The notes beneath the pieces are model-generated. The model saw only the letters and a list, made by a program, of their open reading frames with translations, was not told the origin of the DNA and made no database searches. This document shows, piece by piece, positions 1-64,000 of a stretch of 64,000 bases of DNA (its first letter is position 1; every line of letters starts with the position of its first letter). A program made the translations under genes and the position numbers. The stretch is taken from positions 25,358,001 through 25,422,000 of the forward strand of contig CM069162.1 in assembly GCA_035221665.1 (NCBI GenBank). Reading direction: 5' to 3'. The stretch is from Okamejei kenojei. Lineage: Eukaryota.

Positions 1-269
1 GATCTGTTTGGCGGTAGCAAAACTGCACACATGGACCAGTTTTTGTCGAGGGATGATTGATTACGACCGCCATAATCCACCTCTCAAAGCCACATCATCA
101 CCACAAGGTTTATGCTGTCCAACTGCCTGCTATCCGACTATAGAAGCACCACAACAAACCTGACTGTGATTCTGCCCATAGGCCTAATCCGAGAGGATCG
201 ATGACAACACCTCTACGAGCAATAATCAGCTCAGTCTAATCGCATGACCTGACTTTTCCCACCACTGAC

Positions 270-820
270 TCCATCAACAATTCACAGCTGGCGCTCAAAT
301 CTGCCACGACGTGTCCCATCCCTGGTCATTCCTTCTCTCCTGGACCTGTCTGGCCAGAAGGTGTGCAGAAGCCTTAAAAGTGCACACTCACCTGACTCAG
401 GAACCAGCCCTTTCTCCTCTGTTATCAGCCTTCAGCATGGTCCATTCATAATGTGTCGGAAGGAACTGCAATGCTGTTTACACTGTTAGAAGACCCGAAT
501 CCTTCTATCAGAGCGTCTGCTGCCTGTTCCTCTGATTTACTCCAGCATTTTGCCACTAGCTTTGCCGATACGATAAGCTCGGGTTCTGTGCGATTCCCCA
601 CAAGCTCCATTGCGGACATTGGAACATTATCTCTATCTATGAAACTGGTGCGCTTACGATGCTTGAGAACTATATCCGCGCACTCTGTGTTCCCTTCCCT
701 CTTTAGTCCATCTATTGAACATGACTTTGAGTTGATTGCACGGATCTGCAGTATATCTGATTCCCTTGGATAGCAGCGACCATCGTACAACGTGACAAAA
801 AGACATCTAACCCTAAACCA
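270..820 (+). mobile_element. Rex1/Babar-type LINE 3' end and 3' UTR relic (with small Penelope-derived insert ~490-555)
   Basis: Degenerate HPGHS..P.GRR.RSLK..T..RN ORF C-terminus, followed by the recurring UTR 'ccattgcggacattgg...gagaactatat...cgtgacaa'. Confidence 0.6.
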
Positions 821-1329
821 TCCCAGCCACAGTTAGCGACGCGAGCAGGAAGGCCTTCACCTGCGAATCTCCAGGCATTTTAGTTTCAGAAGTTGAGCTG
901 ATCTAAGCTCGGTGCAGGTTGGGATGTCGCAGCATCAGTGTGGTTGGACTAAGGAAGGTGAGTCTCCAGCAAAGGCAACCGGGGCTGTGAAATCCGGTTC
1001 CCCTTTTTATAATTTCACAGTTTGAGCCCTAGAGAGGGTTAATGTCAGAACCGTGCTTTCTCGGCGGGTGACGGAAATTTAAAATCCATTCAGGGGACTG
1101 GTTCAGGGAAGCAGCTGTCGAAGGCCAGTCCCGACCTGTGGACATCGCTGAGCGAGGCTAGTAACCACGCGGCGCACATCACCGTGAGTCGCTGCAGGCT
1201 TCCCCGCGCCTCAGCGATGGGCGATGGGCAGGCCGGGCTCCCGACCTGATCTTTGCTGTGGAGTGTTGCACGACACTTGTAACGTTGTTACCGCATTGGT
1301 GATGCGAATATATCCGGACCTCCAACAAG

Positions 1330-1743
1330 TTTAAGAGATACAGCATGGAAACAGGCCCCTTCGCCCACCGAGCCACAGACACTAGTTCTATCCTGCCATG
1401 ACACAGTGAACCATTTCTGGGGCAATTATAACTTACAACCTGCACGTCTTTGGAGTGTGGGAGGAAACCTGAAACCCGCCAAAACAAACCCGAGACCCGG
1501 AGGAAACCACATAGTCACCGGGAGAATGTGCAAACTCCGGGTTTGAAGAAGGGTCCCGATCCGAAACGTCACCATGACCTTTCTTCTTCAGAGATGCGCC
1601 TGACCCTCAGAGTTACTGCAGCACTGTGTGTCTATCTTCACTTTAGACCCGCATCTACGCCAGTCCCTTCTTACGCAAGCACCCTAAGTCAGATCGAACC
1701 CGGGTTTACTGCGCTGTAAGGCAGCGTGTCTACCGCTGCGCAC
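1330..1743 (-). mobile_element. tRNA-derived V-SINE (HE1-like) interrupted by a Penelope-derived repeat at ~1540-1675
   Basis: Minus strand has A-box-like GTGCGCAGCGGTAG, B-box CCGGGTTCGATC, V-domain GGAGTTTGCACATTCTCCCGGTGAC..GGTTTCCTCC and a LINE-derived tail. Confidence 0.8.
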
Positions 1744-2294
1744 AACCCCTTGCCCAAAGTGAATGCAGTGCTTGCAGCAGCCTCGCCACCAGCCTCCCAC
1801 CGCGGCTTGCCAGGGGGGGAATAAGGTGGGCATGGCTTGAATGACAAAAGCTCTGTGGTTGCGAGATATTTATGAAGACACCACATGGTTCTTTCTAGTT
1901 GGGCACCCATTCCGTCCACAGGCCGCGCTCTCTGGATAATGCTAGTGACTTGATGCCTCCTGGTTTTGAGCGGCACTGCCAGCGCCCCCCGCGGCTCCTC
2001 TGCCCGGCGTCGTGCTGTGTGCGAGTGCAGCGTGGATCTAGTGCTCGATCCTGCTCCCCACCCCCCTCGCACACACGCACGCACGCTATCCCCAAGAGGA
2101 GGCCCCGGGTTAATGAGCAACAGCGACAACCTTGGTCTGCTTCCCCCTCCCTAACTCGGGGGCTCCTCAACTGCTGCCCCTCTGTCAGAGATAAATCTAA
2201 TTAAACAACTGATTGCACGTCAAGCTTCCCCCCCTCGCAGTGACTCCCGATTTAATGCATCACTCGGCGCTACCCTGGTACAACCTACCCAGCA

Positions 2295-2430
2295 TTTCTG
2301 AAGAAGTGGTCTCGACCCGAAACGTCACCCGATCCTTCTCTCCAGAGATGCTGCCTGTCCCGCTGAGTTACTCCAGCTTTGTGTGTCTACCTTCAGTTTA
2401 AAATCAGCACGCTGCAGTTCCTTCTTACAC
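2295..2430 (+). mobile_element. Penelope-derived short repeat (solo pLTR-like) with hammerhead core
   Basis: CTGAAGA...GAAACGTC at 2298-2326, then gatgctgcctgtcccgctgagttactccagc. Exact 12-bp TSD ACCTACCCAGCA (2283-2294, 2431-2442). Confidence 0.8.
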
Positions 2431-3589
2431 ACCTACCCAGCAACCTGATGTGGCCAAACCCTGCACTGCCATTGGAAGGTTTTAAATAAAACCGCAATGC
2501 TGGAAATCTGAAATAAAAGCTCAAAAAAACGCACAAGTCTTGCAGCATCTGTGGAAGGAGAGACGGTCCAAAGTTTTGCGTCCTGTGGCTCTTGTCAGAA
2601 CATTGCACTGAAACGCTTTACTGCATCTTAACCCTCAGTGTGATGGCCTGATATAGGCGACCAACCTCTGCCTCAACTCTCGCTCGCATCCAACGGGGTG
2701 TGTTGCCTCCCTCTCCACAAAACAAGGGGGCTTTGCAGAACCGAAGACACGAGGAAATGCGGATGCAGGCTACCTACAGCAAAAACACAAAACGGTGGAG
2801 GCATATGTGGAAGGAAAAATAGACCCGCGTAATCCCGTCCATCCCCATCCCCCACAGACGCTGCCCGAGGCGCTGTGCTCTCAGATACTTGGTAATAACG
2901 TTACATAACTCGCTGCGGGGATGTCGCGCGGGGATGACTCGCTGCTCTTGCTCTTGCTCTTTGGCGCTGCCGGCGCTATTTTATTTTGCGCTTTGCTTTT
3001 GCTCCCCTCTTGCTGCCTTTGGCTTGCCATTGGGACTGGGACCATATCCAGGCCAGACCAGGTAAGAACATTAGCTGGATGAATTCAAATCGTGCCATGC
3101 CAATGAGAGATTTCTGAATAGGAGATATGGAATCTCATCCCATGTCGGGAGTGCAGTGGCAGTGACTTCAGGGCCCGGAAAGTTCAGCAGAAATGGCCCA
3201 ACATCTAATGGATTGTTGCAACACAACAAAAATAAATACATCGGGGTTTCACCACTATCTTCTGGGAATGCAATATCGATTAAGGTCCATTTGTGAGTTC
3301 AGAAACTGGTTGATTTAAACTCTCTCTGAGGCAAGCCAGCATAACATGCAGGTCCATGCCTATGTCTGGTGTAAAGGGAAGCTGCGCACTGCCGGTGCGG
3401 AGCCCGCCAGCCTGGGCGGGGATGTAACTGCGGCCGCGGTGCCCTCCTGTGTAAAGTGGCAGGCAGCTCCCAGTGTCCCGAGCAGGGGTCAGGCGGGCCG
3501 AGGGGCTGCGGAGGGAAATCGCTGTCACAGCCCCCTCTCTATCCCAGCTTCAAGATGCCCTAAGCCTCCCAACATCTGCCCACAATACC

Positions 3590-3852
3590 TTCTCTCACAC
3601 ACAAGCCTAACACACGCACAGCCTGACACACACACACAAAACAGACGCACACACACATATACAACAGCCCCCCCCCCCCCCCCACGCACACACACACACA
3701 CAGCGACATACCCCACAGATACACACAAACAAGCGCACATACGTATACAATAGCCCCCACACGCTCACACAGCGACATACCCCACAGATACACACATACG
3801 TATACACATACCCCACTCACAGATATACACACACACAACAGGCACACACACA
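3590..3852. repeat. CA-rich compound microsatellite
   Basis: (CA)n runs, poly-C and repeated 'cacagcgacataccccacagatacacac'. Confidence 0.9.
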
Positions 3853-3864
3853 GTGCCCGATAAT

Positions 3865-3992
3865 GAATATGCAGGGATGAAGGGATATGGACCACGTGCA
3901 GGCAGATAAAATTAGTTTTTTATTTGGTATGTATGGCACGGATATGATGGGCAGAAGGGCCTGTTCCTGCGCTGGACTATTTTGCGTTCTAA
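3865..3992 (+). mobile_element. CR1-type LINE 3' tail fragment
   Basis: 'gatatgg..cacgtgcaggcag...gaagggcctgttcctgcgctg' tail, also seen reversed at ~29098-29242 and ~31700-31810. Confidence 0.6.
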
Positions 3993-4044
3993 CCTGGCAC
4001 TGTTCTGCTCCGGAGTAGGGTACGACCCGAAGCGTCACCTGTAT

Positions 4045-4205
4045 TCAAGAGAGTTAGATATAACTATCAGGGCTAACGGAATAAAAGGATACGCGGAGAA
4101 AGCAGGAACGGGGTACTGATTTTGGATGGTCACCCATGATCAAATTGAATGGTGGTGCTGGTTCGAAGGGCCGAATGCCTACTCCTGCACCTATTTTCTA
4201 TGTTC
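4045..4205 (+). mobile_element. CR1 LINE 3' end nested in a Penelope-derived repeat (4011-4250)
   Basis: FKR.LD..RANGIKGY-like ORF end, and 3' UTR 'gaatggtggtgctggttcgaagggccgaatg..cctactcctgcacctattttctatgtt'. Confidence 0.8.
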
Positions 4206-5953
4206 CTTTATTTCCCGGAGATGCTGCCTGACCTGCTGAGTTCCTCCAACATTCAAGAGTCAAGGAGTGTACATTGTGTTACGTCCCAAACAGCTGCATT
4301 TCTTACTTGTGGATGCACAACAGAATATGTAAACATAGTATTCTGTAAACAATACAATAAAGGATAAAGTTCCGTATCTACTACACATAAAAACAAACAA
4401 TATTGCAAAAAGACTAAACCAATGCCCCCAAGTGTGTGTCTATCTTTGTAAATACCAGCATGTGTAGTTTCTTACTACAATGTTCTGCTCTGGCCCGGCT
4501 GCCAGCCTAAAGGATCCCGGCACAAAACGCCATCTATCCATTTTCTCGTGAGTTTTCTCGTTACTCCAGCACTTTGTGCATTTTTATTTTGTAAACTGGC
4601 ATATGCAATTCCTTGTGTCTACAACCAGGCAAAACTGTCGCGACACACAATGAACGTAGATGCTGGGATCTGGATGTAGGACGGAACTGCAGATGGTGGT
4701 TTCAAACGCAGACAACGCTGGAGGAACTCCGCGGGTCGGGCAGCGTCTGCGGAGGGAATGGGCGGACAGGCGACCCTTCCTCAGCTGCGGCTGAACACAA
4801 CCCCGTGTCTCTGCCACGTCCTCACGCTGATGTCAGGGTGGCCGGAGGAAGTCACATGAAACGATGTAGGAGAAGCAGGGACTGGAATCGGAAGGATAAG
4901 GAGCAAATATACAAGCAAAGACGTTTCAGCGGCGTAAAAATGTAAACGGCCGTCAAATTCAATTTGGTGGCGGCGAGAGCCGGTAAACATTATTTGCAGG
5001 TGTGATGCGGGCTGCGAGAGTGGAAAGATTGCAGCTTTGTGATGCAGTCTACCGTGAGCTAATGTGTAAATTAGTGAGTAAAGTCAAGCAGTCAGGGCAC
5101 ATTCTCCAATAATAAATCCCAAACAAGCCCTAGAGTCATATTAGAGGAGCGTATACGCACAAGGAGGTTTGGATTACGGAGCGACGGATCTCGCTAGATT
5201 GGGGTGGAGGGGGGAGGTGCGGGGGTTGGCAATTGGGACCCAGGTACGGCGCGAATCGGCAGTCTGCTGTGGTTTAATTAAATAAGGAGTTAAGGGATTA
5301 GGTGGAACTTGTCATTAAAATCCATTCAGGACGAGGCGACGGTGTTTTACTTTCGAGAGGGAGATGCGGCTGGTTGGATTCATGAGGCTGCATTAATGAA
5401 ATCAGATTGTACCACAGCCCCTTGTAGCAGCGTCGCGGCTGGTTTTGTTTTCTGGGAATGACTGGATCAGCGCTGCCCTTCGCTTGGCCTGGCGTATCAA
5501 GAGGACCCAATCATCCTCTCTCCCCCGCTCTCCCCCGAGAGAGTGGCTCTCGGTTCTCACAGTCTGAGACGGTGGGTCTGGGAGAGTGGTGTCGGGTCTG
5601 TGTGACCGTGGCCGAGGCTCGGTAGCAGAGGCGACCCCCGCCTTCCCCTGACCGACCATCGCCGCGTCAGGACTGGACACTGGGCCCGTGTTGTTGGGAG
5701 CAGAGGGCAGTGACTCCAGCGACATTGGGCCCGGCACGGTCTGGGAAATTCGGCTCAATTATGGGGAGAAGGCAGAAGAATGGGGTTAGGAAGGAGAGAT
5801 AGATCAGCCATGATCTGATGGCCGAACGGCCTAATTCTGCTCCTATCACTTTGAATTTATGAAACGGGAGGCAACACCTCAACCCTCGTGTTTCCTCTGC
5901 AGGACCGTCAATCCCATTGATCCCAGTCCATCATGTTGGGTAAACGATGTAAG

Positions 5954-5954
<1 letters not shown>

Positions 5955-5995
<41 letters not shown>
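5955..5995. repeat. (GT)n microsatellite
   Basis: Direct reading. Confidence 0.95.
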
Positions 5996-5996
<1 letters not shown>

Positions 5997-6193
5997 GAAT
6001 GTCGAAAATGAAGGGAAAAATACGATGAATGAAAACCTATAACAAATATCTAAACGGTCATGAGATTATGGAAGGGTTGGGTCTTAGAGTCATAAAGCTA
6101 TGCAGCACGATAAAAGGCCCTTCGGCCCATTTAGTCCATGCCGACCAAGTTGGCATACAGGGCTGCAGTGAAGAAGTTACAATCCAGGTAGAT

Positions 6194-6248
6194 GGGGTGG
6201 GAGATTTGCAACCTTCACGTGGTCCGCCCTGTTTCAACAAATGCAATC
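6194..6248 (+). ncRNA. Minimal HDV-like (CPEB3-type) self-cleaving ribozyme, copy 1
   Basis: Nested double pseudoknot read directly: P1 GGGGUGG(6194-6200)/CCGCCCU(6224-6230) with G1-U wobble; P2 GAU(U)UGCA(6203-6210)/UGCAAUC(6242-6248); P3 ACC/GGU around L3 UUCACGU(6214-6220); G at 6231 for P1.1; tiny P4 stub; J4/2 CAAA with candidate catalytic C at 6238. Confidence 0.8.
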
Positions 6249-6338
6249 AACCCGGCGTGCTCAATCAAATAAGATCAAATAGAACAAGTTGTCCGACAAC
6301 TTTAGGCTATGCACGCCATACGCAAGAAGAAGAAGAAG
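6194..6338 (+). mobile_element. Ribozyme-headed short retroposon (SINE-like), copy 1
   Basis: Starts at ribozyme G1 and ends in a (GAA)n tail at 6324-6338. Imperfect direct repeat CAGGTAGAT (6185-6193) / CAGGTAAT (6340-6347). Homologous to 19626-19736. Confidence 0.8.
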
Positions 6339-6349
6339 GCAGGTAATGG

Positions 6350-7795
6350 CATGCATGAGCCAAATTAGTGTGCAAAGGAGAAGAGAACAGTGTGCAGAAT
6401 ACAGTGTTACAGCTAGAGAAATTGCAAATTTAAAAAAAATGCAGGAGCTACACAAGGTAGATTGGAAGATCAGGAATTAATTCCTAACTTATGATAGATA
6501 TAACTTATTCCTAACATGAAAGAATAGCCTGACAACAGCAGGCAAAAGGGGTCAAGGATAGAGCTATCACAACGCAGTCCTGAATCCACCAATCTTTCCA
6601 CCATTACGCACAAGAAGCCATTGCCTGCAGATGCCAAGACGTGTGTTCAGCTCTGGCTGAACAATTTCTAATCTTGTGATGTGGACTCGATAAGAAGAAA
6701 AATCAGGCAAAAAGCTGTTCTTGAATGCGGTGGTACATGCTTTCAACCTTTTGTATCTTCTGTCTGAAGGCAGAGAGAATAGGGAATGACTCCTCCTCGA
6801 TTATGTGAGTGCTCCTTGATTATGTTAGCTACTTTCCTGAGGCAGTGTAAAGTTAAGATGGAGTCCATGGGGTGGGGGAAAGAGGGGTGGACTAGGCTGC
6901 ATCCAGGACTCTGCAGTTTCTTGCGATCTTGCGCCAAGCCCTGATGCACCACACAGGATGCTTTCAATGGTGCATATGTAGAAAGTTGTGTCATTGGAGA
7001 TATGCCTGAATTTCCTTACCTTTTGAGCAAGTCGAGGCATTAGTGAGGTTTCTTGGACATAGTGGTTAATGTATTTGAGCCAGGACAAATTGTTAGTATT
7101 TACACCTCGGAACCTGAAGCTCATGACCATATCCACTTTAGCACCACTGAAAGAGACTGGGGCGTGTACCCCACCGTATCCTCCCACCGTTGGTGATCAG
7201 CTTCTTTGTTTTGCTGATGTTGAGGGGGAGGTTGTTGTCTGGATACCCTGCTCTTAATCTCTCAATCCCCTTCCCGTACCCAGTCTCACCATTGTTTGAG
7301 ACTTGGGCCCACTACAGAGTGTCATCTGCAAAACTTGTAGCTCAAGTTAGAGCAGAAGTTGGCCCACACCGTCGTGCGTAACTAGGGAGTGTAGCAAGGG
7401 TTTGAGAAAGCAGCTTTTACAGAGGTCCGGTGTTGAGAATAATTGTGGAAGATGTTTTGTCCCCAATTCTTATTGAGTTCGGACCCAACCCGGATTACAG
7501 GTACCGACAGTCAACAAATCACCCTCCTGATTACGGTCTATGGGTCAGAAAGTCGATCCAATTGCAGGAGGGGGTTCTGAGTCCGAAGTCCAGTTTGGAG
7601 ATGAGTTTGGTTAGAATTATGGTGTTGAAGGTGGAGCTATGGTCAATAAATATGAGTCTAATGTAGGTGACTTTGTTATCCAGATGTTCCAGAGATGAGT
7701 TTAGGGTCAGAGAGCTGGCATCTGCAATGGACCTGTTGCAGCAGACGGCAAATTGAGGCTGGAGTTAATGTGTGCCATTACCAGACTGTTCGGGA
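6350..7795 (-). mobile_element. Degenerate Rex1/Babar-type LINE (RT C-terminal half plus 3' UTR)
   Basis: Reverse strand has frameshifted YKFADD (~7320-7340), FRFRGVNTNNLSW, CLRKVANIIKEHSH and a PS.RRYKRLKA.TTAFKNSF terminus; many stops. Confidence 0.75.
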
Positions 7796-8309
7796 TACTT
7801 CCACCTAGTGCAGGGAGAGGAGAAACATCAAGCAAATCCCCGCTCCGTGAAACCCTGCAGAACCCGCCAATGTATGGAGATAAGGTGGTGATGGTACAAA
7901 GCCCCTCGTGCTTGACTATCTGCACTGAATGGAAGGGTTTATGTATGAAAAAATAAACCCTGTGCCCTAGGAACTGGAGGGTGACAAATGCCTTGGTGAG
8001 GATGTGGACAAAAGTGGTGAATAAAACTTATAAAATTAAAGCAAAGGAGAAAGGAGATTAAGGAGGAGCAGAGGGAACTGATCTTTTTACCCAAATGCCA
8101 CAGTCTGTGTAGCAACAGATGCAATGAGCATCAAACCCAGCCACTCTCTGCTTTCACACCCGCAAGCTGGGGTGTGACCTTGCAGTCGGCCGAGATCTGG
8201 TGGGGCCTCAGCCAGCATCTCCCTACATCTGTGAAGTCTATTATAGGCTCTCATTGCACGTTCATTGGCAGCCACAGGGACCTGCTGAGGAATCTGTGTG
8301 AGTGGCTGG

Positions 8310-8870
8310 GCAGAGAGAGAGAGAGAGAGAGAGAGATAAAGCAAGCGAGATAACAAGAGAGAGAACGAAAGAGATCAACTGGAGAAGAAAAAGGTGGAAG
8401 AGAGTTACTGTGATAGATACTGGATAAGTGAGGATAACAGGCATAGAAATCTAGAGAGATCGATAAGGAGAGAGAGAAAAAGACAGATAAAGCAAGAGAG
8501 ATCGACAGGAGCAGAGAGAAAAGAGCAAGAGTGACAGAGACAAACACTAGCAAAGAGAGGGTAGCACACATATGTATCTAGAGAGATCGACGAAGAGGAG
8601 GGAGAGCGAAAGGGATGCTAAGTAGAGAGAGAGACAGAGAGGGAGAGAGAGAGAGAAAGGGAAAGGGAAAGGGAAAAGACAGATTATGGCCAGAGAGATG
8701 CACAGACAAACACAATGAGAGGCAAACAAAACAAACAGGAGATAGAGAGAGAAAGGAAGTGTGGGGGGAAAAAATAGGAAGAAATAGAGAGAGGGAGAAT
8801 GAGAAAGGGAAAATAAAGATACGCAAATAACTAAAAACAGTGAGGAAGGAATAAATGAAGAGAGCGAGTC
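8310..8870. repeat. GA-rich low-complexity tract
   Basis: (GA)n and purine-rich runs; these explain the L/S-rich ORFs. Confidence 0.9.
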
Positions 8871-10629
8871 CGTGTCTGAGAGGAATGCGAGGACTGACGC
8901 ACATTCTGCAGTTCACTGCTTTATTGTCTGCCTGATTAAGCAAAACAATAGAGAGATAAAACTTTTTTTTATGAATTTCAGTGTATTAACCCTCACACAA
9001 ACTCTCAGAAACAAGTGGAATTCCAGGGCCTCACTTGGTGCGGTAAAAATTGCTTCACAAACTGTCGTACTTTTAAAGTTTCAGAAACAGTATAAATTAT
9101 TTATTTTTTCAGCCCAAGTGAATGAAAACCCTCTCCTCTTTTATTTTTTCGTTGATAATAGTTCCTTTTGAAGGATGGGGAATCTCGGCCTTCAACTGAG
9201 CAGTTGGGCCTCCTCCCTTTTAGCACACAAAAACCTGGCACCATTTGGCTTTTAATAGCTCTTGTCATGTGTGCTGTGTGCACTCTGATTTTTTTGTCTC
9301 ACCTAGGACAAAACAGAGGCCCATGGACCCTTTCAGCACTCTGCAGCCCGCACCTTAGGGGTCCATTAGTGAGTGAATACAGCACTGACAAACCCGTGCA
9401 GCCCAATGTGATATCTATAAACGCTGACATATTTACTCGATGTGCAGCACTGTGAAGGAAGGTGCTGCCTGAATATTAAAACATTAAGCAGCGGGGGGTG
9501 GGATCACAGGGTCTCGGGCTGTTTCAGGCATAACAAAGGTACCTGCTCTTCAGGCCTAGTGGCTAAGACAGGCTGTCATTATGACTGGCCCTTTTCACAC
9601 TTCTAGCCTCTCCATTGATTTTTTTTTTGGATGGGAGGGAGGTGGAGAAAGTTTAAATTGAGGCTGTGAACTTATTTTTCTGCACTGATAAGCAGGCTTC
9701 GGCTTTTAACCATTTCTTGCCTGGGGCAACTTTGGGACCAGAACTAAGCAGATGCAGGCCTCTCAAGCCGGGTACGGATCAGTTTGGCAGAGACAGTGGT
9801 GTGAGTAGGTCAGAGTAAATGTCTCCAAACTCTGCTCCCTCCCCACTCAGATGCTCTCTACCCTCACTCAGCCCCTCCCTCACTATCATGGACAAGTCAT
9901 CCCAAATGCCAGGAGTCAAAGGGTTAATGGTTTAATAGTTTGCAGGCTTACTCCAGGACAGTTCGAAGAATGTACTTTACATGGATATTCCGACCTCCAA
10001 TTCTCACCAACCCCCCTCTTACCCCCGGCCGTAGCACCTGTGGACTGTGACTTGTTTCAAAGCCTTCCCTCACCCTCAGCATCATCCCAGCTGAGACTTT
10101 GTATAGAATCTGAGGAAAGTTATTTACACTGAGCGTGTCACAGGATTAAAGTCTCAACTCCATCCTCTCATATTCTGACCAGGGGAAGTGGAGCTGTGCC
10201 ACTCAGCCCGTCGTAGAGTTACATAGCATGGGAACAGGTCTTTCGGCCCAACTCGTTCATGCTGACTGAGATACCTATCTACGTTAATCCTGTTTGCCTG
10301 CGTTTGGCCAATATCCCTCTATCCCTTTCCTATCCAGCTACTATCAGGTCTGGGGCTGTGACTGCTCCAAATAATTCTGGCCAACGTTAGCTCATCCCAC
10401 GTTTTTCTGCCTGATGGATTTGTCTTGATTTCCTTTCAATATATCTCTGCTATGCACCTCAAACATACCCAATGATGGCGAACGTTACGTTCATGTTGGC
10501 ACTCTCTGGCAATCCCTTTCGGATGTTTCTCACTGTCAGACATATACGGCCCTTTTGGATACACCCACAACTGGAAATATCCTCTCCATCTTCACAGAAC
10601 TTTTAAAACCTATCAATATATTTTGATGA

Positions 10630-10880
10630 TATTAAGCTAGGGTACTGTCCAATTCACCTCTACCTCACTGCGGAGAGATGAATTTGTCTCTGGAACGGTT
10701 ATGCTATAATGCTGAGCACTACATGCTGCACTCTGTATCTCTCCCTGTATCTACCTACTATACTTGTATTTGGCATGATATCTACATATTATTATCTGAT
10801 TTTATTGAATAGCACACAAAACAAAGCTTTTCACTGCACCTCAGTACACATGATCATACTAAATCTAAAGCTAAACCTTA
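10630..10880 (+). mobile_element. Rex1/Babar-type 3' UTR repeat
   Basis: Same UTR as at 560-820, 35160-35362, 46075-46190 and reversed 39860-40075; ends 'aaagcttttcactgcacctcagtacacatga..ctaaa'. Confidence 0.65.
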
Positions 10881-13812
10881 TTCTGAAAAGATCCCAATCT
10901 GTTCAATATTTTATTTCATTTCTGATATCATACTATTAAATTCATATTCTTTGTGTCTCCCTATTATTTGTACATATGGAGGGCTAGAGATGTGTATAGG
11001 ACCTGATACAAGTTTGAGAGAATTTCTCCTCATTTCAATCGTCTGTCCAGAAACAAACCTCAATGTTTGGATTTACCTTTCTTTGTTGGCTATGTTTAAA
11101 GCTATGCCCTTCGCCGTCTACAGATAATATTAGGGGAAAGAGACCAGAGATCCATATCGGTCACGATGGGCCAAACAGCTCACTTCTAGGTGTAAAGTTC
11201 CTCAATCCAAAGCAACAGACATAACTTTCCATCATTTTAAACATGTTTAGAAAGAATTATGTTTCAGCTGTGCTGAAACTTTTGTCCGTTAGACATTTGA
11301 CTGTCTGCACTCCCGGCCCCTGTGGTGATTTACAGATATATTGGATTACTCTACCCATCGGTGCCAGCACTGAGCCAATGGCATTCCCATTCATCTCCAG
11401 GTCACCCAATGTTTTCCCTCCCAAGTATCACTGTCTCTTGAGCAGACACTGACCACACTCCTGTCATCCACACTAAATTCCACTCACAGTCCAGACACAT
11501 CTAACACATTGAGAATGTTGTCAATGATCCTGAAAGATTTAGCATGGAGATCAAAACTACAAGCACACTGATCTCATCTGGGCAGTGAAGGGGGCTCTGA
11601 AATCCAGTGTGTAAATCCTTCACAGGGAAAGAGAAAGCAAGCTAGGGTTCTCAATCCCATAATTATTCTCTGGGACTGCGTGTATCTTTGTGTGCGAGTG
11701 TCTGTCTCTCTGTGTGCATGTGTCTGTGTCTCTCTCTGTGCATGTGTCTGTGCGCGTGTTTGTGTGTGTGTGTGCGTGTTGAATACTTGAGGATATCTGT
11801 GTTCATGTGTGTAAATGAGCAATTGAATAATACATGCTAAATCTATGTACATGGATGCAAATTAGTGAGTTTATGTGAGTAACTGTGTGTGTGGCTGTGT
11901 AAGCATAAATCTTTGTAAAATTGAAAGCAATTGTATGTGGATGAAGAACTCAGAAATAAAAATAGAAAGTGCTAAAAATCTCAGCAGCTCCTTAAGATTA
12001 CAGACCCGAAGTGTTGACTGTTTCACTTTCCACAGATGCTGCCTAACTGGCTGATTTTTCCAGCATTATTCTGTCTGTGGGTCGATGTGTGCATGGTTTT
12101 CTGAGTGTGCCTGTCAATGTGTGGTTGAGCATGAGAATTTGTGAGTGAGTGAGTTGAGTGTGGGTACGTACACATCCTGTAGATCAGTCTTCACTGCCGC
12201 CAGGATTTCACAAAGACTCTTTCTAAACTTTATTCCGCTTGAAGGCCAGACCCAGACATAGTCTGGATCAACAGCTTCGTTTCAAATAGATTTATTTCAG
12301 TCCCTGATCAATCCTAAAGAACCACAATTGACCAGAGCATGAAGTTTGAAGCAGATATTGCAACAGAATCTCTCAGATGCTTAGGTCTTTAATCTACTTG
12401 AAATTGAAGCTCTCTGCCACTGGGTTCAAGTGCTTTCCCTGGTAGGGACCAGCTGGCAAACTCTGCCAGGCAACTGGGTGTAATACTTGGCACGATTCGG
12501 ATGTGATATCTGACAGGAGGCTAAGATCTGCTTAATCAACAATCACAAAAAGGTTTTGTCAGGCAATTCTCAGCATATTAAAGTGCAAATTTAACTAGCC
12601 AGAGGCAAGGGGAGTGATTATAAGGAGGACTTGTGGCAGATACAGTCGGTATCCTCGAAGAGTCCAGTGAGAAAAACCCTATGAATGGTCCAAATGCCTG
12701 TAGTGGGAACATTTCCTGCAGTTTCTACTCAGGTCCTTCAACCTAATTACCTAATTCTGCAGAAACGGATAACTTTGTGTTTGTGCATTTTAACCTTTTC
12801 TTACCCAAACTGTCCCTCTTTCCTTTCACTGAAATTCATTGTCATAATTTGGTGATTGCTGGCATGTATCTACTGTGCATGAACATTGGCCCAAAAAAGC
12901 AGCCATGCATGGCATTCATGAGCCACAAACAGTTTCAATGCAGCCAAGTACCCTTTAGTTCAGAAGGGAGGTAACTCTCAGTCACATGGCAATTTAGTTC
13001 AGTTGAGTTTGGTTTATTGTCACGTATACCGAGGTACAGTGAAAAGCTTTCACTATACACGTACGTGGGACTGGAGTCACCTGTGTGTTCAGACCAGATG
13101 AGGCCAACACACACCTTCTCCTACAGACAATAATGAAACAGTTTGGTGTTTTGGGTGTCTTAACACATTCACAGTTACTTTTGCTGTTTCTGAGTTTCAA
13201 TTCAATTTATGAAAATGCCTGTGTCGTGGAACCTGTACCGTACAGACAACAGTCATTGAGCCTCTCATGTCTAAGCCAGACCCTGGTCTCCTGGTCGGTC
13301 TGCATTGCTCTGCAAAGTATTTCCCCTCAAACCCCTATCCAATTCTTTTTTCAGGCACTGATTAATTTTATTTCCATCACTAATTTAGATCATAACTAAC
13401 GAAGTAACATCCTTTGTTACTTTTCCCAACTTTTCACATCTATGCCCCTGGGCCTTGAACTACCGGTAAGTGACAATGGGAACAACTTCCCTCTATCGTC
13501 ATGATCTAACCCAGTCCCGATCTTGTACACCTCTATTAAGTTCAAGGCCTCCCGTTTCTAAACACCAAGTTGATGCACAAATTTGAGATATCAATTATAG
13601 GCTCCAAGCAGAACTAGAGACAGTAACTAAAAATACCAATTGGTACAGCTTGCAAGATAGATACTACAACTGGAGACGAGGGACACCAATTCAAGGCACT
13701 GTCCAGAGGGAGTTGCCAAATAATTTGCCTGGAGACAACAGTTGTGTGCATCGCTGAATCTGTCCTTATTCAAGGACTAGACGTAACCAAATGCGATCTT
13801 ACATATTTAGTG

Positions 13813-13909
13813 TAGGTAGACAAAAATGCTGGAGAAACTCAGCGGGTGAGGCAGCATTTATGAACCGAAGGAATAGGTGACGTTTTGGGTCGAGACCCTT
13901 CTTCAGCTA
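13813..13909 (-). mobile_element. Penelope-derived short repeat with mutated hammerhead core
   Basis: Minus strand CTGAAGAAGGGTCTCGACCCAAAACGTC (G12->A). 12/13 TSD TACATATT(T/G)AGTG at 13800-13812 and 13910-13922. Confidence 0.75.
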
Positions 13910-15449
13910 TACATATTGAGTGCATCAGAGACATTAAGCGAGGTCTAGATAATGCCTTCATTGGTTGAAAACCTCCTAATGGAGTCTAGACTCTCAAACA
14001 CACAGAGATATGATATTCATAAACCTGCTTCAATGTTTTAAACATCCAAGGTGGCTCACATTCTCAGTCAAAATAGATTTTAAGGAGTGGCTTAAAGGTG
14101 AAGAGTTAGCTATAGAGATAAACTTTAGAGAGGAAATTTCAAAATGTAAAGCCTCAGAAACTCCAATAAAGGAGGGATTAAAAGCAGCAGTTATCTTGGG
14201 AGTGTTTTGGGCTGGAGGAACCTGCAGAGAATGGACCAGGCAGGGGAGTGAGGGATGAGGATTGAGGCAGCACCAATGCTGCGGGACTTGTGTTCCCTTG
14301 AAATGAATAGAAGCAAAATCAATCCACCTTTTGTTTTAAACGGTGCCAATCTGTCCTCTCCAAAACAGATAGGTTTCTTTCACAAAAAACACACCGTTTG
14401 AAAAGTGCAATTTACAAAGAAAGTTTCCAAAACTTTTGTTGCATGCAAATGTATTTTAAAAAGAATTGTTCACGTTCTACCTCAGTTAATTTAGGAATAT
14501 ATAAAAGCTGAAGATCAAGGAAAGCCAGCCAGCCATCAATGAAGCTTTCCCCTCCCCCCACCACCGCCTCCTGTCCCCCACAGAAGAGGAATGGGAACAG
14601 TGAGAGAGCCCACAGCTGGTCAGTCCCTGCTGCTGAGCCCACAGTTCACCTCATTGATACATTAAGTTGGTGTAAAAGTCTGAACAAATTACTGATTTGC
14701 AACACTCAGAGAAGGACCGTTTACCGCCTTTGTTTGTGTGAAAATCTCACGTGGAAATGAATCTGCTGACAGTCGCTGGCAAACTCACTGAAAAGCATAA
14801 AATGGGAAATTTTCTGCCCGTAAGTGGCATGAGCTAATGTCCATGTTTGAGCCACTGGACCATGCTGCTCGTTAGTGCAACGGGCTCTGTGATCTCACCG
14901 GGTATCTGACTTCTTAATTAGTGCAGAATTGTGACACAAAGGAGTTGTGATTTACTCTCCCTCGAAGGCTCAGTGGGTACATGCACTGTCCTCCTCTCAA
15001 TCGAGCGAGTGTAGGTCCCAGCACAACCATGTTCTATGCCTATCACCACAAAAAGGCCGATGGGGGTGCAGTGAATCAGTTTCATCGTTTGCTGGGTTAA
15101 TCAGGCTTGGTTCCCACTCCAGATTATTTCCCAGAGAATGCCTGCTGCCAGATCATCTTGTGGACAACAAGCAGTGTTGGCTGAGACAGCAAAATCAGTT
15201 CAATTACCTTTTGCTTGTTGCCCGTAAAAATTGGGCACTGGGGAGAGGTAGGAGAGGACATCTAAAACAATTCAGGAAACAACCTGTACCCCAGGGAGAG
15301 TCGGCACTTGCAGGTCTGGATCCCATGGCGAGTCAGCACCTTCAGGGGCAGGTAACTGGGTCCCAGGGATTATCAGCACCTACAGGGGAGGGGTCTGGAC
15401 GCCAGGAAGAGTCAGTACCGTCAAGGGCAGGTAACCGGCCTTCATGGAG

Positions 15450-16200
15450 TCAGTAGTTACCATTGCGCGGTGGGATGACCCCGCACAGTCCCTCTCGCCC
15501 ATCAGTAAGACGATCTCTCCGGAAGGCCTCTGCCTGGCTGCGGTTTGTTGACATAAACTCTTCATTGGTAAAATAATCTGGCCGCGCGTTTTTTCTACAG
15601 TTACCCTTGTGCTTAATCATACTTTTCGAACTGCCCGACCCCAGAATGTGTGTTTGTGCTGCAGGAAGGCGGGAGCCGCGCCAAGCCTGGCCGGGCCTCG
15701 GGCCTCGGGCCTACCCGCCACCCGGCCGCGGGGTGGAACTGAACGACGGATCAAGTTGGAGAAAAAACGCGACAGAGGAAAAACAAACTTTAAAAATGAG
15801 CTCGGAGCAACTTAAACGCCGCCGCCGCCGCCGACGACGACGACATCATCCCCAGGCGCAGACACCGCCTCCATGACACATTCCGCGTTCGCCCGTGGGG
15901 ACAGGCGGGCCTTCGTTTTCCTCAGACATTCGTCCCACTGACATTCAGCCTCTCCTCAGCACCACTTTATAGACTCACCCTTCCCACATAGTTCCTACAC
16001 GATGGCGCCGCAGAATAGGCCAAGGCCAGCAGCCACTCGCGGGCGTCGTTGCTCCCCTCGCCTCCTCTGAGCTTCCATTGTACCCGCGCGCGGACGGACA
16101 GCTCGCAAAACAAGTCGCGCCCCAACAACAAGCGTCTACTGGCCTTAACCAGAGCTTACTGTGACACGACCAGGTAAAGATAGACACACAGCGCAGTGCA
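15450..16200. promoter_or_regulatory. CpG-rich island
   Basis: Dense CpG, including (CGC)n(CGA)n, in a CpG-poor background; no repeat similarity recognised. Confidence 0.45.
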
Positions 16201-17014
16201 CAAAACCGCCAGTTTTGGGTGCCACCACCTCATAAATAATAAAATGGGGTTAGTGTAGAATTTGGTATAAATGGATGTTTGATGGTTAGCGTGACCTGTG
16301 TGGACCAAGGGCCTGTTTCCATGATGTGCGGCACTGTTTATAAAGGATTATGTGGGTGCAAGCACATCCGTCACTGGAGACACTAGAAACTGCAGATGCT
16401 GGAATCTGTAATCAGGCTTTGTTACCTGGGCATGTGGCTGAGCAGTCTGTGGCTTGGCTTTCCCTATTGAGAAACAGATGGGGACAGACCTGGGATCAAG
16501 AGAGGTTCTTGATCATGAAAGGCTTAGAATTGCCTCTCCCTGGTTTTTTAAGTGCCTGTATGGGTTATTGAGTGACATTTTGATTCTCGACTTACCCAGT
16601 CGTGCAGGCAACTTTCCTTAGCTGACTGTACAGTCAGAAACTATTCACCTCCTCTTTGAAAGTCTTTGTACACTCCCTCTTTAACCTGAACATGGACTGC
16701 CTTAAACAACATGTCCAACTGACATCCTTCACGCCAGGCCAAAAAGGCATTGAATCCCAGTTTTCGTTTCATTTTCTTTAAGAATATGCTCGGTATATTA
16801 GTGAACAGTGATGCTGACTTTGGAAGATCAAGATCCTTTTTGGTGCAAAATAAAGGGAAAATATATCACTGGTGAAATAGCTCCAAAGCTCTTAACTGTC
16901 GATACCGTAAGGGCAAAATGTAAATTCAGAAGTGGGGCGGTGGGTGGGACAGGCAGCAAGAAGAAGAAATGGGTGATGTTACGGGTTGAGACCCTTCTTC
17001 AGACTGATGAACAG

Positions 17015-19530
17015 TCTCATGAGTGTTCTCAGGACAGGTCATTCACGTAATACATTGTGGAACCAACAACAAAAGAATTTCACCTTCAGTTTGAGAATGA
17101 GAAATGTAACTAATAACTTCATCTTTACCAAAGGCTGCAAAAAGGTAAGAAGACAGAATTGATTGGTTGGAAAATGGATTAGATGGTAAAGCGGTGGATA
17201 AGCAAAGCAACCATTTAAGGTGTTATATCATAATACTCAAGCTATGTTCCATGACTAACTTAGAAAGTATGACATCAAACTAAATGAAAGTGCACACAAG
17301 GTTGCAAAGATTAGTGATACACCAGAAACTGAGGAAACTACCATGGGATGACCAAATAAATAATAAAGAGATTATAAGAGTTAGCCATTAAGTATAAGAA
17401 AAGATATTAAGAACTTCCAGAAGTTTATAAAAGGGAACTTCCAGAAGTTTATAAAGTAGATATTGGTTTCTTATAGTCAAAGATACAGCACAAAAACAGG
17501 CCCCTTGGCCCACTGAGTATTTATCAACCAGCAAGTGTCCTTTGCATTAATCCCATTCTTTATTCTCCGCACATTCTCATCAACACCCCACATTCTACCA
17601 CTCACCCAAGGGATAATTTGCAACGGCTAATTAAATCCCCATCTTTGGGAGGAGGAAACCTACACAGTCACAGGAAGAATGTGTAAAGTCCATACAGACA
17701 TTAATCAAGATCAGGATTCAACCCAGGTCTCTGCCATTGTAAACCAGAGGTTCCACTGGCTTTGCCACTGTGCTGTCCACTCCTAGAGGAGGATTTGAAT
17801 TAATAATGGGAAATAAGGAAAGATAGTGATATGGAACTAATATTTTTATCTATCTTCTTGCCAGATGACATTTGAAGTATCCCAATTAAAATAATAAAAT
17901 CTGGGGGTGGGTGGGGGCGAGGGCATAATAATTATTAGTGGAATAAGTACAAGGGAAACCAAAGAAATTAATGGCTGACAGGAGGCTAGTATTCCAGAGT
18001 ATTAAAACAAGTAGTTGCGGAAAAAGTGGGTGCAGTAGTTGTGTTCTTCCAAAATATTCTCAATTTTGAACAGATTGGAAAACTGAAAATGTAATGTCTC
18101 CATTGAATAGGGTCGAGGGGCTGAAACCAGGAAACTCTAGCCAGTTAGGCTAACATCTATCACTGGGAAAATGCTGGAATCCATTATCCAGGAAATAGTA
18201 GAAGAATGTTTAGAAAAATTATAACACTATCAAGCAGAGTCAACATGGTTTTATAAAAGAAAAGTCTATTACAAATCTTTGAGGATGTAATGAATAGGTG
18301 GATAAAAGGGAACAGTAGATGTAGTATATTTGAATTTCCAAAAGATAATCAGCAATGTGGCATTTGAAAGATAAGAGCTTATTGCACTGGGGGGTAATGT
18401 ATTATTGTGGAGAGAGATTGGCTAACCAAGAAAAACAGATAGATGGTTAAATGATTATTTTTATGTTGGAAGCTGCACCTTGTGGGGTGCCGCAGGGATT
18501 AGTGTTGGGCCACAGATATTTATTACAATCTGCATTTATGATAGATGAAGGAACTGAGTTTATTATTGCTAAATTTACTAACAACACTGTGATAGATGGG
18601 AAAACAAAGTTGTTCAAAGGGTACAAAGAAACAGCAAAGGGTTTTTGCCTGGTTACATGAGTGGGCAAAAAATTGGCTGATTAAATATAATGTGGGATAT
18701 GAAATTATTCATTTTTGTAGGAGGATTGGGAAAGCAGAATGTTGTTTTAAGTGGAGTGAGACTAAAGGATGGAACTGAAGGAAAGGGATCTTGGTAAGAC
18801 ACAGGAAATTTGTCTGTACACACAATAAGTTTTTTGGAAGGCGAACAAAGTATTGGCCATTATTTCAAGGAGGTTGGATGATAAAAATAGGGATATCTTT
18901 TTACACCTCTACAGAGCGAGTCCATACCTGAAGTACTGCATACAGTTCTAGTCTTATTTAAAGAGGGATATGCTTTCAGTTCAGGGAGGAATCACAAGGT
19001 TGACTTCTGGGATGAAGGTACTTGCGTAAAAGGAAATGTTTGGGCAGGTTGGGCCAATAATAACTGAAGTTTAAGTGAATGAGAACTGAACATATTCAAG
19101 TGTATATGATTCTGTGGGATCTGACAGGGTGGGAGGAACCACCAAGGAATCTGGAACTAGGAGGCAAAGTATAAGAACAAACATTTGCCTATTTAAGATG
19201 GAGATGAAGAAGAATCTCTTCTCGCAGTTTTTGGAACTTAGAGATAGGCAAACATTTAGAAAAATAGAAAATAGGAGTAGGCTATTCAGCCCTTCAAGCT
19301 TCTTCAATGACTTGACTTAATCATGACTGATCATCCTCTTCACTCCTCCATTCTTGCCTTCTCCCCATAGGCTTGACCTCTTTGCATGAAGAAATATATC
19401 AACTTTCTTTCTGAATACGTTTAATAAATTTTGGGCTGAAAAGTTGAGGTGATGCCAAGGTCAGATCAGCTGTGATGATTTTGAATGGCAGGACAGGATC
19501 GATTGGCCAGTTCCTACTTCAATTTTTCAT
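17015..19530 (+). mobile_element. Old CR1 LINE ORF2 relic (endonuclease end to 3' UTR) with nested insertions
   Basis: Degenerate KMLESIIQE, IKQSQHGFIK, VDVVYLNFQK, GVPQGLVLG, AKFTNNT (KFADDT), EWAKNWLIKYNV, FKMEMKKNLFSQ; many stops and frameshifts. Confidence 0.85.
17480..17778 (-). mobile_element. V-SINE (HE1-like) inserted in CR1
   Basis: Reverse strand has tRNA-like head GGACAGCACAGTGGCAAAGCCAGTGG...CCTGGGTTGAATCC, V-domain, and the same tail as 1330-1743. Confidence 0.75.
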
Positions 19531-19625
19531 GTTCCATCTTCACCCATAGCACACACAGAAACCTTGGAATTCATTCGGACTAAAAAAAAGACACAAAGTG
19601 CAGGTGTAAGATAGTGGGTCTGGCT

Positions 19626-19736
19626 TCTTCTTTCGTGTGGCAACTTGTTCTATTTGATCTTCTGTTTGTGCACATCGAGTTGATTGCATTAGTCAAAACA
19701 GGGCGGACCACGTGAAAGTTGCAATCTTCCACCCCC
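19626..19736 (-). mobile_element. Ribozyme-headed short retroposon (SINE-like), copy 2
   Basis: Exact 13-bp TSD AGTGGGTCTGGCT at 19613-19625 and 19737-19749. GAA-type tail at the left end. Inserted into a Penelope-derived repeat. Confidence 0.85.
19682..19735 (-). ncRNA. Minimal HDV-like (CPEB3-type) self-cleaving ribozyme, copy 2
   Basis: Minus strand reads GGGGUGG AA GAUUGCA ACU UUCACGU GGU CCGCCCU G UUUUGA CUAA UGCAAUC: perfect 7-bp P2, 7-bp P1 with G1-U, P3 ACU/GGU, J4/2 CUAA. Confidence 0.82.
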
Positions 19737-19920
19737 AGTGGGTCTGGCTGCATCTCTGGAGAACATGGGTAGGCAACGTTTTGGGTTGGGACCCTTCTTC
19801 AGACTGAGTGTGTAGGAGGTAGAAAGTTGTAAGGAAGAGGCGGGGCAAAGCCTGGCAAGTGATAGGTGGATACTGGTAAAGAGGGTTTGACTGGCAGATG
19901 GTTGGAAAAAGAACAGAGAT

Positions 19921-20735
19921 GAAAACATTGAAAAATAGGTGCAGGAGTAGGCCAGCACCGCCATTCAATATGATCATGGCTGATCATCTAAAATCAGTAC
20001 CCCATTCCTGCTTTTTCCCCATATCCTTTGATTCCTTTAGGCCTAAGAGCTAAATCTAACTCCCTCTTGAAAACATCCAGTGAATTGGCCTCCACTGCCT
20101 TCTGTGGCAGAGAATTCCACAGATTCACAACTCTCTGGGTGAAAAAGTTTTTCCTCATCTCAGTCCTAAATGGCCTACCCCTTATTCTTAAACTGTGACC
20201 CCTGGCTCTGAACTCCCCCAACATCAGGAACATTTTTCCTGCATCTAGTCTGTTCAATCCTTTAAGTATTTTATGTGTTTCCATAAGATCTCCTCTCAAC
20301 TTTCTAAATTCCAGTGAATACAAGCCCAGTCGACCCATTCTTTCATCTTATATCAGTCCCGCCATCCTGGGAATTAACCTGGGAACCTACGCTGCACTCC
20401 CTCAATATCAATAATGTCCTTCCTCAAATTAGGGAACCAAAATTGCGCATAATACTCCAGGTGCAGTCTCACCAGGGCCCTGTACAACTGCAGTAGGACC
20501 TATTTGCTCCTAAACTCAAATCCTCTCGTAATGAAAGTCAAAATGACATTAGCTTTCTTCACTGCCTGCTGTACCTGCATGCTTACTTTCAGTGACTGAT
20601 GTACAAGCACACCCATGTTTTGTTGCACTTCGCTTTTTCCCAATCTGACACCATTCACATAATAATCTGCCTTTCTGTTCTTGCCACCAAAGTGGATAAC
20701 TCACATTTATCCACAATAACCTCACATTTATCCAC
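19921..20735 (-). mobile_element. Young CR1 LINE 3' fragment
   Basis: ORF 19994-20338 (LGLYSLEFRKLRGDL..RGHSLRIRGRPFRTEMRKNFFTQRVVNLWNSLPQ) is the typical CR1 ORF2 C-terminus, plus 3' UTR. Confidence 0.92.
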
Positions 20736-23700
20736 AAGACAAAATTCTATACAGTAAGTAGAAAGAAAGGTGTGAAATGTGAAGCCAGAGGAAGGGATGC
20801 AGGTGCAAGCGGATGGAGAGGGGTGGGGGAGGGGAGGGAGAGGGGAAAAGGTGGTGCGATAGTGGGAGAAATGGATGTGCTTCCAGGAGGGGCATATGGA
20901 AGAGAAGGACTGGAGGTATAGGGAAAAGGGAGGAAAAAAAACGACTTAGGTTAGTAGTTACCTAAAATTGGAGATTCAGTGCACATACCGCTGAGTTGTA
21001 AACTGTTCAAGGTGCTGTTCCTCCAGTCTCCATGTGGCCTCATACCGGCAATGGAGGATGCCCAAGACAGAAAGGTCAGTATGGGAATGGGAAGGGGAGT
21101 TAAAATGGTTAGCAATCGTTCATGCTGATGGATTGGAGTAGATAATGGCGAAGCCTGTCTATGGTACAGGGGCAGCCTGCAGTTGAGGAATGTAAGTAAC
21201 TGCTTTGTATGGAGTTGATATCCCTTCAAACAGTGTGGAGACCCATATGTACGAAGGATCCTGCAAGGTATCAGTTAACCTCCGAAGCAGACACCCATGC
21301 GATCTGATACACATTATAGGCTGGACCCAAAAATACCGTGGGTAAAGAAAATGGAATGACTCCCTCATCAATCACAGGGATTTGGGGATTTTCCATTCAA
21401 GAAGGTGAAAAAAATCAAGTTCTACATAAAACAACATCCCGACCCAAAAATATTTCTCAGTCGTGGTGGGATAATGGATGGAATCATTCCAGGTGGTGTG
21501 TCGCAAACATCCAGAAACTACGCACGGGCCTGACTATTCACGACGCCACCGTTCACTGCAGACAGCTTTTCTTGTTCCTGTTTCTAATTTTTCACCCAAA
21601 CTGCCCGGCTGTGGTCACAGAGTCCCAAAGGCTTGTGAGGGTGGTGAGGTGGGGGTGGGAGACATGTGCTCTCCCTCCCTTTCATTGCCTTGCGGCACCA
21701 TCTTCTCACCAATCATCCCCACTCTCAGCCCACGCCCCATCCTCCCACTCCACACAATCAGGTGTCAGGGCATCGTAAACAAGGCTTTGAAGTGCTGCCT
21801 GTCTCCAGGCAACAGGAGGTGACACCCAAAGCACTGGCTCCTTGTCAGCAAACAGCGAGGCACAGACACTGCAAAGCTTTCAAAGCATCTCACGTAAAAT
21901 GGAAGCGTTTTGGAGCCTTATGATCCCTTGTAAAATCAGGGCAAACCTGTTACCAACTCTCAGAATTAACAGGTTGCAAGAGACATTTCAAAAGTCACCT
22001 GAACTGCGTGTCAAGAGTTTAAAGAATTATAGATAGATGCTCAGTGTTTCTGCCTGTGTGGTAGCATTTATACATCAGTTCTCTCTCCTCTGTCCATCGC
22101 TGGGATTCCTGCTTTCCGACTCCTCTCGCTACTCTCACCAGCTTTCTATCTTGTCTTCTTTTCCTTTGATCTTTTTCACTCTATTGCTCAACAACTCATT
22201 CTCAGACGTTGCATCCAAACTTGAGGAAAGAGAAAGGAAAATAAAATGATTGTGAATGAGCCCAAGACATGGCAGATGACTGATTAAAGCTGAGGCAGGG
22301 TTGGGGGTGGTTTGAACTGTGACACTGATCAATGCAGTAAACACTCTGTTTATTGCAGGGCTGGTCTCCTGGGGAAGTTAATGCCTAAATGCATTGTCTT
22401 GCTAGTTAATTAATTGAGTTAATATGTACTTAACTATTGTGTGCTGTCCAAGTGACCCAGCTGGAGTCTGCGCTGTTGTTTAACATATCTGCACAGTGGT
22501 CGACTCTCAAGGAGTGAGGGAGCAGAGAAGTCCAGAAAACACTGTAACAATCTCAGTGGAGGAGGGGGAGTCACACATTTTACAATGAGAAACACGAGGA
22601 GGGGGTCTGGGAAAAGCAGGAGTAAATCAAAGGCATCCTAGCTGGCTGCTGGTTTACAATTATGGCTGAACAGCTTATGATGAAACCAGATGCTGCCTCT
22701 GATCACCTGGTCAGAGCCAAACTTTAAAGGGAAGCAAAGAGGAACAAGAGATTGAAATGGCTGGAACATTTTTGTGAAGCTCACTCAACTCCAGCCAGTG
22801 CCTTTCACTTACAATTCTTCCTGATATTTAATGGAAGTATCTGTCTTTCTCCCCCCTGGGGTCCAGTCCCCTCCCCTGATGGAACTGCCTCCCTCGGGTC
22901 TAGTCCCCATATTGAAGGTGCCGACTTTTATCAAAGTTTAACGGCCTCTTACCAGATGACAATTCTTAATGTAGAAACCTGAAAAAGTTAGCACATTAGC
23001 TAATTATTCAACTGAGATGACCAAAATACGAATTGTCACTATGCTTAATTTAAACTGGACAGTGATCAGAAGCAGGAATTTCAACAGGTTCATCTCTGCC
23101 CTTCAGGGACTAAAATTGTTGCTGAGGCCAATTGGTGTGCCCTCACTGTTGCCCCATGAAGTACAGCCTGGGCATGCCGGGTGATGCCAACTGGACTCCA
23201 GGCACTACATCTACAAATGGACGCTGCAGGAGACCACGGTTCAGTGACTATGGCTCTGCTTTGTCCTGAGAAAGGAGGTGAAGGGTTAATTCAGTCGTGG
23301 CCTCTGTCCTTTTGCCACTTGGCCCCGCGCTTGGCCTGAGAGGAGCGTTACGTCTGTGCCTCCCGCTGGCCCTGTGATCCCGTGCTACTCCAGGTCAAAT
23401 CCCACTGGCACTTGTTCCCCTTTCAATGTGCTAAGTATAGGTTAGTGAGGTCATAAGTCAGGGGGCAGTCTGTGCTCAGTCAGCTATGAACAGGCGTCCA
23501 GTTCTTTGAGAGCAAGCAAGAGAGGCACACACACTCATAAACTGACAAAGGAACTCCCCTTTGCAAAGCTTTAATCTATCTTCTGATTCCGTGGCTAGGT
23601 CCAGGAGTGTTGCAAAATCTGTTTGATTTAGTTTTTATGAATGGTTTATCATTGTATTTCTCTGTTGTGAAGCTTGTCCCAGAGAGCAGCTGGCAAAGGG

Positions 23701-23949
23701 TATTAGAAATCATGAGTTCTCTACCCGGATCAGATGAGGTATTTACTTTTGACACTGGTAGAGTCTGTTGCATAGGGATATGTGGTATGGGGAGCAAGAC
23801 TGGACTAGGATTCAAGGGGGAGACTAACAATGGTGTCAAGGAATGTTGGATGGGGATGCAGTTCATTTTATTAATTTATGGGGCATGGATGTCACTGGCA
23901 AGGCCCCAATGTTTATTGCCCATCATTAATAATAACTCTAATTGTTCTC

Positions 23950-25010
23950 ATGAAATCATAAAATTACACAGCACTGGGGGAGTCCATTTGGATTGATTTC
24001 TTTAACTGAACTATTAAAAGCATCCAAATCTATTGCTACTTCCCTACGTTTCAGGCTGACTAGTTCAGACTGGCTTCATGCACAGCATGGACAAGTTGGG
24101 CTGAACGGCCTGTTTTCATGCTGTGTAACTCTATGACCCCGCCAAACTCCACATGATTTTAAACTCTTCCAATAAATCCCTCCTTTGTTCAAAAGAAAAC
24201 AATTTGAGTCTCTAATCGGGGAAGATAAATGACAACTTTTTTGCTTGGCATCACTGTCGTAAATTGGATTTGTACTTTTGTCGGAAGCTTTCGTCAGTGT
24301 AGTATCTGAAATGGATAATAATTCTCCAGCTCACACTGAACCAGTTTTTTAACAAAGTTTCCCTACTTTTGCAGCCTTTGTCCTGAGAACAGGGATCTCA
24401 ACATTGACCCTGTGGACACCACTGCAAAGGTTCCTACTGTCATAAACACGTCCCCTATTCTCCTCTGATTCCAGTCCTTTGGATCATTATATATCCATGT
24501 ATTCACCACCCTTCCCATCCCATCCACTTCTGTCACATCAGTTGATGTCTGATGCTAACGCACTTGCCTAAGCTAAGGAGTGTCGCAACACTAGATGTCT
24601 GTATTTGGAATGGGACTTTAATCCTTACCTCTGCCTCCTCCATCAAATGGATGTAATTGAACCCACAGAAGTTGTTCCTGGTGCATCGTTCAATATTTAG
24701 CCCCAAAATCATTTTGTGTAGCTATAATTTATCAGTCTATGCCTCAATCCCCTGTCTGGAGCTTGTACAAAAACAGTTGGCTGCTTCTCCTACTTTGCAC
24801 CAGTTACCACACTTCCAAAGCACTTAGCTGTTTGGAAAGGGATATGGGATAGATATTGTAAAAACAATATAATTGCTAATTATTTTTTTCAATTTTATGC
24901 AAAATTCTCCACACGTAGTGCTTTGTCAAATTTCTGTTGAAGCTCCATGTACTCAACAGTATGACTTTCCCTTGCCAACCTGCTCCTTACTTCGTCAAAG
25001 TGAAGGGTAC
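23950..25010 (-). mobile_element. Highly degenerate CR1 RT relic
   Basis: Reverse-strand remnants FDEVRSRL..VEYMELQQKFDK (~24920-25000) and an SGVPQG-like motif (~24405-24425). Confidence 0.5.
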
Positions 25011-25089
25011 AAATCACCTGGTATTCTTCCATGAATGATTAGCAGCACCAATTTCAACGAGGAGAAAGGACAGCTTTGATCTTATCACT

Positions 25090-25470
25090 ACCCGCCAATT
25101 TTTGCTTTTATCCTCCGCACCTACCACCTTCACCTCACTTCTCCTGTCCTTTGCTCCACAGCCTCTCATCACCCTCCTCATCCCACCTATCCAGCTCCCC
25201 ACCCCGTCCCCTGCATCCTTCCCACCCCTACCTTGCACATGCTCCTTTCTGCATTACACACCTTTCCCCCCCGCATCCTGCACACTCTCCCCATCCCTTC
25301 CTTCCACACCCTCCGTACAACCACCTTGCACATGCTCCCTGCCCCTGCCCTACACAGCCTCCACAGTTCCACCCCTCACTCCACATATGCCCCATTCCAC
25401 AACACACAGCCAGATACAGCTCACCCATCCCCCACTCTCTGCCTCACAAACCCTCCCCACGCCTGCATTG
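25090..25470. repeat. C-rich low-complexity tract
   Basis: Pyrimidine/C-rich; source of the P/H-rich ORFs. Confidence 0.8.
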
Positions 25471-26364
25471 TATATGATCCCATTCCTCAGTGCACAAAAA
25501 TTACTGGTGGAATTCCAGTAGTGCGGATCAGTGATTAAATTAGTTCAAATATTGCAGAAATGAGGAGTTAGTCCTACCTGAGCTGAAAAGGCCAAAAATC
25601 TCCCCCGTTCTGACACTCTCTGAGGAAGTATCAGGGTTCTCTCTCTTTTTCACTCTGTCAAATGTAACGGTCTCATTCCTTCTATCTATTTCATTGTCTG
25701 TCCTTCCCATCTCTCTCTCTCTCTCTCTCCCTCCCCATTGTCTTTGAGTGCTCATCTCTCTATTTCTCTGTCTACTCCCTTTGCTTCTTTTGACAAGTCT
25801 TTCTCTGTCTACTCTTACCCTTCCTATTTTTCCACAGACTGTACCCCCCCCCCCCCCCCCCTCTGAGATTCTGCCACTCTGTTAGTTCAGATTGTCACAA
25901 ATTTCACTTGTTTCATGCTCCAGATTGTTGGGATTCACAGATTTTTCACGTCATCTCTCAGGTACATCAGAGTCACTTGTTGCTGAGGAGCTGTAATCTC
26001 TTTCCCACCACTTGCTTGCATTTAGTTCCCAGAATCTTTGTGGCTGATGATTATCACAGCAGCACAAAGAAACACTTGGTTGCTGATCAGTGAGCAGTTT
26101 ACATTCCTGAGAGACATGGTTTTGCCAAAGGGAAACTCGTGGTCCAGAGTATATGAAAATTTCCTCAATCAATTAATGAAGCAGCCACTGGAACAATAAC
26201 TTTCCCTGTAGTCAGGCTTGTCCCTCACCGCGTGTTCACTCTGACACAGTGCAATGCAAACATTCCTATGCTCTTGGCTGTCTCATGAATTATCACTTTA
26301 AGAATCTGCTGCATTGGAAAGCTTTACTTGACATTAGTACCCGGGATGTCTCCAATTTCTGAAG

Positions 26365-26730
26365 CCAGGTATAACCAGGGTATGCCCAGGTTCATTGTAC
26401 AGTGTATATCAGGTTCATTTTTGCAGGGTATACCCCAAGTTCAGGGTACAGGCTACAGGGTACAGGATATACGCAGGTTCAGGTTACAGGGTATAACCCA
26501 TGTTCAGGGTACAGGATATACCCAGGTTCAGTGTACATGGTAAACCCAGATTCCATGTACAGGGTATACCCAGGTTCAGTATACAGGGTATAATCAGGTA
26601 CCGTGTAAAGGGTATACCCGCACTCAGGGTACAGGGTATGTCCCAGGTTCTGTGCCCAGGTATATCCAGGTACAGTGTACAGGCCATGTTCAGGGTATGG
26701 AGTATACCCAGACTCAGTGCCCGGAGTATA
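26365..26730. repeat. Minisatellite, ~24-bp unit CAGGGTATACCCAGGTTCAGTGTA
   Basis: More than ten degenerate tandem copies are visible. Confidence 0.88.
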
Positions 26731-27999
26731 TACTGGATTTTTGCTCCTGATGACTCTTGTTGGACGAAGAACTCTTACTAAACTTGGCTGGGACAGATCA
26801 GACTTCCCGCTGACCAGTTGACCAACTGGTTCATACGCATGCCATTGCGGACACAAGGCTTTCACCAGGGTGAGGTCCTCATCTGAGCAATTGGTGGTGC
26901 TTTGGACACATATTTGATCTGCAAGTGTGGACCGTGGGTGGAGGAAACTAATTTGAGAGCAGTTACGCCTCAACCTGCCCAGCCAGGATCAGAAATGGGA
27001 AAGATGCAAAATGCTGGTGGAATAGGATCATTACCAGACCAACATGGTTCATTGCTTATCAATAATCTCTGGCTGCCTGGCCACAGTCAGAGGTTGTCCC
27101 ATTGTCACTGCCAGTTGGTGGGGGGGTGGGGTGGGGGGGAGTTGCATTTCACCGATGCTATAAAAAACATTTATACCCAGACAACCCCAGTCCAGCTCTG
27201 GTTCAGAGTCGAGGTCTTTGAAAATGGATCACAAAAGTATTGACAGGACCAAAGGACTGGGCCATTCCTTGCTCTCTGAACACCAGAGATGGTACAAGAT
27301 CTCCAGGCACCTGGTGAACAGCCATCAATTGGTAGTGAGTGCTGGCAGGGATTACAACCACATCAGGGTATAAAGAACTCCAGATCTCTTTCACTGGTCA
27401 GGATTTTCTGATTGGCCATGGCAGAACCCTGGCATTAGTCAATGTTACAGCCAGTGAAGCTGTAACACATCTGGCTGGAACATTTTCAGAAGTAGAGTTT
27501 ACAGACTGGACAAATAATCCCAAAATAGTTAGCTCAGGTCCTACCACTTCAGGCTACAAAAACACGGAAACAAAAATACAGTTCTTATCCAGTTGCTCTA
27601 CATGTGACTCCAGTCCAACACCAACATGATGTGACTGGCCTCTGAAATTGCCAGGTTGCTTCAGGATGAGCTTCTTGGGCATTTCAGGACAGGCTGTAAA
27701 TCTGGGCTTAGCCAAGGCAACATATCAAGAGTGAAATACATGAATAATTGAAACAAGAATCACATTCTGAAGAAATGCCATCTATACATGATTCCCAGAG
27801 AAGCTGCCGGATCCCGTTGAGTTACTCCAGCACTTTGTGTTTTTTTTTTTTTTGTGAACCAGCATCTGTATTTCCTTGTGTCCACATCGAATGTACATCG
27901 TCATATGGGAGCTGATGCCAAGAGTGGGTTCCTCAGCAATGCCACTGTCCCTGACGGACCCTCTCACTCTGCCTGAGAAGTACACTGTTCCCTTCCTTC

Positions 28000-28350
28000 C
28001 TCTTGCAAAATGGCTCCTGGTACGCCCTCGGTATTAAAATCCTCCTCCTGATGTCCATGGCTCTCATCCCCTCCCCATCGTTAGAACTTCCTCTAGCCTC
28101 TCTTTCCCTGAGATCTTTGCATTCCTCCATGTTGATCCCTTAAGCATTTATAATCTCCATCATTGGCAGCTGTGTCTTCCACTGCCTGGGCTCCACACTC
28201 GAATTCCCACCCCACTCTCTCTATTACGCCCTTAAAATCTAGTTCCTTGACCAAATGTTACCTGCCCAATGTGTATCATTTAGTTGAGGACCGGTAAATT
28301 ACTTGATAACATTGCTGTGATTGCTAATTTAAAGGTGTTATTTAATTACC
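28000..28350 (+). mobile_element. L2-type LINE 3' end relic
   Basis: 'ccatcattggcagctgtgtcttccactgcctggg' (IGG.AFSCLG-like), 'cttaaaatctagttccttgaccaa' (LKT.LFDQ-like) and tail 'tgataac..gtga..ttaaaggtgttat'. Confidence 0.5.
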
Positions 28351-31069
28351 AACCGTTAGAATGTCAGTCAGGACTGCAATGTGCAATGACCAGTGTATTG
28401 TGGGCTGACTTGTGTGTACAACCCTTGAGCAGATCCTAGCCTGGTGTGACTGACCTCCATGCACATGGTTGGATTAAGCCTCTGGACCTGAACTGTCCAT
28501 GTACTGGAAGGGGGGTATCCTTGGAGACCGAGATGGAATGAGGCGTCTGCAGACACAAAGTATAATTTCTCTTCACAGCAAGGCTCAAGCGCAAGCGACT
28601 GGTCATCTCGCAGCAAGAGATCTCAGCCTCTGACTGTGTTGTGACAGAGTGAACACCATTAACAATTCTCACACAGACAACAGGGCAACACCTTGCAATT
28701 ACAATCTTGCAGTTTTAGTGCAGGGGCTGAACGTGCTCCTGCCTGTGGCAGGTTTGGTGTTACGCCTAAAATCAGCAGTTACTGCTCCATGGCTGGATAC
28801 TGTGTCCAGTATGCCGTTCAGTTGCAGTCAGTCATGTTACTGTGATTGCAGTGAGAGGGGAAACCAGTGCTGGAGAGTAAACAGAAACTAGCTAGCAAGT
28901 TTCCATTCAAAGAGAAAGCTGGGCTGAATGTAAACTGATTTGCATTATATGACCATGAGAACATCCCCACAGGGAAGAGGCCATCCAGTCTATACCTGTG
29001 CTTATACTTCTGCTCCAAGCCTTCCTTTCAATTCTCAGCTTCATGCCCTCCAGTGGGACTCTCAATCTCACCACATACCGTGCTCTCAGATACCTTGCAT
29101 AGAACAGTACAGCACACAACAGGCCCTTCAGCCCGCAATATCCATGCAGAGCATGATGCCAAGTTAAACTAATCTCCTCCATGTGTATGTCCTCCATTCC
29201 TTGCATATCCATGTGCCTATCTAAAAGCCTCTTAAATGCCACCCTTGTGATTTATCCCACTATCCCAAACTGTGCAATCTCACTGTGTATTCTAACTGTG
29301 TCATTCTGTGCATTTTCACTGTTCCCTATTGCAAATTCTCACTCCCTCATACTGTGTAGTCTCACTGATTCACACTGTCCCACACTATGCATTCTCACTG
29401 TATGCACACTGCATTCTCACTTCCCTACATTGTGCATTCTCACTGTCCCATACTGTGCATTCCCAATATCCTTTACTGTCTGAACCACATTGTGTTCCAA
29501 GTACCTTTTACTATTTCTGTATCCTGTGTGCTTACTGTCATTACCATCTACTCTGTAGAGTGTGATCTCAGTGTCCACAGCACCTCTGCTACATCCTGTG
29601 TTCCCACCGTCCTTCACCACATGTGTCAGCAACTTGCTCTGTGTTCACCCTATATCTCTGGTCTATGTTTTTCTCTGCTTTTTAAACAAATTCCTTCTCC
29701 TGTCAACTTCATCAAAACCACTCTGTTCCCACAAATGATAGTTATAGATTGCATCTAGTCAGTTGTTAAATTACAATTTGTTAGCTCATCCATTTAATGG
29801 TGGTAAATAAAACCAAAACTATATATAGTAAACAAAAAAGCGGTAAGAAGTGAAGCTCAAAATAGCACTTGAATATGCAATTAAACATTTTAAGAAGTAT
29901 AATCTTTTCCTATCTGGGACGTAACGTGTAGTTATGACACCAGAAACGGCAAGGTCGACCTGGCAGGCCAGGGTCAGACAGCTTGTGCAGAGAGAGGCAG
30001 GTAGGCTGAACCGTTCCGATCCAGCACCGTCCAGCAGAAGCCAAACGTTTTGTTCCCTCCTTTGTGGCGGTGATGGCAGACAATTGGCAGTGAAGTGGCC
30101 AGGCTGACAAGGAGAGGGCTCAGAGGGAACCTTCGCACTCTGCCGAGTGCAGATGTACATTAATGCAGAAAGCAGCCCCGAACCATAGATTTAAAAAAAA
30201 AGGGAGACTGAAATAAGTCCCCTTCCCTTTTAACGTTCTGTTGTCTGGTTTGATGGTGTCACTTTTGTGAGAGGTCCTATTGGGAAGTATTCAAGCAGCA
30301 GCTATTGTGAGAGGGGCCTGATTGGGAGTTGATGAACTCGCTTGCCTACTTGCTTCTACCCTTTAGTCCCCATTGTTTTCTGGCCTCTTAATAAACTTTT
30401 TGGAGGAGTTAATTAATCCGCTTGAATTGGTTGATGGAGTGATTCTCAGAAGTTGAAATAACAGACGGTTCCCTTTTTGAAGAGGGTGAGAAGGAGAGTG
30501 TGTGACAGACATCAGCTTGTCACATAATCAAAGCCAGGAAAGAAACAAAACAAAAACAGCCTCCAACTTGGAGAAAAGAGAGTTGGAGTTGGAAGCGAGT
30601 TCTCTTTTCACTGTCCAAGTGCCCTGTGTTAACAACCCATCAGTTCAATCTGCCAAAGCTGACGAATATATCAAGATCTGCCGCTTTATAGAATTTTAAA
30701 TGTGATTTATTTTAAGAAGGTCATGTCAAGGATAATTAATTTAAGCTCTTTATTTAGTCTATTTTTTAATTGTATGAATTATAACTTTTTTTTATTCTTG
30801 CCATAATTCAGTTAAATTGTTTTGTTCACTAAAGTCATATGATGGAGGCATCCACCCACCCTGTGGATTATTAGGATGAAAAGCAATTTAGAATTTGTGT
30901 GTGGATGAAGGAACTGGTTAAGTGTGGCGGTGCAGCCTGTTATGAGACAGATCCGTTACTTGTACTCTGACCATTGGGCTTCTGCAGTGTTTGGAGGGAA
31001 TCTGTTAGGACCACAGGCCGGACAGCTGGGAGATGGGAGCAGGCTCCAGGGATCGTGGACCATGGGAAT

Positions 31070-31272
31070 CAGTCTGTAGAGTGTGTCCGAGCACAGGACA
31101 CTCAGTGCTAGGCCAGTCTGCAGAGTGTATCAGAGCCCAGGACACTAATTTCAGACTCAGTCTGCAGAATTAATCAGAGCCCAGGATGCTCAGTACTAGA
31201 CCAGTCTGCAGAGTGTATCAGAGCCCTGGACACTCGGTTTTGAATTTGGCTGCAGCAGTGTATCAGAGCCCA
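31070..31272. repeat. Tandem repeat, ~44-bp unit CAGTCTGCAGAGTGTATCAGAGCCCAGGACACTCAGTGCTAGGC
   Basis: About five copies, plus a detached partial copy at ~31411-31435. Confidence 0.85.
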
Positions 31273-33164
31273 AGCAAGGAGATGAGCAGCAAAATATCAC
31301 TGGCCCAGCACAGTGAGAATTACAAACTGATATCATTGCACCAGGCCTGTCAGAGTTTCATTGCAATTTCAAAACAATTTAAATGCAAAATGTAAGGGTA
31401 AAATTGCCATTATCAGAGCCCAGGCCACTCAGTACATAAGCGCAGGCCGGTCCCCAATGCAGTTGGTGGGCAGGAGGGGATCAGAGGTCCAGGTGAGTGG
31501 AGCTCCTCCAGAAGGAGCAGCCTAGGGTCCTGACCCTCTCTGCTACACTGACCAGCCCATAATGTTGGGGCATTCACCACAGGGTGGTCAGTCAGACCCA
31601 GCTGCTGGATGTTTTCAGGTAATGACATCCGTTGTGGATATTAATGAGAAATATACGCACGCATACAACAACATAGGTGAAGCCTACTTCTAGACTCACA
31701 GAACAGTGCATTGCCGGTACAGGCCCTATAGCTCACAATGCTGGTTCTGACCATGATGCCAATTTAAACTGCACATCTGCCTGCAGGTGATCTGTATCCC
31801 TCCATCCATGCCACCTGACAAAATACTTCCCACATTTCATCCATAAATTAAACTAAACTATTAAAAAAATCTGCTTCTCTTGTTTGGTCCCTTTTTATTG
31901 AATCTGAATTCATCGCTTTCTTATAAATATTTAGGGGCCAACTTGGTCACCACTTCCATTTTATAAAATACATCAAAACACACTGATAAACGGTAGCAAG
32001 TGGAATTCAAGGTGATCAGGAATATCACACTCTAGGTTACAAAAAAGAAAATAAATTGTGGGAAGGAAGAATGAGTGCATAGTTTAACCTGCAGGAATGT
32101 TGAGGAATGAAACTGGAATGAAGGAGGAAGTGATTGAGAAAGATAGAGACTTGCCGTGATGAGCAATAAATGTGTATTTAAAATTTACAGGCCTACATCA
32201 CGCATTTGCAATTCTCAGTATACTACAGTCAACAGAGTATGTTATTCATGTCCCAATTCACTTAAATTATGTTGGCGTTCTTGAAATTATATAATGTTGA
32301 AGCTGCATGCAATCAAGCAGTGACTATGGTAATCGGCACTCTCCTTACTGCCCTGGCTTCTTTCTTTCATTATAAATTCTAAATATTTTCCATTCTTAAT
32401 CCCTTGGATTATCAGTGGTCATCCTGCGAAATAGCAGCACTGAAGTGTTCCACGTTAGCCCCTCATGGTGAATCAAATCCAGTTCACAGGATTTCTAAGA
32501 CTGAGAAATCACAGGTAAAACTTGGCAGCTAATTCACACTTTCCAATATATCCTAATGGTTGTCTCCTGGAACCTGGTCCACTACAAGTAATAGTTTGCT
32601 CCCGTTTCTGTCAAACTAAAATGAGTGTGCTGTTTACATGCTGATAGTCTACCTTCATTGCTATTCTATTAACTCCACACTGTGGTATTTTGATTGTACA
32701 TGCAGTTGCACTCTGTGCTTTGTATGCTGAATGGTGCTTCTGATTGTATGTGTTCCTGACCCTATTATTAGGTAATATGCATTGATGCTTTTTACAGCCA
32801 TGTTAATCTGTCTATAATCCCATCTGTGTCTGAAACTGTTTTGGCCATGTATTATGCTCACTGCCAGAGACAAGTGTTGCTGACAGGTTTACTTTATCCT
32901 CTGCTCACCTGTAGCCCACATCTAGCTTACGCCTTCCCAGAAAGAACTCTCACACTGAGTCCTATTCCCAGCCTTTAATCCACTCTGCCCCTCCCCTCCC
33001 ATCCCGCACACCACCATCTGTCTAGGATGCATCATTTTATAAAGGTCACTATCATCAACGGAACAAATATTTAATATTGTGTACTGTGTATGACGTTACC
33101 CCTTGACATTTCTCTTCCACAAGATGTGCAGATTGAGGAGCCTTTATATAAAATGTAGACTGAT

Positions 33165-33690
33165 TTATTCTTATCGCCTTATCTCTCACTTTTTATCTTT
33201 TAGTCTCTGGCCTTTGTCCTACCATCTGCCAACGAATCCCCCCCCCCCCCCCCCCCCCCACCTGTATCCACCATACACTAAATGCTCGAGCTACTCAGCG
33301 AGTCAAGCAACATCTCTGGATAGAAGGAAGAGACGATGTTTCGGATCGGGATTTGTTCTTTTCATCTATTTCATTCATTTGTTATTTGTATTTTTTTTAC
33401 CGCTAGTTTCCCTCTCCCCAGTCAGAAGAAGGGTCTTTAACTGAAAAGTCACCTATTCCTTGTGTCCAGAGATGCTGCCTGACCCGCTGCGTTACTGCAG
33501 CATCTTTTCCACCAATCACTTGCCAGGCTTTGTTCTGTCCCCACCTCTCTTCCATTCTCTCCTCCCCCCCCCCCCATCAATCTGAAGAAGAGCCCCAAGG
33601 CGAAAAGTCACCTATCCATGTCCTCCACAGATGCTGCCTGACCCGCTGAGTCACTCCAGCACTGTCTTTCTCTTTTGAAGTTCCTTGTAT
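33165..33690 (+). mobile_element. Penelope pLTR with nested/inverted second copy
   Basis: pLTR text 'atcacttgccaggctttg..cccacctctc..tctgaagaag..gtcacctatccatg..gatgctgcctgacccgctgag'; inverted segment at ~33280-33350. Confidence 0.75.
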
Positions 33691-36600
33691 CTATATCTCT
33701 GATTTATCCGCTCCTGTTTTGTAGCCTACCTGAGACTGATTTATAATCAACTCTCCAAACTTGGCATAGCTAAGCACTGTGCTCTGTGAGGATAGATAAG
33801 AGACAGAGCGAAAGATAAGCACTTTTCTGAAGCTCATGTGGCCTTTGAACTGATCGCTGCTCGCCTCAAGGACTTATTGGCAGTCTACCTGAAGCTGATG
33901 CAACTCGACCAACCCCCCTGAAGGACACTATGACTGAGAAGTGACCCGTGCACGGTAGCAGGGGAGGGATGTCCATTCTCCGTGTCTGTGCTAACCCATC
34001 CCCACTGTCAGGGTGACATGTTCATCTGGAGACACAAAGGGTTGGAGTGCCTGACCCGTTGATTTACTCCAGCACTTTGTATCTTTTTTTAATCTGCAGA
34101 TGGTCCCGACCTGAAACGTCGCCTGTCCATTCCCTCCCCAGATGCTGCCTGACCCGCTGAGTTACTCCAGCACTTTGTGTCTTTTTTCACAAGTTCATCT
34201 GCAGCCGGGCCTCCTCGACACCTGCACACTTAACTCTAAGGCCGGTGCTTTTGGAAATACTTTTTTTGTTGTTAATTTCATGTAAAAGCCGCCTCTGTCA
34301 ACTTTCCCTTTAAATACAATCATGATCGACCGAACAAAGAGCTGCCACTTGTTCCTTTTACGGATCCATTATGCAAAACCTGGCCGTGCACAGGAGCATT
34401 GGTCACCGCCACCGCCACCGCCACGCTTCCCCTCGGCGACCCTTTCCCAGTCTCGCCCTCCCCCGCAGTCACTGTTTAATTAAAGGCTGATTATACACTG
34501 GGATGCTGCCGGCACCCGGAGCCTGTTCTCCAGGTGCGACTCCCCTCCCCAAAGGCAGAGAAATTACAGAGCAAGTGCAAATAAGGAGTTTACATCCAAT
34601 CGGGTTCAAACTCCGAGGAGCCGCTGCCGAATCCCCGCGCAGCCGGCCGACTATGCAGCGATGCCAATCCAGCCAAAGCGGACCAAGTTAACCGGGAAAA
34701 CAAACTGCGCTTCGCAGAACTCTTAGCAGTCTTCCCTCAGACAGGCAACAGATTTCCACCGCAGTGAGAAAGGGAATTTGTGAATCTGACTTCCCCGACA
34801 TTGGACTTTGTCTCTGGAACTGATGCGCTTCAATGCTGAGAACTATACACTGTTTTAGACACAACTCACTCCAGCTTTTTGTGTCTATCTTCGGTTTAAA
34901 CCAGCATCTGCAGTCCCTTCCTATACACTTTTAAATAATTTCAGAGTTATATGTACTTCTTATCCCTTTCTTTAGCATGAATGGGATAATCAGGTCTGTT
35001 TACTATAAGTTTAAGAAGGAACTGCAAATGCTGGAAAATCGAAGGTAGTTTCAATATTAAGTGGGAACGACTGTATCATGTCCCAGTCCTACACAATTTA
35101 GGGATTTTAAAAAAAAGTGAGAAGTATCAGAATTATGTTATGTCAGAAGAACCAGACGGACACCTTTAGCCTATTGCGGACATTGGACTTTGTCTCAATG
35201 CTGAGAACTATATTGTCGACTCTGTCTTCCCCTTTGCTCGATCTACTGTACACTAGTTTGGCATGATTGTATTTAAGTCTGCTATTATCTCGCCCGATTG
35301 GGCAGCATGCAAAACGAAGCTTTTCCCTGTACCTCGGTACATGTGCCGATAATAAACCTAACCAGGGCCGGAACAGGGAGTCTAAAACAGCAAGTTGGTG
35401 ACAGTGGAGCTACTGACACACACGCCGACACTCCCGCACCAGCCCTCTCGTGTCACAGTGCCTGCAGCCACTTCTTGCAACCAGTACCAAACAACACAGG
35501 GGTTCCTCGTCAGGCAAGGGCCTTACCGGGGTACGGGAGAGACGGGGTATCTGGGGGAGAGGGGTTGGGGATGGGGCAATTCTTCCAACACTAACTAGCC
35601 AAACATTCTAGAGAGGAATAAGGTTTAAAGTGAAGCTGTAGTGTGGGAGATGGTCGTTCCCGACAGTGCTGCAACATTCGCAAGGCGGCACCCGGGCTGC
35701 TCAGTCTAATCCTCTCCCAGTTCAATTTAGCGTAAATGCCGTGAACCCGGGAGGGAGTGTTCATCAGTTCAAAGTAAGCCGCGGGTAGACTGGCTGATTA
35801 AAGGGCAAAGGGTCCACTTGGAAATTGTACAAATTCTCAGCACAGCCCCTGGTTCAACAGGTTGGATTATATTCCACACTAGTCCGTCGACCCCATCCCC
35901 ATATCTCCCAACGCGTCCTTTCCTCCTCAATATCTGAATCAGAACCAGCTCCCCTATAAATTGTGACACGGTTAACTGTTGAATGTGGAAGCAGGAATGA
36001 GTAAACCATAAAGTGCTGGAGGTACTCAGTGGGTCAGACAGCATCTGGGGAGGGAATGCTCAGGTGACGTTTAGACTGTCTGAAGGAGGAATCCCGAGCC
36101 GAAACATTGTCTGTCCATTCCTTCCTTCCATACTGCACAAATAAAACAACTTTGGATCAATTGGTGTTTATCGCCGCTCCCACCCCATGTGGGACTTCAT
36201 TCTCCCTCTACTCCAGCGAGTCTCCTCGTGATAATGGTGTTGTTCACTTCTAGTTTTCTCTGCCGGGTAATGTAAATCTATTGACCGAGCTAACCGAGAA
36301 TCATCACCCATTTATTTCCAAGTTCGGGCAGTTGTAATGTTGCATTACTATCAAACCGAAAACTCCGTCGGGAATCTCTCCAACCCGTCCCACCGGAGAA
36401 AGCTAATCTGCAAATTGTTCTTGGCCGCAGTTTCTTTTTACTAAATGGGTTTCTAACGAAGGTTTCGAATCGGTGATAACCATAATAGTGGATGGTTCCA
36501 TTTTTTGTGCAGTAGACGTGGGTCTAGAAACATACAGAGAGAGAGAGAGCGACACGGAAAGTGAGGAATGGAGCGGGCACAGTTTGCTGAAGACGCCGAG

Positions 36601-37321
36601 TTACTCCAGCACTCTGTGTCTTGTTTGTAAACCAGCATCTGCAATTCCTTGTGTCTACAATCTATGCTCGAGTGACTCAATGGATCGGGCAGCATCTCTG
36701 TTAAATGATAGGTTTGACCAAGTTCTTTGTATTTTCTGCTTTTTTTTTCAGATTCCGAGAACTTTCAGATGAACTTTCTACCCGCTCACTAATCTCCTGC
36801 ATCCAGGGCTCAAAGATCTTTCGCATTTTGCCTGGGTCTAACTAACGGGAGCGGCTTCACCAGATATCCATATCGGTAACCAGTTATGTATAAGCATTAG
36901 ACCTAGTCTGCGGGATTTGCCGAGTGAATGATGCATGTGTCTCAGCTTTTACTCCGGCCAGCCCTCGCCGCTTTCTCCTTTGTACAATCACCAGCTTTTG
37001 TTAGATAATCAGTCGCCTGATGGGATGAGGAATAGATAAAGATTCTTGGCATCTGGCGGCTAAAATGAAAGGGGGATTAGGTACCGGCCGCTGCACACTC
37101 CATGGCACATGGGCTTGCTATTCCCCTCATTCAGGATACCATTGATTATATCCAACCCTCCGTGTTTCGTTACATCTCTCCGAGATGTTTGTATTCGCCG
37201 GACAAAACAAAAAGCTAATAGCTCTGGTGCATGTGAACTACTGAGACCCTTAAAGGGGCAGTCACATCGCTTCCCGCAGTGGCTATCATTTAGTTGAACA
37301 GTGAAATAGGAACGGTGCTTA

Positions 37322-37470
37322 TTTAGTTTAGAGATACAGCAGGGAAACAGACCATTTGGCCCACCGTGTCCACGCCATTTCGGCCCACCATCGATCACTC
37401 TTTCACACCAGTTCTAAGTTACCCCACTTTCTCATCCACTGTGGCCTTCCTCCCACATTAGGGGCACCAG
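37322..37470 (-). mobile_element. V-SINE 3' half
   Basis: 'tttagtttagagatacagc..gaaacag..tggcccaccgtgtcc' tail matching the other V-SINE copies. Confidence 0.65.
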
Positions 37471-37679
37471 CCCCTGAAATATCTGCATCTAGTCTAGTCC
37501 ATTTGCTGCACACAATTGAAATAGTTCATGCAGTGTATGATGTGGGGATAAGGTGTAGCCTGGGATGGTGCCCATAGGACATGTCTGGCAACAACAGGCT
37601 GGTCCATTTATCCCTGGGCTCTGCAAAAGCTTTTAACATCAATAAATAGGAAAAAATAATAGGCACTTGGAGACTTTTG

Positions 37680-39810
37680 AGTTAATAAAAGAGATTGGTT
37701 AAAGGCAAATAACGTTTGACTGAGGAAACTTCTGAAGAGGTAATGGACAAGGTTGGTTCAGGACATGTGGTAATTATAATTTTGTTTGAGAGCATCCACA
37801 CAAAGGTTGGTTTGGGAAATGACACCTGTGACCTCAGGATCAGTGGCTGCATGAATATGAAATTGGCATTGCGACAAAAGTTAAGAATCATGGTGATCTT
37901 CAGAAATGAAGATGATAGATGTGCTATTCCCCAGGGATCCGTGCAAGGACAAATGCTTTAGTTTCAATCTAAAGTAATGACTGGGATGAGGTAACATTTC
38001 AGAATTTGCATGACAGTAATACACTGCAAAAGGCCTCGACTAAACTGGCACAACAAAGGGAGGTGATATACTTTAACGGGAAGAACATAGACCAAACACA
38101 GAACAGTGGATAATGCTACTACCTCACAGCCCAGTGACACAGAGTCATTGTTGACATTGGACACTACTGTAAATTCCCTCCCCAATATGCAAGTAAATGG
38201 TAAAATAAATTCTAAAAAGTTGGAAATTAATGGACAGCAATAACATGCAATGCCATGAGAAAATAAGACAATGGGGAATTTGTCGAGAGGTTTTTCTGTT
38301 AGGAGCCAACATTAATTTAATGATCCAAATGGTATTTTGTAATAAATAAGTGTGTGACACTGACTTAAGCAGTATTACTCCAAAATACATGAAGTTGGTT
38401 AGAAGATCAGACTTGCTGGGCTAGATGAAACATATAGGAGCTTGGACTTCATAAATACATGAAAAATAGAGATTGTATTGAATCTATATATTACTAAAAC
38501 TCTCATCTTGTTTGTTTGTGATTCTGCATGTGAGTGAGTGAGTGAGATCCCGGAACTACGCCAAAATGGTACACGATAGCGCTACAATGTTTGGACCACC
38601 TTACTCACAATTGTCTTGTGGGGTGTTTTTTTACCAAATTTTGTTCAGATTGATGTTATATTTTACACGTTATTCACATTTTTAACTTTACAAAATCCAG
38701 TTTGAGAAAGAATCACTTGAACACTGCAGTGGTAGTTGAGTGGCAGTCACTGCTATGACGTCACTATGGGATCTCATTTACATAAACTGCTATGAACAGT
38801 GCCCCACCTGACAATGACATCACAGTGAGATCTCATTTACATAAACTGCTCATCAACAGTGTTCCACCCAGTGCAATGAGAGATTTGTTACATTGTTGTA
38901 AGGAGAGGGAGGGGAGGGAAGGAGGAGAAATGTTATTTAAACATTGTGTTTAGTGGGGAAGTTCGATAGGGGAGAGGTGAGGAGTGGGGGAGCAGGGAGA
39001 TGGAGGGAGAGGAGGGGGTAGAGAGGGGAGAGGGGTTATGGATGGAGGGAGGGAGGGAGGGAGGGAGGGAGGGAGGGAGTGGCTGAGGGTAGGGAGTGAC
39101 TGAGGGTAAGGTAAAGGAGAGGGAGGGAATGGAGGAGGAGAGGGGAAAGAAGAGGGAGGGTGAAGAGGAGGGGGAAGGAGTGTATGAGCCACGCCTGTGC
39201 AGTTGGGGGCTATGGGTGAGTGATGGATATTGTGTTGGGGGAACGGGTTGCATTGGGGGAACGTGTGAGTGGTGGAATATTGCATTGGGTGAACGGGGCC
39301 CAACAAGTCCCACTTGGTTTAGTTATTTATAAAACTCTCATTGGACCACAGTTAAAGTGTTGCAATCATCACATTTTAGAAAAACTCCAGAGATTATGTT
39401 AATAAAGATTTGTTAAGAATATTTCCATCGAAGAGGGATTTCCACCATAAAGTTAGAATCTGGGATTGGCTACGCAAAAATTATTGAGCAGAAAACGTTC
39501 AGAGGAGTACTAAATTGTAGCGGATTTAGAAATGGTAACCAGTTGTCCCCATTAACAGATGGCATAAGGACTTGGGACCAGTTATGAGTATACAATACTG
39601 GGTGGGGAGCGATGTGTGGGAGAACTGCTTTGCACAGAATGTAGATGAGGTAGAAAGTAGAACTCGCAGCCTTGAAAGCCAGTGGAAATAATCCGTGATC
39701 AAAGGGATATTATTAGGCAAAAGAAATGAAAAAATGTAAGAGATAGAGCAGAGGGATGGAACTAACTGGGTTCCTCCACAAAGAGTGGACAAAGAGTTGG
39801 TGGACTAGTA
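37680..39810 (+). mobile_element. Old CR1 RT relic interrupted by a Helitron
   Basis: AIPQGSVQG (~37923), degenerate ISKFADD (~37996), and EIVLN|.YKTLIGPQLKCC spanning the 38483-39322 insertion. Confidence 0.6.
38483..39322 (+). mobile_element. Non-autonomous Helitron (~840 bp)
   Basis: 5' TCTATATATTACTAAAA; TTTG/GAGT microsatellites; internal ~60-bp direct repeat (~38752-38870); G-rich tract; degenerate GC-rich 3' hairpin GGGCCCAACAAGTCCC; terminal TTAG (CTAG variant); inserted between A and T with no TSD. Confidence 0.75.
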
Positions 39811-40459
39811 ATGATTCTAAAGTCTGTCAAACTGAGATATGCCATTTATTTTGTGGAAGCTTTAGTTCAGATTTAGAATTGTCAGGTGTAGCGAGGTACA
39901 GTTTTGTACGCTATCCTGTCTGATCAGATAATACTATACATAAATACACTCAAGCCAAACACACGTGCGATAGGTAGAGCAAAGAGGAAGATACAGATTG
40001 CAGAATATAGTTCTCAGCATTGTCATACACCAGTTCTAGAGACAAAGTCCACTGTCCACAAGGGGTAGATGTGTGGGACTGGTTCCTTTGACTTAAATAA
40101 TTCTGATATTCTCACATTTTAAAAACTGAGATATTCCCAAAATATTATAGAAATAGGACAGTCCTTACAAGGTACATAATGGATATAGTTCCCAATTACC
40201 ATAATAAATAAATGGTTCTTATAGTATACAGAACTGAGTATCTCATTCTATTCGAGTATCTAAAGAATGGGATAAGAAGTACATTAAACTCTGATACAAT
40301 AAAAAACAGTGTATAGAACTTGGAAATTAGATATAGAATTAGGATAACTTTAAAACCAATAGACTTAAATATTTTTTGCAATGTATATTGTTGCCATTGT
40401 TCTTACTGTGTATACAACTAGTGTTATCCCTTGTTTGGAACTGCAGAATCATTAAAAAG

Positions 40460-41165
40460 AACAGTGGAGTTGCAAAGGATTAGGGGTCCAAGTACATAAA
40501 TATATAAAGGATGTGTTAAAAAATTAATCACAAATGAATTATGTCTTTTTAAAATTAATGACAGGAGAACAGGGACCGGTGGGGGTGGCAGTTCTGCCAC
40601 TCATAAGATCAGATCTGGTGAACATTGCTCAACGGCACAACCTGTATTGATTTCAAAGTTCCAGCATCTATTCATTAACAGATTGCTTCAGGAGGATTTA
40701 TTGGCCTTGGCAAGTGTGCACCCTGAATTTGTAAAACTATACCTGGACTCCAGGGTGCAGTTAGCACGAGAAACCATAGAAACGATATACTCTTTCGTTC
40801 AATTTAGTAAGTTTAGTGGTAATCATAGTAAAGCTTCAATTGAGCATAAGCATAGACTGATAGAAACTAATTTTGGGGAGGTGTGACTGGGAACATTGTC
40901 AAAATAATAGATCCAAACCTTTGACGTTTGAAGCTAGGCAACACTTCTAAAAGCAGATTGAGGTAGATTAGAAATCTCTTGTACAAATGATAGGCAATGC
41001 TGAGTCAATTGCCCATCTTAAATCTGGAATTAAATAGTTTTTTGTTAATAGAAGGCATTAAGAAATAAGATGGATATGTGGAGTTAAGTCACTAATCAGC
41101 TGTGATCTGACTGAGGAACAAGCTTGAGGGATAATCGGGCTCCTTCTGTTCCTACATTCCCTTGT
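40460..41165 (+). mobile_element. Old CR1 3' relic
   Basis: LGVQVHK motif and CR1-type 3' UTR 'atcagctgtgatctg..gagg..gctccttctgttcctac'. Confidence 0.55.
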
Positions 41166-42789
41166 TTGTGTGGTTTGATTGTCCCTGTTATGAATTGAAC
41201 TCTGGATCTGTTACAGTAAGCAGATATTTTCTACAATGTGTAAAGCTGTCTTAGCTTTTGTATATTGGATGTCCCCAGAGAGCGTAGAACTGGGATATTC
41301 CTACATCTGGAGCACAATATCTAGATCTAGAATAGATGCTGCAGGATGTGGAATTGTGGAGTTCCTGCAGAATATTTAGCAGAGATTGTCCCTGTAGCAT
41401 ACGGATCTGAGGTAGTCCTAATGCTGTTCTGCACTGCACATTTGCAGGCTTTGTAGAGCCCTCCGTGTATGGAACTAAACAGTTCATACAGAGTGCAAGA
41501 CCAGGAAAGTTCCTAAATTGTGTTAGACTGAACATGTATAAAATGTTTAGAAAACTGCAATCATTCCCACAGTTTACAAAAGTGGGATTGTTCCAATGTA
41601 ATAGAATATGTTTCCCTGGTCCTGAGAACTAGAATTATCACCATTCTCTGCATTACTGTGGTTGAATTCAATGAATGAAACTAATATTCCTTCAGTTTAT
41701 AGAATTGGGATGGTTCATTGAGTGTGTGGAAGTTACACATCACTCTGTAAAACTGGGATATGGTATCCCAGGCAGATGTGGAAGTGGGTTTATCCCTGTA
41801 TTATATTGAATTGGGATTATTGCTGTGACATTTTGAATGGGGGGTATAGATCAGGAGAAGCCCTGAAGTATAAATAATTCTGAATCTCATAGCATGTACA
41901 GCTGGGATAGATTCCAATGTATGTAAGAACGGAAGAGCTCCCATACTGCAATAAAAAGACCACACAGATTATAAAACTGTATGTAAACTGCAATAGTCCT
42001 TACAGTATACAACACTAAGTTGGTTGCTACATTTTGAAAGAGTTTTAGAACTGAAAGGGTTAAGGGTGTACGGGCAGAGGAGGAACTTTAACTTTCATAA
42101 AATAGTTATCTCCACATTTGCAGAATGAGTTGGGCATTTTAAAGTGGGATAATTTCAATTCATCTCACCCTGAAAGAACCAGATTGAGATTGCCCTAGTC
42201 GTGTGTGCAATAGTGTACAGCGCTGAGTTAATACAATTTGGAAAGCTGGATAGGTTCTGGACTGTACAGAACAACACCAGTCCACACAATGTGAACATGC
42301 TGTTCGAATAGTTCATACATCTGGCACAATCTGTACAAAGTCCAGTATTAACCAAAGGACCCAATCGGACCTGGAGTGTTTAGAAATAGGTTTGTGGAAT
42401 GGGTGCAGTTCCTCCATGACTTGGAATTGGTACAGTGCCTTCATTATAGACAACACATGTGTTCTCTCTGCTTATGAAGCAGGTATGGTCCATCCACCGT
42501 AGGACAGGTGCTACTTCTCCACACCATTGTAATGGTATCTTATGTCCATTTTAGGGAATAGGGTGCAATTCCTACACTACGGACCCGGGGAGGATATATA
42601 TCCTCTGCTACATGGATATGCAGTCATCCAGATATTGGTCAGTTGTAGTCCCTCCAACGCATAGAACACATTCGCCAACATTTCTGCCAAATTCAACATG
42701 ATCCCACCAACAGTCCATGCCCCACCGCTTTGTTTTTCTGTAGAGACCACTCTTTTTATAACTCCTTAATTTGCTGATCCCTTCCCACC

Positions 42790-43545
42790 TAACACACACC
42801 CTTCTCCATGCTGTTTCCTCAACACGTGTCCCTGCACCTCCTCTACCACTTCCACCCAGAGACCCCCAGCATCACATCCAGATGAGACATAGATCCACGT
42901 GCACCTCCTCCCAACCTTGTCTATTGCATTCAGTGCCCCCGATGTGGCCTTTACATTGCAACCGTTGGCGAGCTGTCGACTTGCTAACCATGTTCCCAAC
43001 CCCACACTGGCCTCCTCCTCTGCCAGAGTGAGGCCACACGCAAACTGGGGGAACAGCACCCTCATATTCCGTTGACGTAGCTTACAACCCAATGGTATGA
43101 ACATTGAATTCTCCAATTCAAGTAGTAAGCCCTTGACACCTCCCTGTTCTCACTTCCCCCCGCCCCCTACCAGTGCGCAAACATCTCCCACCACCCCAGT
43201 AACTCATCGTCAAGTCCCATATTTCCTTTCATCCCTTTCCCCTCCCCCTGTACTGTTCTACCCCTATCCCTCCCTCTGGATATCTGACATCCTTTTATCT
43301 TCTTTTGCTCTGTAGCCTTTGTCACTTATTCCACCCATCAGCCAATTAACCCCCACCCCCCTCACTTGAGTCCAACTATCACTTGTCAAACTCTGTCCTA
43401 CTCCCTCTCTCTTTTGTAGCTTTCTCCGCCCTTTTCCATCAGTCTGAAGAAAACGTAAAGACCCGAAACGTCGCCTGTCCGTCCGTTCCGTTCACCGATG
43501 CTGCTTGACCCGCTGAGCTCCTCCAGCACTTTGTGTTTTGCTTAC
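42790..43545 (+). mobile_element. Penelope-like element: GIY-YIG endonuclease relic plus pLTR
   Basis: Frameshifted TCTSS.NLVYCIQCPRCGLYI, CQSEATRKL.EQH.IFR..SLQPNGMNIEFSN, then pLTR with hammerhead-like CTGAAGA..GAAACGTC at 43444-43472. Confidence 0.85.
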
Positions 43546-43929
43546 ACAGCAATGTTGCGTTCTCCGCAGTAGCGGGCATTGTCCCTCGCCAAATGGAGAT
43601 GTATGCCCCCTCTCCTTTATAGAAATGCCATTATACGAGATGCGCAGGTCGCTACTCTGTCGTGCTGAAGTAGTCTTTGCTTCAAGACCGCGCGCAGTGT
43701 AGAACTGGCAGAGTCCTAATGCTGAAGAATGAGTTGAGCCGACTGGTGACTGGAGTACCTGCAACTGGGATATTCCCTGCATTATCTATCACCTGAGAAG
43801 TTCCCGTAGCTTTTAGAAGCGGCATGTTCCCTGCAGTGTGCAGACTGTGTGCAAGCGGTCTGTGATACCCTTCAGACCGGCGGAGATGGTCAATGTTTAA
43901 AACGCGTTCATCCAATCTGAGTCAAGCGA

Positions 43930-44770
43930 TCAGCTCACTTCCTCAATCTGTGGCAACTTGTGGTGTGCCGGCCCCGGCCCACAGAGGCGGGGAACCGCCA
44001 GTGGAGACGGTGCAGACAGGCAGGCGGTTCGTCCGCCAGTAACGGGACTGGTGAGGCGACGGGTGGCACGGAGTCAGGAGGCAGGAGCCAAGGAGACACA
44101 GGGAACTGCAGATGTTGGAATCTTGAGCAAAACACAAAGAGTTGGAGGAACTCAGCGGGTCAGGCAGCATCTGTAGGCGGCATTTTGGGTCGGGCCCTTC
44201 GGACTGATGGAGGGGAGGGGGGGGGGGGGGGGGGGGGGAAAAAAAGATGGGGAGTGGAACAAAGCCTGGCAAGTGATACACGTGAGGGGGGAGCGGAACC
44301 CTGACCTTCCTTATTGAAGCCATTCGGACACCCAGCCGACCGCCGTTTACGCCGGCCCCCGGAGGAGTGGAGGCCAACAGAGGGGGACCCGCAGGAGGCG
44401 AGCAGAGGTGGTGACTCCCCGGACTCCAGAGCCTGGTTCCCGCAGCTGACGCAAACAGCGCCGCTCAAGAGCCCGGGGAGCCGGCGCTGACTTCAGCTCG
44501 CTCGCACTTTACAGGAAGGCGTGTTTCCTGCAGCTACTTGCGACGGCAGGAAACCGGTTAGGAGGCGGATGTATTTGGCGGAGAGTAAATCAGGTTCTTG
44601 GCGGAGAGTAGATCATGTCTCGGTGAACAGACGCAGTGGCGTTTGTTACCGGAGCCGCTGTCCCACTCGGTCTCACACTCCTTGCTTCCTTGGACACATT
44701 TCATCGGCTTCAGATGAACACTTTGTGACAACTTTACCGACTGCCACAAATCCGACGTTATTTGTACTTT
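43930..44770. promoter_or_regulatory. CpG-rich island (split by a Penelope-derived repeat at 44092-44282)
   Basis: High CpG density; tandem TTGGCGGAGAGTA x2. Confidence 0.4.
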
Positions 44771-45349
44771 AAAAAAAAGCCCAATGCTGGAGGAATTCTG
44801 CAGGTCAGGCAGCATCGCTGGGGAACATGGAGAGGTGGCGTTCGGGTCGGGTCCGAAAAGGGGTCCCGATTCGAAATATCACCCATCCATGTTCTCTAGA
44901 GATGTTGCCTGACCCGCTGAGTTGCTCCAGCACTTTGTGTCTTTTTTTCTCCTCCCTTCAAGATTGTTACTGGGCTTGACAAGGTGGGTGCAGGGATGAT
45001 GCTCTTGCCCGGAATCTCCACAACAAGAAATCAAAACCGAGGTGTGAATGTTTCTTAATGAATCTTTGGAATTCTCGACCCAAGGCCCCGTGGACCTCAG
45101 TTGCCGAGTACAGTCGAGGCAGAGAATGATAATTGTTTTGTAATACGAAGGGACTGTGGGATGTGGGGTTAGTGCAAGAAAGTGGTGCCGAGCTAATGGT
45201 TCAGGCGCGTTCATATTGAATGGCCGAACAGGCACAGGCGGCTTCCAGTTCTTAACCATCCAGGAATGCGGTGAGATTTCTGAATCACGGCTACTATGTG
45301 CGAAAGGCAAACAATCCACTGATCCCACCAACCTACCCATCACGTTCTC

Positions 45350-45377
45350 CTGAAGAAGGGTTTCGGCCCGAAACGTC
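45350..45377 (+). ncRNA. Minimal hammerhead ribozyme core (Penelope-associated)
   Basis: CUGAAGA-A-GGGU UUCG GCCC-GAAACGUC: intact CUGANGA and GAAA boxes, 4-bp stem II with UUCG loop, palindromic ACGU stem III, GUC cleavage triplet. Confidence 0.7.
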
Positions 45378-46224
45378 GCCTATTTCCTTCGCTCCATAGA
45401 TGCTGCCTCACCCGCTGAGTTTCTCCAGCATTTTTGTCTACCTTCGATTTTCCAGCATCTGGATCCTGACTCATTCACCTCAGCGCCCACAGAATCACAG
45501 TGGAAAGTGTTGCCTTTACCCCCAAATACTCCCCACACAAGACCAATGGATAGTTCACTTTCCTATGTGAGTTTTTTGATCTACATTTTTTTCCCTCACA
45601 GACGCTGCTTGACCTGCTAGGTTTTCCCCCCAGTATTTTCTATTTTTATATGAATTCCTTGTAGATCCTTCCTATATCTTGTCTAAATATACCGTGGAAT
45701 CTGTCCACGGCGTTCTTCATTCTCTACATATTCACCAACATCGGCGGTGCCTTGTTTCTTTCTGTGTTTTGCTCTTTATGTCTGTTGCAGACAACGAGCC
45801 CGGAGCGCTGGCGCTGGCGCTGCCGCTGGCGAACCACCAATTGATTGAAACTTCCCGCCCGCAGCCCGAGGAGAGACCGCTGCGAGTCACATGCTCTTTA
45901 TTAATTAACGAGCAAGTTGATAAACAAAGGCCACTCCCGACGCGGGACATTCATGCAGATATCAGCAGCGTTAGTTTCGGAAAACTTCCCTCTATTTTCG
46001 TTCGTGAATTCTCTCCCATTGTAGATTTGAGGCTGTTCCCCGATCTCAGTTCACGTACTCAGCTTCTTATAAGAGTCTCGACGATTGTATTTATGATTAT
46101 AGTATTGACTGATTAGATTGGATCGCAGGCAAAACAAAGCTTTTCATTGTACTTCGGTACACGTGACAATAATAGACTCAAACCCAAATCAGATTCACTC
46201 CGATAAAGTTTGATTCCTGCACAC

Positions 46225-46406
46225 GGGATGGATGTAAGAGAGAGTTGGATAGAGCTCTAGGGGCTGGTGGAGTCAAGGGATATGGGGAGAAGGCAGGCAC
46301 GGGTTATTGATTGGGGCCGATCAGCCATGATCACAATGAATGGCGGTGCTGGCTCGAAGGGCCGAATGGCCTCCTCCTGCACCTATTTTCCATGTTTCTA
46401 TGTTTC
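46225..46406 (+). mobile_element. Young CR1 3' terminal fragment
   Basis: KRELDRALGAGGVKGYGEKAGTGY* followed by 3' UTR and CTATGTTT-type tail. Confidence 0.88.
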
Positions 46407-46740
46407 GCACTGCTGGACTAAATTCTTCGGAGTTTGAAATAAAGGAAGGGTGATCTTATCGAAATAACTTAGGGGACATGGTTGGATGAATGTTGAGATC
46501 ATTCTGCATATGGGAAGGTCTTGAGCAAGGAGAGAAACATCGTTATGAGATGTACCTCAGTACACGTGACAATAAACTAAGCTAAACTAAACTAAACTAA
46601 GATGGTGCTCTCTGAAAACAGAGGCGTACAGGAACCTCTTGCATTTGAATCTCTGGGATTTGGAGCCCCAGAGGTTTGTGGAGATTATTGGAGAAGGTTG
46701 ATAGGTAATCGTTTTGAAGCATCAAAGAACTGAGTGTAGA

Positions 46741-46920
46741 CACAAAATGCTGGAGTAACTTTGTGGGTGGGGCAGCATCTGGAGGGAAGGAATGGGCGAC
46801 GTTTCGGGTCGAGACCCTTCTTCGACCCGATTCCTTCCCTCCAGAGATGCTGCCCCACCCACAGGTAACTCCAGCATTTTGTGACTACCTTCGAGATAAA
46901 CCAGCATCTGCAGTTCTTTC
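46741..46920. mobile_element. Foldback (inverted) Penelope-derived repeat
   Basis: Arms at 46741-46793 and 46830-46883 are reverse complements around a hammerhead remnant. Confidence 0.8.
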
Positions 46921-47169
46921 ACACAGAGAGTGATGTGTCGCTGGAACTCTCTGCCGCAGAGGGTAGTTGAGGCCAGTTCATTGGCTATATTTAAGAGGGA
47001 GTTAGATGTGGCCCTTGTGGCTAAGGGGACTAGGGGGTATGGAGAGAAGGCAGGTACGGGATACTGAGTTGGATGATCAGCCATGATCATATTGAATGGC
47101 GGTGCAGGCTCGAAGGGCCGAATGGCCTACTCCTGCACCTAATTTCTATGTTCTATGTTTCTATGTTTC
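46921..47169 (+). mobile_element. Young CR1 3' terminal fragment
   Basis: TQRV..WNSLPQRVVEASSLAIFKRELDVALVAKG followed by 3' UTR and TTCTATGT repeats. Confidence 0.9.
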
Positions 47170-47499
47170 TTCGACAAAGACTGAGGGTGATGTGAAACTG
47201 GCATAGAACTGACATAGAAAATGAGATGAGGCCAAGGACAGACCAGCACGATTATATTCAATGGAGGGGATCAAGAGGGAGGTCTGAGAGACCTATTCCT
47301 GCTCCTATTTTTTTGTATTCTTGTGTGACATGTTATGGTTGTGGCAGCACATAACCTTGAGTGACTGAGTGTGGTCACAAAGATTATATTTGCCTGAATT
47401 GTCGCATTAAGAAACACAAACCTGATCTTATACAGGCTTCCATGATCAACCCTATTTTGAATTCTCCAAATTCACTGTTAAGCTAAATGGCCCTCTCCC

Positions 47500-47670
47500 A
47501 GATCAACATACCCAGTCCTCAGACCACAGTTACATATTGCTTGCATGCCCAGAACTAGACTCCTAACACAGGCAGTCTGTTCCATGCCCTCTCACAGAGA
47601 GATGTCCAGGTGGACAGAGGAGGAGATTCAAGGAACATGCTCAAAGCCTCCTTGAAAAGAAGGATCCCAA
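47500..47670 (+). mobile_element. RTE-type LINE C-terminal relic
   Basis: PGGQRRRFK..MLKASLKR motif (frameshifted). Confidence 0.5.
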
Positions 47671-49265
47671 GACACTGCCACCGGGTGTTGAAGGAATTAA
47701 GAGTGCAGCAGTGTTGAGGGAGTCTTGAGTCTCTAGTGGGGTGGTCTTTGTCAATTGCGTTAGTGGGGAGTGCAGCAATACTGAAGGGTTGGCAAGTGCA
47801 GCAGCACTGAAGTAGGAGCAGGTTTAGCCATGCGAAAGCAACATAGTACATTGGGGAATTGATGCAGCAGTGAATGTCAGCAGTACTGAGCAACTGCAAC
47901 ATTTTGGATGGAGCAGCAAGGGCAGCAATACTGAGTGAGTCGTGGCCACAGTAGAATAAATGAAGATGTAATATTGCAAAGAATTGGAAGCAGGTGTGTA
48001 GCAGTATTGAGGGGGAAGACTGTCCTGAGATCTGGGTCTCAGTGATGATGGAGCAATGAGTAGAAAGCTTTGAAGAAGAAGCAGTGTTGAGGGGGCAAGG
48101 AGAGCAGCAGGTGTGAGAAAGTACCCTGAACCACAGAGCTGATGCATGAACGAGTGTAACTACGTTTTAGAAGGAACTGCAGATGCTGGAAAATCGAAGG
48201 TGGACAAAAATGCTGAAGAAACTCAGCAGGTGAGGCAGCATCTATGGAGCGAAGGAAATAGGCAACGTTTTGGGCCAAAACCCTTCTTCAGTTGTGAATG
48301 CTACAAGAGTGAGCAGTGCAAAATGAGTGCTTGCACTGGGACTGAGAATGTGACATAACAGTGAACCCTCAATACTGCTGCACTCACAACATGCTCACAC
48401 TGTATCACTTGCTGCTCCCATAATAATCATGCAGTCAATGCTGTCCCAGTACCATTGCACTTCATTCTCCACACCACTCTTTCTTCCCAAGTGCAATGCT
48501 CCCTCCTCACTGCTGTGGGAGTTGTGGGTGCAGCCACATGGGAGGAGCGTGTTGCACATAGTCTGGGAATGAGACAGCAATGAAAAGGTCTGCACTGCCA
48601 CATTGCTGCCTTACAAGGTGACGGTCCCAGCATTATATACAATAATTCACTCAAACTTCATTCTGGGCTGCTTTTTTTAAATTCTGAGCTAAATATGGCC
48701 ATAATGCTCCAAACACCTACATGTCAGGGATGATGGCTGAGCAATAGAATATTGCCAATATTACACCCTTGCTGAAAACAAAACAGTACAAATTGACCAG
48801 TCAGTTTAACCTTGGTGGTGGATAATGTTCTGGAAACAATAATCAGGGACAGAATTTGCCACCGCTCAAGTAAGCGTGGATTGATAAAGTCATCTAGTAA
48901 GGATGTGTTTAGGCAAATCAAGTTTAATTAACTTAATGGAGTTTTTTTGTTGAAGTAACAGAGAGAATAGATGAGGGAAGTATTGCTGGGCTGGTGTTTG
49001 GATGTTATTAAAGTGCCACACAATGAACTCGTCATCAAGATTAAAGTTCATAGAATGAAAAGGACAGTAGCAGCCTGGATAGAGAGTTGACTCTGTGACA
49101 GGAAACACAGCGGCAGTGAACGTCTGCTTTTTGGACTGCGAAGAATTGTACAGTTGGTTTCTCAGAGTCATCCAGCAGGGAAACAGGCTCTTCGACCCAA
49201 CTCGTCCGTGCCGAACAAGATTCCCCATCTAAGCTAGTCCTATTTGACGCTGTTTCTCCGGAGGT

Positions 49266-49750
49266 TAGAAACATAGAAACATAGAAAATAGATGCAGGAG
49301 TAGGCCATTCGGCCCTTCAAGCCTGCACCGCCATTCAATATGATCATGGCTGATCATCCAACTCAGTATCCTGTACCTGCCTTCTCTCCATACCCCCGAT
49401 CCCTTTAGCCACAAGGGCCACATCTAACTCCCTCTTAAATATAGCCAGTGAACTGGCCTCAACTACCTTCTGTGGCAGAGAATTCCAGAGACTCACCACT
49501 CTCTGTGTGAAAAATGTTTTTCTCATCTCAGGCCTAAAAGACTTCCCCCTTATCCTTAAACTGTGAACCCTTGTTCTGGACTTCCACAACATCGGGAACA
49601 ATCTTCCTGCATCTAGCCTGTCCAACCCCTTAATAATTTTGTACGTTTCTATTAGATCCCACCTCAATCTTCTAAATTCTAGCGAGTACAGGCCGAGTCT
49701 ATCCAGTCTTTCTTCATATGAAAGTCCTGACATCCCAGGAATCAGTCTGG
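49266..49750 (-). mobile_element. Young CR1 LINE 3' fragment
   Basis: ORF 49344-49733 (GLSYEERLDRLGLYSLEFRRLR..TQRVVSLWNSLPQ) plus (TAGAAACA)n tail. Confidence 0.93.
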
Positions 49751-50334
49751 TTGGTAAAAGGGCTGTGTCTTTTCTGAATGTATCATAAAGATTTTGTTAC
49801 TGTTTACAAATTTGCAAATGAGACAAAACCCGTGGGGAAAGGGGACAGCGAGGAGGATAGCAGTAGGCTTTAGGGAAATATGAAGAGGCAGGTTGAACAG
49901 ATGGACGTGGCAGATGAAACTTAATGCTGGGAAATGTGAAGTGTTACATTTTGATGGGAAGAGCAAGAAGAAAGGATAACAAAGTGGAGGTGGCAATTAT
50001 TAAAAGGATATAAAAACCCTGGGATCTGTGGATACATGTGTGTGGAAACACAAGGAACTGCAGATGCTGGTTTAGAAAATAACACGATGTGCTGGAGTAA
50101 CTCAGCGGGTCAGGCAGCATCTCTGGAGGGCATGCATAGAGGCATTTTGGGTCAGGACCCTTTTGCAGACTGCTAGTAGGAGAGGGTAGAAATCTGGAAA
50201 AGAGATGGGGCAAGACATGTGTATGGTTTGCTGAAAGAGCAGGACGGGTTGCAAAGTTAGGATGATATTTTATGAAACTGGTTCATCCACAATACAGTAA
50301 TGGGTGTTGTGTTTTAGAAATATGGGAAGGACTT

Positions 50335-50590
50335 AGAGACAGAGTTGTACAGCCAGAAACGGGCTATCGGGCACATGGGACCCACGCTGATCAACAAGCT
50401 CCTGGATACACTAATCCTGCACACATCCCAGTTTATTTGCCCTGCATCCGCCTAGATCCATCCTTCACCTGTGCACAAGGGCAGGTCACCTACAATCCGG
50501 GGGCAACACATGCAGACTTTGTACGTTGCACCGGAGGTCAGGATTGAACCCACAACACTGACTCTGGAGGCAGCTGTTTACCACAAGGTG
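50335..50590 (-). mobile_element. Degenerate V-SINE
   Basis: Reverse-strand B-box GGGTTCAATCCTGACCTCCGGTGC and tail as in the other copies. Confidence 0.6.
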
Positions 50591-52531
50591 CGAATGTCCA
50601 GAAGGGGCTTCCTGATTCCAGTGTTGAGGGACTTTAATAATGGAGATAGGCAGGGTTCTCGAGATACAATAGACACAATATTCATGATACAACAGAGGAG
50701 TTTGTATCACCAATACCGCTGTGAAGTATGTAGACACAATAGATAGAAAGAAACTAATCCCATTAGTGGAGAGGTCAGGGAATAAAGATCATTGGCAAAA
50801 GAACCAAAAATGACATGGGGAGAAACTGTACAAGTGTTTTGGTTCGGGATTCTGCTGCCCGGGGTGTAGCCGTCTGGTTCAGTTACAGTGTCCACATGTG
50901 AGCTGGATACATGTTTGTAAAGAAAGAATGAGCAGAACTGGCAGGAGAGGGCCACAGCCCGGGACTAGCTGGTCTGCTCTAACGCAGAGTCAACATGGAG
51001 TTGATGGGATGAATAGGACTCCATCATTCTGTGGTTGCACTGAGAAAGTGGTGGGTGAAACAGTATGGAGAGTATAGTGAATATATCTGCCCTGGGACGG
51101 TACAGGCAGGTGACAATCACATTGGTGCTATAGGAGTCCCGCTCAGCCCTTGACAGCCTGGTGCTGGAATGTAGGATTAACCCAGCCAGCCCTTCGTTGA
51201 CCGGCACCAACTCGATGGGCTGAATTCAAAATGGTGGAGGACCTCAGTGGCTCAGGCAGCATCTGTGGTGGGAATGGGCAGACAACGTGTCGGTCCGAGA
51301 CTTCTTCAGAATTGAAATGTCATCTGTCCATTTCTTCTACGGGGATGCTGCCTGGCCCGCTGAGTTCCCCCAGAGCTCTTGTGTTTTGCTGAAGATTCCA
51401 GCATCTGCAGTTCCTTGTATTTCGGTGGGCTGCTTGGATTATATTATTCCGCTCCTATGGAGCAGTGATGAGCGTGCGGTGAGGTGGCGGGGCTGTAAGT
51501 AGAGCAATGCGGAGATGCCAATGAGATGAGAACACGAACATGGAGATTACAGCAGGTAGTGCTGAGGGAAGCGGGGATGCAACAAATCTGAATGAGCAGC
51601 CAGTGCAGCGGGGAGAGGTGCAGTGAAAGCGGCGGGGAGAGGTTAAAGGATACAGGAGTGCAGCAATATAAAGAGAATATTTAGGCAGAAGTGCATTTAG
51701 CTAACGAAAGAGCACGAGAGAGCGTGGAAGAGTTTGTCATCGCAGAATGATGTTCTCCGGACACCCACGCCAGTCATATTAAGCTTACCAACGGCGATTC
51801 TATCTTATGCTTGTAATATTTTATGTCGCGCATCGTTTAAGGACCCTCCGTCTTATCCCACCCTTCACGACCCTTCTCTGATTCAAGGCAGACACCAGTC
51901 GAATGTGCAGCTGGCGCGGTCCCTGCACTTCACGCAGCCGGCCCCGATCCACAACTGCTGGGCTATCTCCCAGACACGAGGAACTGCAGATGCTGGAATT
52001 TGGGTCAAAACACAAAGTGCGGGAGGAACTCTGCTTGTCAGGTAGCATCTGTAGAGAGTCTGAAGAAGGGCCCCGTCAGAAAGGTGGTCTATCCATTCTC
52101 TCCACAGATGCTGCCTGTTGACGGCGAAGTTCCTCCAGTACTTTGTGTTTTGAATTAACTCCCCTTGTTATATATAATGTGCTCAATCGCTGGTCAAACG
52201 CTTGGTTGGACTGGAGGCGCTGTTTTCCAAGGCCCAGGCCAAGATGGGAACCTCAAATCCTAACCCCGCGGGACAGCGAGGACCAATCTGCTGAACCCAT
52301 GCTCACGGACTGATGGGATCCTGTCCCGTGGACAAGGACATTCGAGTTTCCAAACATTGTAAACCGAGGCACGTCCCCGCTGCAATGGCGGATTAGTCTC
52401 TGTGCAGGATCGTTCGCGTTAGCAACACTTAAAGACGAAATAATCATGAAAGGATAAATTACAGAGAGAGGCCACTCGGCTCATCGTGGATGTACCAGCT
52501 GGGAAAGACCTGCCCAATTGCCACCCGCGCC

Positions 52532-52703
52532 GGATTTAAGAGAGAGTTGGATAGAGCTCTAGGGGCTAGTGGAGTCAAGGGATATGGGGAGAAGGCAGGC
52601 ACGGGTTATTGATAGGGGACGATCAGCCATGATCACAATGAATGGCGGTGCTGGCTCGAAGGGCTGGATGGCCTCCTCCTGCACCTATTTTCTATGTTTC
52701 TAC
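52532..52703 (+). mobile_element. Young CR1 3' terminal fragment
   Basis: Near-identical to 46225-46406. Confidence 0.88.
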
Positions 52704-53367
52704 GACCCTGTCCCCGCAACCAAACGACGTTCTCCTTTTCGTTAAGTTATCCGTTTATTTTGCAGACATCTAGAATGTGTTGTGTGGGGCTTCAGCTGCT
52801 TGAACTGTGACCCAGGAGATGGGTCGGACACGGCCCTCTCCTAGTAATCGGTGGAAGCCGAGTGCACTGACGGCTCCACGTGTGGAATGATACATATCTA
52901 TTTAGCCCAAAGCTGTTTACAGGTTGCGCCACGGTTTAGCCCGGTGGCGGTTTTGTTTGAATGGATTTACTCGGTATTACGCGCTAGACGGCGGAGACCC
53001 TGGCGGTGGATAAACTCCCACGAAGCGTCAATGATCACAGCAGTGACAATGTTCACAGATTTGAGGTTGCGGAGCCACATTTCTCGATTTTGTTTTCACA
53101 TCTAGGGGGGTCTGGATTGGTAAATATCAAAGGCGTTATCGGCGACAACTGCGATAGAGCCTTGAACGCACGCAATGCACCGAACTACGTGGGCGCACTG
53201 AGGGTCGTGAAGAGGAACGAGACCTCCTTAGCCTCTGCCCAACGACCCACAACCATCCACCCCCCATCAACGTCCATAGTGACAAGATCACACCTATGCA
53301 CTAATGTACGTTTTCACATCAACATATACAGGCACAAAGACGGCATTCACAAATCCACAGCTGATAG

Positions 53368-54650
53368 CTTCTTCTCTTGTCAGGCAGTCCCTAAGAGTTG
53401 GGCAAGACTTGTTCCCATTGCAGAACTGTGGGTTCTTCATAAGGACAGACTCTGCCACAGATTGGGCAGGAGATGTTCGGTGCGGTTTGGTGGGGCAGGT
53501 GAGGGGTAGTTTGGGAGACTCGTCATTCACGCCGCCATGCGTGTTCTCCTGCTTGATGGACTCGTGGTTTGTTAATGCCACTCCACACGCTCCATCTCGA
53601 TTTGCATTGATCATGGAACAGAATCCCATCAGACAATGAGAATGGTAACCTTTTTCCAAGCAGGTTTGGAGAGTATTATGGAAACTGTCCTTCCGTCCAT
53701 TAGTATTCCCTTGCAATAGAGGAACAGTTCTGGGAGTTTGGGGTCAGGCATACCATCAATGTGGTTAGTCCTTTGGGGTTCACTGAGTGTTTAATGCCCT
53801 TTAGATGTGGGCGTTGGCTCAAATAAGCAAATAGTCTCAGAGAATGTTACACAAACAGCATGGATGGTATCCCCCCAGTGGTGTGAGATGCCTGCTGTTA
53901 ATAGTCCATGTTTCAGAAATATGGGCAGGGATCGCTGCTACACTGTAGGGTGTGAACTCTGTGTTGTGTTTGCAGTAAGGATCTTCTCAAAACTCCAAGG
54001 GCTGTACAGATGCACTGGGTGTACCGAAGACATTCATAATCAGTGTTTGTCTTCATTGAGGAATGAATCCCAAGACATGGCAAGAAGTTAACATTTCCGG
54101 GGCTTCATGGTGGATGTTTATTGTTGGAGAGGGGTAGATTGGTAGAAGTGATTTGTTTTGAAGAAGCTCTTGCTTGCTTCATTGAATGGGTTGACAATGA
54201 CTTGGAGCCCAGCAGATGACCATTGGGTATTACATATGTCATCTGTGTACCGCATCGGGTTGGGCCGGTGCTGGGTGACTTTGATTCTGCAGTGGAGTGT
54301 CTTTGGTTGAACAGTTAGTCCTATCAGTTCGGCTCTACTATAGCATCAGACCTGCTGGAAGTAACTTGCAACACTGTCCTGAGAAAGACAGGGCAATTAT
54401 TGGGGCGATGACCTGCTTTGCTTGAGCTCAGCTGCGCTAAGGTGGGGGCCTGATGTGGATCTGGAGGTTAAAATCTTCTTCAACCCAACGTAAGATGAAG
54501 ATGAATTTCTGCTGACAGCCACATTTGTGAGTGAGGCTCCACAGCCTCTTCCAGTTGATGGAGTCAAAGGCATTTGTGACGTCAAAAACAGGCCACGTTT
54601 AGTACTTGCTGCTGCTCCCCACACTTATCCTGGAGCTGATGTCTGGTTTC
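53368..54650 (-). mobile_element. Degenerate RTE-clade LINE (RT and 3' end)
   Basis: Reverse strand QLQDKCGEQQQ..FDVTNAFDSINWKRLWSLTHKCGCQQKFIFIL (DLTKAFD-type RT motif); C-terminal GRKDSFHNTLQTCLEK; 3' end 'gggactgcctgacaagagaagaag'. Confidence 0.75.
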
Positions 54651-55584
54651 TCCTGTGCCTCTAAGTGGTCAGTATTCACACTGTGATTGGGGGAACTGTC
54701 TCGGCCAGTGAGTTGAGGTGGTGGAGCTGGGCTTCCAAGAGAGCCCTCTGCAGCAATTACAATTATGCATCTCCTCTCTTAATGATGTTCAAGGTTCTGC
54801 CATGAGAAGTCCTTGGACACATTTTTCTTTCCCAAATATAGAAGGCGAGGACATATAAAAACCACGGCACAAAAAAATGAATGCTGACAGTCCCAAGGAC
54901 TTCACCAGGTACCCATCTTAGACAGTACCTTACAGATAATGTGGTGACCCTCAGCCAACCAGAACTGCAGCATATTTAGATCATCTGAAATGCACTGAAT
55001 TCCAGCATATTTAGCACATGTGAGGATTCCTAGTCCCTCTTCCACCAGAAAAGAGTTTGATAAAGACTATCAAAAGATCCAGGAGCTGATTCAGTTGCAA
55101 TCTCCAGCTCCAGGGAAAAGTAGCAGGCAACTGAAGATAAAGGTAAAACAGAAAACCCACAACTGGAGAGCAGACAGTGAGTGGTATAGCCATCAATGCA
55201 TTGGTAAATACGCCATGTAGGCATAGAATTCTTCAGGATTGTCAAGGCCAGCGATGGCCCAAACATCTCAGATGACTTCTCTCAGAGATACAAATGAAGG
55301 TGAATTTATCAAGACTATGGTTATATGGTTTATATGGTTACTAGAGAGGGAGTTCTGCATGTGTTTGAAGGCACACTCAGGCAACGCCTCAACTGTGTCT
55401 GTTCCCCTGAACAGAGCATCTTTGCTCGGTCCGACAGACTCCATCCGACAGCGATCAGATCATCTCACCGCTGGTCAAACTGACAAAAAATCAAGGGGCA
55501 CGCACACACCAATTTACACAACAGGCTGCAAGAGTAGATGGTATCTTTTTATATTCACATTGAGAGGAATAGAAGTTACTCATG

Positions 55585-56075
55585 TACACACAGTTACTGA
55601 CACATACAGACTCTGACACACAGAGACACAGACACACAGTCACTGACACACAATCACTGATTCATTCACACACACTGACACATGCAGTCACTGACACACA
55701 CACACACACTAACACACACACACTGACACACACATAGTCACTGACACACACACACACATACTGACACAGTCACTGACACACACACACTCACACACTGATA
55801 CACACACAGTCACTGATACACACACACATACACTGACACACACAATCTCTGCGTCACACACACACTAACACACACGCACTGACAAACATACACACTGACA
55901 CACATACACACAAAATTTCTGACACACACACTGACACACACACACACTGACACACACACACTGACACACACACACTGACTCACACATAGTGACTCACACA
56001 CACTGACACACACAGTCCCTGACTCACACACAGTCCCTGACTCACACTCACTGACTCAAACAGCACTAACACACA
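55585..56075. repeat. CA/CACTGA compound microsatellite
   Basis: Direct reading. Confidence 0.92.
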
Positions 56076-56530
56076 GGAATCTCTCCTATTTCGAAATGTT
56101 GGCGACAAACTGTCCCTGTAATTGATACGAGCACGTTAAGCTGACCCTTTCCCTGAACTAATCCTTTGGAATTGACACAGAGTTTACCAAGAGATTTAAC
56201 CAATGCAACCTCCGTTTGCTATCAATTTACTAAATCACTGCAAGATGTAATCTTGGGCAGTATCTGTCCCTTTCTCAATTCTGTTGTTTAAAAATGGCTA
56301 CAACCACCCATTGTTCCAACCGTTTCTTTGAATGTAGAAATGCAGCACTGGGGTTATGACTAATTCCTGCCTCACAAGATGGTCAAACTCCAACCGGGCA
56401 GACCATTGCACAAACAAATGCCCTTAATTTGGTCCGAATGATCAATTTCAGAGAATTTGTGGTAAGCTTTCTCCGAGGCTGTCAGACTGGTCAGAATAAC
56501 ATAAGAAGTAGTTTGATGCAAGGGAATAAA

Positions 56531-57418
56531 GGGAACTCCATCATCAAGTTCGCTGACGACACCACTGTAGTGGGACGTATCACTGATGGGGATGAGTCGG
56601 AGTACAGAAGAGAAATCGAGCGACTGTCCATATGGTGCCAGCACAATAACCTGGCCCTCAACACCAGCAAAACCAAGGAACTGATTGTGGACTTTGGAAG
56701 GAGTAGGATGGGGACCCACAGTCCTGTTTATATCAACGGGTCGATGGTTGAAAGGGTCAAGAGCTTCAAATTCCTGGGCGTGCACATCTGTGAAGATCTT
56801 TCCTGGTCCGAGAACACAGATGCATTATTAAGAAAGCTCATCAGTGCCTCTACTTCCTGAGAAGATTACGGAGAGTCGGTCTGTCAAGGAGGACTCTCTC
56901 TAACTTCTACAGGTGCACAGTAGAGAGCTTGCTGACCGGTTGCATCGTGGCTTGGTTCGGCAACTTGAGTGCCCTGGAGCGGAAAAGACTACAAAAAGTA
57001 GTAAACACTGCCCAGTCCATCATCGGCTCTGACCTCCCTTCCATCGAGGGGATCTAACACAGTCGCTGCCTCAAAAAGGCTGGCAGCATCATCAAGGACC
57101 CACACCACCCTGGCCACACACTCACCTCCCCGCTACCTTCAGGTAGAAGGTACAGGAGCCTGAGGACTGCAACGACCCGGTTCGGGAATAGCTACTTCCC
57201 CACCGCCATCAGGCTATTAAACATGACTCGGACAAATCTCTGAACATTAATACCCCTCCATCTGTTATTTGCACTTTATTAATTTATTAATTAATGTGTG
57301 TATTTAAGTATATAATTGTAGTCAATGCCTACTATGTTCTGTTGTGCTATGCAAAGAAAGAATTTCATTGTCCTGTCAGGGACACATGACGATAAACTCT
57401 TTTGACTTGACTTTGACC
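56531..57418 (+). mobile_element. Young 5'-truncated Rex1/Babar-clade LINE
   Basis: IIKFADDTTVVGRITDGDESEYRREI..NNLALNTSKTKELIVDF..FKFLGVHI; after a frameshift near 56830, YFLRRLRR..FYRCTVES..PSGRRYRSL..NSYFPTAIRLLN; TTGAC-type tail. Confidence 0.92.
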
Positions 57419-57814
57419 TTTCTCTGCACCTCGCCCGCTTATTTATCCCTATCCCCACCATTGGGATGTTTGGCGGGATGGTGCAGAGAAAAAGTTTCAT
57501 TGTGTGTCTGACTGGCCCTTGAAGTGTTGACGGGACGAAAGTAGAGGGAGCTTTGCTCCGTATCCAAACCATCGTCATGTAAGGGACAGGGTGACGCTTG
57601 AGAGTGTGGGCTGCATTTTATAGACGTACAGCATTAATTGGACAAGAAGATTTATTCCACATCGGAGCGACGAGACACTCCACTTGCGGACAGGGTACTT
57701 AATTTAGTTCCAGGATTAACACCTCAGCATGTTAACCGTAGTTAACATGTGATGAGGTTAAGCCGGTCGAACGCGACTCTGAAGTCCAACGAGTAAAACT
57801 GAAACAATGAGTTG

Positions 57815-58235
57815 AGTGGAGGCTGGGATTGGGGGGTAGGGGTTGGGTTGACGGGGAGCAGGTGTGGGTGGGGTTGGAGGGAGGCGAGGATGGGTTCCGG
57901 GGGAGGGGGGGCTGGGTGGGATTGGAGAGGAGGTGAGGTGGGATTGGAGGGAAGGTAGGGGTGGGGTTAGCAAGGGGTGGGTTGACGAGAGTGGTAGAGG
58001 TAGCGTTGCGTGAAGGGAGGTGAGGATCGGTTTGTAGGGTGGAAGGTTGAGGTTGAGAGAGGGAGGGAATTGCGAGTGGTGTTGGGGAGTGAAGTGAGGG
58101 TCGTTTGCCGTAATGGGTCGGAGGTACCATAATGGTACCATAAAGTACCATTGAAGCATGGGTAGGTTTGGAGGGAGGGAGGAGGGAGTGCGAAGGAGAA
58201 CGCTTGAGATGGGAGGAATGACGAAGGGAAGGGAT
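57815..58235. repeat. G-rich low-complexity tract
   Basis: Many GGG runs; explains the Pro-rich minus-strand ORFs. Confidence 0.8.
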
Positions 58236-58728
58236 GTTCTATATTTGCTGGGTGTGTGATTCCCAGGACGAATAGCGGATTGCGTGGAGTCAAATCTCTG
58301 CAATGTTCTATTCGGATTGAACCGAGCGCCTTAACCTCCTCAGTGGTTATGGAGAGCGGGGAACGCAGGTACCGCCAAAATCCCGAGGTGTCCCCTAAAC
58401 TGCGGATGACACCTCCGGCCGGCCTGTGTTCCCGAAGAAGGGTTTCGGCCCGAAACGTTGCCTATTTCCTTCGCTCCGTAGATGCCACTGCACCCGCTGA
58501 GTTTCTCCAGCATTTTTGTGTACCTTCCTAAACCAAGAACCGGTCAGGGATAACCCTCGCCCCGCTATAACCCTCATCTGCTACCAAGGAAGTCTAATCC
58601 CAGGTGAGAAATTCGCATGGGCCAGCACACTTTCCAAAGCATGAACTGAATGGCTGGTGCGGAAACCGGTTGGATCCACTAATCATCCTGCAAATAAAAT
58701 GTTCTAAAATTAACTTTAGATATGTGTA

Positions 58729-58852
58729 AAAGAAGGAACTGCAGATGCTGGAGAATCGAGGGTACACAATAGGCTGGAGAAACTCAGCGGGTGCAGCAGC
58801 ATCTAAGCAGCGAGGGAGATAGGCGACGTTTCGGGTGGAGACCCTTCTTCAG
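58729..58852 (-). mobile_element. Penelope-derived short repeat with intact hammerhead core (58825-58852)
   Basis: Minus strand CTGAAGAAGGGTCTCCACCCGAAACGTC. Flanking direct repeat AGA(T/C)ATGTGTA at 58718-58728 and 58851-58861. Confidence 0.8.
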
Positions 58853-61289
58853 ACATGTGTATCCCGGTAGGGAATTGGGTTTTTTTTTTAACTATAAAGT
58901 AGAACATAACGAGAGACGGGATTTACCCCGCACGTTTTAACATGGGCTTTTTAATATCCGCACTGTGATCTCTCCGTCTACAAAAATGGCCAGAGATCTC
59001 TATTCATCCCAGGAAGTAATGTGTGCGCTCAGATCCTGCCCGTCCCCAGCGCAGACTCTCCTTAATTAGTTGAAATCGGGAGCCCCGCACCAAAGCACAG
59101 TGAGACTGTAATATGATCAACTCCCTTTGTTAAAGTGTCACCATAAATGTTCCCGATAAGCAAAGGCGAAAAGGATCAAAGGAAATAAGCTTCTCAATTT
59201 CCTGACTCGGTCTCCTACTTCTCCTTACCCAGGCTTTCCTGCCTTCAACAACAGACCCGACAATCCGTCCCGTTTCTTGCCAACATGAGTTCAGAGGTCA
59301 ACCAAGCACTAGGAAATAATTGTGTATTAATAACCCCCTCAAAAGGCTTATTATATGCTTTTCCACCAGAATGACAAACGACTTTATAAATTGGTACTGA
59401 GATGACATCCAATTTTACTTTTTTTGTCACGATTTTCTAAGCGGACTCCGAAACCTAATCTGCACTGGGGCTGTGACCTGAAGTGTAGCTTTACAAAACG
59501 CTCACAATCGGGGCTGGCACATCGACTTTTATTAAATATTTCTCAAAACACAACATAATCACCCTTCCCTGATGCTCAACAATAGTGGCTGGCGGGCGGC
59601 TTTCTAAGGTGGGTTTAGATGTTTTCCCTCATCCCGTGTTTGTTATGACTGAAGTGAGCTTGTGTTTTGGGTTGGGCGCACTGGGCTGTTTGGCCTAAAT
59701 CCTATTTGCTACCTCCAAGCTAGAAGGCTGCAGTTATCCCCGGTTCCTGAAATATGATTTGGAATTCCTGGATAAATACGAGGCGCAGAGTTTGGTAATG
59801 CATTCTCGCCGTGCATTTGATACTAAAGCAACCTGTTGGTACATGTGTTACTCTATCTAGGAGTCGTATTAAACTGTCTAAATGCGAGGCTTCCAAGTGT
59901 CCTGTTAACATCCAGATGGACCCCGTCCCTCAGTATTGTCCTTGGCACCAGAAATGGCAAATCGGTATGGACACTACAAAGGTCCCAAAGTGAGGATGAA
60001 TCTGATCTTTGACTCCGAACATTGAGGGGCCCAACTTGGGATAGATGTTTCCTACTACCCACGCCCCGCATCTTATCATGTGCACCACTAACCGTAAAAC
60101 CACAACCCTAAATTAGACCATCTGAAACGTCGAGATGAATTGATTTATTAGCACGCTGTACTTTGGGATAAAGTTTAGGATGCAATCGATCGGTGACGAG
60201 GGATTTACTAACAACACAATGTTATACGAAAGATACAATGTCAACTTTGTTCCCGCTAATCTTTAAATAAATATACATCACCTTTAACGCCAGAGGACTC
60301 TGGGCAAGGGGACATGCTTTTTAAAAAAAATGTTCAACTTAAATTCGGAAGAGTGACTTTCACAATCGGTAATGGATGGAATCTCACCGACGGATTGAAA
60401 TACCAGGTCACTTTTTGTTATTATTCCATGAATTCGAGAGAGGATTTAGGGTTTTGCTCCGTCCCAAAGACCTTTCAGCTTTAGGTTCTGGTTTCTATAT
60501 GTTCTTTAAAATCCTTTCCATGTAAATTGCAATGAAATATAGAAGGGGTAAGAGTGAAAGCCTTGATGGGATGGGGGAGGTTAATCCTGGTTTAATGCAG
60601 TGATGCAGCTATAGGGCCGAGCTGTGGTGATTGTGTTATCTCTGCCTAACATTTGTATCTCGTTCAATTCCTGCAGCCAAATAGCTGGGAGAAAGTAGGG
60701 ATGTATGGACTGCTGATGCCTCGGGAAAATGTGTTATTAATATCTAAATAACGTTGCCATATTTGAGCTAAATCTCTCTCTCTCACTCTTTCCTGGTGTG
60801 GGATGATTTCGTTTGAAGTGCAGCCCTATCGCATTCTCTCATCCTCTTTCTTCGTTCTGCCTTCTCACTTCTGACACTTGAATCGTAGATAGTTAAACTC
60901 ATGCAAAATATTAAAACATACTCAATTTCCCAACTCAGACTGGCAAATTATTCTCCTTCCCTTTCTTTCTCTGTTCCTTTTCACTCCACTTTTCTACCAT
61001 TTGACACCCTTCCGTTCAATTATTCTGATTTAAATCGTGTTATTGGGTTTCGAGTTCCTTTCCTATGATGTGTTTCTTTATGAACCACCAACCCTCGAAA
61101 AAGAAAATCGTTCTCTTATTCGTTTCCCTAAGTCCCCTTTCCCCAGCTCTCCGGTTTGCTACCTCCAGAAACCTCGACTCTTTTTCCAAATCGTCCCCCC
61201 ATCCTCTTGTTTTCCAGTTCGTTGAACTTGAATTACTTGGGTTTACTGTCTTAAGCTTGTTTTCTCTGTCGCCCACTCGCGGTGTTTGT

Positions 61290-62110
61290 TTATTTAAACT
61301 CCGACTACTAAAGTATTCCGAGCTAGTATTTGCTTTAGTAATTGCTATCTCGCTGATACGCCTTATTTGTCTTCGCTTTCTCTGACAAGTGTCATTCGTA
61401 TGACCGGTATACCCCTTTCTTTAATTGAATATGCACATGACAATGAATTGCAGCCCCGGATAATTTGACATCCCCTATCTGTTCCTGGCCTCTATTATTT
61501 CAGCTGATTCCCCTCTGCAAACACAGAAATCCTCCCTGCTTTTTGTTTGATTAGATTCGCAACTTCCAGGTGACCCCCGAGTCTACCAGTATCCACTGCA
61601 GATTCTCTCTCTCTCTCTTTCTCTGTTCCCTCTCAGTGCTGGTTTGGTTACAGGATAGACGCTCCTATCCCGGCAAGCCAAAAAGAAAAAAACCGCTTCC
61701 ACAAACCACCCCCCAAAAATAATTTAAGTGGGCGTCTCCTGAATTTTAATCATATCTCTCCTGGTCCAAATTAGATGATACCTTCCCGTCAGAAGTACAA
61801 TCTGCCTCGGACACGCGGTATCACCCTGCGCACACAAATGCAAACTGGCTTGTCCAAATGTTTGCATGATCTCAACCTCACAACAGCCTCTCCCCGGGAC
61901 ACGCGGCTGCACAGGGAACACATGAACAAATCTCACCAAAAGCAATCATTCAGCCAATGATTCGAAACTTGATTCTCAAACGGAATCCCCAAACGCCAAT
62001 CTCTGCAGTTACTGCACATTAATTAGATTATCAGATTAACCCATTGATGATTCGATTTATGCATATTTTCCAAAGCCATTTTTTCGAGCTACTTTTAGTC
62101 AGTTTACGTT
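61290..62110. promoter_or_regulatory. Candidate conserved non-coding/enhancer block
   Basis: Repeat-free; ATGCAAAC, CCAAT, and clustered TAAT/ATTA (ACATTAATTAGATTATCAGATTAA at ~62016-62039). Conservation not tested. Confidence 0.4.
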
Positions 62111-62179
62111 AAAAATCTACTTGCTCATCATTTTTATTCAACCCAACCCAGTGCAGTTCTCCCGAGTTTATAAATCGAT

Positions 62180-62342
62180 AATAGACACAAAAAGCTGGAG
62201 TAACTCAGCGGGACAGGCAGCATCTCTGGAGAGAAGGATGGGTGACGTTTAGGATCGAGAAGACAGGTCTCGAGAAGCTGAGTTACTCCAGCTTTTTGTG
62301 TCTGTCTTCGGTTTAAACTGGCATCTGCAGTTCCTTCATGCA
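62180..62342. mobile_element. Inverted Penelope-derived repeat
   Basis: agacacaaaaagctggagtaactcagc ... gctgagttactccagctttttgtgtct arms. Confidence 0.8.
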
Positions 62343-62613
62343 CATTTATCAATCGATATTTCATTTATAATTATGTCCAAGCATTCATTATAGTCCGTCT
62401 CGTCGTCGTTTCTACGTGCCCCGTGTCGCGTAAATTGCGAAATATTAGATATATTTCATTGTATAAAAATAATTCAGGGTTAATTCGTTATGTTGTCTGC
62501 CTTATTTGCCGTTTGTAAAATCTGTCCCTGTTCAAGACCTTTTTGGAGTCGATAGTTACAGGAATTGTACTATTGGGAGGGGTATTGAACAAAACTGTTC
62601 ACCCCCACACCCC

Positions 62614-63009
62614 NNNNNNNNNNNNNNNNNNNNNNNNNNNNNNNNNNNNNNNNNNNNNNNNNNNNNNNNNNNNNNNNNNNNNNNNNNNNNNNNNNNNNNN
62701 NNNNNNNNNNNNNNNNNNNNNNNNNNNNNNNNNNNNNNNNNNNNNNNNNNNNNNNNNNNNNNNNNNNNNNNNNNNNNNNNNNNNNNNNNNNNNNNNNNNN
62801 NNNNNNNNNNNNNNNNNNNNNNNNNNNNNNNNNNNNNNNNNNNNNNNNNNNNNNNNNNNNNNNNNNNNNNNNNNNNNNNNNNNNNNNNNNNNNNNNNNNN
62901 NNNNNNNNNNNNNNNNNNNNNNNNNNNNNNNNNNNNNNNNNNNNNNNNNNNNNNNNNNNNNNNNNNNNNNNNNNNNNNNNNNNNNNNNNNNNNNNNNNNN
63001 NNNNNNNNN
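62614..63009. other. Assembly gap (396 N)
   Basis: Run of N. Confidence 1.
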
Positions 63010-64000
63010 TCGGTGAAAGCGGTCTGAAGCTCAGTGTTAGTAGATGAACCTTATCTCCAATTCCCATTCATTGTCCCGCAAATATTTTGATTGCAACAAT
63101 TTATTTTCCTCCCATACATAGTTTCATTCCAATATGCTCTCTTAAATCACCAAGTTTTACAAAAAAAAATCAACATTGATTTCCAGCGCTGCACGATTGA
63201 TTTCAGCACGAGGTTGAAAGAGCATGTGACAAAATGTTAAATATGTCCTGAAATAATATATACAGTTATAAAAATTCTCGCACTATAAAAGGGAAGTGAA
63301 ATCTGGCGAATTGGTGCCTGGAGCTACAGAGAGCGAAGCGTTTAAAGATGAAAGTGCGAGAAATAAAAGGGCTCAATTTAATCTGCCTTAAAACCCTTCA
63401 ACATAACGTTGTGCTTAAAAGTCCCCACAGTAGCTGATTGGGGCTAAATACACTTCTAACCATAGCTAGCAGCTATTACACTCATCGGGAACACAGCCCC
63501 TCATTCACACAGCGCCGTTTTCATTACTTTCTTTAATAAGCCTTAACATTATTAAATGTCAGAGAGATGAGAGAGAAAGAACAATCCAGCAAAAATCTCT
63601 GCTTAGAAAAGGAGTGAGGGCATTAAAGCCTCGGCCCCGAGTTACCCCAGTAAAGACACAAATTAACTTGAGATATGTTTGGGTTTCCTGTCGTTCTGGA
63701 AAATATAAATAATTATACCAAACAAATCGCTTAAAGAGACAAGACTATCCGTTGACACTTTCTAGCCGTTTGTATTATGTATCGCAAGTATTGGAGGCCG
63801 AGCGATAGGGGAAATGCCCATTAAGTCATTGCTTTTTTAAAGTTGTGTAGCAATACTCCCAGTTTGGAACCAATGGTTATCGATGATTGGGGGGAGGGAG
63901 GGAGGGGTGGGGGTGGGGTGTTGGTCGGAATGTTGCGCGGGTATTAATGTCCAGGGCCGTTCATCAGCTCAGGTCACCGGACGCCCGCCTTTTGATCAGT

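Follow-up and report, generated by a model that had tools for sequence, protein, structure and literature searches.

Short non-coding retroelements that start at the +1 position of an HDV-like ribozyme cut have been described in trypanosomatids, in which NARTc, RIME and SIDER1 depend on an APE/RT LINE of the Ingi group (L1Tc/ingi clade) (PMC3185411, PMC4035085). In L1Tc, the transcription start of the Pr77 promoter was found to coincide with the cleavage site (PMC3185411). In Drosophila, the R2 SIDEs and R2/R1 hybrid SIDEs join a 5′ ribozyme to the 3′ end of a LINE and are mobilised in trans, and their ribozyme and tail may derive from different parents (PMC3414825). Regarding the LINE partners, Vingi is described as compact, with a single ORF encoding APE and then RT and without RNase H (PMC13708176). 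Regarding the ribozymes, HDV-like forms devoid of the P4 helix cleave in vitro and are known almost exclusively from gut phages (bioRxiv 2023.06.13.544163), and studies with R2 templates revealed that the fold itself increases insertion efficiency and that a C98A change is severely inhibitory (PMC11331408).

The locus analysed here comes from the skate Okamejei kenojei and lies in a stretch of 64,000 nucleotides of contig CM069162.1; this whole stretch is referred to as the window, and positions are numbered from its first letter. The focal copy is probably a dispersed member of an abundant 145-nt non-coding retroelement, the first base of which is G1 of a predicted minimal HDV-like ribozyme; proteins of a Vingi-type LINE likely copy this retroelement in trans. 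Since homologous heads are found on LINEs, together with a shared duplication of ~12 bp, a shared terminal motif, a (GAA)n tail and an end stem, the element is probably a ribozyme-headed, internally deleted LINE derivative, similar to NARTc/RIME and to R2 SIDEs, and not a Pol III SINE. The label SINE given to it in the original prediction was a loose one, considering that neither a tRNA head nor an A/B box was present (the boxes were searched as sequence patterns), and non-autonomous LINE derivative is the better term.

Anatomy, boundaries and size of the element family

Direct reading of the sequence placed the focal element at 6194-6338 of the forward strand (145 nt, with G1 at 6194), and its architecture was as originally described, with a GGGGUGG start at G1, a body of ~75 nt and a (GAA)n-type tail (Table 1). 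All pairs of the nested double pseudoknot (P1/P2/P3/P1.1, with the wobble at G1) are present both in the focal copy, in which one bulge occurs, and in the second copy found in the window; J1/2 of the focal head has 2 nt. The bulge is due to an extra T (U in RNA) in the 5′ strand of P2, which is private to the focal copy and absent from L002 (C32:25277540-25280685), a duplicate of the focal locus located 85 kb away with 98.2% identity over 3.1 kb. In L002, the element is devoid of the extra U, and its L3 has a G changed to A. The genome of the focal copy contained only this filled segmental duplicate and no empty paralogue of the site. For the focal copy taken alone, nothing pointed to a function.

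Table 1. Coordinates of the features of the focal copy and of related copies in the window; structural features are predictions.
Feature	Position	Strand	Remark
5′ target-site duplication copy	6185..6193	+	Target DNA; last base directly before G1
Predicted minimal HDV-like ribozyme head	6194..6248	+	54-nt-class fold without P4
P1, 7 bp	6194-6200/6224-6230	+	G1-U wobble; sequence parse
P2, 7 bp	6203-6210/6242-6248	+	One private bulged U; sequence parse
P3, 3 bp	6211-6213/6221-6223	+	Sequence parse
L3	6214-6220	+	UUCACGU; sequence parse
P1.1, one pair	C6216-G6231	+	Sequence parse
5-nt loop replacing P4	6233-6237	+	Sequence parse
Catalytic-position C	6238	+	First base of J4/2 CAAA
Body, 75 nt	6249-6323	+	Between head and tail
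End-to-end stem, 5′ arm	6254..6263	+	Starts 5 nt past ribozyme; body fold
Body internal hairpin	6286..6302	+	Fold prediction
End-to-end stem, 3′ arm	6308..6317	+	Body fold
Terminal motif and (GAA)n tail	6318..6338	+	22 nt identical to 3′ end of LINE family E1
(AAG)n tail	6324-6338	+	Sequence reading
3′ duplication remnant	6340..6344	+	CAGGT; 4 nt shorter than empty site predicts
Second ribozyme-headed non-autonomous family, decayed near-full-length copy	6548..6699	+	9-bp duplication at 6539-6547 and 6704-6712
Copy 2 (subfamily B)	19625..19735	-	22-nt body deletion

An empty site was represented by one contig from another organism (depth 3), which joins 6192 to 6344, running through T6193 on into the 3′ flank. 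This joint fixes the 5′ junction at G1 and implies that the 3′ duplicate of the focal copy is CAGGT. Therefore, the imperfect duplication CAGGTA(G)AT that had been pointed out is present, but its 3′ copy lost 4 nt and not one.

Only two copies were found in the window, the focal one and copy 2, which has the opposite orientation and the same design, as had been noticed, with 86% identity to the focal copy over 98 nt. The missing part of its body corresponds to a deletion that was also observed in 3/30 of its closest loci and in 0/100 positional loci (pattern count). The 12-bp duplication that bounds copy 2 (19737-19748 and 19613-19624) is perfect, and an additional G (19736) is placed between it and G1. 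In this way, the statement that both insertions share their 5′ end at G1 was confirmed for the focal junction but needs amendment for copy 2. No clean empty site was found for the latter, for which the joints had short sides within flanking repeats.

The high copy number suggested by these two insertions was verified in the assembly of 2.76 Gb, in which a head 28-mer had 6,130 exact matches and a tail 21-mer had 6,898, with 0 matches for the reversed control of each. In the first 26.3 Mb of contig C1, 32/100 tail matches adjoined one of 98 head matches, and the family was therefore estimated at about 19,000-21,000 copies.

The 5′ boundary was remarkably constant across this family. Seventy copies with an anchor at positions 10-37 were retrieved, and one was dropped for its duplicate flank. 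Among the remaining 69 unique copies, position +1 was G in 68, and the only common features upstream of G1 were a T at −1 (37/69) and, between −13 and −11, a weak T-A-A signal. The T at −1 might have been the first base of a longer element, but in 55/70 copies the −1 base is found again in the 3′ duplicate, which marks it as target DNA; this reading was therefore rejected. A duplication in register ending at G1 was detected in 70/88 testable copies, against 50/1,739 shuffled pairs, and the base following the target cut was G in 30/70 copies, a possible one-base microhomology. When loci were anchored on the tail only (n = 30), 22 aligned from position 1 and 4 from positions 2-3, the other 4 being 5′-truncated at positions 9, 17, 23 and 90, and none led into a LINE. 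Likewise, in four runs from two other organisms, 99, 115, 290 and 285 contigs exited the element at G1 into unrelated DNA. Dispersed, without ORFs, and carrying target duplications and a simple-repeat tail, these copies are TPRT-type insertions that start at G1. The proposal of ribozyme-defined 5′ ends is thus supported family-wide, as no sampled copy was homologous to others upstream of G1; however, a shared 5′ end alone does not prove cleavage, because the promoter start of L1Tc coincides with the cleavage site.

Among 91 positional copies, two subfamilies were recognised, A (39 copies; mean non-CpG divergence of 5.2%) and B (48 copies; 3.6%). They differ at 10 positions of the body and at 2 unpaired positions of the ribozyme, one in J1/2 and the other at the second base of J4/2; the 46 positions that are paired or belong to the core show no difference (p about 0.006 under a uniform distribution of differences). 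Of the differences between the focal copy and copy 2 that had been regarded as preserving the structure, CUAA versus C(G/A)AA in J4/2 is a genuine, subfamily-wide one. In contrast, the ACU of P3 in copy 2 was observed in 6/107 copies and in 2/29 of its closest relatives, being a private or recurrent change and not a subfamily trait. Because this P3 difference is private, the comparison of the two copies alone is weak evidence. In the oriented loci, L280:2-124 and L290:25-107 hold a form of the element that diverges more strongly, with P1 and L3 altered, and that is possibly an older subfamily.

The predicted ribozyme head and its probable partner LINEs

The head is predicted to be a minimal HDV-like ribozyme that would cut 5′ of G1. 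Just 5 nt separate U39 from the catalytic C, which leaves no P4 helix and thus fits the head to the minimal HDV-like class. The C at the catalytic position was retained in 43/48 3′-anchored copies and in the majority sequence of both subfamilies, and the L3 core is conserved. Most copies are decayed, as every pair and core base was intact in 9/48 3′-anchored copies, or 21/48 by a lenient rule. Covariance models recognised the head poorly: at the Rfam gathering cut-off there were 0 matches in the whole window, the CPEB3 model (RF00622) gave no match to the element's own head, and RF02682 gave a weak match spanning exactly 6194-6248 (13.4 bits versus a cut-off of 44, E 5.1). Moreover, the stability of the nested fold of the head alone was similar to that of shuffled sequences (z 0.39).

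Further evidence came from LINEs. A chance encounter with an RT fragment in locus L024 gave access to several LINE families. Of these, A, B, E1, E2, F and G were identified through searches with protein or with downstream DNA, independently of structure, in a survey of Vingi-like families. These LINEs, of about 2.9-3.3 kb, presented a single ORF with APE (PF03372/PF14529) followed by RT (PF00078) and without any RNase H match in Pfam, and homologues of ~1,000 aa, nearly all of them unnamed, carry the same APE/RT domains. This organisation fits Vingi-like LINEs, a name that reflects architecture and not a tree including named references. No Vingi-like protein piece was found within the window, and a search of solved structures retrieved only L1, R2 and group II RTs.

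Each of the six families starts with its own HDV-like head, which carries a P4 region, and these heads covary. With P1 fixed by the 5′ boundary of each family, pairing was observed in 42/42 cells over six distinct heads, comprising the element and five LINE heads (F was dropped, its P1 being identical to that of E1), through compensatory changes, and only 1/720 permutations of the 3′ strands was equally good. In a broader table of 12 heads, 179/192 cells were paired and 12/16 pairs had two-sided changes; this table is secondary evidence, as 4 heads were chosen by the CPEB3 model, partners had been fitted for P2, and the parsing of two rows was wrong. The pairings are kept in both subfamilies, in line with the original prediction, and covary across the LINE heads. 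In sequence, the closest LINE head was that of family G (22/26 nt), and no LINE carrying the exact head of the element was found: 30 of 34 variant matches were examined, and all of them were variants or fragments of short elements.

At the other end, the 3′ terminus of LINE E1 is the same 22 nt as in the focal copy, about 10 of which lie outside the tail, and the other LINE families end in variants of the same terminal motif plus a repeat tail. Family E1 (L241, L243, L247, L250, L252, L279) is very young, with 98-99% identity and about 2.9 kb; several of its copies are full-length, and those translated carry frameshifts or stops. In family E2, a 3′ end was detectable in 7/16 loci, and 6/7 had 11-13-bp duplications ending at G1 or ≤2 nt off, the remaining locus showing an 18-bp match in a GA-rich flank. 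In family G, a 3′ end was detected in 1/8 loci, with no duplication found. The element body had no match in the LINEs fetched beyond its last ~20 nt; therefore, a bipartite origin is inferred from the architecture, and the element would have arisen by internal deletion of a LINE now lost or unsampled.

The two ends may also be connected by base pairing. The body of the element folded with z −3.1 (2/200 shuffles were equally stable), and the predicted stem connects a stretch located 5 nt past the ribozyme with one that directly precedes the terminal motif, with one mismatch in subfamily B. In the LINEs, in which the 26-nt arms lie 3 kb apart and were mostly taken from different copies of a family, the 5′ and 3′ arms paired best with those of their own family in 5/6 families, and 4/720 permutations were equally good. 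Against 400 random windows, pairing as good as that of the arms was found in 24 (E1), 11 (E2), 6 (G) and 0 (A); family F failed this end-pairing test, and E1 was marginal. Such a predicted stem supports a two-ended origin and a role in recognition.

Other ribozyme-like repeats were also observed. A second ribozyme-headed family is represented by a copy 210 nt downstream of the focal one; over 160-171 nt, this copy is 77-79% identical to L434, L435, L437 and L441, and its tail resembles that of LINE family B. The head of this second family (L434-L437, L439, L441) likewise has about 54 nt and lacks P4, and P4 may be lost repeatedly among non-coding derivatives. At the G1 position, the copies seen carry a base that apparently derives from a target T. 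Another dispersed repeat containing UUCACGU, weakly head-like and without the P3 pairing, was noticed in the flanks of L219 and L230.

Proposed mechanism and rival readings

Cleavage, read-through transcription, recognition by a protein and mobilisation in trans are the steps that we infer for this element. Host RNA polymerase II would read through a copy, and the head would cut itself just before G1, releasing a unit-length RNA with a 5′-OH end that the pseudoknot could shield, by analogy with R2 templates (PMC11331408). The predicted end stem would then draw the 5′ and 3′ ends of the RNA together, allowing the LINE APE/RT protein to recognise this stem, the terminal motif and the (GAA)n tail. 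The protein would nick the target at T/AA and reverse transcribe up to G1, and the insertion would leave a duplication of 11-13 bp.

The main rival to this mechanism is an internal promoter at +1, in which the head serves mostly as a promoter or protective fold, the P4-less pseudoknot is slow or dead, and G1 is a transcription start inherited from the parent LINE instead of a cut. The coincidence of start and cleavage site in Pr77 (PMC3185411), the increased insertion of R2 due to the fold alone (PMC11331408), and the lack of P4 in the element, whereas the six LINE heads have it, are in favour of this reading. Even so, we regard it as unlikely, because both subfamilies and the LINE heads agree in the catalytic-position C and in every core base, HDV-like ribozymes without P4 are able to cleave in vitro (bioRxiv 2023.06.13.544163), and the C98A change strongly impairs R2 templates (PMC11331408).

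The remaining readings concern the partner and the nature of the element. RTE is the source of most known bipartite elements, some of which are predicted to have 5′ ribozymes (PMC5786205), and only about 10 nt plus the tail are common to the 3′ ends of the element and of the Vingi-like LINEs, so that the element might be mobilised by another (GAA)n-tailed clade such as RTE, its likeness to Vingi-like ends being convergent. This is quite improbable, since the duplication length, the terminal motif, the type of head and the geometry of the end stem all match the Vingi-like families, and 0/30 tail-anchored loci led into another LINE. RTE/Rex3 had been presumed as the partner at first from the tail of the element, an idea that was later dropped. 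An ordinary Pol III SINE, with a GC-rich head that fits the HDV descriptor by chance, would explain why the head scores below all Rfam cut-offs and why its nested fold alone is no stabler than shuffles. This reading is strongly disfavoured and hardly credible, as the element contains no tRNA gene and no A/B box, its 5′ boundary falls exactly at G1, and covarying homologous heads are placed at the 5′ ends of six LINE families. A ribozyme-headed LINE derivative thus remains the preferred reading.

CPEB3-like heads and comparison with described systems

The LINE heads also bear on the mammalian CPEB3 ribozyme, a single-copy intronic element in a brain gene. A search of the skate genome with RF00622 revealed 42 matches, 30 of which passed the cut-off (best 66.8 bits), and there were 0 in 14 control genomes. 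The best one, L413, shares 38 of the first 41 nt with the Rfam CPEB3 consensus, and both of its changes in P2 have a compensating partner. Four of the 30 passing heads run into an APE-type N-terminus by translation, 2 of them with tblastn support, and most of the others are short fragments. Heads above the Rfam CPEB3 cut-off belong to at least three families (L413-L433, L438, L440, L442). One of them, L428, is an element of ~95 nt in which almost nothing separates a CPEB3-like head from a terminal motif and tail of LINE type; it seems to be a further derivative with an internal deletion. The human genome retains a Vingi trace (PMC5753468), and the passages of PMC10919898 that were consulted give no origin for the CPEB3 ribozyme. 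A Vingi origin of this ribozyme is a lead that concerns the sister elements rather than the focal copy. A literature search retrieved no paper on the element family, on Vingi ribozymes, or on "Vingi" with "CPEB3"; Repbase, Dfam and patents were outside its scope.

The interest of these findings lies in the family and its partner LINEs, the focal copy being one of thousands. In this family, a predicted minimal HDV-like ribozyme is available in thousands of natural eukaryotic variants; the family also illustrates how a promoter-less element could reach SINE-like abundance. Vingi proteins are employed as tools for RNA gene writing (PMC13708176), and the ribozyme, end stem and terminal motif are candidates for the minimal cis signals of these proteins. 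The sister LINE heads, in turn, provide a testable origin for the mammalian CPEB3 ribozyme. A broader proposal, which might equally well prove right or wrong, is that Vingi LINEs are a vertebrate reservoir of HDV-like ribozymes, in which an active P4-less head enabled a parasite of 145 nt to rise to about 20,000 copies and to survive its parent. In this proposal, the 5′-3′ end stem would serve the clade as its signal for recognition in trans, and the CPEB3 ribozyme of mammals would derive from a Vingi 5′ end by domestication.

Compared with the CPEB3 ribozyme (RF00622), the skate heads present in alignments the same L3 loop, the single P1.1 pair and the same type of J4/2, whereas the element head has different P1, P2 and P3 and no P4. 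The drz-Mtgn-1 and theta ribozymes likewise lack P4 and have the catalytic C first in J4/2, but these are found almost only in gut phages beside tRNAs, whereas the element is headed by its ribozyme as a eukaryotic retroelement (bioRxiv 2023.06.13.544163). Bipartite derivatives of Vingi (from Vingi-1_EE) and of RTE are, like the element, two-ended, ORF-less and dependent on a single-ORF LINE (PMC5786205). The Drosophila SIDEs are rare and specific to rDNA (PMC3414825), in contrast to the element, which is dispersed, very abundant and probably associated with an APE-type partner. Finally, Pr77 has 77 nt with P4 and demonstrated activity (PMC3185411, PMC4035085), whereas the element head is a predicted ribozyme of 54 nt without P4; and, in contrast to NARTc, RIME and SIDER1, the skate element resides in a vertebrate, with about 20,000 copies of 145 nt that end in a (GAA)n tail.

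Follow-up and report, generated by a model that had tools for sequence, protein, structure and literature searches.

Background

Short LINE derivatives headed by a ribozyme are already known, namely NARTc, RIME and SIDER of trypanosomatids and the R2 SIDEs of Drosophila. The trypanosomatid elements derive from L1Tc/ingi and consist of the two ends of an Ingi-group LINE, 5' and 3', fused together, with an HDV-like ribozyme that cuts at +1 and with dispersed insertion (PMC3383444, PMC4035085). In L1Tc/NARTc a promoter and the ribozyme occupy the same 77 nt (PMC3383444). The R2 SIDEs and R2/R1 hybrid SIDEs of Drosophila join a 5' ribozyme to a LINE 3' end, have no Pol III promoter and are ascribed to internal deletion or a template jump (PMC3414825).

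A ~135-nt element of similar bipartite build was found in a 64,000-nt stretch of a skate genome (the window). NARTc, RIME and SIDER ribozymes keep P4, show a 77-nt signature and have been assayed, whereas the skate head is 54 nt long, lacks P4 and is predicted. L1Tc, the partner of NARTc, has RNase H, unlike the LINE partner of the skate element, and the host here is an animal with a 2.76-Gb genome and more than 8,000 copies. The Drosophila R2 SIDEs differ in being site-specific to 28S rDNA, in their long ribozyme and R2/R1 machinery, and in occurring in few copies (PMC3414825).

Six LINE clades are given with 5' ribozymes by Kojima 2018, R1, R2, R4 and RTE as well as Ingi and LOA, and Vingi is absent from them in the accessible part of that paper, which counts Vingi among the clades with bipartite derivatives (PMC5786205). 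Vingi LINEs are described as having a single ORF and no RNase H (PMC13708176), the ORF being 993 aa long (PMC3708506), and as prone to internally deleted derivatives (PMC5786205). The partner LINE resembles Vingi in a single ~1,000-aa endonuclease/RT ORF without RNase H, and in giving rise to internally deleted derivatives such as those of Vingi-1_EE (PMC5786205, PMC13708176, PMC3708506). X12_LINE is a relic of Vingi retained in the human genome (PMC5753468).

Minimal HDV-like and theta ribozymes share with the skate head a double-pseudoknot core without P4. They come from metagenomes and phages, where they lie beside tRNAs, whereas here the fold heads an animal LINE and its mini-element; nearly 99% of those surveyed were in Caudoviricetes, and the survey leaves their origin open (PMC10879173). 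Multi-copy HDV-like heads with varying upstream DNA are regarded in a review as probable parts of retrotransposons (PMC6765202). Mammals carry the CPEB3 ribozyme as a conserved element within an intron (PMC8233481); the accessible parts of PMC8233481 and PMC10919898 name no transposon origin for it. The listings and passages covered contained no link between Vingi and ribozymes, no account of the ~135-nt family and no derivation of the CPEB3 ribozyme from a LINE; metazoan Ingi/Vingi heads, or the family itself, may already be treated in Ruminski 2011, Kojima 2011, Webb 2009, Repbase or Dfam.

Insertion of the element in the window

The first-pass annotation had described a 111-bp insert between exact 13-bp direct repeats, ending in GAA repeats and with its 5' junction within 1 nt of a predicted cleavage site. 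Comparison of the two repeats (window 19613-19625 and 19737-19749) agreed with this description: they are identical and enclose 111 bp, the remnant tail at 19626..19640 ends in GAA, and one G (19736) separates the duplication from G1. The features of the locus are listed below.

19737..19749, no strand: target-site duplication (TSD), 5' side of the element, 13 bp, exact
19736, minus strand: single additional G between TSD and G1, untemplated or junction noise
19682..19735, minus strand: predicted P4-less HDV-like ribozyme, 54 nt, G1 = 19735
19664..19681, minus strand: remaining LINE 5' end, family positions 55-72, common to the full-length LINE
19641..19663, minus strand: junction region joining the LINE 5' and 3' ends, family positions 73-95
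19626..19640, minus strand: remnant of the LINE 3' tail with terminal GAA repeats, family positions 96-119 missing
19613..19625, no strand: TSD, 3' side of the element, its first two bases overlapping the phase of the GAA repeat
19584..19806, no strand: older host repeat split by the insert, many copies in the window
6194..6330, plus strand: second family copy in the window, older subfamily, full tail, J4/2 = CAAA

When the insert was deleted, both flanks aligned without a break to further window copies of the host repeat, indicating that the 13-bp duplication arose on insertion.

The window copy is not a typical family member. It is without 24 nt of tail (family positions 96-119), which form a 7-bp hairpin in most copies, and carries C-to-T changes at family positions 19, 41 and 62; within the head it differs from the family majority at position 19, where a P3 C-G pair becomes U-G, and at position 41. 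The junction left by the 24-nt deletion has two exact occurrences genome-wide, and the deletion was rejected as a subfamily marker because its junction is confined to these two copies. Having lost most of its tail, the window copy is a dead-end variant.

A predicted P4-less HDV-like ribozyme at the 5' end

Parsing of the minus strand gave a nested double pseudoknot of the HDV-like pattern, with P1, P2, P3, P1.1 and the G1 wobble. A 6-nt linker stands where P4 would be, and in J4/2 C19692 is followed by N-purine-A. The parse upheld the claim that every core element of the HDV double pseudoknot is there, with almost no P4. The predicted parts, all on the minus strand, are as follows.

19729-19735/19700-19706: P1, 7 bp, with wobbles G1-U and U5-G
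19720-19726/19682-19688: P2, 7 bp, all Watson-Crick
19717-19719/19707-19709: P3, 3 bp, one wobble
19710-19716: L3, UUCACGU, 7 nt
19699: P1.1 G, judged only from the G after P1 and a C in L3
19692: catalytic-position C in J4/2 CUAA

A pairing descriptor for the HDV fold, written post hoc once the element was known, scored the window head at 12.96. Across 767 dinucleotide shuffles of the window (both strands), two matches reached 12.9 or more and 199 reached 10.5 or more. The sole other descriptor match in the window was the second family copy at 6194, with a score of 10.9.

An Infernal comparison with the Rfam HDV/CPEB3 models, as proposed in the first-pass annotation, gave the insert no support: the Rfam scan of the window returned no ribozyme match, and nothing at this site. 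MFE folding of the 54-nt core was unremarkable (z = -0.28), as would be expected since the predicted fold is a pseudoknot. ARAGORN found no tRNA in the insert, and the best match of the insert to an A/B-box consensus had 4 mismatches and was equalled in 131 of 300 shuffles, in agreement with the claim that tRNA A/B boxes are absent. Rfam, ARAGORN and box matching gave no Pol III head with A/B boxes derived from a small RNA (tRNA, 5S or 7SL).

A family of thousands of copies with a fixed 5' end

The family unit is ~135 nt long, non-coding and flanked by TSDs. The searches proposed earlier for copy number, for 5' ends fixed at G1 rather than scattered and for TSDs across copies all came out in favour of a mobile family. 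In the skate's own genome (G000, 2.76 Gb), an exact 20-mer of the head gave 7,619 matches and an exact 23-mer of the tail 8,147, both lower bounds, so that at least 8,147 copies exist; the reversed 20-mer and 23-mer gave none.

The first 70 tail matches on contig C1 (L302-L371) were taken as a sample, and all 70 were short elements. The alignment starts at G1 in 59 of them and within 4 nt of it in 68; the two truncated copies start at position 8 and at position 17. TSD calls were obtained for 56 copies, with lengths of 8-17 bp and a mode of 11-13. Among 55 near-full copies, 18 have the TSD edge at G1, 21 show an overlap of 1-2 G and 8 leave a gap of 1 nt. The opening letters of most TSDs are AG, AA, AT or GA, which keep the phase of the GAA tail. 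A further 30 copies picked by the 3' half mostly start at G1 among those listed; they were selected at 100% identity, and the conclusions on 5' ends rest on the 70 copies of C1.

The base preceding G1 in 68 copies was T in 35, A in 13, C in 12 and G in 8. This lack of a G excess at -1 gives no sign of a copied cap, and a cap-derived G at this position was dropped as unsupported, G being present in only 8 of 68. The T immediately 5' of G1 in 35 of the 68 C1 copies (L302-L371) may reflect a preference in top-strand cutting.

Mean divergence from the column majority was 6.2% over the 70 C1 copies, of which 35 still pass the descriptor. The two main subfamily-diagnostic sites of the head, positions 8 and 45, are both unpaired; about nine sites that split subfamilies lie in the 80 nt downstream of the head. 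Copies that carry 3 extra nt after position 61 form a subfamily (L121-L127, L135) concentrated on the smaller contigs C24, C30 and C38.

At least half of the sampled family words were present in public runs of seven organisms. Loose contig ends accumulate at G1, with unrelated letters upstream, in runs of three organisms (42, 26 and 9 contigs), in contigs that are uninformative on strand, start or expression. Putative RNA contigs continue across G1 into the flanks and are uninformative on cleavage.

Origin of the element from the two ends of one LINE

An upstream walk led to L186, a 3.1-kb copy that begins at head position 10 and has a TSD. Its broken single ORF contains an RT (E 9e-29), an endonuclease (weak Pfam match, E 0.011) and a C-terminal Cys/His motif. 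L409, a full-length copy from G1, is 87% identical to L186 and likewise codes for the endonuclease, the RT and the Cys/His motif, and the two share both ends with the short element. The short element corresponds to bases 1 to ~72 of the LINE joined through a short junction to its final ~45 bases, in which the ORF stop codon lies. A 430-nt intermediate, L096, combines the head, the C-terminal coding end of the LINE, the same tail and a TSD; it came from a pattern that excluded the middle of the short element (119 matches, mostly small indel variants). The tail is common to 19 LINE fragments (L142-L160), two of which share its first part only. No intact ORF of the partner LINE was found in G000.

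Thirty loci were selected with a 5' stretch confined to the LINE, and in 15 of them the head lies in line upstream. About three of these 15 LINE copies reach G1-G2 and most start at positions 8-14. Across L272-L301, headed LINE copies mostly begin just past the 5' strand of P1 and short copies begin at G1. An inverted head was present in 3 of 19 loci picked by the LINE 3' end, and the 30 loci picked by the LINE-only 5' stretch showed about 15 inversions and 4 direct fusions (BLAST rows, judged by eye). In L143, L152, L157, L174, L180, L187 and L279-L301 the first 70-470 nt are inverted and joined to a distant 3' part. The breakpoints of classical twin priming meet, whereas in these copies the 3' part is distant.

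The first-pass annotation had proposed a SINE retrotransposed in trans. A non-autonomous retroposon was supported, but a SINE with a borrowed head, and an RTE or R2 partner, were judged very improbable, since both ends are shared with one LINE of Vingi architecture (L186, L409, L096). Judged by sequence, the mini-element is an internally deleted LINE of the SIDE type, both ends coming from one LINE.

The best relatives of the LINE are mostly ~1,000-aa proteins on ~3.2-kb contigs, and the named ones are mostly from arthropods, with one fish. An intact relative (P0001) has 1,019 aa and is 75% identical over the RT. No RNase H domain was found in 20 scanned relatives or in the five ORF pieces of L186. 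By architecture (length, endonuclease/RT, no RNase H), the partner LINE is likely of the Vingi type. The RT tree, a quick tree like the others here with SH-aLRT support only, places the relatives in a well-supported clade among rows that hold no named Vingi, Ingi or RTE reference. PDB matches to the RT were only to distant R2 and group II intron RTs. The tail of the mini-element matches the partner LINE, in a comparison that took in no RTE reference.

HDV folds at the 5' ends of related LINEs

The descriptor was applied to 80 metagenome loci of LINE relatives (253 kb). Matches with scores of 12.5-14.5 were found in eight loci from five families, against about 0.04 matches of at least 12.5 expected from the shuffle rate. 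All eight are in sense orientation, 56-107 nt upstream of the estimated ORF start, and no antisense match occurred in the 253 kb. About 15 of the 80 loci contain an ORF start with upstream DNA, and five of those are without a clear fold. L198 was added by Rfam and a relaxed scan, and L259, weakly, by the relaxed scan. On a quick tree, ribozyme-bearing loci fall in three of the four subclades of a 52-row clade. Most relatives with an HDV fold keep P4, whereas the window family is without it.

Covariation in P1, P2 and P3, a further check proposed earlier, was found across LINE families and was nearly absent within this family alone. Over 10 heads, P1 and P3 showed 89% paired cells and 19 double-sided changes, and their covariation was 0.611 against 0.232 in shuffled alignments (reached in 0 of 500) and at most 0.176 when slid, scores that come from an unfitted MAFFT alignment and are inflated by descriptor-selected and near-duplicate rows. 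Compensatory changes were also seen in the parsed P2 helices of the metagenome heads. Degenerate or expanded HDV-like features were noted by eye before the ORF in L192 (about 420-600), L193 (18-110), L202, L259 and L264; L192 may carry a long insertion in L3.

CPEB3-like heads on sister LINEs

A search of G000 with the CPEB3 ribozyme model RF00622 gave 42 matches among 59 scored candidates, 30 of them over the gathering cut-off of 35 bits and the best at 66.8 bits. None of 14 control genomes had a match, and neither did the window copy, L081 or L277. The 30 passing loci fall into about four families. In one of them the head belongs to a full-length 3.1-kb LINE with an exact 10-bp TSD abutting G1 (L404:347-3454, G000:C14); a second heads another LINE (L399/L405), and a third (L375, L376) shares P4 letters with RF00622 and has no ORF match downstream. 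In L374, 38 of the first 41 core positions and 12 of the last 14 are those of the Rfam consensus. Apart from these G000 loci, L223:1106-4292 is a full-length LINE of the same clade with an ATC-repeat tail and a 14-bp TSD ending beside G1, and the L223/L224 heads pass RF00622 at 55.6 bits. Sister LINE families with CPEB3-like heads in G000 are represented by L374-L394, L404 and L405. L404, L405 and L223, which are all the CPEB3-like-headed LINEs placed on the tree, lie in one subclade (SH-aLRT 98), apart from the partner LINE of the window element.

The fourth of these families is a second P4-less mini-element of ~175 nt, found at six loci, with a CPEB3-like head, TSDs and a GAA tail. It keeps every core element, and its linker resembles that of the window family.

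about 1512-1690 in the oriented loci: second mini-element (L395-L398, L400, L402)

The window head is like the mammalian CPEB3 ribozyme in its fold, in an L3 of 7 nt and in the GU that follows P1, but is itself without a match to RF00622, which the sister LINE heads match at up to 66.8 bits, P4 letters included. Homology of the sister heads with the CPEB3 ribozyme appears well supported by letter identity in helices that are free to vary. The direction would probably be from LINE to host. We consider it rather probable that a 5' HDV-like ribozyme is general in Vingi LINEs, that one lineage reduced it to a P4-less core and gave rise to thousands of mini-elements in an animal genome, and that the CPEB3 ribozyme is a domesticated 5' end of a sister Vingi.

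Proposed mechanism and alternatives

Our preferred reading, to which a probability of about 0.8 is assigned, is that the ~135-nt element consists of fused LINE ends, that its predicted head likely cuts at G1 and that the LINE protein would then copy the element. The P4-less HDV-type head would release the element from host read-through transcripts by cutting at G1 and would leave an uncapped end. The protein of the partner LINE would recognise the 3' tail in trans and copy the element into new sites, with priming aided where the GAA tail shares microhomology with the nicked target, and second-strand joining aided by microhomology of 1-2 G. A template jump may have given rise to the mini-element, since copies of the partner LINE often have their 3' part joined to the initial few hundred bases of the same LINE.

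An internal promoter, too, would give fixed 5' ends, since truncation of a 135-nt RNA is rare. The same bipartite Vingi-type element could therefore have its 5' end set by an internal Pol II promoter, as with Pr77 in L1Tc/NARTc, the P4-less fold being slow or dead and serving as a protein-binding or exonuclease-blocking cap. Promoter and ribozyme do overlap in L1Tc/NARTc (PMC3383444), and an HDV fold is described as protecting R2 templates in a cap-like manner (PMC13708176); moreover, insertion is dispersed, with no fixed host promoter, P4 is gone here while most relatives retain it, and LINE copies are often without the 5' strand of P1. We nevertheless regard this explanation as unlikely. G is not in excess at -1, 62 of the 70 sampled copies and all eight metagenome matches retain the catalytic-position C, the second P4-less mini-family keeps its entire core, and ribozymes of the minimal P4-less kind have been described as a class (PMC10879173). 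Another reading is a SINE that has an unrelated head and is moved by an RTE LINE, or one of the Pol III type, with the HDV fold arising by chance. It would agree with the GAA-type tail and TSDs of more than 10 bp, which recall RTE-related retroposons (PMC6007223), and with the lack of support from Rfam and MFE folding at the insert, but is very improbable and largely refuted by L186, L409 and L096, as both ends are common to a LINE with relatives of Vingi length and domain make-up, A/B boxes are missing, and the fold is rare in shuffles and recurrent at related LINE 5' ends.

If fused LINE ends with a cleaving head are the correct reading, ribozyme-headed short retroposons, known from trypanosomes and the rDNA of flies, would also occur as a dispersed high-copy family in a large animal genome, and minimal P4-less HDV-type ribozymes would gain a eukaryotic context and thousands of natural variants. 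Vingi, which has already served in RNA-based gene insertion (PMC13708176), would join the LINEs that bear ribozymes. With the sister heads, a direct test of where the memory-linked CPEB3 ribozyme came from becomes possible. Should thousands of copies be able to cleave, intronic copies on the sense strand could cut host pre-mRNAs.

Other features of the window

Several window copies of the host repeat at 19584-19806 have a hammerhead-like core. This abundant repeat is presumably Penelope-like. Further sites of the repeat lie at 2298, 43444, 45350, 58852 and 46740-46884, and long palindromes formed by some of the copies produce spurious miRNA matches in Rfam. Reverse-transcriptase ORF fragments from other LINEs are present at 49344-49796 and 56360-56860.
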